Origin: Carcharhinus amblyrhynchos
Taxonomy: Eukaryota
DNA: 64,000 bases
NCBI GenBank assembly: GCA_965287045.1
Contig: OZ336885.1
Span: forward strand, 64,108,001 to 64,172,000
Direction of reading: 5' to 3'
The translations under genes were made by a program, and so were the position numbers. The notes beneath the pieces were generated by a model that made no database searches, was not told the origin of the DNA, and was given only the letters and a program-made list of their open reading frames with translations. Shown in pieces: positions 1-64,000 of the stretch; positions within the stretch are counted from its first letter, which is position 1; every line of letters begins with the position of its first letter.

Positions 1-3000
1 ATTAAGCAGACAACCCATTTTGGATTGTCAGTGTGGCTGACATAATTATTGGAGCTGTGCATAGCCATACGTAGGGTCTCGCCATCTTATGCAGATAAGT
101 TTGAACGAAAACTAAGCTTTATGAAGAGTGTTTTCAGATGCCGTCATCACTGTAATGCCTTGCGCACTCAGACTTGACCTCCCTTTCATATATACACCAT
201 TGTGTGGTCATGTTTTGCCCTTTCCCTCGTCCTACAAATCAAGGTGCACTTTTCATGCCTACTCAAAATTGTATTTTCCAAACCTTTTTTGATAGTTTCG
301 TTGATCTGACCCATTGACAAAATACAAAAAAAATCAACAGGTTGCCTCTTTATCAGCAATAAACACGTTTTGCACTGCATTGCGACTACTATTCATTCTG
401 CCATGTATTATTTCAGACCGAGGACGGAACGATGGACTTGAGAAGTCATATACCTTTTTAAGGCTCAATCAAATTAACTCCATATTTCTAATTGGCCCGT
501 CAGCAATCCATTATGACTTATTATCTCCCCACGTCTGATTAGTTATTATTTTTCTTTCAAAGAGATCCACAATAACATTCGGTCTGATTGGAACGGTACT
601 AATAAATTAGGACATGGATATGATCATGTCCAAATGACACGTACGTAGCTTTGAATATATAAACAAAAGAACATAGCCCAAGGTAGATTATCAGAATTTG
701 TGTGTTTTCACCTTTCATTTCATTTGCCCAACCTTCATCTGTGAACGAATGAAATTCTCAAAATCCAAGCAATCCCGTTATAAATTAAAACAAACACAAA
801 CGGAGATATTTATGCATTTCTAAATCAAAACGAGCCGTCCAAGATGAATACGGTGCAATTATTTACCTGGTCGACAACGAGCTAGTTCGTTTTCTGGAAT
901 CAAATATTATGCTTTTTTAAAATGTATCTTCGTAAATGACAGGTTTCACACGCGGACTTGTGTTTGAGTATCAACAATAAGATAAGCACCTCCAAACGTG
1001 CGCACAACAATGTGATAATCTATTATAGCAAACACATGTAATATTGGAACATAAATTTAACCTGGTGAGCATCAGCAAAGAGTATCTGAACAGCTGAATT
1101 GGATTTATCTTTTAATATGTAAACACAAATTCTGCACTGGGAACTCGACGGCAGTTAAAAGACTATGTCACATAAAGAGCTGCAATGAAATGAGCTGGCA
1201 TAGTCCGAATTGCGCTGTCATCACTTAAGTATGAAAGTGTTTTGAGATTATACTGCTTTCCAAGTAGAATTAAAATACCTCGGAGCATAATGTAACTTAT
1301 CAGATCGTTGGAACAGAGCAAAAAAGAAACTGTTTGTAATTCTACATGTTTAGATTATGACGTGGTGTTTTTTTTTGAAATTGTCACACCATTTGTTTTG
1401 GTCAGGAAATTGCTTTAGAAACTTTGACATTAGGTTTGCCAATCTCCAGAGTTGGATAACGGAATGATACGTTGAAGTTCAAACGATGTTTTGACAGGTC
1501 ACACAATGAATCAAGTAATGTTCAATGATGGGTTTTCGTTAGATCGAATGTCAGAAAATGCAGCCGTGTTCCCTGGAGCCTTTCAGGTATGGAGACGAGT
1601 GATGATAGCGGGAAGTTGAAGCAGGAAGGTTTGATATGTCGCAAGTGAGGCTTTCATTCGGCTCAAAACATATAGGGACAATGCCACCTTTTCGGTGGAG
1701 GAGATGAAGGGATATTCCGCAAATTATTTACAGTGCATCAGAAGATTCAAAATAGCAAAGACACATTGCACAACAATGTTTTTTTTTCCCAAAGTTCAAC
1801 AAAATGAACCCTGGATCATCAGATGGTAGACTTCAATTGCTTAGTTAGAAGATAGATGGTCATTTGCCATGAATATGATAGGTGTGTGTATTAAATATGG
1901 ACGTTCATCATGACAACCTGCCATTGTGCTCATAAAGAACATGCTAAATTGAGGTTCAATAATTGTCACTACTTCATAAATATTATCGTATGAAAGAATA
2001 CAAGTTGAAACCTTTTCTTATTAGGTCATCTTTCAGCTGTTTGATTTCTGGAAAAAAAAATCCAAAATATATTTCTTCAGAAAGGTCACTGTTTCATTCC
2101 TGCCTTAGGATAACATGAGGAACTGGGACGATAAGTCGATCACGTGTGCTCTAAATCTTGCTGCTGAATTCAGTGCGATAAGAACTGATTGCAATCCTGT
2201 CCTTTACACTGCTAACAGTTCACTAAATACGCTTCAGGCATAGCGAGATCTAAAATCTGATTATTACCGATGTAAATACACACAAGTAGTAAAAATGCAC
2301 AGCTGATATTCAGTACATTTTTTAACAAACCTCGGAATCGATGCTTCTCCTCACTTGATTGCCAACCACTAAGTCTTGTATTACAAAATTCCATAGTTGT
2401 GTTTTGGCTTTCTCATGCTGTGAGCTTATTTTCTCCGACTCAGATAGTTCAGTCATCATACATGTTTCACTGGGATCACCTCCGATACCCCCGAGATCCT
2501 CGGAACTTGAACAAAATGTTGGCTGAAATGCATATTCTCGGTGCACCTTAAATTATAGTGGACAATTTCTGCACCACACCCGAGGTACATTTATTATTTC
2601 TCTCCAACTGCTGGACAGCAGAACATGTATGAGAAAATGTATGACGACTTGCAGGAACATAGTGAAGTAGAGAACTACCAAATTCATTCTAGCCGGAAGA
2701 ATGATTGAACGTTCTTGTCACGAATTCCAAAAACACAGCGGTCATTCAGCTAACTGTAAAGAAACGTGGCTGAGTCGACGTGGTTATTCACTCGTTTACT
2801 TCGATTTTGCTTATCGGGTCATCTGTGTGGTAATGACAAAGCTTTCTGCTCGCCGTTCCAACGCATGATTTTACACTAACGCTTCAACATCGAAACACTA
2901 GAATTAGTGTATGCTGAATCGATTTAGAGGTTGATTCTCAAACAGCTGGGCTTCATTTTGATCACAACATGCTTCGCCATTTACTGCTGGAGAGGAATTT

Positions 3001-5804
3001 GAAAGAATAAGAACTTGTGCCTCAAATGAATGAACGCTACTGTGCTCGCAAATGATTGTCTGAAATGCAAGTGTATCGTTGTCTAAGAGCAACAGAAGGG
3101 ATGCTAACATTGCTCCTGACGGACTGTCAGCTCTTTTTATACAGCTATAGCAGAGCCTCCACACGTCAAAACCCTGTTTTAAATGCAAAACAACGTTTGC
3201 TATCATAACTTAAGTTGTACCTGCAAGAGATATTTCTTTACTAATTTCAACTCAAATTAAATCCCCTAGAGCAACATAAGTTGAAAGGGTCACGTGTTCA
3301 TCAGTTTGAGAAAACGATGTGTCATTTGTATTCTTACCAGTACACCTGAATACTACAAACCGAATTCATTTCCAGTGGTGTTATTATTACTAACATTCAT
3401 ATCACTTCCTAGAATCTTTATGTATTCCTCAAATGCTGCATTGCTATTTCGCTTTCCAAAAGCAGGAAGGCAAAACGAGAATTCCCTCTCTTTCTTCGTT
3501 ATGATTAATAACCTTCGAAATTATAGGTTTAGAGGCAGAGAATGTATATTATTGAACAAATCATTCTGATGGTCACCTTCCAAACCAGTTTTTTGCCAAC
3601 TTGACTTCCACCTGTTTATGCGATATAATAATCCTCCCTTAATTATAATTTACCTTTCTTTTAATCTGTTTTTGTAATGACGGCCGAGTGTTCTATTTTC
3701 TGTATTGAATATGGTTCTGTGTTTAAACATGTTCTCACCGGCCTTGTTGAATCATGTGCCTTCTTATGCTGTATCCATGTGAATTACTGTCCCTGTTCTT
3801 CTAAATTAAGCTTTTGTACTTACTCATGCAAGTATTATATCATTCACATTTGATAAAACTTCACGTTCTCCATGCCATTCGAGACTTTTGCAGCCGGTTC
3901 CACCAGCTCTTCATCAGTGCGCTCATGCGCCACTGCATGGGCGCGTGTATCAGCGCGAGGATTCGGTAGCCTGGGTGAGGTGGCATGGGGTCGTTGCGGA
4001 AGGAGAGGAGAGACATTTTCCATTTTGGTGAGCAGCATTTGCAGGTTCCCCAAGGCTAAATTGATTCATTTGTGTTTCAGTGTGGACTCACTCACTGAAA
4101 AAGATTCATTGTCATCCCCACTGAAAACCTGCAATCTTGTTGCACTGTAATTCATCATTCTTGAATACGGAACATGTGTTCGGTAAACTATTTGATGTAC
4201 CTGCTTAGATAAGCACAAAAAAAATGAACATAAACCTCCTAAAGTTTGTGGCGCAAATGCACTAGAGTTTAATGTCCTCTCTCCCTTACATAATCACACA
4301 CACAAAAACAGTCACTCGCGTACATACACAAACACACACAGACAGGCATTTGCAAAAACAAGACACAGGCAATAACATAACTCCTAATAAATTATAATTG
4401 TGTATGTTATTTTCTGTTATGAACCTGACGAGTACTTGAACAGATGGAAGCGTACACTTATGTAGACAATCGGAATGTGGGGCAATGGTATAAGAACTGA
4501 AATATATGCAGACATTTGTGAGCAGGCTCATATCGAGTATCAACAGCGGCATCATCCTCTCAGGTAATTATATATATTTTGGCACTACATATTTAACATG
4601 GTTTCTCATAAAGGAAGAAAAAGTGAGAATCATTGTACCTCTTCTCAAGACTCTGATGCGTCCATCTGAAAGAAGAACACAATTGTTACTTGTTACACGA
4701 CAGACGGATTCATTTATTCAGAGAAAATATGTAACCGTTACTTTTCGATTGGAATTCAATGTCACCATTTTGATTGTGAATTGACTCTTCAATCCGCCAT
4801 CCAGAGATTTTGGAAATAGAGCCAGCACGGCTAGCAAAGCAAAAGGCGTTCCAGGACTGTGTAGAATTCCTGGTCGAAAAAAAATGAGAGTATCGGCCAA
4901 ATTTTGATATCGCTTCAACCTCAGCGGAATAATAGCGCTCAAAAAAATAAGATTTTTTTTCGTAATGCGTATGCTGATAAACGCAAAATAAGTCAATGCT
5001 ATATTACTGAGAAAAAAGAACGTATTTTGCAAGTCGTTACTCGGAGCCTCCTATTGAATGGTCCCCATGACAATGCCAAAATCAAAAGATTAAAAGCACC
5101 AGGGATGGATATTCTACTTTAATCCGCGAACTTGCCAAACTGACTGGAGAACAAGTTCAGACAATACGGATTTCGTTTCTCATTTCGGACTATTTCCCTC
5201 TTCTTAAAAACAAAACAAATTGTCCATGAATCTGCAAGGCTAAGGAACACATCAACGACCTTAACTAAAGTTTAAACTAGCATTTGTTTTACACATTTAT
5301 GAAGTTAATAATCGCTTTGCAGGCTCATTCTAACCATCCCTCTACGAAATGGCAAGGGATAATGGCCAGGTACAGAGGCGCTACATCCTGTTTGTGGAAA
5401 CAATTAACTTCGCCTATGCATTTTTCCACGCCACCGATAGCAGTAGGACAATAAACATCACTTTTTTTTTAATGGTATTCGTCTTAATTTCGGATCTTAA
5501 ATACATTCGACTGAGTTTTCATTGTTCACACTGTTTAATTGCTATTGATGCTGGTATGATGTTCCGATTATTATTTCAACACGCAATAAATATTGGCATT
5601 CCATTAATAAAAAAAAAGTTTCGTAATGAAAATAGTTTTTTTTTTCAAAATGAAAAACAGATCATTAGAGTTGTTTGAGTGAATCACTTAAAATACCTAA
5701 AACAAGCCACTCAGACAACCAGGCAGTGAGGCCAATTTGGAAGTTTCGATAGTTCCGTTGAAATAGGTCCATCGTTGGCATTGGTTTTGAGTGAAAGATT
5801 TGAG

Positions 5805-5955
5805 GATTTCAACATATATTGACAAACGTTCAATTCAACTCAATACCTGCTCAACAACTCTGTTCTCTCTCCACCGATGCTGTCAGCCCTGTGCAGATTT
5901 TCCAGCCTTCTCTATTTTTGTTTTAGATTCATCACACCAATTATTTTGTTTTATG
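5805..5955 (+). mobile_element. Degenerate 3' terminal (pLTR-type) fragment of a Penelope-like or related dispersed repeat
   Basis: AACTCTGTTCTCTCTCCACCGATGCTGTCAGCCCTGTGCAGATTTTCCAGCCTTCTCTATTTTTGTTTTAGATT resembles a 3' tail I recall from abundant shark repeats; no coding part attached. Confidence 0.4.
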
Positions 5956-8809
5956 TTTCTTTTCTGTTGCTTTACAGATGTTCTTTTTAAACAGATTTTG
6001 TATGTGAAGTGTTACAAATACAGGTTCTGCAGTAGAATTACTTTCGAAGCACATATGTCGAATTTTAAAAGCAATATGCAACATTTTTTTTTAAGAAATA
6101 ATGTCAAGTGTGGGTTATTAACCTACTCCTGAGATGAGATAGTTAATGACCAATTATTCCCTTCTGAGATATTGTTACTTTGTTAATATTTTAATTGTGA
6201 ACTCTGAAAAGGCTGGCAACGTACTACAACACAATTGCAATTTTCAGACGTCGTGATCTGAACTTTTTTTTTGCTCGAAATGAACAGTTCTTGGTGATTT
6301 ATTATCAATAATTTCAACTTATGCAGCATTACATTCAGCAATTTCATACTTTCTGCCTATATTTAGCCCCTTTCTTAACGTTGATGTGAATAATCTTACC
6401 ATGTTCTGTAAATGATGGCAAATACTCATATAAAACACTTTCCTAATTTTGTTTTCCAATTGATAATTTCATCAATCTGCAGAGTGGGTGTATTCATCTT
6501 GTTTTGACAAACCAGTTTGCTTAATACGATAAGGATTTTGTTTTTTTTTTCAAATGCACTTTACGTTATCGAGGTCTACATGTCGAGGTGCACTCCTTTT
6601 TTATGTGCTGCGTTATTCACTATTTAATTGTAATGCCTGTCCTTAGACCGAGCATTACAGATAATTAAAACTAATGTGTCATCAAAGTTGCTGCATAATA
6701 AATGACTCATAGCGATTTTATATGAAGAGTATGTTGCCGTAAAATGTATTGCTGGTTCATGGGGCGTATCTATGGTGCAACTGGCTCATCTAGATTTCTT
6801 GAATTGTCTTCATTATATTAATTCTCTTGATCAATTTCACGCGTAACTGGGGTCAATGCATCCCTCTACCCATCCACCCAGTTGCAATCCAGATCAACTC
6901 CCAACAGCACTAAATGCAATTCAAAACAGATCGCTTTATATTAGCCAACTCAAACAACACTGAAGAAAGGGTCCTTCTCTGGGCATCCATTCAGTAAAAA
7001 CATCCCTGCCAGACATAAGTCGGGCACATAGCAGGGCTCACCTACGAGCAGGAAATTCGGCAATGAACATCTCAACTCCTGCAGCATACTTACTACTGGG
7101 ATTATAAGGACTCACTTTTGCAATGGCATAACACACTCTGCTACGACTTCAATCAGGGCTGCTCCAAGAAGAATCGATGAACTGCAAACGTTTTTTTTAA
7201 TGTTCCCTATTAGTTGGCTTTCAGTTCCGAACCTGCAGTGTTAATTTCACCCTAAACAGCACTCAGGGAAATCAGAATGCAAAATAAACGAGATTCACTG
7301 CAGAAAATCGCCAAAGCTTATTCGAGATTACTTTTGAATCTTACGACAATGCAGACAGAAAGACACATTAAACTCCATTCGTTTACATCCAAGGCATGCA
7401 CGACGTTTATTGGGAGAAAATGTGTTTCATTCTCGCTACATAACATCCATGGCACCTCCACTAAACTTTGGCATTAAAATAATGACAGGCGATTCCCATG
7501 CTCAAAAGGCAGTTCAGATGCAGAAAATCAAGGAGGTGATGGACGAAGTTGATGGCCTTAATCTTTTTTTTTTGAATGACATTATTGATTCATCCAGATG
7601 AATGGCAGATGTCAAAAGACAGAGAAACGTCGTAGCTTACAATTTTGAAAGCAACAGCTGAGAAGTAAAAAAAACATGTGCTTCCATACGTAGTTCCTAT
7701 CAAATGAACAGTGATAATGCTCTGGCACAGCAAAGTATGATCATGCGCGTTAAATGTTAAGTTCTCAGAAAAATCAGACTTAAGTTAGTTGTATTTTTGA
7801 ATTTTAACTGAGTGCAATTAAAGTCTATTCATCAGATGATTAATTGAGCACATAGAAATTACTATTAATAGTCAGTAATTGGGAAAACATAACGTATATA
7901 TCATTTTGTTTTAACTATTACGTATGATATACTTATCGCTGGCAAAGAGCACCACTAATTACCAAATGGTAAGTCCCGACGAAAAGGTGTTGCTGAGCTG
8001 TGTTTTACAGGTTTGCACACTTTCTGAAGTGAGTACATCTGCAGTGTCCTGGGGGCGGGGAAATCTTGGATTCTAGATTTTAGACTGATTGACGTATAAG
8101 CAGCAGAAATGTGCTTCCAACTCAGGCTGTTTTCTTGCTCGGAAGGCGATTTGCTTTTTATTTTGTGTCCACATGTCATCTGTTCTTTTTCTTCCAGCTG
8201 CTTTAATTCGAAGTTTGAAAGTGTGATTCAAAGATAACTTGGGTTGGCAAAATGCTGCAATGTGTGGTAAATATGATCCAGTGTTTCCTTATGAGTCTAT
8301 GTCAATGTGCGTGCAGATATGTGTTGTGGAGGGATTTGATGTCAATGGTAGAGACAGCGTGTCTTTCATTCCATCAGATTTGTCAATGATATCGTGTGCT
8401 TCTCGAGTGATGTTCAGACAGAGCTGATCAAAGGAGTTGGGCAAAATGAATTCACAATTTCAATTCTTGTCTTGTGGACACTTTTGGTTGGTCAGGATGT
8501 TATTTCTTGGTACACAATTTTCAACCTTTTTTTCTATATCTGCCGCCACGGTGTTTTTTTTTAATGCATTGCTGTGTTCAGTTTACGATCATTCATTACT
8601 CGAATAATGTGTATAATACCTTCGTCCACGATGCTAGTGGATGATCAGTCAATTTGAGTTTGTTGGAATAATTCTTTTGGCAATCAGCATTGAACGAATC
8701 TAAGTGTTATGGACTGTATTTGCATAGCTGAAACAAAAAAAATGTATGTTTCTGAGCCTGAATATATTTGATGAAATTTTAAGCATATATTGCAGTTGCA
8801 CAAAATAAA

Positions 8810-9312
8810 AGATCCTTTCTGGTTATACAACTGCTTGTATGGAACCAGCTCTGTCCAAGCTCACAATAAACTACAAAACTTAGTGAACGTTGCCCTGTCC
8901 ATCACACAAACCAATTCACCACTATTTACTCTGCCTACAATTCTCACTGCTCGAAACAAGCATTCAGCATATATGACGACGATACACACACCGGATATAA
9001 ATCTTTCCACTTTCGACAGTCGGGAAAAAAAAATCAAAAGTCTGTGGTCATGTCCCAACCGACTCAAAAACAAATGTGTACATGCTGACATAATAGATTT
9101 CAATGAATCTGTTTTGCATCAGAGATATTTATTTCCACATACTAGCTATGAAGTTAACACTATATTCTGCAAACTCTCATTCCGAACTCCCCCATATTCT
9201 ATGAACCTTATATGTTGTCTGTATAGCGCAGAAAAATCTACACTTTTCACTGCATACTAATATATGTGGCAATGATAAACCAAATCAAAAATCGAATCAA
9301 ATCGAATCGAAC
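8810..9312 (+). mobile_element. Rex1/Babar-type LINE, 5'-truncated degenerate 3' fragment
   Basis: Frameshifted translation gives YGTSSVQAHNKLQNLVNVALSITQT ... KSLWSCPNRLKN, matching the Rex1/Babar C-terminus (YGNCSAQDRKKLQRVV...RTNRLKNSF). It ends in an (AAATC/GAATC)n tail at ~9280-9311. Confidence 0.7.
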
Positions 9313-12300
9313 CAATTTCTTTGTTTCTTCTGCTGAAATTGAAAAGTTAACCAAATTGCTCTGGCGGACATTTTTATATATATATATATGAAATGTTGGC
9401 CTACCATCCCCATAGTTCCTCATATTAAAGTGTCCCAGTTTACTCACCATCATTATTCGCAGAGTCATCAAATTCTATGTGTAACAAAATAAACACTATG
9501 CAAATTGTAGGATTTTTTTTTAAACAGAGGTAATCAATTCAGTTGCTCACAATGGTTATGCGTGTAAGAAAATGTCTTACTTTCCAATACTCGATTTGTA
9601 GTGGTCATGAAACATTTTGCTCTGACACACCATTTTATTTGGCACACAGTCAGAAGTAATTGATTTTTTTTTCAGCAAAAACGGATATCTGAAACATATT
9701 TCGTTGTCTTACAGAGGGTTTATAACTTTTGAAATGTCTGCTCTATGACGTTTTGGAGATCCAGGTACATGGAATGCGAGACAACAAATTATAAACAGTG
9801 CGATTGAATTTGCATTAATGTGCAGTTGCTTCCAAAAATAAGTCATCAGCGAAATTATCGAACATAGCAGTTTGTAAATAAAAATCATGTTTCAGTTTCA
9901 ATATAAGATATTTATATTTTAAATGATAGTATATGTTTTTCGTATTTTAATGCTAAATAAAAATCGTATTTTTCTTTACCTTCCTGGCACATGCGAAGCT
10001 TTTCATCTATGTAAAGAAAATGAGTGTCATTACAATTTGAAATCAATTTGAACTTGAATTGTGCAACCATGACTACACGGATCACTGAGCTCTCTGTAAC
10101 TAAAAACTATCCAGTTAATGACATCAATCGTCATCCCTGTTCAGAAAATTGGAATATGTTCTGCACAATTAAGCAATTGACTTGTTTAGAAAATTCCTCT
10201 TAGAGGTGTTTATTCCAGCTTTCAGAATTGAAATCTAGTTTTACTAATAAAAACATGTTTTTTCCTACCCTCTCGTACTTCGATTAAAATCCTTAAACAT
10301 GCATGAATAGTTTTGTACAAAGATTATTTTAGAGAGAGTAAATAAAAAAAAGTGCGTGCTTTCAAAAGCCGTTACAGCAATTAGCGTGTTCTATATCTCT
10401 GCACATTGTATTCTTTGAAGGAAAGCACGCTCAACCTTTTCGCAAATCTCCATCTAATTATTTTACTTTTCAAAAAAAAACGATATTTTCATTGAGTTTT
10501 GTTTTACTCCTCTCAACTTATCGACATTGTCCCTGCTAAATTAACACATTATTATCATCAAATAAGTTTTGCATGCCTTCAAACATGGTGATCATAGAAC
10601 AAATATGAACAGTTAATTTAACCAACGTCCGTAATTCATCTAACACATCCATCACGTAGTATTGTGTTGATGGGATCTTAAATGAATTTGCGTGCAGTGA
10701 TGCAATCACAGCTATTGATCGTGATGCTGCCGTGCACTTGAGTTTTTCTTTAATTTTTGTGTTGGTGGGAAAAGGCTACTCCAAAAAAGGTGCAAAAACA
10801 TTTAAATGAGGTTAACTCGTCAGCATCTACTTTTCAATTTCGTTATATAATTTGAAAGTAGACTTCTGTATTATGACATACAAAATGCACGCAAATAGTG
10901 AGAATGTTTTGTCATTAAAAAAAAAAATTCTAAACTTTTCAAGACAATGCGAGTTTATACTTTAACATAATGCCATTAGATATTTAAAATTTCAAACAAA
11001 ATTATCTCTGACTTTCATTATTGACCCTTAGACAAATCTACAGTTCGTTGCCTGCAAGTCTTTCGCTGCAAAGGGAAGAACAATGCAGGCAAAACAGTTT
11101 TTCCTGTTTCTTATATACGGCATTGGGCCAAATTTCAGGGACGGCCTCTACTCTCTCTTTGTTATATTATATCACATCCATCTTTAACAGCTCCCATCCC
11201 CTAAGTGTTTTATATTAATTTTAAATAGAAAATTATCATTTTCCTCCACCTCTATGCTCTGTGTCGTGCAATATTCATTGTTCGATAAATGTTGCCCGAC
11301 GGACGCTTTTTCTATTTTGCTCATGGCATTCGCAGGTGGACCTTTTAAATTTGCCTCTTCAGTGGCAACATCTTTTGGTCGACACTCGGCATGGGCATCA
11401 TCCAGGATGTAATGCCCTTATTAATGTCGTCACGACCAGTATACATGTCCGCATTATTTTACTTGCACTCTTTTGCTTCAAATAATCCATTTTGTTTTTT
11501 ATCGTTCAGTAATTCACTGGCACCTTTGTTCGTGCATTTTTGCTGCGAGTTGCTCCCCATGGCCCTTCCATTTAAAATGGCCAAACACCCTACTCTACAA
11601 ATCTTTAGGCATGAAAGTCAATTTCGCATGGTTAATCCATCTAAATTGCACTTTTTTTGTTCGCGAGGGAAATTTTAACTTACAAAGATGATGCAACAAC
11701 TCCACAAATACAGTCATGCAAAATCGGAATCAACCTCATATCTCAGATGCATTGAAGAAACAGTGCGAAATATTGGTCACTGTGTCAGTCTAGCAAGCAA
11801 AGACTGCCATTAAATCGTTGTTAAAATCCAACTATAGCCATCCACAGAATTATTTTTTTTTTAAGGATCTCACTTTTTTTTTGTCTTACCTTCTAAGGTC
11901 AGGACCTCTTTCAATCTGCGTATTTCTGAAATCCGAAATTACCATTAAACATCCATTCGTGGAAATCTGCTTACCTCAGGCAGAGAGAACAAATGTTATC
12001 GGTTGTCGCTGTTTGAAACCATGGCATTCTGATCGACACTCAAATCAGAACAGGATAAATGATCTTACATTCGGATGAATATGACCGAATTTATGGCACA
12101 ATGTCTACAGGGATATGATTATTTCCACGTTCCCACTAAACAATGTAGTTTTCTCTTCAAGTTACTTCATTGAAATATTTCCATTGACTGTTTTCTGCTA
12201 ACTTCCTGAAATTACGCATAACGTGTAACCTATGCCATTGGCGTTCTTTCGAATCCCGGCTTGAACTTCAAGCATTTAAGCGCACTCTTCGATGAAACAT

Positions 12301-13984
12301 ATGAATCCACTAACCAGAAATTGAGTGACCCTGCAGTACAAACAAGCCCGACTGCAATTTTGATTTATGATTTAAACAATGTCGACTCTTCTTTCACCCT
12401 TTAATGTTTAAAAATCGAAGCGCTGACAATCGAATTTACATACTTGGACCAAAAATCATTTGAACGGCCTACTTGTTTTCACTCGCAAAGCCTTTGTCTG
12501 AGCCTGTGACTGAACAGAAGCTACTTATTTCAAAACTGTCGACCTTTCTCTTCCAGTTTGGTAATTGGTGACATACAGTCTCCTGCTGTTTATTGCATAT
12601 TTTGCCTCTGCAATCTGTAAATATCCATTTAATTCAGTGAACAGACGGTGGTTTCGCAAAAGTCTATGAAATTTGCCCTTAGGTAGACTTATTAAAAGAT
12701 ATTTTTCGCAGAACCTTTGCAGTCCTTCCACTTAACTGACACCATCTGCCATTCATTCAATTCAAATTCTTCTCCATTGCCTTAAAGAAAATATGGCATT
12801 CAGCCTTCTAAAACGCAATACTCACCGTTAAGTCGATGGAGGGAATCATCACAATATTTTACTTTAAATAATGTTGAAATATCTTTTCAACGACGCATTT
12901 GCTCAGAATACAACCATCATCAATTCGCACTGCTTCTATTAATCATTATTTTTAGCCGACCTGACTTATTCCGGAATTCCCCTGATTTAGTTTGGAAAAA
13001 AAAACCCCTCATTCATCTGGTTCAGTATTTATCGCTGTGTTTCTATTTTGTCAAATTATCTTATTTCCCAATCACAGAATGCAATTCACATCAGCAACAG
13101 TAATTATTTCCAGAAAACACATACGCATGTGGTAAACCTTATCAGTGCTATTCTGCTATGATTTGAAGTCACATTGAATGTGCTATGATTACTCCTGGTG
13201 GGAAATGTAGCTTGCTCTTAAACGAATAGACTCTGGCAAGCGTAAAAACGATTCTACCTCCCCAACATACCATGTCTCTGAATAATGTGTAACTCATTAA
13301 CATCACATTATCATTCCCAGAAAGATTCTTGAACTGCCATCTTGCTCGCCATGACATAAATCATTCAAAACTTTTGGGAAACATGTCTAAAGTCAACAGT
13401 GCCAAAAATATACATGTGCATATGATTAATGGTATATTTAACCCAGATATTGAATACTGATGTACTTTCTTACCTCTATCCCTATCCAACAGAGCTTTCG
13501 CTGCGAAGAAAATTCAGTTATTGACAAATTTAATATCAGTAGATGGCATATTCAAAATATTTTCCGTGAACTATGCACACTTCGGGAAATTGGTGCACCA
13601 TTTAAAAGGTAATAAGATGTATTCCAACAACAATGCAACCCAGGGAATTCAGTGCTGAAATCAAAACATCAGAGGAAACGCAAGATCAATCAGGTGCGAG
13701 ATAAAGGTATAAAACAAGGGGAAAGAAAAAGGAAAAAGACAAGTGCAAGAACGAGGACCAAGTACAGAACGTGATGAACAAGAGCGCTCTGACGAAATTG
13801 CAAGGTTACAGCATGTGATGGAGGACAGCATAAACGAAATGAAATTCGGATCCTATCTATTTGAAGCAAAACTTGATGCAGTGTCTATGAACTGAGCCTC
13901 TATGATTCTATGAGAACATAATGAGCCTCAAAATATGACTGCGACTGGCAGTGGAAGGTCAAATTGTGATTATACATTTTGTTC

Positions 13985-14425
13985 TTGCTCGATTTGCTGT
14001 AGACACCAAGATTGGTGGATTTGTGAATGAGATGGAGGACTCTTGTAGTCTCAAAAGAGACATTCATAGGATGCAGAACAGGGCTGAAGAGAGGCAGATG
14101 GAGTTTAAACTTGGTAAGTGTGAGATGATGCATTTCAGTAGGACAAATTTAAATGCAGATTAAAGGGTCAACGGCAGGGTTCTGAGGAATGAGGAGGAAC
14201 AGAGGGATATTGTGATTCATACCCAAAGTTCTCTGAAGGTTGTCACTCAAGTGATAGATTCGGAAGAAGGCTTATAATATGTTGACGTTTCTGAACAGGG
14301 GGTTTGAGGTTTAGAGTCGCGGGGTTATGCTGCAAATATGCAGGATCTTGGTGAGACCACATTTGGAATATTGTGCACAGTTCTGTTCACCTTATTATAA
14401 GAAGGATGTGGAAGAATTAGAGAGA
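13985..14425 (+). mobile_element. CR1 LINE ORF2 fragment (RT C-terminal part)
   Basis: ORF 13951..14163 gives FAVDTKIGG...QMEFKLGKCEMMHFSRTN (CR1 FADDTKIGG/WQMEFN..KCEVMHFG), followed by a LVRPHLEYCAQF motif. Confidence 0.85.
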
Positions 14426-17400
14426 TCAGAGACAGGAAATGACTGACAAAGGGCCGAGTTTCGGCTGCTAGGGCGAGATACATTGGCTTTATTGTTCATC
14501 GGTATTGTTTGCTAACTATGAACTGAGGATGTGATTTGGGAAGAAAACATTGGCATCGATGTGAGAGGCACACAATATAATAGAAATAAAACCAATAAGT
14601 TCTGCATCAAAGAGAGCTGGAGGGTACAACATTTCTGTGACACATACATTAGCTTTGCTGATGTTCGTTTTGGTGTAAAGAACGAAAAGAACAAGAACGC
14701 CTCATGGCCCTTCATTGGTCATCCTTGAAGGACGAATGGCGTCAGTTAAGCTCATATCTGCTGCAAAAGGAACAAAAAAACCCTCGAAGAAACAAAATAT
14801 ATAGCAGCTGATCCAAAGTCTGAGACATAGACGTGGGCAGTGCAAATCTGGTTTTCGAATTGTAACTTCAGCCACTCACCAAATGAAATGTTGTGCTAAA
14901 TATGCGAAAGGTATGTTCACCCTAAACGTATTTTATGCGTTTTACGTTCGGCTGAAAATCATTTCAATCGACTGCTTCATACTTTCCTCATACTCTCCTG
15001 AACTGAGACGTTTAGCAATTTACAAGGCAGTGTTTTCGCCTGCAGTGAAATTCACTTTCCTGGGGCTGTTCGAAAGAAACAGATGCGCTTTGCATCAGTC
15101 ATTACTGGCGAATTCACGAGAATTATATTTTCAAAAAGCAGTTGTTATTTGCTGCATTACAGGTTATTGATAGCACTTCTTGTGGATTATGTAGGTTAAT
15201 TGCATAGTTTGAAGATGTTCAATGTAAAATTAAGCAGATAAATTTCTGCTTAGGAGGATTTTGTGAGCAGAGTAGAGATGGAGCCTCGTGTTATTATTTT
15301 CTCTCTTCCGTTGAAATACGTGATGTAATAAAGAGTTGATAATGTTTCTGACGGTAATGCAATTTGAGAAGATGAGGAGGCCTCAAAAGAACACAAACAG
15401 AACAAGCGTGTGGCAAAAATCTTGCAAATATTGCATAATGTGTAAAAAAAAATCAAAATGACTATATCAACTGTATGAATGAAAGAGCGACATAACATCC
15501 AAATTTTCAGAAGTTGCAGGGCAATCAGGGTTGGGGAGGGAGGGGTGGAGGCAGATCTATTACTGTGTCTCTATGCATGAATCATAGACTGATAGGTTAC
15601 AGGTGAAGCATGTAACTAGACACGATCATAGAATGACATAATCTACTGTAATGAGAATTGATGCCTATGTCCACAAGTTGCATTCTCACAATATAGGATT
15701 TTATTGAGAACAGAAATGGAACACTAAGTGCAATTGTAGCCTTGTTAAATGAGGCATATTGTAAAAGTGCTATAATCATTCCAAACAAGCTTTAAAACCA
15801 AAACACCAATTGCAAGAATGTGCGATTTTCATGCTGAGTACATGCTGGAGAGGGCAGGTGTGAATGCAATGAGCATTGAAATATTAAAATGACGTTGATA
15901 TTCACGTTATTGATCCTGAGCGGCATTCAACGAGCGACGTTTCCTCTGACCAAAAACTCTATAACAAGGGGTCACTCGTTTTTAGCTGACGTGAAACGAA
16001 GGTATTCGAAGAAGGTATTGGGTCTCTGCGTTGACGGCCTTAGAAAATAACTGGAACCATAATCTTCATTTGTACATTCCTGAAGTCAGAACAAAGTAAG
16101 GCCTTCCTTAACCCGGGTACGTGTTATTGTGTGAGGGAGGCAGGTTGTGTTCTGGTAAAAAAAGAAACGAAGGATACACTAAACGTCAGAATATGCCAAA
16201 TAAAGAGAATATTCCTGCTCAAAGTTTATTACTTTTTTTTTGGCCTGCACTGTGCGTGTAGATTATCTCTCAATCAATTTCAATGTCAAGGACAAATTCT
16301 GGTTCCGTATAACATATCGCTTATGTAGAAACAAAAAATATGAAATTAGACAATCTGCAGGAGTTAGCATTCGGCCGCTTAACGCTGTCCCAACAATTTA
16401 AATGGTGATAGTTTAGGATCCTCAAATATCATTCGGTCGTTATTAAAGTTAAGATCCAACTTATAAATTATATCCAGCTCTATTCATGTTCAAACCTTAT
16501 CAATAAAGGATAGTGAACGATTGGTTGTACTCTGAATGCAGTGCTTCCTACAAAACTCATTACTAAATGGATTGTCTCTACATCAAAATGTTATATTTGC
16601 ACTCAGGCAGAGTTCTTAAGATAGTGAGCAACTGACAGATAGTAGGTGGAAAGCGCCTCCCCAAAATACTGATGATCTCAGAAGCAGCAAGGATATGTTA
16701 TCCTGAAAATAACTTTCAAAGAACTGATGTCACCATCCAGCAGATCATATTTGGGATAATTATAAAGTTTCGTGATTTTCTTCACGTATACTTCAATTGA
16801 TAGTGTTATAGCAATTTAATCTGGTAGAGGCAAAACTTCAGAGTTTGAAGCAGCTATGTGAATTAAATTCAATGTCCTTACTAACCTTCATTAGATTGCA
16901 CACATCTGAAAGCACTCTTTGTTTCACTTGAGGCAGACACAAATGTTGTCTTGGTGTAAAAAAAAAGGCACAAGGCCACTGGACAACAACAGCTATTTTA
17001 ATGTTGTCTCGTCAGTAAATCGAAGAAAATTCAAAACATAATTTTACTCACCCAATTCTTCGAAAATTTGACGCGGATCTAATATAAAGTTAACATAACA
17101 AAAACATAAAACTTCTCACAATAGATCTCGTCCGTAAATTAATCTCAGTTATCGTGTTGAGCTAATTCATTGTGTTTCTTCGACTGTGCAAGCCACTGGC
17201 AAGTCGCGCTAAAACTATACTACATATTGATACAGACAATACTAGAATTGTTGCTGCATGGCATTACGAAGTAGTTTAAACTTTTTCCCCCCACATACCA
17301 TTTAGAAGGGTAAAGCACATAAATTCCTGAACGTGAGGCGTTTAGATATTTTTCGTCATGCAATCATCACGTCATATACAGGAATATCATAAACGAACGG

Positions 17401-17514
17401 AACACGCTGATATGTTCCAGGGGGGAGGTGCTGAGCAAGTGGACTCACGATGAGTCAGAGCACAGAAAACGAGTTAACACCCCTCACTCTATGTTTGAAG
17501 ATGCGTTTCATAGT

Positions 17515-20045
17515 TTGAGACGTAAGTGTCCCTAAGAGAGGGGCTGGGCAGACAGCTTAATGTTCCAGGGTACCTTTGTTGTAGGACAGACAGAGCAGGG
17601 AGAGAGGAGGGGGAGTTGCAGTTTTGATTAGGGAAAACATCCCGGTAATACCGAGAGGGAATATAAGAGACAAATTGGCCACGCAGCCTTCATGGATCAC
17701 ACTGAGACAAGAAAGGAAAAATCACTTTGGTCGCGTTGTACTGTAGGCCCTCAAATGGTCAGCGGGAATTTGTGAAGCGGTATGACTGGAGATTACAGAG
17801 AAGACCGAGAAAATAAAAATAGAAACAGTGGAGGATGTAAACTTTCCCAAAATTGACTAGGGCAGCCAGATTATTGGAGATTAGGACGGAGAGAAATACG
17901 TTGAGTGTGTTCTAGAGCAATTTTTCATTCGGTATGTGGATGGCCAGACGAGAGAGGGGACAAAACTTGGGAAATAGAGACGCAGATAGGTGTCAGAACT
18001 GTTAATGTGGATCACTTTGTGACCAATGACCAGAGCTCTATTAGTTTTAAGACAGCTGTATCGAAAGATATGTCGAACCCAAAAGTTAAACTTCTAAACT
18101 GGGGCAAGGCCAATTTTGGTGGCATTAGGCAGGAATTTTAAATAGTTGACTGGGGGACTCTGTGGGATGACAAAGGAACATCTAGTAAATGGGAGGCTTT
18201 CACAGGTTTATTAACCGGGGTTCAGGGTAAGCATATTGTTCTAACGGTGAAGGCCAAGTCTAGTAGAAGTAGGGTATCCAGGATGGAGCGGGATCTTGAT
18301 GCCCTGATTATGGAGAGAAAAGGGGACACATGACAAGCAATGGCAGCTGGGATTAAGTGAATTCCTTGACAAGTATAAGGCCGTAAGAGTAGAGTTAAGA
18401 GTGAAATCAGGAGAGCAAAACGTGGTCACGACAATGTTTTGACAAATAAGGCAAAGGAGGATACAAAGAGCTTCTGCAAATGCATAAATGCTAAATGAGT
18501 AAGGAGGGAGAGAGTAGCTCCTCCTAAGGTTCAACAAGGTCATCTGTGTGTGAATCCACTAGAGATTGGCGGGATCCTAAATGAATATTTCTCACCACTA
18601 CTTACTGTTGAGGAAAGAGAACTTGGCGAAATACATAGTGAAGCTTGAGGACTATGTATATATTACAGAGAAGGAGCTGCTGCAAGTCTGAAAACGCATC
18701 AAGGTAAATAAATCCCCTGGACCTGATTAAGTGTATCCCATGATATTGTTGGAGGCTACAGAGGAAATTGCGTGTCCCACAGCAGTTATATTTGAACCAT
18801 CAAAAGTCACAGATGAGGTTCCTGAACATTGAAGGATGGCAAATGTTGTGCGGTTGCTTAGAGAGGGCTGCAAGGAAAAAAAAAACAACCTCGATACTAC
18901 AGGCTTGTGAGACTTATATCTGTAATGGCTAAGCTGTTTCAAGGTATTTTGAGAGATAACATCTACAGGCATTTAGAGATGTAAGGACTGAACAAAATAC
19001 CCGATCAGCTTTGTGACTGGAATATCTTGTCTCTCAAATTTGATTGAGATTTTGAAAAGGTTAACCAAGAAGGGAGATGAGGATAGTGCAGTTGATGTTG
19101 TCTTCTTGGACGATACAAGGCACTTGGCAAGGTACAAAATGGTCAGTGTTTGCATAAGTTTAAGTCTCACGGGATCCAGGAAGAGGTAGCTAAATGGATA
19201 GAAAATTGGCTTGATGATAGAAGCCAATGGCTGGTTTTGGATCGATGTATTTCAAACTGGATTCCGTTGACAAGCGTTGTCCCTCAGGGATCAGTGCTGG
19301 GCCCATTGTTATTTGTCATTTATATTAATGATTTGATGTGAATATAGGAGACATGATTCGTAAGTTCGCAGATGACAGAAAGCTTGGTGGCATAGTGGTG
19401 AGTGAAGAAGATTATCTCGAACTGCAAAGGCATCTTGAACAATTGGGTCAGTGGGCTGACAAATGGCAGCTGGTGTTTAATTTATATAAAAATGAGGTAA
19501 TGCATTTTGTTCAATCGAACCAGGACAGGATTTACTCAGGTAATGGCAATGCAATGGGAAAAGTTACAGAACAAAGATGTCTCGGGGTACAGATTCCTTG
19601 AAAGTGGAGTCGAGGGTGGACAGTATGACGAAGAATGCATTCAGCATGTATGGTTACCTAGTTCAGAACATTTAATGCAGGAGTTGGGGCATGTAGTTGA
19701 AGCTGTACAAAACGTTAGTAAGGCCGCACTTGGGATATTGTGTGTATCGTTGTGGTCACCCTATTGTAGAAAAGGTATTGCTAAACTAGGATGAGTGTCG
19801 GAAAAAAACAACTTCCTAGGATGTTACAGGGACTTGATGGTTTATGTTATCAGGAGAGGCTGGAGACTGGCTTTGTTTTCTCTGGAGACTGAGAGGTAAT
19901 TTCAAAAAATGTCAATAAAACAATGAGGGGCATAGAACTGCCAGATAGTCAATATCGTTATTCAAATGTGAGGCAGTCTGAAATTTGGAGGCGTAGGTTT
20001 ACGCTGAGGGGGAGAGATACAAGAAAATCTAGAGGGACATTATCC
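17515..20045 (+). mobile_element. CR1 LINE ORF2, degenerate (AP endonuclease, RT and C-terminal domain)
   Basis: Collinear motifs: QLNVPGY and VNFPKID (endonuclease), KSPGPD, SVVPQGSVLGPLLFVIYINDL, KFADDRKLGG, WADKWQLVFN. Many stops and frameshifts. Confidence 0.9.
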
Positions 20046-20989
20046 TTACTCCTGCGGAAAAAAAAAATAATGGTACATACATATCAAACGATATTAAAAA
20101 AAAGTTGAAAAAATTGGTTTAAAGTTTAATTGCATAGGGGTTAAAACTGTTGACCTGAAGATTGCTATGCATTCCCACAATTATTGATGTTCGTGATCCG
20201 ATCAAAGTGTTGTGTTGAATGGCATTTTAATCATATTTCCAGTGGAAAATTAAACGATTCAAAAATATAGATGTCAGCTGGATGAATGTCAGGTATCAAG
20301 CATGTTGTCATGTAAGAAACTGTGTGTAGGCTGTTCCAGTGTGTTGATAGCTAGAAATTTAAGTGCAAACCTTGACATGATAAAGTCAAGTAATTTCATG
20401 ACACAACACCGTTGTATGTCATTTCAACCACTGTTAACGTGGCAGATCAGGAAGGAATCAATACAATCAGTCCCTCACGTACTGCCATTTTCAAACACTC
20501 CAAAACTGCATTTTGCGTATCATTTCTTCCGAGGCACATGCTAATATTTTCAACATAATAATTAGATATTACCTCCATCGGTGGTTGCATTGTCGAATAT
20601 TCCACTTAACAATATGCAATAGTGTTTTGTAAATATTTTCTTGAGCTTGCGGATCTTATCATTGCCAAAAGTTTAAAATTCATATCCTCTGCCATGAGGT
20701 TCATCTTCTATTCGATAACTCTCTCCAGCTTAAAATGGTAAAACATATCAATATAGTTGTGCTGTGAATTGTGCTGCCCCTCAGATGTCCCCTACTCCAT
20801 TACAACAATGATACATTATACCATCCAGCTAATAAATGGAATGAATCATTCTTGTGCCATACTCATAAGTCATGAATTTTCACTCGTGAAAACGTTACGT
20901 TTTTCTTTAGATCTGTTTCTTAATGTTCAACCTAATTGACTGGCGCAACACTTAAAAGGTACGTCAAAATCAATGAAACTGTTCCAAAG

Positions 20990-22285
20990 TATGGCAAGAC
21001 ACATCAAGTTTCACACCAGGTTAAAGTCCAAAAGGTTTATTTGGTAGAAGAAATCACTGCCTTTCGGAGCGCTGCTCCTTCAACAAGTAAGTGGAAGTTC
21101 TGTTCTCAAACAGGGCACATGACGTCACAAACACAATTTATAATATGATGGTTCGAATACTAGTTTTTGCAGATAATCAAGCCTTAAAAGTAGAGACAAT
21201 GTGAGTGCAGAGCGGGTTTAGCACCTGGTAAAGAAATGTCTATTGTCTCCAGCCGGCGTAAATCGTGAAATTTTGCAAGCCCAGGTAAGTCGTGGGGACC
21301 AAAGACAGCGTGAGACAAACCCAAGATCCCGGCTGAAGCCATCCCTACGTGTGCAGAACCTGGCCCTCAGTCTCTGCCCAGGGACTGTGCGTCGCCACAT
21401 GCCGTGAAGGCCACCCCGGAGAACACCCACCCGATGACCAGCGACCAAATGCCTGCGTCCGCAGAAATGTTCCCCAACAGGAAGAGGACATTCCTGCCTG
21501 GTGATTGTCGAACGGTGTTCATTCATCTGTTGTCGAAGCGTCTACACGGTGTCCCCAACATGCCATGCCCCCGGATATCCTTTCCTGCAGCGTATCAGGT
21601 GGACGCGGTTGGCCGAGTTGCAAGTCTATGTACCACATACCTGGTGGAGAACCATCTCATGTGACTTGATAACATCCGTGTCAATGATCCGGCACATCTT
21701 GCAAGAGGTTGCTCTGGCAGGGTCGTGTGGTATTGTGGTCACTGTTCTCTTGAAGGCTGGGTCGTTCACTGCTGACAATGTTCTGTTTGACGTTGTGCCG
21801 TTGTTTGAAGTCAAGAAGTCGCGGTGGGGGATCGCCTTGGCGAGATGTTCGTCTTCACCAATAACATGTTAAGGCTCTGGAGAAGCTATCCTTGCTGCTT
21901 CGTGTGGGAAGTACTGGACGACGAAGGGTACTCTGTCCGCCGTGTCGCGTGTTTGTCTTCTGAGGGCGTCGGTGTGGTTTTTCGCTGTGGCGCGTCAGAA
22001 ATGTCAGCCAATGAGTCCAGCGCCATTTCCTGTTCTTATGAAGGCAACTTTCTGCGTCTGGAGGTGTCTGTTGAGATCCTCCTCATCTGAGCAGATCCTG
22101 TGTATACGGAGAGCTTGTTTGTCGGGGTTGGCTTTATTTATCGTGTTTAGGGTGGAAGCTGGAGAAGTGAAGCGCTCCGACCGCTAGTGGCTTGTGCTGC
22201 TAAATAAAGCTGTTAGTCTTTAACCTGGTGCTGTGACACTTTTTTCTGTATTTACTCCAGTCCAACGCCTGCATCTCCACATCAA
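20990..22285 (-). mobile_element. Penelope-like element, 5'-truncated (RT thumb, GIY-YIG endonuclease, 3' pLTR) with an inverted partial pLTR at its 5' end
   Basis: Minus strand reads HFSSFHPK...LRIHRICSDEED (RT thumb), CKMCRIIDTD (Cys linker) and RMNEHRSTITRQECPLPVGEHF...DGFSRDLGF (GIY-YIG). Terminal sequence at 21001-21100 (-) is repeated inverted at 22171-22283 (+). Confidence 0.88.
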
Positions 22286-24272
22286 TGCACATCAATGCAG
22301 GAACATGCTTATATTCTTGAAGGTGTATATGAATTCCACACGTTGTGACTCGTCGACTAATATGTTTAAATTGTAATGGGAGCGCAAGAAATAAACATAC
22401 CATTTGTATTTTTTTTAGTTCAACCTGAATTTCCGGTTGTCTCTGTCCAACATTGCATAATTCTACTGGCTTGTCATACTGTCGCAGAGTTATGTGTACT
22501 TGTGATGATGTGATTTGAATAAATTCCTTTCTGTAAAGAGGCTTGTCTTTCATTGCGTAATGTAAGAGTTTATCAAATTCTAAGAGGATTTCAAATCAAC
22601 AATATGCATACATAAAATGCTTGCAAGCTAATAATGCAATTAATTAAAATAATAAATAAAAATCAACAACTAAAGTTAGGTTTAATATTTAGTTGTTGCG
22701 AATCTACCTACGAATTTCAAATTAATGCTCCTGCCCTGAGTTGTTGGAAATGTGTTGCTTAATTATTTACAATTAAATGTCTGGTTCAAATCATTTATTT
22801 TTCCATTTTGCTGGCCCGAAATCGATTCATCATCGAGTGGGAAACGTTCCGCGCTGCCAAAAGTAACGTTCCATTTTCTTTCAGACACGACTGGAGGGTT
22901 TGCGAAATACTTTCCTATATGACAAAGGCTGCGACTAAACAGATATATGTATTGGTAACTGAAGTAGTCGAGTCAGGTTAATTTATTGCAGAAGTTGAGG
23001 CTGGAAATATTTGCCGAAGGGATAATAAGAACATTCAACAGCGCAGCCCACACACCACGTGCATTCAGTTCATAAGCATTTTGTAATGACAAATTAGGGA
23101 TGTTTAACATATAAAGGCATACCCAACGAATGCCAGATCCTCTGAATATACAAATCAAATGAACAGTTGATCAAAATTCCCGGCGTCTCCCATTTCTCTT
23201 AAGAATCTATTGCATGAAAGGTGAATTAAAACAAAAGAAACCGTATGTTGCCTTGTATTTCTCGAACGTTTTGTTGTGTTAATAAAGTCAGAGGAAACGT
23301 AATGACATGAAAAAACACAGTTAGTTAAAAAAAACTCACACGTGGATGTTTTCTATGAAGCATAAAGCACAACTTCCATGCAGTTCCCCTCGACTATTCT
23401 ATGATTGTTGTATAGATATCGCAATGCGGTACTGGAAACACAAGTCCTTTAACATTACCTGAGAATAAAGTTGTCAAGTGAACGCCTGTGCAGAGGACAA
23501 CATTTTCGAAATGTCAAATCGTTGTATGGCACAATTTATGATCAACATTTTTTTTTTGACTCAACATTCCAAGAAGGTTACAGCCAAATGCATTTGGAAA
23601 CTGCTGCATGAAGTATATGCTAAAATGCAAATGCATGAAAATGCATTAACCCATAAGTTCTGAGCTTTCGCGTCACGGAGCTATGGCATTCTGCTAAAAC
23701 GGCACTGTGAAGCACCCATCGGATTTTCGCAGGTAAAACTTTGCCAGCCAATTGGTGGAAAACTGCAAATATCCTCACGCTCATTGCAGAATATCCTGAA
23801 ACATACAGCACTGCAAATTTAAACATGAACTGTGGATAATTATAATAGCATTTCATCAATAGTGAATGTGGGAAGGCCCGAGAATTTAAGTGTTTTTCTC
23901 GATGTGGGAAGCGAATCTATATTTCGACGACAATTTGCTTAATTACGTTCCCACTGCGAAATATTACACGACATTTCGAACCACAACTGAACGGCCAAAT
24001 TAAACAATTAGTTTCCAGTCTACTTGCAATGAAATAAACAGGCACGCAGAAATTCGCTCCCTGATATCTCACTCAAACTCTACATCCCATATGTCGACTT
24101 TCGAACGCCCACCAGCTGACTTTCGACGATCGCAACCGCAAACGTGACAAATTGCACCTGATGATCTTAGAAACCAAGCATACACACCCCCAGATATCCG
24201 ACCATCTTAATAAAATATTGGTCAATCGTTGCTTGCACATCTGAGCTTTGCAACGAATGCCTCCTCCCCCAA

Positions 24273-24287
24273 GCACGCGCGCGCGCG

Positions 24288-24355
<68 letters not shown>
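24273..24355. repeat. Compound microsatellite (CG)10(CA)30
   Basis: Directly visible; uninterrupted purine-pyrimidine alternation of ~83 bp. Confidence 0.97.
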
Positions 24356-24361
<6 letters not shown>

Positions 24362-25883
24362 GGCACAGTGACTCTTCATACTGAGAAGACACATCTTCCG
24401 GTTTGATAGTGCAGGATGCCTTCCACACATTTTGAGTAGTGACATTGACAATAAAATATTTAGGCGTTTAGGATAGCAACAATTACATAATAATTTCGAT
24501 CGTCGAACTTTGCATAGTTGATAATGGACGCAGCTACATGATGCAGGGTGTCAGGTGAAGTAGGATGCATTTTCAAAGCTACTGTTGTTCATGAGTGCAT
24601 TTCAAAACTATAAGACGTTGGACCACGTTAAAATTATGATGCGAAACATTGTACAGCCCCAGCCACCAAAGAAACGGAGCAGGCAAGGTGCTGACAAAGG
24701 AACTGTTCATTAACCTCAACTGAGATTTTAGGTTCTCAGGTCGAGCGAGACCATCAAATCCTGTCCATTCTGAGGGCATCAGTTGAAGAAGAGAACACCA
24801 AACTCGCTTCTCAACATATTCCAACTCCCAGTGACTTCGCGGAAGGTTTTGCAAGTTGTAACATTTCATATGCAACTCTAAGTACCGTTGTTTATTTTAC
24901 TCCCGACCAAAATTCTTCGTCACAAATTCAAGGATACTGCAACAGTCTAACCGAAAAAAAAGGTTCCCTTTCCTTAAGCTATTCTCATCATTCAAGGAAT
25001 TAACATAAATCGAAATTTCCAGAAAAAAAAAATAAATCCTTCAGCTAAAGGAAAACACACCTTCCCATCAACCCGATCTAGGAAACATTTATTGACATGG
25101 TTCATGCCACTCCCAAACTGTTCTGTCCCATTTAAAAAAAAACAGTAACATATACTGTATATTCTCGCAGATGCCTGGCAAACGACAATGTTATCTCTGT
25201 ATACGATGGTGACAAGAACTGCAGCTTTGTTAATTTTAGACTTTGTTGTCAATAAAGCAAATCTAAGCTTGAATTATCACATTGTGCTTGACTAGAAATT
25301 ATTCATATTCAGAGAAGTTTCTTACATACCCAATCCGTTTAATTGAGCCACTGCGTGTGTTATCAAAGATTACTTTGGCGCAGAAAAAAAGTATGAGAAA
25401 TATTAATGCTATTTTCCTTGTTTCGTTAATTAATCACCTCTTTTCAACAGTTCTTGCTTCAGTTTTTCATTATCTGTTTGAAAAAAAAAGCAGACAGGAA
25501 AACATCAATCACCTCGTTGGAAAGCCAATGTTATTCACGAAAACAACGACGGTTCGTCAGTAAATTTGACATGTTGAGGTAATACAGAATTTATTTTACA
25601 CGAACAGCATATTTTGCTGCTGTCTTGCCAAACAATGCATTTGCAATTAATGTTGAGCGTTTAACTAAGTCGATTTGCAGGCGAGGAGAATTTGAATAAT
25701 TAATCCTGAATAATCCTGAATTAATCCTGAAAAGATTAATCGACCATCTAAACCGAAACCAAAGCATCTCTTTTTATTAAAAAAAAGGGAAATATGGTTG
25801 TCTTTTAAAAGAACCTTCGGGAAATGCATTTTCCATCTAACGAAGATGTATGTACATTGGCTAAATAATTGTGGAAATGGAAG

Positions 25884-26090
25884 ATAGAACATAGAACATT
25901 ACAGCGCAGAACAGGCCCTTCGGCCCAAGATGTTGCGCCGACCAATTAAAAAAGCAATGACCCTCTAACCTAAACCAATCCCTTTTCATCCATAAACCTA
26001 TCCACTGATCTCTGAAACGCCCCCAAACTAGGCGCATCGACAACTGCAGCAGGCAGGGCATTCCAATCCCTCACCACCCTCTGGGTAAAG
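25884..26090 (-). mobile_element. CR1 LINE 3' end, short 5'-truncated copy
   Basis: Minus strand FTQRVVRDWNALPAAVVDAPSLGAFQRSVDRFMD, 3' UTR GGGCCGAAGGGCCTGTTCTG and a (GTTCTAT)n tail. Confidence 0.9.
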
Positions 26091-26619
26091 ATTGAAGAAA
26101 GGAAGAAATAGAACTCCAAGAAATGATCCTGTAAGGTTAAAAATATTGTAGTTAATGCAGCAAGTACTACCAAACCAAAAGATGAAGAATTTCACCCTTT
26201 ATTTCACTCACAGAATTGTTTAAATTATGTAAAATGATAACAAAATGAAACCAGAAAAAAAGGTATGAACTTTTTTTTGTAAGTACCATTGGATTTTTTT
26301 TAAAGAAAACATGTAATTACCCAGAAAGCAACTTCGCTGACAATGGGCAATTAGAAATTCGGGACTGCGAGCCACATCATTTAGGTTGTGCTACCTGACT
26401 CAATTGTAGTTGTGTTTTGGGGGATTTTGTTTCTCCATTATTCTGTCTCCTAATTTTACAATTAATCAAATGTGCACAACTCTGCGGCAGAGGAAAATAC
26501 AGGTTCCAAAGTTTTTTTTTAAACAATAATTTATTTCTGTTCCTTTTTTTAGGAGATGCGCCGTTCATTGTGCCCAACCGAAGAATACGGGGTAAGTCAT
26601 TCGGGCTAATATGAGGAAG

Positions 26620-26830
26620 ATTTATATTCACTCAGAGAATAATGAAAATGTGAAATTCTCTATCACAGAATGTTGTTGGGGCTAGGTCGTTAGTTATGTT
26701 CAAGAGTGAGGTGAACGTGGCTCTTGTGACTAAATGGATCAATTGCATGCTCACCCATGATCGGTTTGAATGGTCATGCAGACTCGTAGGGCTCAATGTC
26801 GTTTTCTACTCCTGCAACTATTTTCCATTT
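26620..26830 (+). mobile_element. Degenerate CR1 LINE 3' end
   Basis: TTCACTCAGAGAATAATGAAAATGTGAAATTCTCTA (FTQRVVNLWNSL-like) and tail CATGATCGGTTTGAATGG...GCAGACTCGTAGGGCT...CTACTCCTGC, similar to the copy at 46910-46980. Confidence 0.65.
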
Positions 26831-28019
26831 GTTTTTTCCAACTATTCGTTTGATGTCCAAAGCCAATTGCTTCCTCACCTATACTAATATAAAGTTCGCC
26901 CATACATTGCTGGACTTGTTACAAATAATGTAAGTATTATGTGTAATGCAAGACAGTTAATATGCTATCAAGGAGCAATTGACATCATGATTCTTAGAAA
27001 ATTCTGCTTCAGAAAGAAATACAACCATTTTTCAGCCAAAAAGTGCATCTAATATCGTGCAGTTTCATTAAAATTTTATGAAAATGCATTTATTATTTTA
27101 TACTGCCACAAATTCATGAGGTACAAAGAACATACAGTATATAATGCCTGCGCCAGAAGTTCTATGCTGCCACACTCATTGATGACGTGGGGTTGCAACA
27201 CTTTTTTTGCCTGATTCGCCTGAAAGTAAAACATAATTGTAAAGCATTGTGGTAGATCATTGATTCGTTTTATGTAACTACTTCTGTTGACATCTAAAAT
27301 TTACCTGAAAGTTAATACATCGAAAATAGAAGAAAGAGCAGGTGATATGGCCATTTCAGCCTGCTCAGTCATACCCATCAAAGGGTAAATATTCAATAAT
27401 AAGGCCTTGATCAGTTTTCCAGTGGACATTCACAATAAGTTCTCAAATAGCGAAACATGCAGAAAATATTTCTTGTCCTTAAGTCTCAAGTTGGAGGAGC
27501 ACTCATGAGCAATTATTGAAGTGCAACTTTGCACGGGACACAGAGTTGAGTGATTAATGCAGCCACTAAGGACGTAGGAAAGACAGAACGGTTGAAGTTT
27601 TTCTTGAAATTATCTGCAATTATTCGCACACATATGCCATTCTAAATATAAAAGATAGCACCAGTTAGTTGCAAAATCCATTAAATGACTAAACATTGGG
27701 GAATAAATAATTCAATAGCATAATTCTGGGAGCTAATGAACACATATTCAACATGCTGGGTCATTCGACATATCAATGTTGCGTTTTTTTTTTCTCTTGC
27801 CAGCAGAAACCCATGCAAGTAATGCTTTGTTAAATGTTTCCAGAACGAAATGCTTGCTGGTCAGATATCCTTATGGAACATGAGCTTCAGGCAGATTGAC
27901 ATAACAGGGAGACGGTGCTGGGTGTTATATAAAAATGGTCACATCCATTAGGGAATGCAATTCCTTCATAGATGTGGTATCATCTGTGATTGTAGATTCA
28001 TAGGATGAATGATTATCTT

Positions 28020-28300
28020 ACCGAACCCCTCTAACCTATCCTGTCCGTTAAACCCGCACGTTTGTCATTGCTAATTGTCTAACTTGCACTTCCTGGCATA
28101 TTGGACATCAACTCGTCATTGAAAATACCTCTAGAAGGTGCGTCTTTTCACTGAGGGAAGAATGCAGAGCACCTGGATGGTTCCTATGGAGGGTCTGGGA
28201 TAATTATCAATTTAAAACAAACAACATCACAAGCCAAAATTGAACTCGGGCCCCTGACCTTGGGATCTGACTGAGAATCAGCCTGCCACCATGCTGCGCC
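28020..28300 (-). mobile_element. Highly degenerate HE1-like SINE
   Basis: Order of remnants (CCCCTCTAACCTA, CTAACTTGCAC, GAGCACCTGGA, ATTGAACTCGGGCCCCTG, GCCACCATGCTGCGCC) parallels the clearer copy at 29946-30261. Confidence 0.4.
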
Positions 28301-29514
28301 AAGCTGGTAGTTGAAACTGATGGAGATCCTAAATTGATTGTCTGAAGTAATAGGCAGATCTACAGGTGATTACGTTGATACACGTATAAGGAGGTAAGCA
28401 CTACGTTAAGACAGGATAGATTAAAGACAAATAAACAGAGAAAAGTCGTGATCTGAACCATGTGCAAAGTGACTGGGTAGTTCATTCAGATAATTGAATG
28501 TTGGACTCCTGAAGTCGCTGGTTATTAAACGTGTGTCATAACGTGGAAACAAGGATCTACGCCACTGTGATGATCAACTCTGAAACATCGTGGTTGATAA
28601 AATCCACAATTCGGGAAGGATGGGGGAGGGTTGCAAATGAACCGAGTGCGCAAGGTACATCATCTGAGAAGATGTGGTGAGCAGAATATTCCAGAAAATG
28701 CGAGGGAGAAAGCGATAAAATTACAATAGTTAAACAAATATAATAGGATTCGATCGAACGTCCGAAATGAATAGGGAAACAACACTCAGTTATAATGGGG
28801 AAATAAAATGCAGTGACATGCTCTGTATCTGGTATCAGATAACATATTTTGTAGAAATGGTGAATTTGTGAGCAAAATATAAATCACATACATTTGACCA
28901 ATCATTTTACACACCTGATGTCCCAAGTCAGCACCCAATTTTTTATGGTTCTTTGGAATGTAGAATGGACATAGCACAGTAGTGTTTTGCAGCTTTGTTT
29001 CTGTTAAGCGTATTCGATATAATATATTATATATTATTGGTTGGTATCCATGAATATATTCGTGGATAATAAAGTGGGGAAGCAAATTGTCACGTGTAGA
29101 ATTGATGTGTTGTTCTTATAACTGCAACTGATTTGTTGGGCAGAGGGGAAAGTGAGAATTAACCCAAGCTGAAAAATGATGCAGTGGGACTAAACAGTGC
29201 TGAGTTTAACAGTTGAATAATCACTTGAGCCGAAGTAGACTAGATGATGAATGAAAAAAAAACTGTTTAGCATAGTTCAGAAGGCAACACATTCTGTCGC
29301 TCAGCTGAGAATGGTTATGCAAGAATTGGTTTTAGGTATTTTGATGAGTATTTTTATATGAAATGTCATAGTGAATGCATCCCTATGCAATTTAAGTCCT
29401 ACACCATGCCAGGTCACATTCAGATGTAGGAAGATTTGAACTGATGGAACACTGGCATTTAAACAGTGCAGATACCAATAGTGATAACATATGGAATTAT
29501 GGAATTGCGATGAC

Positions 29515-29862
29515 ACAGATGTATTGTCGCTGGACTACGAACAAATAACTCAATTAATGTTCCATGGAGCCGGACGCGAATCTCACGACTACAACTGGAG
29601 TAATTTCAACTCAATTAAAAGAAAAATGGAATTGAGAAACTACTGATGACAGTGAACCAATTGTCGATTGTTATAAAACCAATCTAGTTCACTCATCTCC
29701 TCGAGGGAAGGAGATCAGCCGTATTTACCTGTTCTGACCTTCATGTGACTCCAGAGGCACAGCAATATTGTTGACTCTCAACTGCCCACAGCCCATTAGG
29801 GTTGTTAGTAAATGCTGGCGAGCCAAAGATGGCAATGTGCCACGGAAGAATAAATAAAAAAA
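29515..29862 (+). mobile_element. tRNA-derived SINE of a second family (not HE1-type)
   Basis: tRNA-like head (GTATTGTCGCTGGACTA...CGAATC), core GTTCACTCATCTCCTCGAGGGAAGGAGATCAGCCG...CATGTGACTCCAGA...GTTGACTCTCAACTGCCC and A-rich tail. Related segments lie at 33720-34105 (-) and ~47110-47180. Confidence 0.65.
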
Positions 29863-29945
29863 GATGAATGGAAAGAGCAGTATCCGGTTTTTTTTCGCAT
29901 ATGACAGTGGAACTTAAACGATAAGAAATGTGATAGTCGTTTTGG

Positions 29946-30261
29946 ATCATAGGATCCTGCAGTACAGAAAGATACCATTCGGCTTATCGAGTTTGTACAA
30001 ATACAATCTCACCCAGGCCCTATCCCCATATGTACCCACTAATCCTTCTAACCAACGCATTTTGGGACACCAAGAGGCAATTTAGAATGGCTAATCAATC
30101 TCGCCCGCAAATCTTCGGTCTGTGGGAGGAAACCAGAGCACTAGGAGGAAACTCACGCAGACACAGGGAGAATGTACAAACTCCACACAGACAGTGACTC
30201 GAGCTGAGATTTGCGACCAGGTTACTGGAGCTGTGAAGGAGCAGTAATACCGTACCGCCCC
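29946..30261 (-). mobile_element. HE1-like tRNA-derived SINE with CR1-type tail
   Basis: Reverse complement aligns along its length with the copy at 59941-60271 (GTCACTGTCTGTGTGGAGTTTG core, GGTTTCCTCCCACAG, GGGCCTGGGTG, tail). Confidence 0.88.
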
Positions 30262-32844
30262 ATTCGTTGGATAGTTAGGAAAATATACAATGACTTCAAG
30301 TGGCCCAGAAAAGAATGAGCTCAGATGACGACTCTCCATTCATGCAAAACTTAAAAAAAAAAATAGATTATGCACGCCAATCGTAAAAACAAGTATGTTT
30401 GTGCTGATAGGTAATGGCACGTCAGATATTTTGACATCAAAAATATCATCAAGGAACGCCAAGCAATTGCTAAGGAAACTAACAGAACGAACTAGCTGGA
30501 CATATCAAAAAACTGAATAGAATAACTTAGGTACAGAAGGCACTTTTGAAACCACATCTATATTAGGATACAAAGGATTCCATTTTCTGATGGAGAGAGT
30601 TACATCCACAAACGAGAGCGGTTTCATTTGTGGAAAATGTCAGCAAATATTATATTCATTACACATTTTTTTGGTTTAAAGCAATGAAACTTATTGACCC
30701 ACATACATAAAAACACAAATGCCACTGCACATTTTGCGGAGGAAACGTGCAGTTATATGGGGAAATATGATTCCTTGGCTGGGGGATAAACAAAAAATGT
30801 GAAGGCAAAATAGCATCACTTTTTAAAAGTAAGAACGTGCCATTTTATGCCAATAGAGATTACTTTTATTCCGCTCATTACGCAGAGAACTTGGAGCTCC
30901 CCTGCTCAACAGACAGTTCAATAACTGACAGGTCTCGATAGTTAAGGATAAATGTAGATTTTTTTTCCAGAGAGCTTGTGAGGCTATACACATGGTGGTG
31001 TAACTGAACCATGCAACAAGCAAGAGGGAAGGTCCTCCATGATGCCTGCAAATGATGGGTTACTATAAACTTACAGTCAAAATGTAATGAAATTGACATC
31101 ATTTGCCCTGGACTCGTTTAAGTTTCTGATAAAACGTGATGTGATTGTATGCAGCAATATTTAATAAAATGACTGATTTTTTTGAGAATTATCTTGAATT
31201 GTGTACGTATATTGCCAAAAAACACAAATATCTGTTTATTCTATTATCTCATGTGTATTACATTCAAGCGGAATTTAGGGTTGAGGTAGCTGATATGCAA
31301 GAGGATGGTTTATAAATTCACGGGCGGACTCTGAGTTGTATGTGAAAATAATAATTTTGTATTACAATAGTCCCCTATGGAAGTTGATGTTCAACACAAC
31401 TCAAAAGCATGTTTTCTTCTCTTTGCTCATGGCATGTGGAGATTATTTCATGAATCAGGTTTTTGTGTATGGCAAGGAAACTGCAGAAAACTGGAATTGT
31501 TTTCAATGATGCCTACACTTTTGACAGTCAGGGAATGCACGATTATGGTCGCGGAATAGCGCCAGGACAGTTTGTGGCGTCCAATTTTGTTACCACACGT
31601 CTGCCACCGTTGGCCATCTAACAGTCGATAGTGCGGATCTCCAATGTACTTTCAATGCTTTGCTTGGGATACTTAAATATTTTGAAGAAACACTGATGAA
31701 GGCAGGTGCATAAAATTCTGTCAGGTTAATCTCTGGCATTTTGCAGAATGTGCGGATGCTTTGAGAGAATTGGACATGAGTGAATTTCCGTAGAAAGGCC
31801 TCCGTCTATTCTGCTGATGTGGTCAGTATATCCAAAAGGCTTTTCGAATGAAGTGTTGATTTTTTTTTGTAATGGCAACGGCAAGAACCGTCAGTGGGTG
31901 ATTCATAAGTTGCAATGTCTTCGGGTATCTGATAAATGAGTCCCAAACTCTCCTCTTTCAGATTCTCATTGCCTGAAATGACCGTTTGATAGGTATAGAA
32001 AATGTTAACTTCCAGATAGTATCGAAGCATTGATGATGCATAAATGCTTTAGAAATGAATGACGTGTGGTATTGAGCTAAAAACAAGATTCATTTATAAT
32101 ACTGACGTTTCGTTGAAATTATGTCACTTTTGAAATGTAAGAATTTCGTTTGGTGCATAACAATACTCTTCTGAACGCCTCATCCTATGGATGTGTGCCT
32201 GTCTCAGCTTGTCCTCGAAGAAACTCAAACATGTCAGACACCTTATTTTTGTGATCCATTACATTACTAATGATAGATTTTTTTTTGACGTACATTATTG
32301 TGTCAATTTGCTTATAGATCCAGAAAGTCAACAAAGGTCAACTGTTGCTTTATCATTAATGGCATTTGCTCAACACCACCTGAGTAGAGCAGTAAGTTCC
32401 AATTTCTCGCCAAATATATGAGTTGAAGATTGGTGTTGGCCTGCGAAAACGAAAACTGAACACCAGGGTGTAAGTTATTGCACAGTGCATATTTTTGAAT
32501 TGAAATTTCATCAAACTCCGTTTGATAGAACACAGAATACTTTCTAAATAATGAAGGCATTGACTTCAAACGGCAGAAGTTGACATTTTTCTTGTCCTCA
32601 TTCACTTTTCTTTCTGTTATGACATAGTTTCTGGAAAGTCTGTTGTTGAGGTGACAGTGTTGGTCTGTGGTGAACACACTTAACGTTCTCACAACGCAAT
32701 CTTGAATTCCAACATGTTTATTAGGTACCACAAGCCACGAGCTTTCAGAGGGCTGTCCCTTCATTGGGTCAGTGGGATCTGTGTTCAGAAACGGCGCAAG
32801 AACATTATTTTTCTGATGGGGAACACTGAAACTGTCACGGACAT

Positions 32845-33285
32845 TCAGCCTGTGATGTTCGGATAAGTGTTGTCCAAGGTGGCCTTCATGATACACGACA
32901 AAGCAAAGTCGCTGAGCAGAGTGTGATAGCCAAGATCCTCACAAATGAGGACGGCCTCAAACGGGATCTTGGGATCACGACACAAAATCTGTAAAGCCCA
33001 AGACTTCGGTGGGCTTGGAAAATCCCACGAACCGTCATGGCTGTAGGCAATGCACATCGTTTTAACTTGTGCTTAATCTTCTCTCTCACTCACATTGTCT
33101 ATACCTTTAAGGCTTGATTTCTTCTAAAGACTCGCATTGTAACTTTTATTTTTAATTGACTTTGCATTTTTTAATGTTCTGTTTGTGAACAGAACTCCCA
33201 TTTGCCTGATGAAGAGGCATTTTTTCAAAGCTCGTGGCTTGTGCTATCAAACAAATGTATTGGACATTAATCTGCTATTCTGGAT
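32845..33285 (+). mobile_element. Penelope-like element 3' fragment (GIY-YIG C-terminus and pLTR)
   Basis: RISVVQGGLHDTRQSKVAEQSVIAKILTNEDGLKRDLGI matches the GIY-YIG end seen at 21300-21430 (-). It is followed by CCTGATGAAG...AAAGCTCGTGGCTTGTGCTATCAAACAAA terminal sequence. Confidence 0.8.
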
Positions 33286-33719
33286 TGTTCAACAAAAATA
33301 ATCATCAAGAAAATTGTAAACTTCTTTTAGGGAGGCATCAACTTTGCAACTATTAAAGTTTTGAACGGTTTAATTACTTACCATTGAGTTAATCGAATGG
33401 GCACAATTGTAGGTGTACCGGTTACTGACATTCCAATCAATGAACGTATGCGCAAGTTGACAACACAGGTAGATAACGCACCTGCAGCATCAAAATGAAA
33501 GTCATAACATTAAACTGTAGGTTATGTAAGCACGGCAAAGACTGTTTGTTTGCATTCCCTGCCCTAATATTGTTTAGAGATGAACCAATTGTGCTTATCC
33601 CATGAATTAAAGAAAATATAACAACGCAGATGACATATTTTCCCATCTGCATGGTACGAAAAAATAGCAAACTGAAGCATAATCATCGTGTGTCCTGCAG
33701 GAAAGCGATTGGATTCATG

Positions 33720-34105
33720 TTTTTGTCATTACAAAATTCAACTTTTAATTCATTCAAGGAATGCGGGCATCGGTGGATCGGCCAATATGCATTGCCCATC
33801 CGCTGTTCATGCTGGAACTGAGGTGCATGGTCGGTCATCGCAGAGTTATCCGTAACAAATCTTTAATATTGTTTTGTTAAAAAAAAAGCATGCCATTACG
33901 CTTGACGAGCTAAGCGTGACAGATGTCTTCCTTTAAAGAATTTACGACAATTGTCAATGGCTTTGTGGCTATTATTAGGTTTTATTCAATTTATTGCAGT
34001 TAGTATTCAACAATTGCCAGGAACGTTTCGTTCCCGGCTTCCGAAAAGAAATCTCCTGCGTACCTTGATTACTAGTCCAGTGACAATACGATTGTACTAC
34101 TCTCT
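33720..34105 (-). mobile_element. Degenerate SINE related to the 29515-29862 family
   Basis: Reverse complement has head GTATTGTCACTGGACTAGTAATC and tail GGATGGGCAATGCATATTGGCC...GATGCCCGCATTCCTTGAATGAATTAAAA. Confidence 0.5.
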
Positions 34106-34297
34106 CTACTGGTTAGCTTTGCAAAGAACAATTAAGTATCAAATAAAGGCGCAGAAGTATGGTTGTTTTCCGCTCCCCAACCTGCCCCCCGCCCCCTCAC
34201 CCCCGCCTGCTTAATTCTTGTCAAGACCATCCAAAGATGCTGAATAATTGTTGCCATGTCAAATTCTGTTCGAAATATTCTGACGTGAAGAAAAAAT

Positions 34298-35430
34298 GTG
34301 TAAGAACATAAGATTTAGCAGAAGGAGTAGGTTGTTACGCCCCTGGAGCCTGCTCCAGTATTTAATGAAATCATGGCTGATGTTTTTTTTTGTCGATTCA
34401 GCACCACATGACGACCTGGTCACCATGACTCTTAATATATTCTTTTATTGCTAAAAAAAAATCAAAATTTGCCTTAAAAAATAAGTTGGGCTCAATTGTT
34501 CCACTGAACAGAGAACTCCACAGACTCACAAACACCTGGGTGAAAAACTTCCCCATCAACTCAGTGTATAATCTGCCACCCTCATTTCGATGCCAATTTT
34601 ATTTCTTAGTCACAAGTTCTGCTCACAGTCCGGCGCCTGTTCGAGTCAATGCGACTAACCAGCACGTCTTTCGGAATGTGGGAGGAAAACGAAGCACCCG
34701 AGCACGCAGATGCGGGGAGAACGTACAAAATCCACGCAGGCAGCGACCCAAGCAGGCAACCAAGCCCGGGTTCCCACCATTGCGAAGCAGCAGAAATAAC
34801 GATGTGCTACCTTGCTGCCTCTAAATAATATGCGATCGTGCTGTCCTCCCCTAGTTCCCATTTCACTCGCGAGCACAAACAACCTACCTGGTTATTTCCG
34901 AACTACTTTCATAATTTTATGTTTTTCTATAAGATCTACTTTCTTCTTCGAAATTCCGACGAATATATCCCCGTCTCCACATAAGCCAAAACGTTGAACT
35001 CCGGAATCAGCCGACTGCATCTCCTCTGCATCCTCTCCAGTTTCATTGTATGCTTTCTCAAAGAAGGAGACACAAATTCATCGCGGTAATACAGATGGCC
35101 TCAATAGCAGGTTATACGTCTGCAAAATAACATCCGTGGTTTTTTTTTCCCCAATATTTCCCCTTACAATGAGTGGTACAATTCATTTTCTTAATTAACT
35201 GCTGCACCTGCAAATCAACTTTTTTACGATTCATGAAAAGGACACCCATGAACCTCGGAAAAGCAGCGTACTGTAGGTTTTTACCATTTTAATTATAGTC
35301 CGTTTTATTGTCATTCCTCTCAAAATGGATGACCCCAAGTTTGCCAACATTGTTCTCCATCTGCCAGACCCGTGCCCACTTACGATTACTATCTATACTC
35401 CTTTGGAGACGTTCTGAAAACCTTATCTAC
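34298..35430 (-). mobile_element. Degenerate CR1 LINE 3' portion interrupted by a SINE
   Basis: Tail TAAGAACATAAG...AGGAGTAGG...GAGCCTGCTCC...ATCATGGCTGA; reverse-strand WARVWQMENNVGK and VIHF motifs near 35320-35380. Confidence 0.75.
34598..34821 (-). mobile_element. SINE with HE1-like head/core and non-CR1 tail, nested in CR1
   Basis: CTAACCAGCACGTCTTTCGGAATGTGGGAGGAAAACGAAGCACCCG...GGGGAGAACGTACAAAATCCACGCAGGCAGCGACCCAAG core; tail TCCGGCGCCTGTTCG shared with the 45929 and 55267 copies. Confidence 0.75.
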
Positions 35431-37285
35431 GTGACCAATGATTGCCGATTCAAGCAGCTGCTTTGAGGTTCTTATTGCAGAATTATCATTGACGTTCTAA
35501 CATAAAATCATAACACGTGAAGATTTCCAGAATTCTTCATGAACTATATTTTAATTTTCTAAATTAAATTCATATTGATAGAATTACCCAATTGGCATTT
35601 AACGTAATTCGTTTCTGTTAGGAATAAAACAAAAAAAAAGTTAAGAAATCGAACGTAATAGTAATGTGATAATGAAACGGAATGGGAAATACATGGAATT
35701 GTAGTAAGTTACGTGATTCAGCGCGTGCTGGTGCGCTCGCACGCGAAGTAAATGATTTCCTTGCCCTTCTGACTTTCAACTGTATACGCCAATATTCAGT
35801 GGTTTAAAAACACTCTGCAAAGGAGCCAATTTGATATTTACAATCGACATCAGTAGCCCATCCCTGGCTTCTTTGGAACTGAGGTAAATATTTGGGCGTA
35901 TCAGAGGGCTTTTTAACAACTCAAAGGTATTGCTCAGCACAATGCGCGGCATGGGAGCCATAACAGTTATAAATGACAGATGGCATTCCCTAAACTTTTG
36001 CTAAATTTTCCTTCCCAACATTTTGAAAGATAATGAGCTGAATTCTGTTTACAAAGCTTTTTTTTTTGGAATCTGGGCGTGCGTCGTGCATAATTTCATC
36101 AGTTTGCAACTGATGCTAGCGGTGCATACTTTAATTGTCAAACATTTTTTCAAACGACGTTATGGTTTGTAATTTGTATTCGCCATTTATTGAATGTCAG
36201 TGTGATTGGAATGCCAGATTATTTTAACATGGAAAATTAGATGCTGCAGCCGACAGCAAATTGAATGTTCTACTGAAAAAAAAGACAACAAATAAATAGC
36301 ATTATTTTTTCTTCTGGAACGCAATTGAATCTATACGGAGGCATGCAATGAAAAACAACTAAACCATTTCGAATCGTGACACTAGAGAAATGATTAACCG
36401 CCACGGATTAAGGATATCCTTGTTGCATTCCAGTCAGAAACTTTTAAGAAAAGTTAGTTAAATAACAAATATTGATGCATATGAAAATAGAAGCATTACG
36501 CTGAAAGATCAGTATCTGATAAGATTAGAGTGTTCAAAACATAACTGATGTGGACCACATTAACAAATTTCCTGACGTTGATTCATTGTCATGATTTGAG
36601 TTTTTGGTGTGGAAACATCACTATTCCATGATTAATACTTCCCTTCAGCAGGGAAGCCGGGAACGTATTTGTTTAACTATAATTTGAAAATAAAAAAAGG
36701 TAATCAAATTTTGTCAGTGTACAAACAGTTCAGATTCCCTTCATCAACAAATGTGAAAGGCGTTATGCCTGATTTATTTTCGGACTACTTCTGGAGTGAA
36801 AAAAATGTTTTGGCCCTGTCTGATTCAGACCCAGATGTGCTCACAAGTGGACCACATTCCACTTTTCATGCGAAAATGAGGATACCCTGGCACAACGAAA
36901 CGACTGCAGATAGTTATTTTGTTTCACTGCCTGCCAGCCATTAAACCACATGTCCAAGTTTATAATCAATACTGAAATGGCTAAAGAGAATCTGTGACTT
37001 TGCAACATATCTGCACTGTTTTGCAGCTCGTCAAAAGACTTGTGTGTCTTGTACCGTTTTAAAAAAAAAGTAGAGCTACATTTCGGCCATTCCATAACAG
37101 AGGGAAAACCAATATCAATACGAAGCTCAGCTTGACTGGATAGTGTAATGTGCTCTTACTGCTGAGTGTGTTCCTCCGAAGAATGCAAATGGTTACCATT
37201 CAACATCGCATCAAATTTATGCGGGTGATTATATTTCACTTCCCTGTTGGCTGTGGTTCTGTGATGTAGGAATTCGTTCGTTATC

Positions 37286-37325
<40 letters not shown>

Positions 37326-37330
37326 CGCGC
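37286..37330. repeat. Compound microsatellite (GT)n(GC)n
   Basis: Directly visible. Confidence 0.95.
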
Positions 37331-39259
37331 CGTGGTGATAGTTGGGAGGGGGGCTGGTGGAAGGAATTCCGGATGTGTGCCTAATGCGCGCAAAGGGTTA
37401 ATTTTGAATCCAAAATGATAAAAAGAAACAAGTTTTTAGGGCGCCTCAAAAAAAAATCAAATTAAATGGTGGCCATTCTACCTATCCTGTACGTATTTGG
37501 AGGTTAAAATTACCGAATCATCCTTCCTCTCCATTCACTGGCAGGTATGCAGATGTCAAACACATGACTGCTGAGATCGCCATACCACGAGTTACCATGT
37601 TTGTTCGAAGCTCAGGAAAACTCAATCATTGCGTCAAGTGGCAAGGTTAATTCCATGAATTCTCCCCAAACTGACGCTACAGACAGGACTTTACTCTGAA
37701 GCGGTACAGCAGCTGAGTCAAATGGCCTATCAATCTTTCTGCTTGAACCCACTCATGATGCGATATACCAGTTCATGGATGTCATGGCAGGGTTTCCGAA
37801 TGCCTGGGTTAATTCCAGCGCTGCTGGTCTGATTGGAGAGTGTGTGGATCTGCAGGAGGAAACGTGTGTGTGTGTTTGTGCGCGCGCGGGCGTAGCGGGT
37901 CGGGGTGGGGGGCGGGGGGGGGGGGGGTGGTGGGGCGCGTGGTGGCGTCTGGCGGGACGTTTCGCGCTTTCCAGTACAAAAGCGGGTTCTGCGGTTCGTC
38001 TTGTGCAATCCACAAGCCTGCATGGTGTGCGCGTGGATGCGAGATTTTCGGTGTGCATTTGTGTAGTTACGTGTGGTGGAGGTGGTAGTGTCGCGCGACG
38101 GCTGGGAATTTAGGTCTCTCTTTCCTGAGGTGTGGATGTTGCTTCCCTGGATTCACATTTGAGTGTAGCAGCTGTAAAACCACCTGGTGCCTTTATCTCA
38201 GTCATGCCATCGTGGGAGCTTGTTTTAAATTCAAAGAGTATTATTGTAAATCTCTCAGAGCTTGCAAACAACAAAAAAGGCACTTAAATTATCCCTTAAA
38301 TATGGCATTAAAATGCGATTTGGGTCTCTTAATCATAAGTAGTGATTTTGTTTGAAATCTATTGCTTACTGGTACTTCGATACTAAATTTGCAGGGTTTT
38401 TTTTAATTCCATCTTTCTTTATGTCACTTGTCGCACCGACGTCAATAATCAGTGTCAGTCCCGTAAATTTTGGTATTGTTGTGAACTGAAAAAAAACACT
38501 TTGATGGCCGGCAATCAGTATGGGTTATATATGTTAGCGATTGACAGCAGTCAGGCATGTTTTTTTTCTTGTGATTCCCTGCAAGGACACAGTTTGGAAA
38601 CAAAGGCAACCCTCCGTATCTTCAATCCTCCAGAAGGGCGCAAAATTTTGCATCTAAAACCGAAGTCGAAGAAGGCCTTAACATGAGAAAAAAGTTGAAA
38701 AAATGCGCCGCATGGAAAAGTTTAAAATCTCGCCATGAATTCAAACGATGGCAGCCGTGATCATTTCATTTCAGCCCTTAGTGAAATATGAATTCAAACC
38801 TGTTTCCAAATCAATGGTATGTTCTCGGGAACGAGTGCTGTAGTTAATTCGAGTCCGATTAATCCAATACACTGCTATTTTGACGGATGATAATGGATCG
38901 TTTCACGGCTTTCTCCGCTATTCTCACACTTTATTATTGCCCCTGCCTGATGAACGCTGAGTTAGTTACTGAGCTCCAGGGAATACGATTTGCAAATAAT
39001 GTCTCAAATCAGTTTAGCTTGATATTGCTCAACGCGATTTCGAATGAAATTGACGTAAACAACCATTTATAATTATTATCACTCTCCTCTGGATGCTTCG
39101 GAAGCACATTTTTATGGGCAATCACAATGTAAACTTTACAAACTGTAGTAAACAAAAGTGTCTTCATTGCGTTGTCCAGTGAACAACATGCTTTTCTTGA
39201 TTACATCTCAACACATTTCTAAAGTTTCCGAAATCTGCGATCCTCAAATTTTCTGGTGG

Positions 39260-39800
39260 GTCGGAAGGTGGAATGTGAGCCGCCGGCATAGGTCTTGGAT
39301 TTGCGCATGCGCCGGGAGCGCATAGCCATCTCCCAAAGAATAGTCGCTGGTCAGACCATAGTGGGAAGGTAATGAAATTGTATCTGTTTTTGATATGTTT
39401 TAAATGTTTGTTTAAATATAATAATCCGGAGCTTACCGGCCTCCATTGAAACTCCCACGCCCCACGTGTACTTAATTCCGTTGGATTTTAGATTCGCTCC
39501 CCATGTTCGCTAAACGGTCTGTGCGTGGCAGTGAGGGAGAGGTGGGGGGGAGGGGGGTCAGGCCTGGCCCGGAATTGTTGCAGGGGCCGCTTTCGCGCCG
39601 TGGGGAAGGTGGGGGAGAGGGGGCTTCTCCCCGGGCTCCCCGGCCGGCCAGTGATCGTTGATGGATGAAAGACACTGCACGTGCGCAGGGTTCCAGAGCA
39701 GTCAAACTGTCAGGCACCAGAGCTAAAAGCATCCCCCCGCCCCCGCCCGCACACACACACACACACACCCACCACCCCCTATTTTTAATGAGACTCACAA
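39260..39800. promoter_or_regulatory. GC/CpG-rich promoter-like island
   Basis: NRF1-type TGCGCATGCGC (39302-39312), CACGTG E-boxes (39463, 39678), CCACGCCC and tandem CCCGCC GC boxes (~39455, ~39733-39750), G-tract clusters, within repeat-free DNA. Activity not demonstrated. Confidence 0.5.
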
Positions 39801-40794
39801 TTGGGAGGCCTGCAGTGCACAGAATGGGGAGATTCTGGTGAGAAGTTGCACCGACAAAACAATCGTTTTCTCGAAGAGCTTTCCTGCCAATTCTGTGCGG
39901 TCTTGTTGTGAAATTTGGCTCCCGTGAACAGAATGTGACATTTCTGAGTAAAGCACAATTCATATGAGATGCATTCAATAGTGTAGCTCACCTGATTCTT
40001 CCAGAAGTGTTTGCAAATGTCTAAGTTCTAAAAAAAGGAAAAAAACATTTTTGTCTTGTTTGATTTTTAAAGAGAAACGTTAAATATAAACATCAACACC
40101 AAATAAACAAGAAGCGGGAATTTCGAGAATTAGAGGTGATCATCACTGAGCATTTTACGCGTCGCTATAATTATCTTTTCTGTTTCAGTTTAATTTGCAT
40201 TACGAGCAACTTCCCAGGCTTTGATCAATGTTGTTTTCCACTTTTTTTTTCATTTCTATTCACTTTACTAATTGAAAGAAGAGGATACCTCTGATTCAGT
40301 CGAACATTATTTCGTTTTACTATTGAACAAAGCTACTCTGGTAATTTGCATGCACTCACGGTCATTCTTTTTATATTCTTGCAGCTCTGAGGTAACAATT
40401 AGAACATGATTATAAAATGATAAAAAAAAGTGAAATATTTTAGTTTTGAGATGTTGACATCCCTTACCTTTTAAACAGGCCTCCAATTTCGATTCTAAAA
40501 TTATCAAAACAACCATTACTACATGTCAGACTGTGTTGGACTATGACACCGACCTTTTTTTTTTAACTTTGACTCGAAATAAGCAAGGAGAAAGATAGAT
40601 CACACATTCAGAATTATGGATATCAAAAGAACAATAAGACCGTAATTTGAAAATAATTCCTTTAATAGAGACAAAGAAGACAGGAGGAGGCAATTTGGCC
40701 ATTTGAGCATGATCCACCATTCATTTTTTTCATGGCTACTCATCCAAATCTGTACTCAATCCAACTCTAATCCTGCTTTTTCGTTATAATACAC

Positions 40795-42335
40795 AGAGAG
40801 AACAACAAAGAACACAGAAAATTACAGCGCAGGAAAAGGCCCTTCGGCCCTCCAAGCCTGCACCACCCATAGCGCCCGACTTAAGTAAACCCCTATCCTT
40901 TCGGGGAAAACTACCCTATATTTCCATCCTCCTCATGTATTTGTCAAGACGCCCCTCAAAAGTTACTACCATATCCGCTTCCACAACTACCCACAAACTC
41001 CGTCCCCCTCCCCACCCCCTCCCCCGACCCCAGCAACGCGTTCCAGAAATGTAGAATTCTCTGTGTAAAAAAAAACTGCTCTGTGTATCTCCTTTAAAAC
41101 TTGCCCCCCACCTTAAGCCTGTGTCCCTTAAAAAAATGACTTTACCACGTTGAGCAAAAGCGTCTAACTATCCACTCTGTCCAGGCCTCTCATAATCTGG
41201 TTGAATTATATCAGGCCGCCCCTCAACTCTATCGTTCCAGTGGAAACAAACTGTGTTTCTCCAACGTCTTCTCACATGCAATGTCCTCTATGTTAGGGAA
41301 AATCGTGATAAATCTTTTTCTATATCCCCTCCAAAGACTCCACATCCTCCTGATAGTGTGACGACCAGAATTGAACACTATATTCCAGAAGCATCCCAAC
41401 TAAGTTTCCATACAGCTGCGACATGACTGATCAATGTTTAAACTCAGTGCTCCGGTCGATGAAGGCAAGCATGTTGCATGCCTTCTTGACTGCCTTCTCC
41501 ATCTCAATAGCCACTTTTAGTGACCTGCGTACCTGTACACCCAGATCCGTTTGCCGATCAATACTTTTAAGGCTCTGTAATGTACTCGATATTTCCTATC
41601 TGCATGAGACCTCCCAAAATACGTTTCCTCAGATCTGTCCAGATTAAGTTCCATCTATCATTTATCTGCCCAATTTTCCAACTGATCTATATCTTGCAGA
41701 ATCCACTGCTAGTCCTCATCACTATCGGCAAATCCACAGATCACTGTGTCTTCCACAAGCTTACTATTCAAATCAGTTGCATTTTCCTCATGTATCACAA
41801 ACAACAAAGGTTCCAGCACTGATTCCTGAAGAATGTCGCTTGTCACAGCTCTCCAATCAGAAATGCACCTTTCACTGCCACCCTCTGTCTTCTTTGACCG
41901 AGACAGTTTTGTACCCACTTTGCCAGCTCACCTCTGACCCCATGCAACATCACATTCTGCGCTAGCCTGTCATGAGGTACTTCTTCAAAGGCTTTATTGA
42001 GTTCCATGTCGACAACATTTACTACCCTACCCTCAGCAATCATTTTATCACTTCTTCGAAAAAATCGATCAAGTTCATGAAACACGACATCCCCTTCAAA
42101 AAACCATGTTGCCTCTCACTAATACGTCCACTAACTTCCAATTGGGAATAAATGCTGTCTCGAAGGACCCTTTGCAGTAATTTCCCTACCACTTATGAGA
42201 TGCTCACTGGCCTGTAATTTTCTGGATAATCCTTATTAAACAAAGTAATAACTTTGGATATTCTCCGATCCTCTCGGGCCTCCCCTGTAGCAAGTGAGGA
42301 TACAGAGATTTCTCTCAAGGCCCAGGCAATCTTTG
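40795..42335 (-). mobile_element. CR1 LINE ORF2 (RT and 3' end), degenerate
   Basis: Minus-strand ORFs AEGRVVNVVDMELNKAFEEVPHDRL and SDWRAVTSDILQESVLEPLLFVIH...KLVEDTVICG; tail (AAAGAAC)n-ATTACAGCGCAGGAAAAGGCCCTTCGGCCC. Confidence 0.9.
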
Positions 42336-44226
42336 GTTCTATTCTCTCTGAATGCTATATCGAACCGCCTTTTGAATCCGTTCAATGCTTTGACATCAAC
42401 TACTTTCAGTAACCATTTTTTTTATCATAATATCAATCCAACCAAGTTAATGTTTGCAAATGATGCCTTCGATTTTCATTCTCTTGCCCGCATAGCTACA
42501 TACCATCCAAGGTATAACTGATAGCCAAAAATATAAATAAAGCGGTTTCTTTGGATGAATCCAGATATCGTAACTGAATCAATATTTGCATTACATAATC
42601 AACGAACGTTAAAATTTCAAAATTTGTGCTGGAATACGTGCGTAAAAGAAGATGACCAGTGGGACTATTAATGTCACGTTGAAACATATATTTGTGGATC
42701 CAGTTTGACTTGAAACAATGTAATGTTAACGTTTTTGTAACATCTGCATTTATTGAAGATAACACAGTTAGCTCCAAAGTTATCATCTTTCATTGCTTTA
42801 CAATACTGGATATAGTGTTACATAATGCATGAATTGAAGCAGAATAACTTTGCTACTTTTATTGAGGTTCCTTACAACACAGAAATGATTGCATAAAATG
42901 CCCATGCAAACAATAATCGCGCTTTCCTTCGAATTAACATGATTAGAAAGGAAAATCATATACAGGTGAACTTTCCAGAAAACCGCACGTCCTCCATTTT
43001 GCAAAATCATTGAACATTAATAACAACTTGACCACCTCACCTGCCTCTTTGAGTTCAGTTGCCAGTTTTTTTCGCTCTGAAAACAGATGTATTATTTTGA
43101 GGTTCCGTTTTCTGTTTCAATCAGTAAATACTTGCTGCCATATTGTTTCCCTTTACATTCATCTAGCTATATGAAAATAAACTGCAGAGCACTGATTCTT
43201 TGACTCATTTTTTTTGCAACTTTTGTGTCGTTTGCCCATCCTGAAGCAAAAAAAAAGACTGAACTGCAATACACCTGTTCACAATGCCCACTCCATGAAA
43301 ATTTCAACATATTTATCTCGGCTTTTAGAAGCAATCAAGAATGCAAGTTCTCTCGTAGCAGAACGTGGAACACTTATCACACAAACAGTGTGCAGCCCAC
43401 CGAGAACTGAACTGGCCTGAACGTATTTGTAGACTTTATTCCTGCTTTGGATGTGACGAACCTTCAATTACTATGCATGTGCAATTAAGTAATGCAAAAC
43501 AAATCTGCTCTGAAAATGCCATGAATTTATGATGAAGGCACAAAACTCTGGTAAACAAAAAAATCAACATACAATTATCCCTGAAGCAAGTGTATTAGTT
43601 TTTCTGGCATTATCTTTCAGCAAACACATCATTTTCGAAATTTCGTACAAGTGTTTTTCCCCGCATGTTCTTTCTTAATGAAAACAATAGATTCTCATTA
43701 TGTTTGAAAATATTTAATGTTCAGCACGCAATGAAATTTTGTCTTTTATCTCCGTAACGATTTAAATTATGCCCTTCAATGATGTGAATGCGAATGTTTT
43801 TTTTTCTAACACTAACATAACTCATATTTTGAATCGGTCCTCTATATTGTTTGTATTAGCCAATCACATGTCTTCTAAAGTAGAGGGAATTCTTTATTTG
43901 ATATGACTCTTTTTAAAACCAGATTATGCACTTGTTCAAGGTGCGTTGACATTTAAATGTGAAGAGTTCTTTTATATTATTCTTCTATTCATTCAATGCC
44001 AGTTATTGTACAATTTTCGCTTCATGAAACGCCACAATTGTTATTCAATATTTATATGCTATAATTGCTGCTCTAGGATAAAACGATGAATGCAGTCTTC
44101 ATGGAAGTTTTTTTTTAGACTGTGTCCTGGCAAGAATTTTGATACGACTTGTATTTTGTTTCACCCATTACATAAGTTGTATTCTGTAATACGCATATTT
44201 CAAAACAATTGCAAAAAAAAAATGCA

Positions 44227-45330
44227 AATTCCAGGTCTGAAGCGATCAGGCCAGGTGATCCTGACCTGTAACAGGTGACAGATTGAAAGCTTGTCGAATC
44301 CTGGCACCTAGTCACCCCTCCAGGATGACCTCATTCTATGTCTATTTTGAGCATTAGGTCAGCGAGAGCACGCCCTTCATCTCGAAAGTCTCTGACTCAT
44401 CCTTCTGCGAGATAACCAGAGCAGACATCAGAGAAGCCTTCTTGAATGTCAACGCAGGGACAAAGACTGGTGTGGATGGGCTACGTGGTGGAGTGATCAG
44501 GCCGTGCACGGACAGGCCAGCGATGGTATTCACAGACATCTTAAACCAATCTTTAAACTCGGGCCCCGATCTATGGGGGAACAGTGTAACCAATGTGCCA
44601 ATATGCTCCCTATCTTCAAACACTGCCACGATGATGTCAAGGAATTTGACAGCTCACCCAGGTTCCCCGGTTGACATGCAGCGAAACTAACCACGAAATT
44701 GATGAGGAAGCTGCATGAAAGAAATCTAAGGCCATTACATTCTCAGGACGCAAAGGATTTTTTTTTTCATACCCGTTGCGATTTGCACCAACGTCAACAA
44801 ATGTATCATAAAACTCGTTCTCTCTGATCGCATCACAACTCCGTATGACTCCTGCTTTGTCAAAGACCGAATGAACGGCAGAGGGTCATGAATGAGGGTC
44901 CAGTCCGCCATTCAAAATAATTTTAAAAATCCCATCGCTGGCAGTGTTTACATTTCCTGCTGCCTCGAAAAAGCAACTTGCGTAATCAAGGAACCGACGC
45001 ATCTCGGGCAAACTCACATGGCCTTGTTCAATTGGGAAAATGAAACGTCTGAGGTTGCGTATCAACGGACTCAAGAACAGTTTCTTCCTTGCTGACATCA
45101 GATATGTGAGTGGACTTCTTCGCATTAAGTCCAAATTTATGTGCATCCTAGTGATGACTGTAGCACTGTATTCTACACTTTTTTCCTTCCTTTTCCTTTC
45201 CTTCGGTTTCCTTACCTTTCCATTCATTCCCTGCGGTTTCCTTTCCTATGTATGGAATATTGTGTCTGCAGTTTGTTCACTTTATGCTAGTATATGTAAC
45301 AAGAAGAAACGGAATAAAATGCATAGCGTA
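44227..45330 (+). mobile_element. Rex1/Babar-type LINE, degenerate with internal deletions
   Basis: ADIREAFLNVNAGTKTGVDGLRGGVIRPCTDRPAMVFTDILNQSL (cf. [36 protein letters not shown]), then the C-terminal IKEPTHLGQ and RINGLKNSFFLADIR; the central RT is missing. Confidence 0.75.
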
Positions 45331-45928
45331 TATATGTGTGGGTATGTTGCAATATTTATGTATATAAATTCAGCAGAAACTGCATTGATCCTCAATGTCA
45401 CCTCCCATATATTCCTGTCATGCGTTTGCCAGGCACAAATATCACTGAACGAATCATCAGTAGCTGGGCTGGAATATTCCGTGTCTTTGCAAATGAGGAT
45501 ATATATATTTTTTTTAATGGTGTGACACAGACTTGATTTTCAACCTAATTTGATTTCACTGCCGAATTTTACTTCGCATATCATTTTCTCGGCACCATCT
45601 TACTCCTTGACGAAGATACAGGCAAATGTTTATGTTACGAGGGAACAGTGCCAAAATATCTGAATTGTAACTGGTGGAATTTGTATTGAGCCAATATATC
45701 CGAAGTTGATGACGCATTTTCAGTACTATTATTGCCTAGGAAGATAAGATGTCGCTGGGACTGGTGGAACGCTTCCGAGCTGTGCCAAGCATACATTCTT
45801 GTACTATTTTCTGCTCTACTTCTATGTTCCAAAAGTTTTCACCGAACTCCTTTAAACACTCCGGCAATGTTTTAATCCAGGCTGTTCCATTACATTCATC
45901 TCTCTTGGTATCATAACTTTCTACCCTG

Positions 45929-46220
45929 AGCAGCACGGTGGCACGACAGTTAGCGCGAATTCTACACATGACCTGGAACCCGGGTTCGATTTCTGGCTTG
46001 CGTTATTGTCTGTGTGGAATTAGCACATTCACCCCTTATTTGTGTATATTTCCTCCAGCTGCTCCGGTTTCTCCCACAGTCCAAAGATGTGCAGTTTATC
46101 TGAATTGGCCACTCAATTTGTTTCCCTCAGGAAAACAGCCGCTGGAACGTGGCGACTGGTTGATGTTCACAATAACTTCATTGCAACGTGAAGATAAGCC
46201 TGCATTTGGTGGACTCATAT
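45929..46220 (+). mobile_element. SINE with HE1-like head/core and non-CR1 tail
   Basis: A-box-like GCAGCACGGTGGCAC, B-box GGTTCGATT, core TGTCTGTGTGGA...CTCCGGTTTCTCCCACAGTCCAAAGATGTGC, tail GTGGCGACT...TTCACAATAACTTCATTGCA. Confidence 0.8.
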
Positions 46221-46309
46221 ACCAGTTATGATTGTAGCACTGAAATAAACACTCTCAATTAAAAGCAAGCTTTGTATATTGCACAGGAAACAATACATTT
46301 CACTCTGTT

Positions 46310-46998
46310 GCAGGTGGAGCAGGTGGTCAGGAAGGCGAATGGGATGCTGGCCATCATAGCGAGGGGGATTGAATATAAAAGTAGGGAGGTCTTGCTGCGG
46401 CTGGAAAGGGCATTGGTGAGGCCGCAGCTGGAGTACTGTGTGCAGTTCTGTTCGCCGCACTTACGCAAGGATATTTTGGCCTTGGAGGGAGTGCAGAGGA
46501 GGTTTACTAGGCTGATGCCGGGGTTGAGGGGGTTGAGCTATGAGGAGAGGCTGAATAAATTAGGCTTGTACTCGTTAGAGTTTAGAAGAATGAGGGGAGA
46601 CCTCATTGAGACATATAAGATGATGAATGGGATGGATAGGATAGAGGGGGAGAGACTCTCCCGCTCAGAAAGGATAGTAGGACTAGGGGGCACATACTCA
46701 AGATAAAGGGGGGGGGCGGTTTAGAACGGAGTTGAGGAGGAACTTCTTCACGCAAAGGGTGGTGAATCTGTGGAATTCTCTGCCCGTTGAAGTGGTGGAG
46801 GCTACCTCGCTAAATATTTTTAAGACGCGGGTTGATGGGTTTTTGATAAGAGAGGGGATTAAGGGTTATGGGGAGAGGGCGGGAATGTGGAACTGAGCCA
46901 CGACAGATCAGCCATGATCTTATTGAATGGCGGGGCAGACTCGAAGGGCTAGATGGCCTACTCCTGCTCCTATTTCTTATGTTCTTATGTTCTTATGT
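46310..46998 (+). mobile_element. Relatively young 5'-truncated CR1 LINE (ORF2 C-terminus and 3' UTR)
   Basis: ORF 46272..46706 gives KANGMLAIIARGIEYKSREVLLRLERALVRPQLEYCVQF...RMRGDLIETYK, then RRNFFTQRVVNLWNSLP; intact 3' UTR and (TTCTTATG)n tail. Confidence 0.95.
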
Positions 46999-47193
46999 GT
47001 CAACAGTAAGTTACATCAAATGAATGCATTGTCATGTATGGCTGATAAACGCATGTTTCAAGGTCTCCGGATGAATGAAATCTTAGGACATGGCCTTTTT
47101 TAGTCCAAATGCAACTCCAGACCCACCGGATTTGTGAAGCATTTTAAACGGCCTATGAAATGGCCCGCTGGGTCATTGATGCTTAGTTGTACT

Positions 47194-49745
47194 ATCATAG
47201 AGACATCGAGATTTTATGAATGTAAACAGGCCCGTCGGCCCAACTTGTCCATGGTGCCCGTTCATAAACTCCGAAGCAACCAATTGACTACATTTGGCCC
47301 GTATCCGCTATAGCCATCTTACCCATGTAACTGTCTAAATGTTTTTATTTTAATACTAAATTGTACCCGCCTCTAGTCGTCCATCTGGGAGCTTGTTCCA
47401 GACGCTCACCACCCTCTGTGTGGAAAAGAGCATTGTCCCTCTGGACACTTGTATCTCTCCCCTCTCAACGTAAACCTATGTCCTGTAGCTTTGCACTCCC
47501 CTACCTTTGGAAAATGATTTGCATATCTAGCTGATCTATGCCCCTCATTAGTTTATAGACCTCTCTACGATCACTCCTTAGCCTTCTAAGCTGAAGAGAA
47601 AAAGGTGCCAGGCTATCTAGCCTCTCCTTATAACTCAAAGCTTCAAACCCTGGTAGCATCCAAGTTAAACTTTCTGCACTCGAAATGTTTAATAAGATCC
47701 GTTCCAGGGCGCACAGAAATGTACACAGTATTCCAAGTGTGGCCTTACCAATGTCTTGTGCAACTTAAACAATACATACTACCTTCTTTATTCAGTCCTC
47801 TGACCAAGAAACAAAGTGTGCTGAATGTCTTCCTTACGACTCTGTCCACCAGTGACTCCATTTTCAAGAACCTATGAACATATACTTGGTCTCTTTGTTC
47901 TATAACAATCCACATGCCCTTCTATTGACTAAGTAAACCGTACCCAGGTTCAATGGACCAAAATGCATCACTTCCCATTCATCTAAATTGAATGCCATCT
48001 GCCTTTCATCATTGACCCACTGGCCATATGATCAAGATTCCGTTGTAATCCGAGATAACTTTCCTCCTTGTCCACCATGCCACCAATCTTGATATCATTT
48101 GAAAAACTTACTAACCATGCTTCCTATATTCTCATCCAAATCTTTAATCTAAATGACAGAAAACAGTAGATCCAGCACTGATCTCTGAGGCACACCGCTA
48201 GTCACAAGCCTCCAGGTTGTTGAAACAACAACACTCTTCAGTAACTCTCTGGCTTCTGTCATCAAATACATGTTGTATTCATTTAGATAGCTTACACTGA
48301 ATCTTGCAACATTTAAACTTATGCAAAAGCCTACGATGCGATGCCGCGTCAAAGGCTTTGTTAACGTCCAAATAGACAATAATAACTGCGCTGTCCTCAT
48401 CTTTTTGTTACCCCTTGAAAAAATCTTACTCAAATTTGTGAGACGTATTTTTCCACTCACAAGCCCATTGTGACTGTTTCTTAGAAGTCCTCGTGTCAAT
48501 ACATGTCTGTAAATCTTGTCTCTCAAAATACCTTTCAACAACTTATCCACAACCGATGTGAGGTTCAATGCTCTTAGTTCCCGGGTTTTCCTTGCAGCCC
48601 TTTTTAAACAAAGGGACAACATTTGCCACCCTCCAGTATTCAGGCACCTCAACTGTGTCTATCGATTGTTCAAGTATCTCTGTCAGGGGACCCACAATTT
48701 CCTCCCTTGTCTATCACAATGCCCCGGGATTCAGTTCATCATGTCCCAGTGATGTAGATATTTAATGCACCTTAAGGCTTCAAGCACCACCTTACCTGTA
48801 ATATTTACAATCTTCAAGTCACCACTATTTATTTCCACAAGTTCTCTGACATCCATGTTTTTGTTTTACTCAGCAGTAAACGCTGATGAGAAATGTTAAT
48901 TTAGGACCTTACCCATATCTTGTGGATCCGGACAGAGATGACCTTGTTGTTCCTTGTTACGTTGTTGTCTTTTGTGTATTTGCAGGAGCACTATGGATTT
49001 TCCTTTGCATTATCTACCAAAACAATCTCCTGTCCCCTTTTTGCCCTCCTGATTTCTCTCGTAACTCGACATCCCCTCTACTCTTCAAGGGACTTATTTG
49101 ATCCCAACTGCCTATGCATGTCATGTATCTCCTTCCTCTTCTTGACCAGGGCCTCAATATCCCGAGTCATCCAGGGTTCCCTAATTCTGCCAGCCTTGCG
49201 TTTCACTCTAAGCGAAATCAGCTTGCCCTCAACACTGGTTAACACACCTTTCAAAAATCCCCATATACAGATGTCCCTTTGCCCTCCCACATACTCTCCC
49301 AACTAACTTTTCAACTTTCATGTCTGGTATCATCAACATTGTCCTTGCCCCAATTTAGAATTCTAACTTTTGGACCAAACTTTCATTCTCCACAACTATC
49401 TTAAAACTAATGGAATTCTGTTCACTGGTCTCAAACTAATTGCTCACTAACTCGTCTATCACCTATCCTTTCTTAGTTCCCAAGAGGAGATATTGTGTTG
49501 CCCCTCTCTAGTCTACCATTCACATGCTGAATAAGAAATTCCTCCTGAATACACTCAACGAATTTTTCTTCGTCTAAGCCTCTACTACCACGTTTGTCCC
49601 AGTAAATGTTGTGAATGTTGAATTTCCTAACTATTGCAACCCTATTCGTTCTTGGAGTTATCTATAATCTCCTTACGTATTTGCTGCTCAATTTCCCGCC
49701 GACTATTTGCGGCCCTATAATACAACACTATCAAATTCCCTCGCT
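47194..49745 (-). mobile_element. CR1 LINE ORF2, long degenerate copy (endonuclease end to 3' tail)
   Basis: Minus-strand ORFs KAGRIREPWMTRDIEALVKKRKE and LNLTSVVDKLLKGILRDKIYRH...WRLVTSGVPQRSVL; tail ATCATAGAG...AACAGGCCCGTCGGCCC. Confidence 0.9.
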
Positions 49746-52700
49746 TTCTGTCTTGCTTTTGCCTGATCTGTTTGGTACTAGAATTACTGACAATGGCTTT
49801 ACTACTTAGCGTGCTCTCTTTCTTTTAACTTCTGCGCTAACTATTTTGAAGGAAATGATACTGCCCGGTGTTTTGACATGGACGTTATAAACGTAGAAGA
49901 AACAGATGCACGCACAGTGTTGTTGATACTGCCCAGTCCTCCCCCCAAACATCTCAGCAATTCTGCATGGATCCGCACGGCTGCCCAACTGGTTATTGAA
50001 GCAACAACATTTCATTGCCATAATCAGAATCATGGCTCTGAGACAATGTTTCAGCCGTCTGAGCATGAATGAAATGTAAAGACACTCGGTGACAGCGCAA
50101 TGTAAAAAAAAGAATGTCCGGACGGGTGAATATGAGCTGTCCATTACATGACAACAGACCAAGTAGGCTAATGGCATTAGCACAAAAAAAACAGCTTGCA
50201 CAGTGAAACTCAGTTTTGTATTCCAGAATATATGCAAATGAAATTAGCAGATTAGTGCACCTTCACGTCTGGCATTGGCATTGCAATATGGAATACCATC
50301 ACGTTAAAAAAAAAACTTTCCAATTCCAAACGAGAAAAAATAACCTCAGTTTGTCACCGAAAGACAACTGATGAAATGTGTGGAGAGAAAAGTCATCCGT
50401 GAGAGGAAAAGTTTGCAAAGATATGAACAACAGAGATGTCCATGCAGTTGCATTTTTCCCGGCTTCACGGATCTTCAACAGAAATTTGCAACATAAACTA
50501 AAGCAAGGTGAACGATGTGTATGCGTCCTTATAAGTGGCTTAAAAACAAATCCAATCATATTCCACTTCCGTCACATGGGAGATGCTGAGAAAACTTTTT
50601 ATCCATTCACTGCATAGATACTCTCCATATTGAAGGGAAACATGACAATAATTTGGAGGCAGGTCAGCCTAATTCTGTTCATATGACGATGGGTTGCAGT
50701 TTATGTTGCTTCCCACTGGAGTTCAAAATGTTGAGGCTTGGTTTACTTTAATTGCATTGCATCGTGAATGTTCTTTACGAGGTGGCCGAGAGAAGAAAAA
50801 AATTCCATGAAGGATACTGGCTGTCCTTTTAAGAGAGCATGGCGACAGATATTTTATCTCTCCCAATTGTGTAAGTGAAAACTCTCATTCATAGAAAACA
50901 ATGCAACGGGTTCTGTTAATATTGACCGGGAACACTTTGGCCGATTGCTGTCGGGAGAGGAGAGCAAGCGTCTAAGTGAGAATTAGAAATTTAGCCACGA
51001 GTCACATAACCTGCCCACTAACACACTGTTGCTGCCAACGATGGACACTCAAACACTCAACAGATAGTAGTTGTTTAACGAATATAGAGTAAAGAGGTGG
51101 GCATAATGTGTGACGTGAATTAAACTACCGAATTTGCCAAGTCAATATGTGACGAAAAGTGGCAGTACAGAACTGCAACGAAGGAGGCTTCAATGGAAAT
51201 CAGTGCGACCTTCCGCATTTTGGATTTAAGCTGAGCGCAACACAATATATTTAAAACTTTTATAGCTGAAATATCCATCCATGTGACATGCATTCAGATT
51301 TGGTCGGGCTAATCCCTTGGGTTCTTATTCATCAAACTTACTCAATACATTCTCGCAAATCTCATGTCAATTTGTGTTTTCTTTTGCCAATTCTAGCACA
51401 ATGTTCAGTACGGCCCTCTATTCCTGAGATGCAGAAGCAATCTGTGACATGTAACATGTAACGTACAGTTTCAGATTTGTATCATAACAGGCAAGTCACA
51501 TTTGCATCATGTAACTGACAGGCAGTGATAATGCCCGTGAAACAACATTTTCCGATCACTGCCCAAAGTTAGGCGCATTCCATGGCTGAGTGCCGATTTA
51601 CCAATTTCATGGCCGACACCGCTCATCAGAAGCTCGACTGAATCAGCTGTACAAGTGCAGTGATTGCGAATGCAGATTGGGATCTGGGGTGTTTCGTTTC
51701 CTGACTCAATGTTCCGTGCCCACAATCCATAGTGTACGTCTGAGATAAATGTTGAAAAACGTCCTTTTTGTCTGAATGAGTGAAGGTGCTGCAGCATTAC
51801 GACGTTGGGCAATTTAAATGGGGAAAGTTTGGTTTCAGTTGCAACCAAAACAGTGCAATAAGCAATGATTCTCTGCTCTTCCAAGAGACGGTAAGAAATG
51901 TCGTACCACAAATCACTGCAACAACGCATGGATGCCAATTCTAAAGCAGAAGCCGCATCAGTATGCTCTACTCCGGGTTGGAAAACTACGGAATATGCAT
52001 GCAAGAAGAATCAGTCAGATGCTCTACTCCATTCACATATCATCTGCTTTGAAAGTATATCGTTGTCCCGTCCATTTCACTCAGTCAATTGACAATCCTT
52101 CCTGCATTTCTGTACATTTCATGGAAAGATACAGATATATTGGGCTTAGAAAAAAACAAGTGTATTGTTTTTTTTAAGAGATAGAAATTTAGACGAATAA
52201 GACTGACTTTTTGTAATGTATGTCGATATCGTCTGTTTTTTTCCATCTTTTTGTTTTGAAACATGAATTTCGCGTTCGTATGGCTATGTGTAAACAGACA
52301 GTACATGTTCAGTGTGAGAGTAAAAACGGGGGAGAGGGACAGAATATCGGAACACATTTCTGGAGAAATCATATCAAAAAATAAATAATAGTCATCACAT
52401 CCTTTGGATTGAAGTCTGACACTAACAGTGACAATCATATGTCATAAGGCCTCGCTGCCCATATACCCACAACTCTGCCATTCTAAAAAAAAGACAGACT
52501 TTCGGCAAATTAAATGTAAAGTAAGTGTGTCACTCTTCTTCGGACCTTTTAAAAAAAATATAACATGTAGTGGCCCTCTGTGTGTGTTGTTTGCAACCGC
52601 ATTTCGTTTGCATCAATCACATTGGGCTGAATGAAGATGGAGGTGGGAGGGGAACAGTTCGTCCTTCCTCACAATTGCGAGCGTCCGATGTGAGTTGTAG

Positions 52701-52814
52701 CGTTTAGAGCTGGTATCGAAATTGCTGCCAAATAGGTGGAACATGAACAATGAATTCTGTCCTGTTATTATAAAGAAAAAAAGGTATCCCATTACATGAC
52801 CGACATAAACAAAA

Positions 52815-53900
52815 ATGCTGTATGATCTGTGACGTGGAATGGATTATGCAGGATAGCTGCACGTCCCCAACTTCTCAATGACAATCACGAGTGTACATCA
52901 CCTAGAAAGGAATGCTGAAATTCCTGGGAAATGTATACAAAGATTTTGGAAAGTTGTATGTGGAGCTATCTCCCATTATTTCGCACCGGCCATCATTCCA
53001 GGGGAAGCTGAATAATGATGCATTCACATCCGCATCCAAAACCGCGTTAAGGGAATGGAGCTGGAACTGGATGAACTGTGGATACTTCGGGAGGCAAATA
53101 TGATCATAGATAAAAGCTTCAGGGGTTTGGAGACTCCAAAGAATGAAAATAGATTGGTGTCAGTGAGAGAGGTAGGGGGCAAGCTATCAGTGCGGGGATT
53201 CCCTGTGGTTGTTCCCCTCAGCAACAAGTATTCTGTGTTGGATACTGTTGAGGGGGATGACCTATCAGTGGTAAGCCAGAGTGACCGGACTTGGTGCACT
53301 GAGTCCATCCCTGGGCTCAGGAGAGAAGGGAGGAGAGCAAGAAAGCAACCGTAATTGGGAACCGATTGTTAGAGGGACAGATAGGAGATTCTGCAGCAGC
53401 ACAAGAGTCTCACGGATGTTATGTTGCCTCCCGTGTGCAAGAGTCCGTGATGTCTCGGACCGAGTTTTCAAGATCATTCATGGGGAGGAGGATCAGTCGC
53501 AGATCGTGTTGCACGTTGGTATCAGCGACGTAGGTAGAAGCAAGTATGGGGATGTAACAAATAACAGGGAGGTAGCCTGGAAGCTGAAAGCCAGGACAAC
53601 TCATGGCGTCATCTCTGGTTTATCGCCTGTGTCGCGTACTAGTTAGTTAAGGAACAGGGAGAGAGTGCAGGCTAACATGTGGCTGCAGGGATGGTGTCGC
53701 AGAGAGGGCTTCATTTACTTGGATATTTGGAGCACATTCTGGGGAAAGTGGGACCTGTACAAACAGGACGGTTTGCACCTGAACCAGAGGGGCCCGACTA
53801 TCCTGGGAGGGAAATTTGCATCTGCTCTTCGGGTGAGGGTGGGGTGGAGGGGAGGTTAAACTGATTTGTCAGGGGGTTGGGAAAATGAGATGTAGTCCAA
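52815..53900 (+). mobile_element. CR1 LINE ORF1 (coiled coil and SGNH/GDSL esterase domain), frameshifted
   Basis: ELELDELWILREA, VPLSNKYSVLDTVEG, IVRGTDRRFC...CCLPCARVRDVSDRV...IVLHVGISDVG, WCRREGF...DGLHLNQRG are the esterase blocks typical of CR1 ORF1. Confidence 0.88.
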
Positions 53901-53914
53901 AAAAAACAATGTTG

Positions 53915-54525
53915 AGGGTCGCGTTTATTCGCAGGGGGTTTGATTTTAAGAGCCATGGGATTATGCTGCAACTATACCGGACATTGGTGAGGCCACATTT
54001 GGAATACTGTGTTCAGTTCTGTTCACCTCAATGTAACAAGGATGTGGAAGCATTAGAGAGAGTGCAGAGGAGATTCACCAGGATGCTGCCGGGTTTGGAG
54101 GGTAGGTCTTACGAAGAACGGTTGAGGGAGCTGGGGCTTTCCTCTTTGGAGCGGAGGAGGATGAGAGGCGACTTAATAGAGGTTCATAAGATGGTGAGAG
54201 GGATTGATAGAATGGATGTGCAGAGACTATTTCCTCGAGTGGATGTAACTGTTAGAAGGGGGTATAACTATAAAGTTTATAGTGGGAGATATAGGAGGGA
54301 TCCCCGAGGTAGATTCTTTACTCAGAGAATGTTTGGGATGTGGAATAGACTGCCTGTTGTGATAATGGAGTCGGACACTTGAGGAACTTTCAAGCGGTTA
54401 TTGGACAGGCACAGGGAGCGCACCAGAATTTCCGTAGGGATTAGCTTGAACTTGGGATTCGAAATAGCTCGGCACAACATCGAGGGCCGAAAGGCCTGTT
54501 CTGTGATGCAATGCTCGATGTACTA
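53915..54525 (+). mobile_element. CR1 LINE ORF2 C-terminus and 3' UTR
   Basis: ORF 53885..54382 gives MLQLYRTLVRPHLEYCVQF...RRRMRGDLIEVHKM...FFTQR; tail GGCACAACATCGAGGGCCGAAAGGCCTGTTCTG. Confidence 0.92.
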
Positions 54526-54872
54526 TCCTTGTTAAAATCCATAGACATTAACGTCATGGAATCACTTGAGTTTGCAACTTCTAAAGTTTATGCTTTTGCC
54601 ATGTTAATTTCATCGACTGTATTCCTTGCGACTAATTTCAAGAATCCTACATTCTCTCGTCCCTGCACACGAATTATGTACACATTTCACTTGAGTCATT
54701 GCAACTGCGTTATTTTTAAAGCACCGTATCTACTTATTAAACAAGTCCATCTCCTACTTCTGCAAAAAAAAACAGTGCCTTGCGTAGTTCTATCCACATT
54801 TTTTGATCAAAAAGGCGGCATCTAATATTTTAATTTCTGTGGAGAATTTCCTTCGTTATTTTCATAGCGTTC

Positions 54873-54950
54873 TCTATCTTTTCTCTCTCTCTCTCTCTCA
54901 CACACACTGACATGCACGCACGCCCACACACACAAACACATATATGCACA
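54873..54950. repeat. Imperfect (CT)n(CA)n microsatellite
   Basis: Directly visible. Confidence 0.85.
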
Positions 54951-55266
54951 CTCCTGCACCTCATGCAATTTCAAGATCCGACAGTCAACTTTGTGTCTGT
55001 TCTGATCTGTGATAATACCATTCCTTTAGATATAGGTATGCATTTTATCAAATCATCTATCTTCGTCTCGGGACTTTACTTTTATTGCTAATTGTCTGGA
55101 AAGAAAATCATTACTCATTCGTCAGAAAGATTTATTTCAGTCTCCACATGTACTCGTTTTTTTTCAACTCATTTTGCTTCAGCTTCGGATTTTTTTCTCC
55201 CGCTGAATGTATTTTGACGTTGACAATGCATTAGCAATTTGATTATTCCCCCTTTTTTAATGTTAT

Positions 55267-55490
55267 AAAGTTTATTGTCTTAGTGCTACAATTTGAAGTA
55301 TATTAGCACTGGAATGAAGTTGTTCTGCAAATATCCGAGTCACCACACTCGGGCGTCTGTTCAGATATACTTAAGGATAAATGAGCACAGCCAATTAACC
55401 TTAACAACACATCTCTGGGACTGTGGGAGGAATTGAACCTGATCCCTCGGGGTATTAGACAGCAGCGCTAAGCAATGTGCCATTGTGCCT
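55267..55490 (-). mobile_element. SINE with non-CR1 tail and internal deletion
   Basis: Tail AAAGTTTATT...AATGAAGTT...CACCACACTCGGGCGTCTGTTC, then GGACTGTGGGAGGAA joined directly to the B-box complement ATTGAACC and head GCAGCGCTAAGCAATGTGCCA. Confidence 0.7.
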
Positions 55491-56089
55491 TCCACATTGC
55501 CACATTATCACCACCACCCTTCGCAAGAGTCTGATGGTGTAGCTTCGCAAATTGTTCGTAAAAATTCTGTTTTTTTTTTAAGCTTTGCTCACTTTGTTAA
55601 TTTAAGAGTTAACAAATTTGCATTTCCGCTTTGTGTTAAGCATAATATTACATTGTTTAATATGTGTAATATCATTATGTATAATCTCTCTTGGCTGCGA
55701 CTCTTCTCATGTGGAACCAACATCATTGTTTTTTAATTCTGCAGCTGCAAGCCACATTTTCAAATTATGCGAGCAGGTCCTTCCCATATTTATTTAGTAC
55801 CCTACTTTATTGTGTCAACACTTTTTGTTTTGCGTTTGTAATTGCATGTTTATAATCGTTTCGACATCTATAAGGTGTTGGTGATCACAGTAAGCACTGT
55901 AGTAAGCACCGTACTGTCAATGTGAAGTCAAAGGTGCGCTGCCTTGACAAAGTACTTCCGATTGCTTTTGATCTATGCGATGCATGCTGCATTTGTTGAC
56001 CAACGAAATTAATTTACTTATTACATAAAATAGTGTGTCCATACAAATTAATGTATGTGTTATTTAATTCTGTAACGGCCGGTAATATC

Positions 56090-57950
56090 AGTCACACAAG
56101 TCAATGCTCAATCTGTGACATGTGATTAACCTGGGACAATGCAATTCTCACAACCGACTGCATTTGCAGGAGTTTCCTACAAAATGAAATGCTCAGAAGT
56201 CATTTATATCGACGGGAGGACCAAGTGGGTGCACACAGAAGAATGCAATTGACAGACAGAGTCAAAGGCAGAAGTTTTAGAGAGGTGACAAGACATAACT
56301 TTGCGGATGATCAATGGCTCACAGCCACAACGAGTAGGCAGTCACTGCAGGATCCCCTTGAAACTGTTGCTTTTCCTTTTCCAAACAGATACATCGCATT
56401 AGATGTTGTTGGGGAGGACTTCTTACCAGAGGATGATTACAAAAATAGCCAGGGCAATGGCATCTGTGCTGGCTGTACTGTACACCAGGGATAGCAAAAC
56501 TGTAGACACACAATTGTCTTCGGCAATGGAATATGTAGGGGCACTGCCATGCTTTTCTGTAACCGTGACAGTAACTCATGGATTTTATGTTGGCTCCTCA
56601 GTGGCACGGATAAGGACGTCTATCAGCGGGCACAAGGCGTACTGAAGCGAGAGTGTGAAAAACCAGTGGACCTGGTCAATGTTGGAACTAACACCATTGG
56701 TAAGAAGGAAAACGCGGTCCTGCGACCTGAATTCAGAGAGTTAGGAAGGCAGCTGTAACATCCTCGAGGGTTTTATTCGCAGGAATGTTCCCTGTGCCAC
56801 GTCATAGCCAGGTAAATAATACGAATATAATACAGTTTAAAAAGTGGATTGGGAGTTGGTGCAGTATGAAAGGTTTCAAATGTTTCAACCACCAAAATAT
56901 CTTCTGGGGCACATGGGGCATGTACAAAAAAAGGAAGGAATGCATCTTACCTAAAAGGGTCGTAACATGAAAGCGGGAAGATTTAATCATGTACTTCGAG
57001 TGGTTTCACACAAATAAGGCAAGATGTAAGACCCAAGGTGACAGGACAACAAGTCAGCGTGAACAGATGCAACAGTCACTCGAAAAGAAAGTGAAACAGG
57101 GAGGAAAAGTAAGGAGACAAAATGCATATTGAATTTTGCATTTGCTATTCGTTGTAAAGTGCACAGTTATCAAGGATCAAGAAATACCGGTGCAGCGAGT
57201 GAGAGGTAACAAATTAAGACGTATCTGAAGAACTTATAACTAAATGCATGCATTTTTTACAACATAGTTTTAGAGCTGACAGTGCACATTACAGCCAAAG
57301 AGAATGAGATGATGGTGAGAACTGAAAAGTGACAATAAGATAATCCGGCCTAGGAGATGAATACCCCTAGTTTGTCAGTGTTCCGGAAATACAGACGACA
57401 AAGGAATGGAATATGAAGATGGGCGGTTGGTTAAGGATGCGCCAAGACTATATTCAGAAACAATATTGACACTTGAGGACAATCTTGGTGGAAATTAACA
57501 GCACAGAACGAAACATACTATCAGGAATAAATTATAGGCCACAGAACAGCACTTTGAAGGAGGACATTGTAACAACCTGGAAGAGAGGACAGGTTGAAGA
57601 AATAACACAAAAACAATTCGGGTGAATTTTACATGCATATTGACTGAGTTGAACAACTTTACAAGAGTGACCTTGAGTCAATGTCCATAGAATATATCAG
57701 GGACTATTTCCTGGAGTAGCATATTATCGAGGCAGCCATAGAACTGGCTAGTTTAGAACTGGTATTGCCGAATAAGTGAGGATCGACGAATGTTCTAATA
57801 TTTAAGGAGAAACTCGAAAGGACGGATTACTGCTATTATCTGACAAGAAATTTTATGAAATTGGGCACACAAAATGGAAGCAAACTAAAGCTATCCTCAG
57901 AGCCCTCCACTAAAATCACAAAGTAACAGTCACTGATCAGTAGGAAAGAG
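56090..57950 (+). mobile_element. Old CR1 LINE 5' half (ORF1 esterase and ORF2 endonuclease), ending at the ERV LTR
   Basis: FPNRYIALDVVGE, VNVGTNTIGKKENAVLRPEFRELGRQL (ORF1 esterase); degenerate LNA.., VFRKYR and IGINYRP endonuclease motifs from ~57240. Confidence 0.7.
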
Positions 57951-57952
57951 CA

Positions 57953-58480
57953 TGTTTTTAGAATGCAAATGAGGGCTAGCGCATTTGGGAAATTGGACAG
58001 GATGGCACCTACAGGAACTAAATTAAAGAACACATCCCCACCCCATCAAAATCAGCACTTCTAAACCAGTCAAACAACCCATGGAGATACCTAAAATTGA
58101 CACAGTTAAGGAAGCGTCCCTGGCCCCTCAAAACTCATGAGATCAAAAACACAACTGTGGTTCAAACCCCAAAGATTCTAGACCATTGATAAGCAACCAG
58201 ACAAAAACGATTAACACACACTTAAAACAATTGTTCCAACACTCGAAAACATCAAAACGGGATGGCTGAAGTCAAATACTGTAAATAAAGGATTAACATT
58301 TGAAACACGAAGTTCAGGTATAACTGTAGCCCCTTGTGGGAAAGCCTTTAGAACACTTTCAGGACAGGCCGATTTTATGTCCTGACTGTGCTTCTCCGGC
58401 GAGGTAAAGAAAATAAAGCTGTGCCGTTATTGAACTTCACCCTGAGTCCGTAGTGGTCGTTTCGCCCACTCGCGCTAACA
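57953..58480 (+). repeat. 5' LTR of the ERV (5' boundary uncertain)
   Basis: Ends CTAACA at 58480, 2 nt before the PBS; TATAA at 58319 and AATAAA at 58412. The candidate start TGTTTTTAG at 57953 is a guess because the 3' LTR is outside the window. Confidence 0.7.
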
Positions 58481-58482
58481 AC

Positions 58483-58500
58483 TGGGGACTCGTCCGGGAT
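58483..58500 (+). other. Primer binding site complementary to the tRNA-Pro 3' end
   Basis: TGGGGACTCGTCCGGGAT versus the canonical tRNA-Pro PBS TGGGGGCTCGTCCGGGAT, 17/18 identical. Confidence 0.92.
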
Positions 58501-58533
58501 CGCGACCGTCGCTGGAACGCCGTCTCCTGGAAC

Positions 58534-58542
58534 TGGGTGAGT
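58534..58542 (+). promoter_or_regulatory. Retroviral major splice donor
   Basis: TGG|GTGAGT 36 nt downstream of the PBS, the canonical position. Confidence 0.65.
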
Positions 58543-59856
58543 ATCTTAACCCATTTCATCAAATCCGAGGAATATTTGTGTCCCAGTGTCAAAGTGCTGT
58601 TTCACGGCTGCCGCGATCCGAACTTGTGAAAAGGGTCCGTTCAGCAGCTGCACAGCGGTATCGTGGGTTTAAGTTTCTTTGGGGGCCTGCGGCTGGGATC
58701 GCGAACTGCGATTCATTGTGTTATTTTTACATTCCGCTGACCACTGACCAGCCCGACCACAGACTGACTGCTCACTAGGGGACCCGACAGAACAGGTGTT
58801 ACAGGGTAGGAATATTATTCTGGGATTTAAGGTTCAGGGACAGGACCCTGGGATTTAACGTTAAGGAGGACGTCCAAGGTTTCCGGCCACTGGGATCGGA
58901 CTCATCGAGTTCGGTACATGTCTGGGCGCTGCAAGTCGGTGAGGACCTCTGCAGGCGCGAAAGTTTGGGCCACTGGGGGCAAAACCCGCGAGGAATTTGC
59001 CACATGTCCGGGCGCTACTAAGTCTGGAGCCTCTGTGAGTGCCTCGACCACTACAAGCAGGAGACTTCTTCTAGCGTGAAAAAAAAGACTACATATCGGG
59101 GGACTCATACCCGCGGTCGACTGCACGCCAGTCCGCACCCAGGTCCGGGCGACTCCCTGGGAGATAGTGAAACGGCTGCCCTCTGAGAGTCAATTTAGCG
59201 GTAGGAGTTTGGGTAAGAGCTAGTGGCCCCGGTCACTGTCGTCGGTAGCCTCTCGGTATGCTGCGGCCCCTGCGGAGAGGCTGTACAGAGCTCGCCTGCC
59301 TCTGAGAGCGGCAATCTCCCCGCTACACGCAGGTCGGCTCCTGCGGGTTGCCACTGAAGGTACAAACGAACTAACACTGGGAACACGAGACCGTAACCCA
59401 ATCAGACACAAACACAAGTACCTGTGAAAGCGTTAGAGCCAGGGTTGGTACACTACTGACTCTAGTAAAGGAAATTAACATGGATAGCAACAGTACCACT
59501 TTGAATGGGGACCAGAAGGGTCCCTCACCTGCTATCTCGCAGACAAAATAAGAATCTAGTTAAAAATCTACTGAAGGTAATGTGGAATGCATGTTGGAAG
59601 CTTTCTTGTCTGTTGGTAAAGTGGTTGTATCAGTGTTTTGCTTGTTGTTTCTTAATGTTTTAATGTTCTTCCCCTAATTGTGATTTTATAACAGGGGGGT
59701 TTGACACAAAGCTTAAATAAAATTTGGAAATTGGATTGGATTAAATTGAAATAAATTCTTGGAATTTCTTAGCCTTTTGAGTATAATCATGGCCATGATT
59801 GTGCTTAAAATGTATAGAACTTAAATAATATACAAACATGTGCGACTCAGGGATAC

Positions 59857-60405
59857 TGGCTCCCCAAGGAAAAACAAGACTGCAGCCCCGCAAGAATCCC
59901 TCCCTTACACATACGCGGGCCAGTCCACACTCCCCACCGTGGGCGGCACGGTAGCAAAGTGGGTAGCACTGTTGTTTCACAGCTCCAGGGTCCTGGGTTC
60001 GATTCCCGGCTCGGGTCACTGTCTGTGTGGAGTTTGCACATTCTTGTGTCTGCGTGGGTTTCGTCCGGTTACACCGGTTTCCTCCCACAGTCCAAAGGTG
60101 TGCGAGTTAGGCTGATTGGTCATGCTAAGAAATTGCCCCTTACCGTCCAGGGATGCATAGGTTAGCGGGACTAGTGGTATGATGTGGGGGTAGGGCCTGG
60201 GTGGGATTGCTGTTCGGTGCAGACTCGATGGGCCGAAGGCCCTCTTTCTGCACCGTAGGGTTCTATGATCTAAACAATACACCATAAAGCCCGAGGTACT
60301 ACAAGCCACTGAGGAAATTGCTCAGGCTTTGGTTGCCCACGGTATCTGAAGACCCAGTGTCCAACACCAACGATATGGCCAGTTCGTAAGCCAGGCGGTA
60401 CTTCG
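59857..60405 (+). pseudogene. pol: Retroviral pol fragment: RT N-terminus, split by a SINE
   Basis: Removing the SINE gives WLPKEKQDCSPARIPPLHIRGPVHTPH/KQYTIKPEVLQATEEIAQALVAHGI*RPSV/SNTN/IWPVRKPGGT, the QYP...LL..GI.RP..S..NTPIWPVKKP start of retroviral RT. Confidence 0.75.
59941..60271 (+). mobile_element. Full-length HE1-like tRNA-derived SINE inserted in the ERV
   Basis: GGGCGGCACGGTAGCAAAGTGGGTAGCAC (A box), GGTTCGATTCCC (B box), central core and CR1-like tail GCAGACTCGATGGGCCGAAGGCCCTCTTTCTGCACCGTAGGGTTCTATGATCT. Confidence 0.92.
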
Positions 60406-60583
60406 ATAAAAAAGTAATACGCAGCTCCGAAGTTGAACCTTCGACCCAGCATTCTCTAACACTCCGTCTAAGCCTGAATTAAGAGGGCAGGTGCCCCACG
60501 TGACGGCCAGTCTTAAGTGAGTGAAGGACTATTACAGATTTAACCAGTAAATTGGGCCATAAACCCGGCGTCTGTAACACAAG

Positions 60584-61330
60584 ATGGACAAACTTGTAGG
60601 TAGAACTAGAACAGTCTCGGAAATTTTGCTAAAATCTGTGGGAGGGAATTTAGTGAAAACCGGACCCTGACTCTGATCACTTACGTATTCTCAAGGAACG
60701 AATCCTAAAAGGAAATAATTATGGCCTGTCATGCCGATTGGGAGGAAGTTCTCCGTTTATATTTGAATAATAAGTGACCCAAATGGGTACGGTGGGGTGA
60801 TGCCCCGAAACCGGACCAGGGATCCGAGGGAGAGAATTGTTGATTCGTGCCCAAAGGGAAGTGGGTAAAAGGGCTCACAAGCTTAGGAAAATGATTGCAA
60901 TTGCCAGTTGTCGTGAACAGCTCCTTGGTAGAGAAACAGAGATAAAGAAAATGTTTGTTGAAACTGAGTAACGTTATTGTGATTATTAGTTTCGAAGAGT
61001 TACAGTGTGAGAAGTCAGAGAAAATTAAGTTAAAAGAGGAGTTAGAAATTATGACAGCTAGTTGAGATGTTAAGAGAAGGAAATAAGTAATATTGTGGGA
61101 AAGTAGATATGTCGGAACAAAACAATGAGGTAAATATATTGTCTATGAGCCACTTCAAGATATGCCGAGTTACTGAAAAGAATCCAAGTTCCGATTACTC
61201 CAAGTACCAGGAGGAGATTAATCAATTAAAATCTGAAGTTGACAATGCAGATAAGGATTTTGCCTGTGATCAGTTTGGGATAGTTGAGTCTGAGGAAGAC
61301 AGCGTTTATGGATTGGGTTGTGGCATTGAC
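60584..61330 (+). pseudogene. Probable gag N-terminal (matrix-like/coiled-coil) region, heavily disrupted
   Basis: AAGATGG start, then purine-rich broken frames WEEVLRLYLNNK, KLRKMIAIASCREQLLGRETEIKK, EELQCEKSEKIKLKEELE, KYQEEINQLKSEV. Assignment is by position and helical/coiled-coil character; no diagnostic capsid motif seen. Confidence 0.4.
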
Positions 61331-61825
61331 TGGGGATCTCCCCCCCCCAAAAAAAAACACACACACACTTCTTTTTCCGGAGGCAGCTGATCCCACAGTA
61401 AATTTAGAATTTTCCTCTGGTTTGATGTATTCTGTGACTATTAGTTGCAAGGAAGGCATGGAATTACAAGGAGATGTTATTGATTAGGAGGGAATGAATG
61501 TTTTAAAGAACCTTAGCACGGCATATAATCACACCCAAGTGATCCTTTGTTTTTTTTCTAAAAGAGGAAGTTCACAGGGTCTATTACAGGATTTTGAGCG
61601 AAAGAGACTAGTCTCTCAACATATGAGGAAAATATTACCAATTAATTGGCAAGATAGAAGATTGATTAGAGAAAATTTAATTTGAGTTGATAATTTGGAT
61701 AGTTTTTGTATTTCAGTGTATTTGTGCGGCCTGGCTGCTTGTCGACTGTAGGTGATTGTTGTTGCATTGAGGTACGAGCAGAATTGTTAAAGTACACATT
61801 GCTTTACACTTTAATTTAACTTCAA

Positions 61826-62533
61826 AAGGGTGACCCACGATAACATGATCCTGGAAAAGGCGCGGGTTGATCACCACAGGGGCGGGGACGCATTAAGCAC
61901 GAAAATATAATCGGAGACCTGGCAGCTGCAGTCAGGCTGCCCTCAGAATCAGCCGTAATTATGATAAAAGCCCACCAAAGATTAAAGACAGCGGAACAAA
62001 AAGGGAGCCAACTAGCAGACGCTGCAGCCGAGGCTGCAGCTGGGGAAGCTCTCCCGCACATAACCGCTACCACAACAACACCCTTGGAGGAAGTGGATAT
62101 TTATGAGCCGCAGTGTAATGCAAACCCAGATGAGGTGACACACTGGGAACAGGCAAGGGCGTCCAGAGACAAAGATGGAGTATGGCGCAAAGGGCACCCA
62201 ACCCCATATACCTCTGCCAATCATCGATACAGAAAACCGCAGCCCCGGGCAGAACACCGATATATTCCCAACCACCGGTACAGGGAGCAAGATAGAAAGA
62301 ACCCCAGATATGCACCCCTACAAGTGCAGTCTTACACCTGCGGGCAACCCAACCATTTTGCCCGGAACTGCAGGGTACCACCCCACTACCCTACACGACT
62401 ATCTCAGCAATTCCTTGACGATGGACCCCAACCCATGCCCCTCGAAGGACCTGCCCAACAAGAAGCTACAACCCCCACCCACTACCCACAGAACCGGCAC
62501 ATGAACCCACTGATCCCGCGCCAATTTACATAG
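61826..62533 (+). pseudogene. Chimeric frame: RNase H C-terminal half and linker fused to a Gag nucleocapsid-like region
   Basis: THD..SWKRRGLITTG/GRIKHENIIGDLAAAVRLPSESAVIMIKAHQRLKTAEQKGSQLADAAAEAAA (RNase H), EVTHWEQARASRDKDGVWRKG (RH-IN linker), then SYTCGQPNHFARNC (CCHC knuckle with first Cys as Ser) and a TAG stop at 62531. Confidence 0.8.
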
Positions 62534-62814
62534 CTTCAGGAATAAAACTTCGACCCAGCAGGCGCCGACGAAAAGGTTGGGGTACCCCGCAAATCTTACT
62601 CCCTGTGGCGCACCGGTACCGTTGCTCCCAGAAAGGTTAGACCCGGCACTCACTACAAAGAGGTTTCCTGGCAGTCAAAGCCCGCCCTCGTAGGTTCCCT
62701 TCACTAAGGAACGATCAGGGCATCACAGTCTAGTTTGTAAATCGCTTTATCCGCCCACTCCACGCCCCCACTCCAGTATAAAATGAAAAAAAAAAGTGCA
62801 ACAGTTAGACCACC

Positions 62815-63075
62815 AACTCGGAGAGCTGCGCCACACAGGCAGAGGTCAACAGGATATAAAAGACAAGGTTAGTAAACATGCCATCTGCTATACCACCACA
62901 CTTCCCCAGGCAGGGGACAAATTTTTGGTCTGAGTTGCCCCCGATCAAACAGGGTTCGCATCCGAAATGGGTAGGACCCCATGAAATTATGCTCACTAGC
63001 GACACATATGCCTGTGTTGACATCAAATGGAAAGGCCGTTGGAGACACTGTTCACAGCTGAAGGCATACCACCCC
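62815..63075 (+). pseudogene. pol: Retroviral integrase C-terminal domain fragment
   Basis: ORF 62878..63174 gives PKWVGPHEIMLTSDTYACV...WRHCSQLK, the W.GPY.V+LT..T...W.H.S.+K motif of gamma/epsilon-like integrase CTDs; no DDE core upstream. Confidence 0.8.
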
Positions 63076-63078
63076 GGC

Positions 63079-63104
63079 GGGGGGGGGGGGGGGGGGGGGG
63101 GGGG
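63079..63104. repeat. Poly-G tract (26 nt)
   Basis: Directly visible just after the integrase CTD motif; length may be unreliable in sequencing. Confidence 0.9.
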
Positions 63105-63413
63105 TCGTGGAGCTGGGGAGGGGGGAGAGACAGGACAGACTGACTGTAAGGACAAGAGTAGTCCATCAGGATAAACGGGCCACGTATCGAACCATAACTA
63201 ACCACCTCTATCCACACAGCGGAGATCGAATTAACAACCTTCATCTCTAGGACGGAGGACAGCCACACATCAGCCACGGCTCTAATATGTGTATGTATGC
63301 ATGTAGATGTAGAGGCATGCCTAAGTAGATTAGTTTAGAGTGATTAGTTAATATTAAGATTCTAATACCTGGCGGCCACCAGGCTTTGTGTACACTTCCT
63401 ACCCCTCTCCAGG

Positions 63414-64000
63414 ATGATAACCAGTTTGAGGGTGGCCCTATCCGTGATCTTCTTGTCCAGGTTCGCCATCCAGGGATACATCACCAATCAATAATCCCAC
63501 GGAATAATATTCAATACGTCCGAGGCGTTGTGCGTGCCGGCAGCACCATGCCCCGAGGACAACAGCATGTATTCCAATGCATGGCTACAAGTCCACACAG
63601 GTCTCGATATGACATGCTTCATCTGCACATTGGATAAGACCCAAACATGTATCCAACGGCCAGACTGGCTGAGCGACTCCGGCTGCAACTTTGGGACGAT
63701 CTGCGCGCTTCCCGAGGACCCACGGATCCAGCCACAAAGAGGCATTTTGAAACCGGACACTGATATTTGCGGGTACTATGGACTAGTTGAGGCTCCGGTC
63801 GTCTCACTATATGTATGTTTTGCACTTCCTACAACGCGGGCCTCCTGACCACGACGCCCGAAATCTTACCCTGCCCCTTGCTGAGCGGTAGGCCGGAGGG
63901 AGGACTGATGTTGTGGAGCGAGGGAGAAATTGTATTTGACAATGTGAAAGACGAAATCGTGCCTGTTCCTGTCGATATCTCAGGGATCCAGGTACTGGGA
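63414..64000 (+). pseudogene. env: env-like glycoprotein gene, 5' part, disrupted
   Basis: Acceptor CTTCCTACCCCTCTCCAG|G then ATG. MITSLRVALSVIFLSRFAIQG is signal-peptide-like. After an in-frame TAA at 63492 the same frame continues as Cys-rich ORF 63528..63848 (N-T-S sequon just before it), then frameshifts into GGLMLWSEGEIVFDNVKDEIVPVPVDISGI. It lies downstream of the integrase. Confidence 0.65.

Follow-up and report, generated by a model that had tools for sequence, protein, structure and literature searches.

How can a provirus come to hold pieces of gag inside its pol gene? On the plus strand of the stretch of DNA analysed here, 64,000 nucleotides long and hereafter the window, an RT start is followed by a gag-like region, RNase H, nucleocapsid (NC), the integrase (IN) end and env, an order that we confirmed. 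The earlier note took this for a non-autonomous mosaic made by template switching, in which env and the cis signals survive while capsid, protease, the RT core and the IN core are gone. On these points that reading held, and the misplaced RT/gag and RNase H/NC segments are real, their joints recurring on 19 and 15 contigs, respectively. The gene fragments are out of order because the element was stitched together from three retrovirus families. It is a defective, multicopy, non-autonomous endogenous retrovirus (ERV) whose three source families are unrelated (Table 1).

Fragments were located by tblastn, as the earlier note had proposed, with queries drawn from the proteins of relatives that are intact in this genome. 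These placed the RT start at 59872-59940 and 60272-60367, the F2 gag N-terminus from 60709, RNase H and its linker at 61880-62202, the F2 gag C-terminus at 62177-62488 and the IN end from 62787. Profile searches, also proposed there, succeeded for zf-CCHC only. Across six frames of the window alone, the sole Pfam match was a zinc knuckle (E 1e-4 to 8e-4), and RVT_1, RNase_H and the IN C-terminal model did not match the window fragments. Fragment calls thus rest on the relatives, which when intact match RVP, RVT_1, RNase_H, rve and Integrase_H2C2. An Rfam search of the window gave no match.

Table 1 Features of the mosaic element in the window, by source family (F1, backbone; F2 and F3b, donors).
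Feature	Position	Strand	Remarks
5' LTR, F1, 647 bp	57834-58480	+	Matches both LTRs of other copies; 3' partner beyond window
PBS, tRNA-Pro	58483-58500	+	17/18 nt complementary, by eye, to 3' end of host tRNA-Pro genes
F1 leader with the opening ~33 codons of F1 gag (ATG 59480)	58501-59577	+	89-91% to canonical F1; tblastn match to F1 gag aa 7-28
Splice-donor-like GTGAGT, F1 leader	58537-58542	+	GT kept in 28/32 mosaic and 11/11 F1 aligned copies
Non-coding F3b filler, in place of F1 gag-PR	59578-59846	+	82-85% to F3b loci L068, L071, L072, L075; joints AAGG and GTGGGAT
F1 protease-RT boundary remnant	59840-59937	+	~100-nt internal deletion
SINE-like insertion, copy-specific, not part of the ERV	59938-60271	+	334 bp; missing from other aligned copies; empty site found
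F1 RT N-terminal remnant	60272-60398	+	82-83% DNA, 72% aa to F1
Joint J2, F1 RT / nt 8-15 of F2 tRNA-Arg PBS	60391-60398	+	8-nt overlap
F2 PBS half, leader (to 60720) and gag N-terminus (ATG 60721)	60391-60935	+	88-90% to F2 L054, L058, L059, L060
F3b segment	60930-61830	+	80-83% to F3b loci
C-terminal part of F1 RNase H, with the linker to IN	61828-62198	+	87-88% DNA, 74% aa to F1
F2 gag C-terminus, one knuckle, gag stop (62531-62533), post-gag DNA	62191-62765	+	Stands in place of the F1 IN core and zinc finger; two overlapping pieces, each 82-85% to F2; zf-CCHC E 1e-4
J5 site	62766-62777	+	Most sisters hold ~133 nt F2 U5 and PBS nt 1-9; deleted in window copy
F1 integrase C-terminal remnant	62778-63174	+	84-88% to F1; tblastn to F1 IN; G run at 63077-63105
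Splice-acceptor-like pyrimidine tract and CAG, directly 5' of env	63399-63412	+	Kept in 32/34 mosaic and 5/7 F1 aligned copies
F1 env 5' part	63414-64000	+	91% to F1; runs on beyond window, with frame changes and a LINE interrupting it

The backbone (LTR, tRNA-Pro PBS, leader, RT start, RNase H, IN end and env) is collinear with F1, a canonical gag-pro-pol-env family. Its gag-PR, RT core and IN core have been replaced by pieces of F2 and of F3b, a decayed offshoot of family F3; none of these F1 parts was found in the mosaic, which lacks the gag-pro-pol-env order of an autonomous element. All pieces lie in sense orientation, each segment at 80-91% identity to its source. The word 'shuffled', which the earlier note had used for a possible family, does not fit the backbone: its pol remnants follow one another as in a canonical element, and the gag pieces come from foreign families.

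Several boundaries shift. The RT N-terminus drawn at 59857-60405 does contain RT remnants, but the 334-bp insertion that interrupts them had been overlooked; we take it to be a shark SINE, and it has reverse-complement relatives elsewhere in the window (30004-30251). The gag-like region drawn at 60584-61330 includes the F2 gag N-terminus but starts too early, ahead of the true ATG. What had been left as unassigned DNA before RNase H derives from the F3 offshoot, as does the filler in place of gag-PR; this larger F3b segment comprises a decayed gag coiled-coil region to ~61460 and then F3b DNA without an assigned coding role. A deletion of ~670 bp at its left edge defines a short form, the commonest among the fetched loci, and L024, L025, L027 and L028 retain the long form. 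The knuckle of the window copy has lost its first cysteine.

That the family might be multicopy had been raised conditionally, and a junction search of the genome bore this out: J2 (RT/gag) occurs at 40 places and J4 (RNase H/NC) at 31, with none for controls, and 25 of the 31 J4 places lie within 6 kb of a J2. Several copies share the same internal mosaic, all in sense and with different flanks, and copies integrated independently. The window copy runs from 57834 to ~6.9 kb beyond the window end, where a 4.6-kb LINE sits ahead of its 3' end. It has the same LTR at both ends, differing at 57 of 647 sites (8.8%), and a 4-bp target duplication (CTGC). Its ends are overall those of an ERV, although the 5' LTR begins with TA in place of the TG of TG...CA proviral ends, and where a polypurine tract would be expected, before the 3' LTR, this copy has only a short purine-rich run. 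It holds no F2 U5 inside, of which most sister copies have 133 nt. Besides the window copy, exact 4-5-bp target duplications flank 11 of the 19 F1-LTR elements that were mapped at both ends (LTR divergence 1.9-6.2% in the 11). Because the other eight lack exact ones, and 10 of the 40 J2 places fall in one 0.7-Mb cluster, we conclude that DNA-level recombination and duplication contributed extra copies.

Both donors, F2 and F3b, also occur as elements in their own right, each with LTRs and a primer site of its own. The building families have RTs as little as 38-39% identical (F1 versus F2) and three different primer tRNAs: tRNA-Pro for F1, tRNA-Arg(CCT) for F2 and tRNA-Asn for F3. F1 gag aligns with F2 and F3 gag only at the knuckle; the F3b locus L073 matches F3 gag aa 1-292 at 30% (E 1.5e-28). 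In a ranking by similarity, F1 RT scored 215-220 bits against p80-type RT structures versus 123-124 against Pr125Pol, labels that we take to mean MLV and foamy virus, and F2 RT scored alike against both. In a tree of the leader-gag piece, built from 42 rows and rooted on F2, the mosaics form one clade (100/97), whose earliest branches are three long forms in which IN is intact (98/92, 95/87). In four such forms, IN belongs to a lineage distinct from that of F1 (100/97). Support is weak for most branches of these trees, and two of the bootstraps did not settle. Back-crosses occur, since L028, L044 and L085 carry F1-type IN and RNase H.

The donors overlap at nine joints by 4, 7, 8, 8, 6, 4, 8, 2 and 9 nt. 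Five of these reach at least 7 nt, each with a chance P of ~5e-4, a value made optimistic by choosing donor copies among the fetched ones. At J4, between RNase H and the F2 gag C-terminus, the 8-nt overlap AGGGCACC is present with L058 as donor and absent with L054, L059 and L053. Microhomology at joints also marks host repair. Two of six F2 ends fall inside the 18-nt PBS (chance ~1e-4). Judged from sequence, the overlaps and the two joints within the F2 PBS point to probable template switching by reverse transcriptase, and surviving intermediates suggest stepwise assembly. We therefore think it probable that this is a helper-dependent ERV, built by stepwise template switches among co-packaged RNAs of three ERV lineages and then spread to dozens of sites by F1-type helper proteins.

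In the order that we infer, F3b pieces would first have taken the place of F1 gag-PR and of the part of RNase H facing the RT core, a placement that rests on two loci, L069 and L070, which also hold 1.5 kb of unknown origin. The F2 PBS-leader-gag start would then have been added by a switch within the PBS, the point at which a minus strand copied from F2 RNA would come to the end of its template. Later, F2 NC and a U5-PBS stub would have replaced IN, probably by way of a 9-nt PBS look-alike in F1 IN and much like an aberrant strand transfer; the 670-bp deletion would finally have given the short form. Such a patchwork interior can be tolerated, since LTRs, PBS, packaging signal and polypurine tract are all that replication requires, and a spliced env mRNA, from the predicted splice sites, would remove 58537-63412. 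Packaging and mobilisation were presumably performed by a helper virus, given target duplications around elements with no enzymes of their own.

Variants shared among copies show no third-codon-position excess in the inner pieces (13/48, p 0.85), which evolved neutrally, and a clear one in env (26/48, p 0.0013); the RT core, our positive control, was not significant (5/10, p 0.21). Env and its candidate splice sites seem to have been kept, and the env signal may have been imported from F1. This env has shark homologues at 51-81% and features of class I fusion proteins (F-like), weakly recognized at 1433 versus a mark of 2300; a PDB search of it returned no match. We also considered a functional RNase H-NC fusion (220 open aa, 61871-62533) and rejected it for want of third-position excess; a protein search gave, within the lengths searched, two matches covering 41-42%, none across the joint. 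The mosaic encodes no new protein or pathway.

Could the joints have formed in DNA instead, by nested insertions with microhomology deletions or by germ-line ectopic gene conversion, with the product then retrotransposed? In its favour, a true F2 LTR end precedes J5, but PBS bases rather than a target duplication come after it, and the U5 present amounts to 133 nt only. Also in its favour, among three pairs that differ in structure yet are grouped with strong support, two (L035/L047 and L030/L028) are ~1 Mb apart on a single contig, and LTRs tend to be more diverged in elements that lack a target duplication. Yet the F2 piece in slot 2 begins within the PBS, which is a landmark for reverse transcription alone, and four foreign pieces, all in sense, each stand in place of F1 sequence. 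We consider this origin unlikely; a DNA-level route can account for later module reassortment better than for the modules themselves.

Less probable still is that one round delivered both F2 pieces, from a complete F2 minus strand or a one-LTR circle, with intact-IN forms arising as later back-crosses. The PBS bases of slot 2 start with nt 8 and those of slot 3 end with nt 9, so that the stretch from PBS round to U5-PBS has the two ends of such a molecule, and back-crosses are seen in the three loci named above; but intact-IN long forms branch first, four have their own IN lineage, and three different RNAs per particle would be required. The least probable reading, and a very unlikely one, is that repeats were misassembled or that a single genome was scrambled internally. 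The long terminal branches and LTR divergence of the window copy would fit it, but identical joints are common to 15-19 contigs in copies 84-91% alike. Self-scrambling was rejected, as the foreign gag pieces do not match F1 gag.

Under stepwise template switching among co-packaged RNAs, the well-preserved natural series of parent, donors, intermediates and back-crosses documents the making of a non-autonomous ERV at the level of single bases. It yields a rule testable in other mosaic ERVs, a clustering of joints at donor PBSs. It is also a warning that mosaic elements are misread when annotated by domain order or classified by pol. More tentatively, the PBS may be a repeatedly used joint between distant lineages and the captured F2 PBS-leader a second packaging signal, with env supplied in trans, an idea that we hold possible but doubtful. 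If true, the mosaic could be carried by particles of F1 as well as of F2, and this would account both for its expansion and for the second capture from F2. Its env would then serve a community of defective elements that complement one another, F1 bearing pol, and F2 and F3 having gag and env but no pol.

Similar mosaics are known, so the element does not form a new category. We found no description of this family in a mostly open-access literature, and it may be catalogued in Repbase or Dfam. According to the accessible portions of the respective papers, multi-donor mosaics with env that reintegrated are represented by the Harlequin HERVs (Vargiu et al. 2016, PMC4724089) and recKoRV (Loeber et al. 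2018, PMC6112702). Harlequin and the shark mosaic each have one backbone, their own LTRs at both ends, many copies, a prominent env and otherwise defective genes; co-packaging with polymerase jumps was proposed for Harlequin, and env supply in trans suggested. The likeness is in way of working only, our host being a shark by its env homologues, and Harlequin donors are human class I and mostly related, whereas the shark donors are unrelated families. Like recKoRV, the shark mosaic keeps its retroviral ends around an interior from unrelated ERV, with microhomology at breakpoints (5/17 in recKoRV, which also shows target duplications and remobilisation). The main text on recKoRV, as accessible, does not contain 'primer binding', and its single donor (PhER) contrasts with two foreign donors, four foreign pieces and a kept env here (PMC6112702). 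In HIV-1 proviruses, PBS deletion joints are explained, in the portion available, by faulty second-strand transfer (Hardy et al. 2025, PMC12657518); those arise within one virus in somatic cells, whereas the shark joints link families and were fixed in the germ line and amplified. F-protein-like env features, weakly recognized in F1, resemble those of lokiretroviruses (PMC7947760); the accessible accounts describe env/pol incongruence as frequent in fish ERVs (PMC7947760; bioRxiv 10.1101/2021.11.23.469661) and F-like env as widespread (PMC13524379). Against this background, what is distinctive in the shark mosaic is its gag-inside-pol order, its joints at donor PBSs and its preserved base-level intermediates, features that the accessible part of the Harlequin account (PMC4724089) was not found to describe.

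The shark mosaic is real and multicopy, as the earlier note had suggested it might be. Searching the genome with 58100-64000 returned 99 matches from 36 scored candidates, 80-92% identical (the window itself aside), and 77 stretches were picked, non-randomly, from the top matches and fetched. Motifs spanning the RT/F2 and RNase H/NC joints occur at 40 places on 19 contigs and 31 places on 15 contigs, and reversed control motifs for both joints at 0 places in the genome; 25 of the 31 RNase H/NC joints lie ≤6 kb from an RT/F2 joint. Ten of the 40 RT/F2 joints fall within one 0.7-Mb cluster (G000:C13:78.7-79.4 Mb) of near-identical copies that looks duplicated. Many matches to the RT of the backbone family, F1, also form a cluster of near-identical copies, on G000:C48; the two clusters suggest segmental duplication or tandem arrays. 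Both ends were mapped for 19 F1-LTR elements: 11 are flanked by exact 4-5-bp target duplications (LTR divergence 1.9-6.2%), and the other 8 lack one (3.9-18.8%, one unmeasured). The window copy has a target duplication, yet its LTRs diverge by 8.8% and its branches are long. By the criteria for reintegration given in PMC4724089, the family was copied after its formation.

We identified the pieces via relatives because a zinc knuckle is the sole Pfam match in the window. F1 is represented among the fetched stretches by eleven loci (L033-L043) that share the LTR and leader with the window and have interiors with parts of the canonical layout; L033 and L034 yield a two-knuckle gag together with RVP, RVT_1, RNase_H, Integrase_H2C2 and rve. 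Compared with F1 proteins and donor gags, the window shows an RT start followed by a gag N-terminus, then RNase H and a gag C-terminus, and finally the IN end and env, which confirms the out-of-order layout described earlier. The idea of interleaved gag and pol stands as layout, but the F1 pieces themselves keep normal order: three F1 intervals were replaced by DNA that matches two other families, including the gag pieces, and does not match F1 gag. Past the window end, a 4.6-kb LINE precedes the remaining env; next come the 3' LTR and then a CTGC target duplication. This env is disrupted by the LINE as well as by frame changes; the LINE (L013 8208 to L076 2833) is seemingly near full-length, and several other copies are interrupted by similar LINE ORFs.

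Features of the window and its provirus, with identity of each piece to its family of origin
Feature	Position	Strand	Identity	Remark
Old repeats	18011-19335, 48137-49440			inverted pair, 71-78% alike; probably LINE fragments
5' LTR	57834-58480	+		then PBS at 58483
F1 leader			89-91%	
F3b filler			82-85%	
F1 RT start			82-85%	
Insertion splitting RT start	59938-60271			334 bp; other aligned copies lack it
RT/F2 joint	60391-60398			
F2 leader-gag			88-90%	
F3b segment			80-83%	
F1 RNase H			87-88%	
RNase H/NC joint	~62191-62198			
F2 NC			82-85%	
F1 IN end			84-88%	
Long G run after IN	63077-63105			differs from copy to copy, as do variable C-rich expansions at the slot 3 end joint in sister copies
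F1 env			91%	

The donor families are distinct from F1. F2 (L054, L058, L059 and others) carries LTRs of its own, 810-850 bp long, together with a 684-aa gag and env. Most F2 elements are ~6.9-kb LTR-gag-env-LTR units without pol (L054, L058, L059); pol pieces are confined to L060, L062 and L065, whose RT is 38-39% identical to that of F1. By tblastn, pol is absent from L048, L053 and the F3 loci L049 and L050. F3 (L066, L067, L051, L052) has a gag of ~700 aa, 43-46% identical to F2 gag, and F1 gag aligns with either at the knuckle only. F2 gag has Ty3/retrotransposon-gag-like features, unlike F1 gag. These F3 elements (L066 944-6289, L067 937-6910, L051 and L052, element sense) are young, with LTR pairs 99-100% identical; they have open gags of 550-703 aa, partial env, no space for pol and a tRNA-Asn PBS, and no F3 partner with pol was seen among the fetched loci. 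F3b (L068, L071-L075) combines F3 LTRs with a decayed gag, which in L073 is 30% identical to F3 gag aa 1-292. A block across the gag end and env start (L054 5308-6668) is ~90% identical between F2 and the four F3 elements, against ~66% for gag elsewhere; its sequence indicates further recombination between F2 and F3. Env is homologous across all three families (F1 versus F2 about 33%), though gag and RT are distant. It has an RxKR site and F-protein-like features and no Pfam match; its homologues come from sharks.

The joints favour template switching, as first proposed, over host DNA repair, mainly because two lie within the F2 PBS. Donors overlap at the nine joints by 4, 7, 8, 8, 6, 4, 8, 2 and 9 nt, against a mean of <1 nt for random joining, odds that are optimistic because the donor copy was hand-picked for each joint. 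Slot 2, the F2 insert running into the gag N-terminus, starts at PBS nt 8-15. In sister copies, the last part of slot 3, the F2 gag C-terminus/NC insert, is a 133-nt stretch of F2 U5 joined to PBS nt 1-9; this end matches TGGCACCCC, which 5 of the 6 F1 copies checked have in IN. The stub is no longer there in the window copy. The chance that 2 of 6 F2 ends fall inside 18 of about 6,900 nt is near 1e-4. Minus-strand copying ends at the PBS, and plus-strand transfer anneals there. Faulty strand transfers at the HIV-1 PBS are documented (PMC12657518). Against host tRNAs, the PBS matches tRNA-Pro in F1 and tRNA-Asn in F3; the F2 PBS, compared in 7 copies, matches tRNA-Arg(CCT) at 15-17 of 18 nt.

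Intermediate structures survive. Among the fetched loci, 17 are window-type short forms with NC, carrying a ~670-bp deletion in the F3b segment; the others comprise long forms with NC (5) or IN (7), a short form with IN (1), RT core plus NC (1), filler plus RT core (2) and F3b pieces without F2 (L069 and L070). The last two share a 1.5-kb segment (2757-4237 and 2896-4409) with no match among other fetched loci. Rooted on F2, a tree of 42 rows places the mosaics in a single clade (100/97); three long forms bearing IN diverge earliest, and 17 of the 21 short forms cluster together (90/88). The IN tree (14 rows) separates four long forms from F1 (100/97) and clusters L028, L044 and L085 with F1. 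From this branching, slot 2 was probably acquired before slot 3 and the short deletion came last, with F1 back-crosses continuing. Structural classes interleave in the env trees, where the short-form label is not clustered (208 and 299 of 500 shuffles as low). Since 2 of 3 strong mixed pairs have both members near each other on the same contig, gene conversion may explain part of this mixing.

The mosaic encodes no enzyme or capsid, so it would have to be packaged and copied in trans. Helpers were plentiful, given at least 40 genome matches to the F1 RT core (40 of 40 scored, of 146 candidates). We compared codon positions of variants present in ≥3 copies, with CpG columns removed; 26 mosaic loci were offered, 4 near-duplicates having been set aside, and 19-25 loci passed coverage per region. 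Env variants were distributed 7/15/26 (p 0.0013), and the inner pieces 19/16/13, with no third-position excess (p 0.85). Controls gave p 0.045 for F1 gag, 0.009 for IN, 0.21 for RT core and 0.53 for leader. The env signal may reflect use of the mosaic's own env or its refreshment from F1; no complete open env was found among fetched mosaic copies within the span examined. A putative splice donor GT is retained in 28 of 32 mosaic copies and a putative acceptor in 32 of 34; a spliced env mRNA would remove the whole patchwork.

Relative to the literature found (paper supplements and Repbase/Dfam being outside its scope), what is new is gag of foreign origin placed within pol, two joints that fall at a donor PBS, the use of three primer tRNAs among the donors and surviving shark intermediates. 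Harlequin HERVs, attributed to co-packaging and jumps of the polymerase, are mosaics of several donors that retained env and reintegrated (PMC4724089); in recKoRV an unrelated ERV has taken the place of the interior, and 5 of 17 breakpoints show microhomology (PMC6112702). On these accounts, the shark mosaic works like Harlequin and recKoRV but is a member of neither family.
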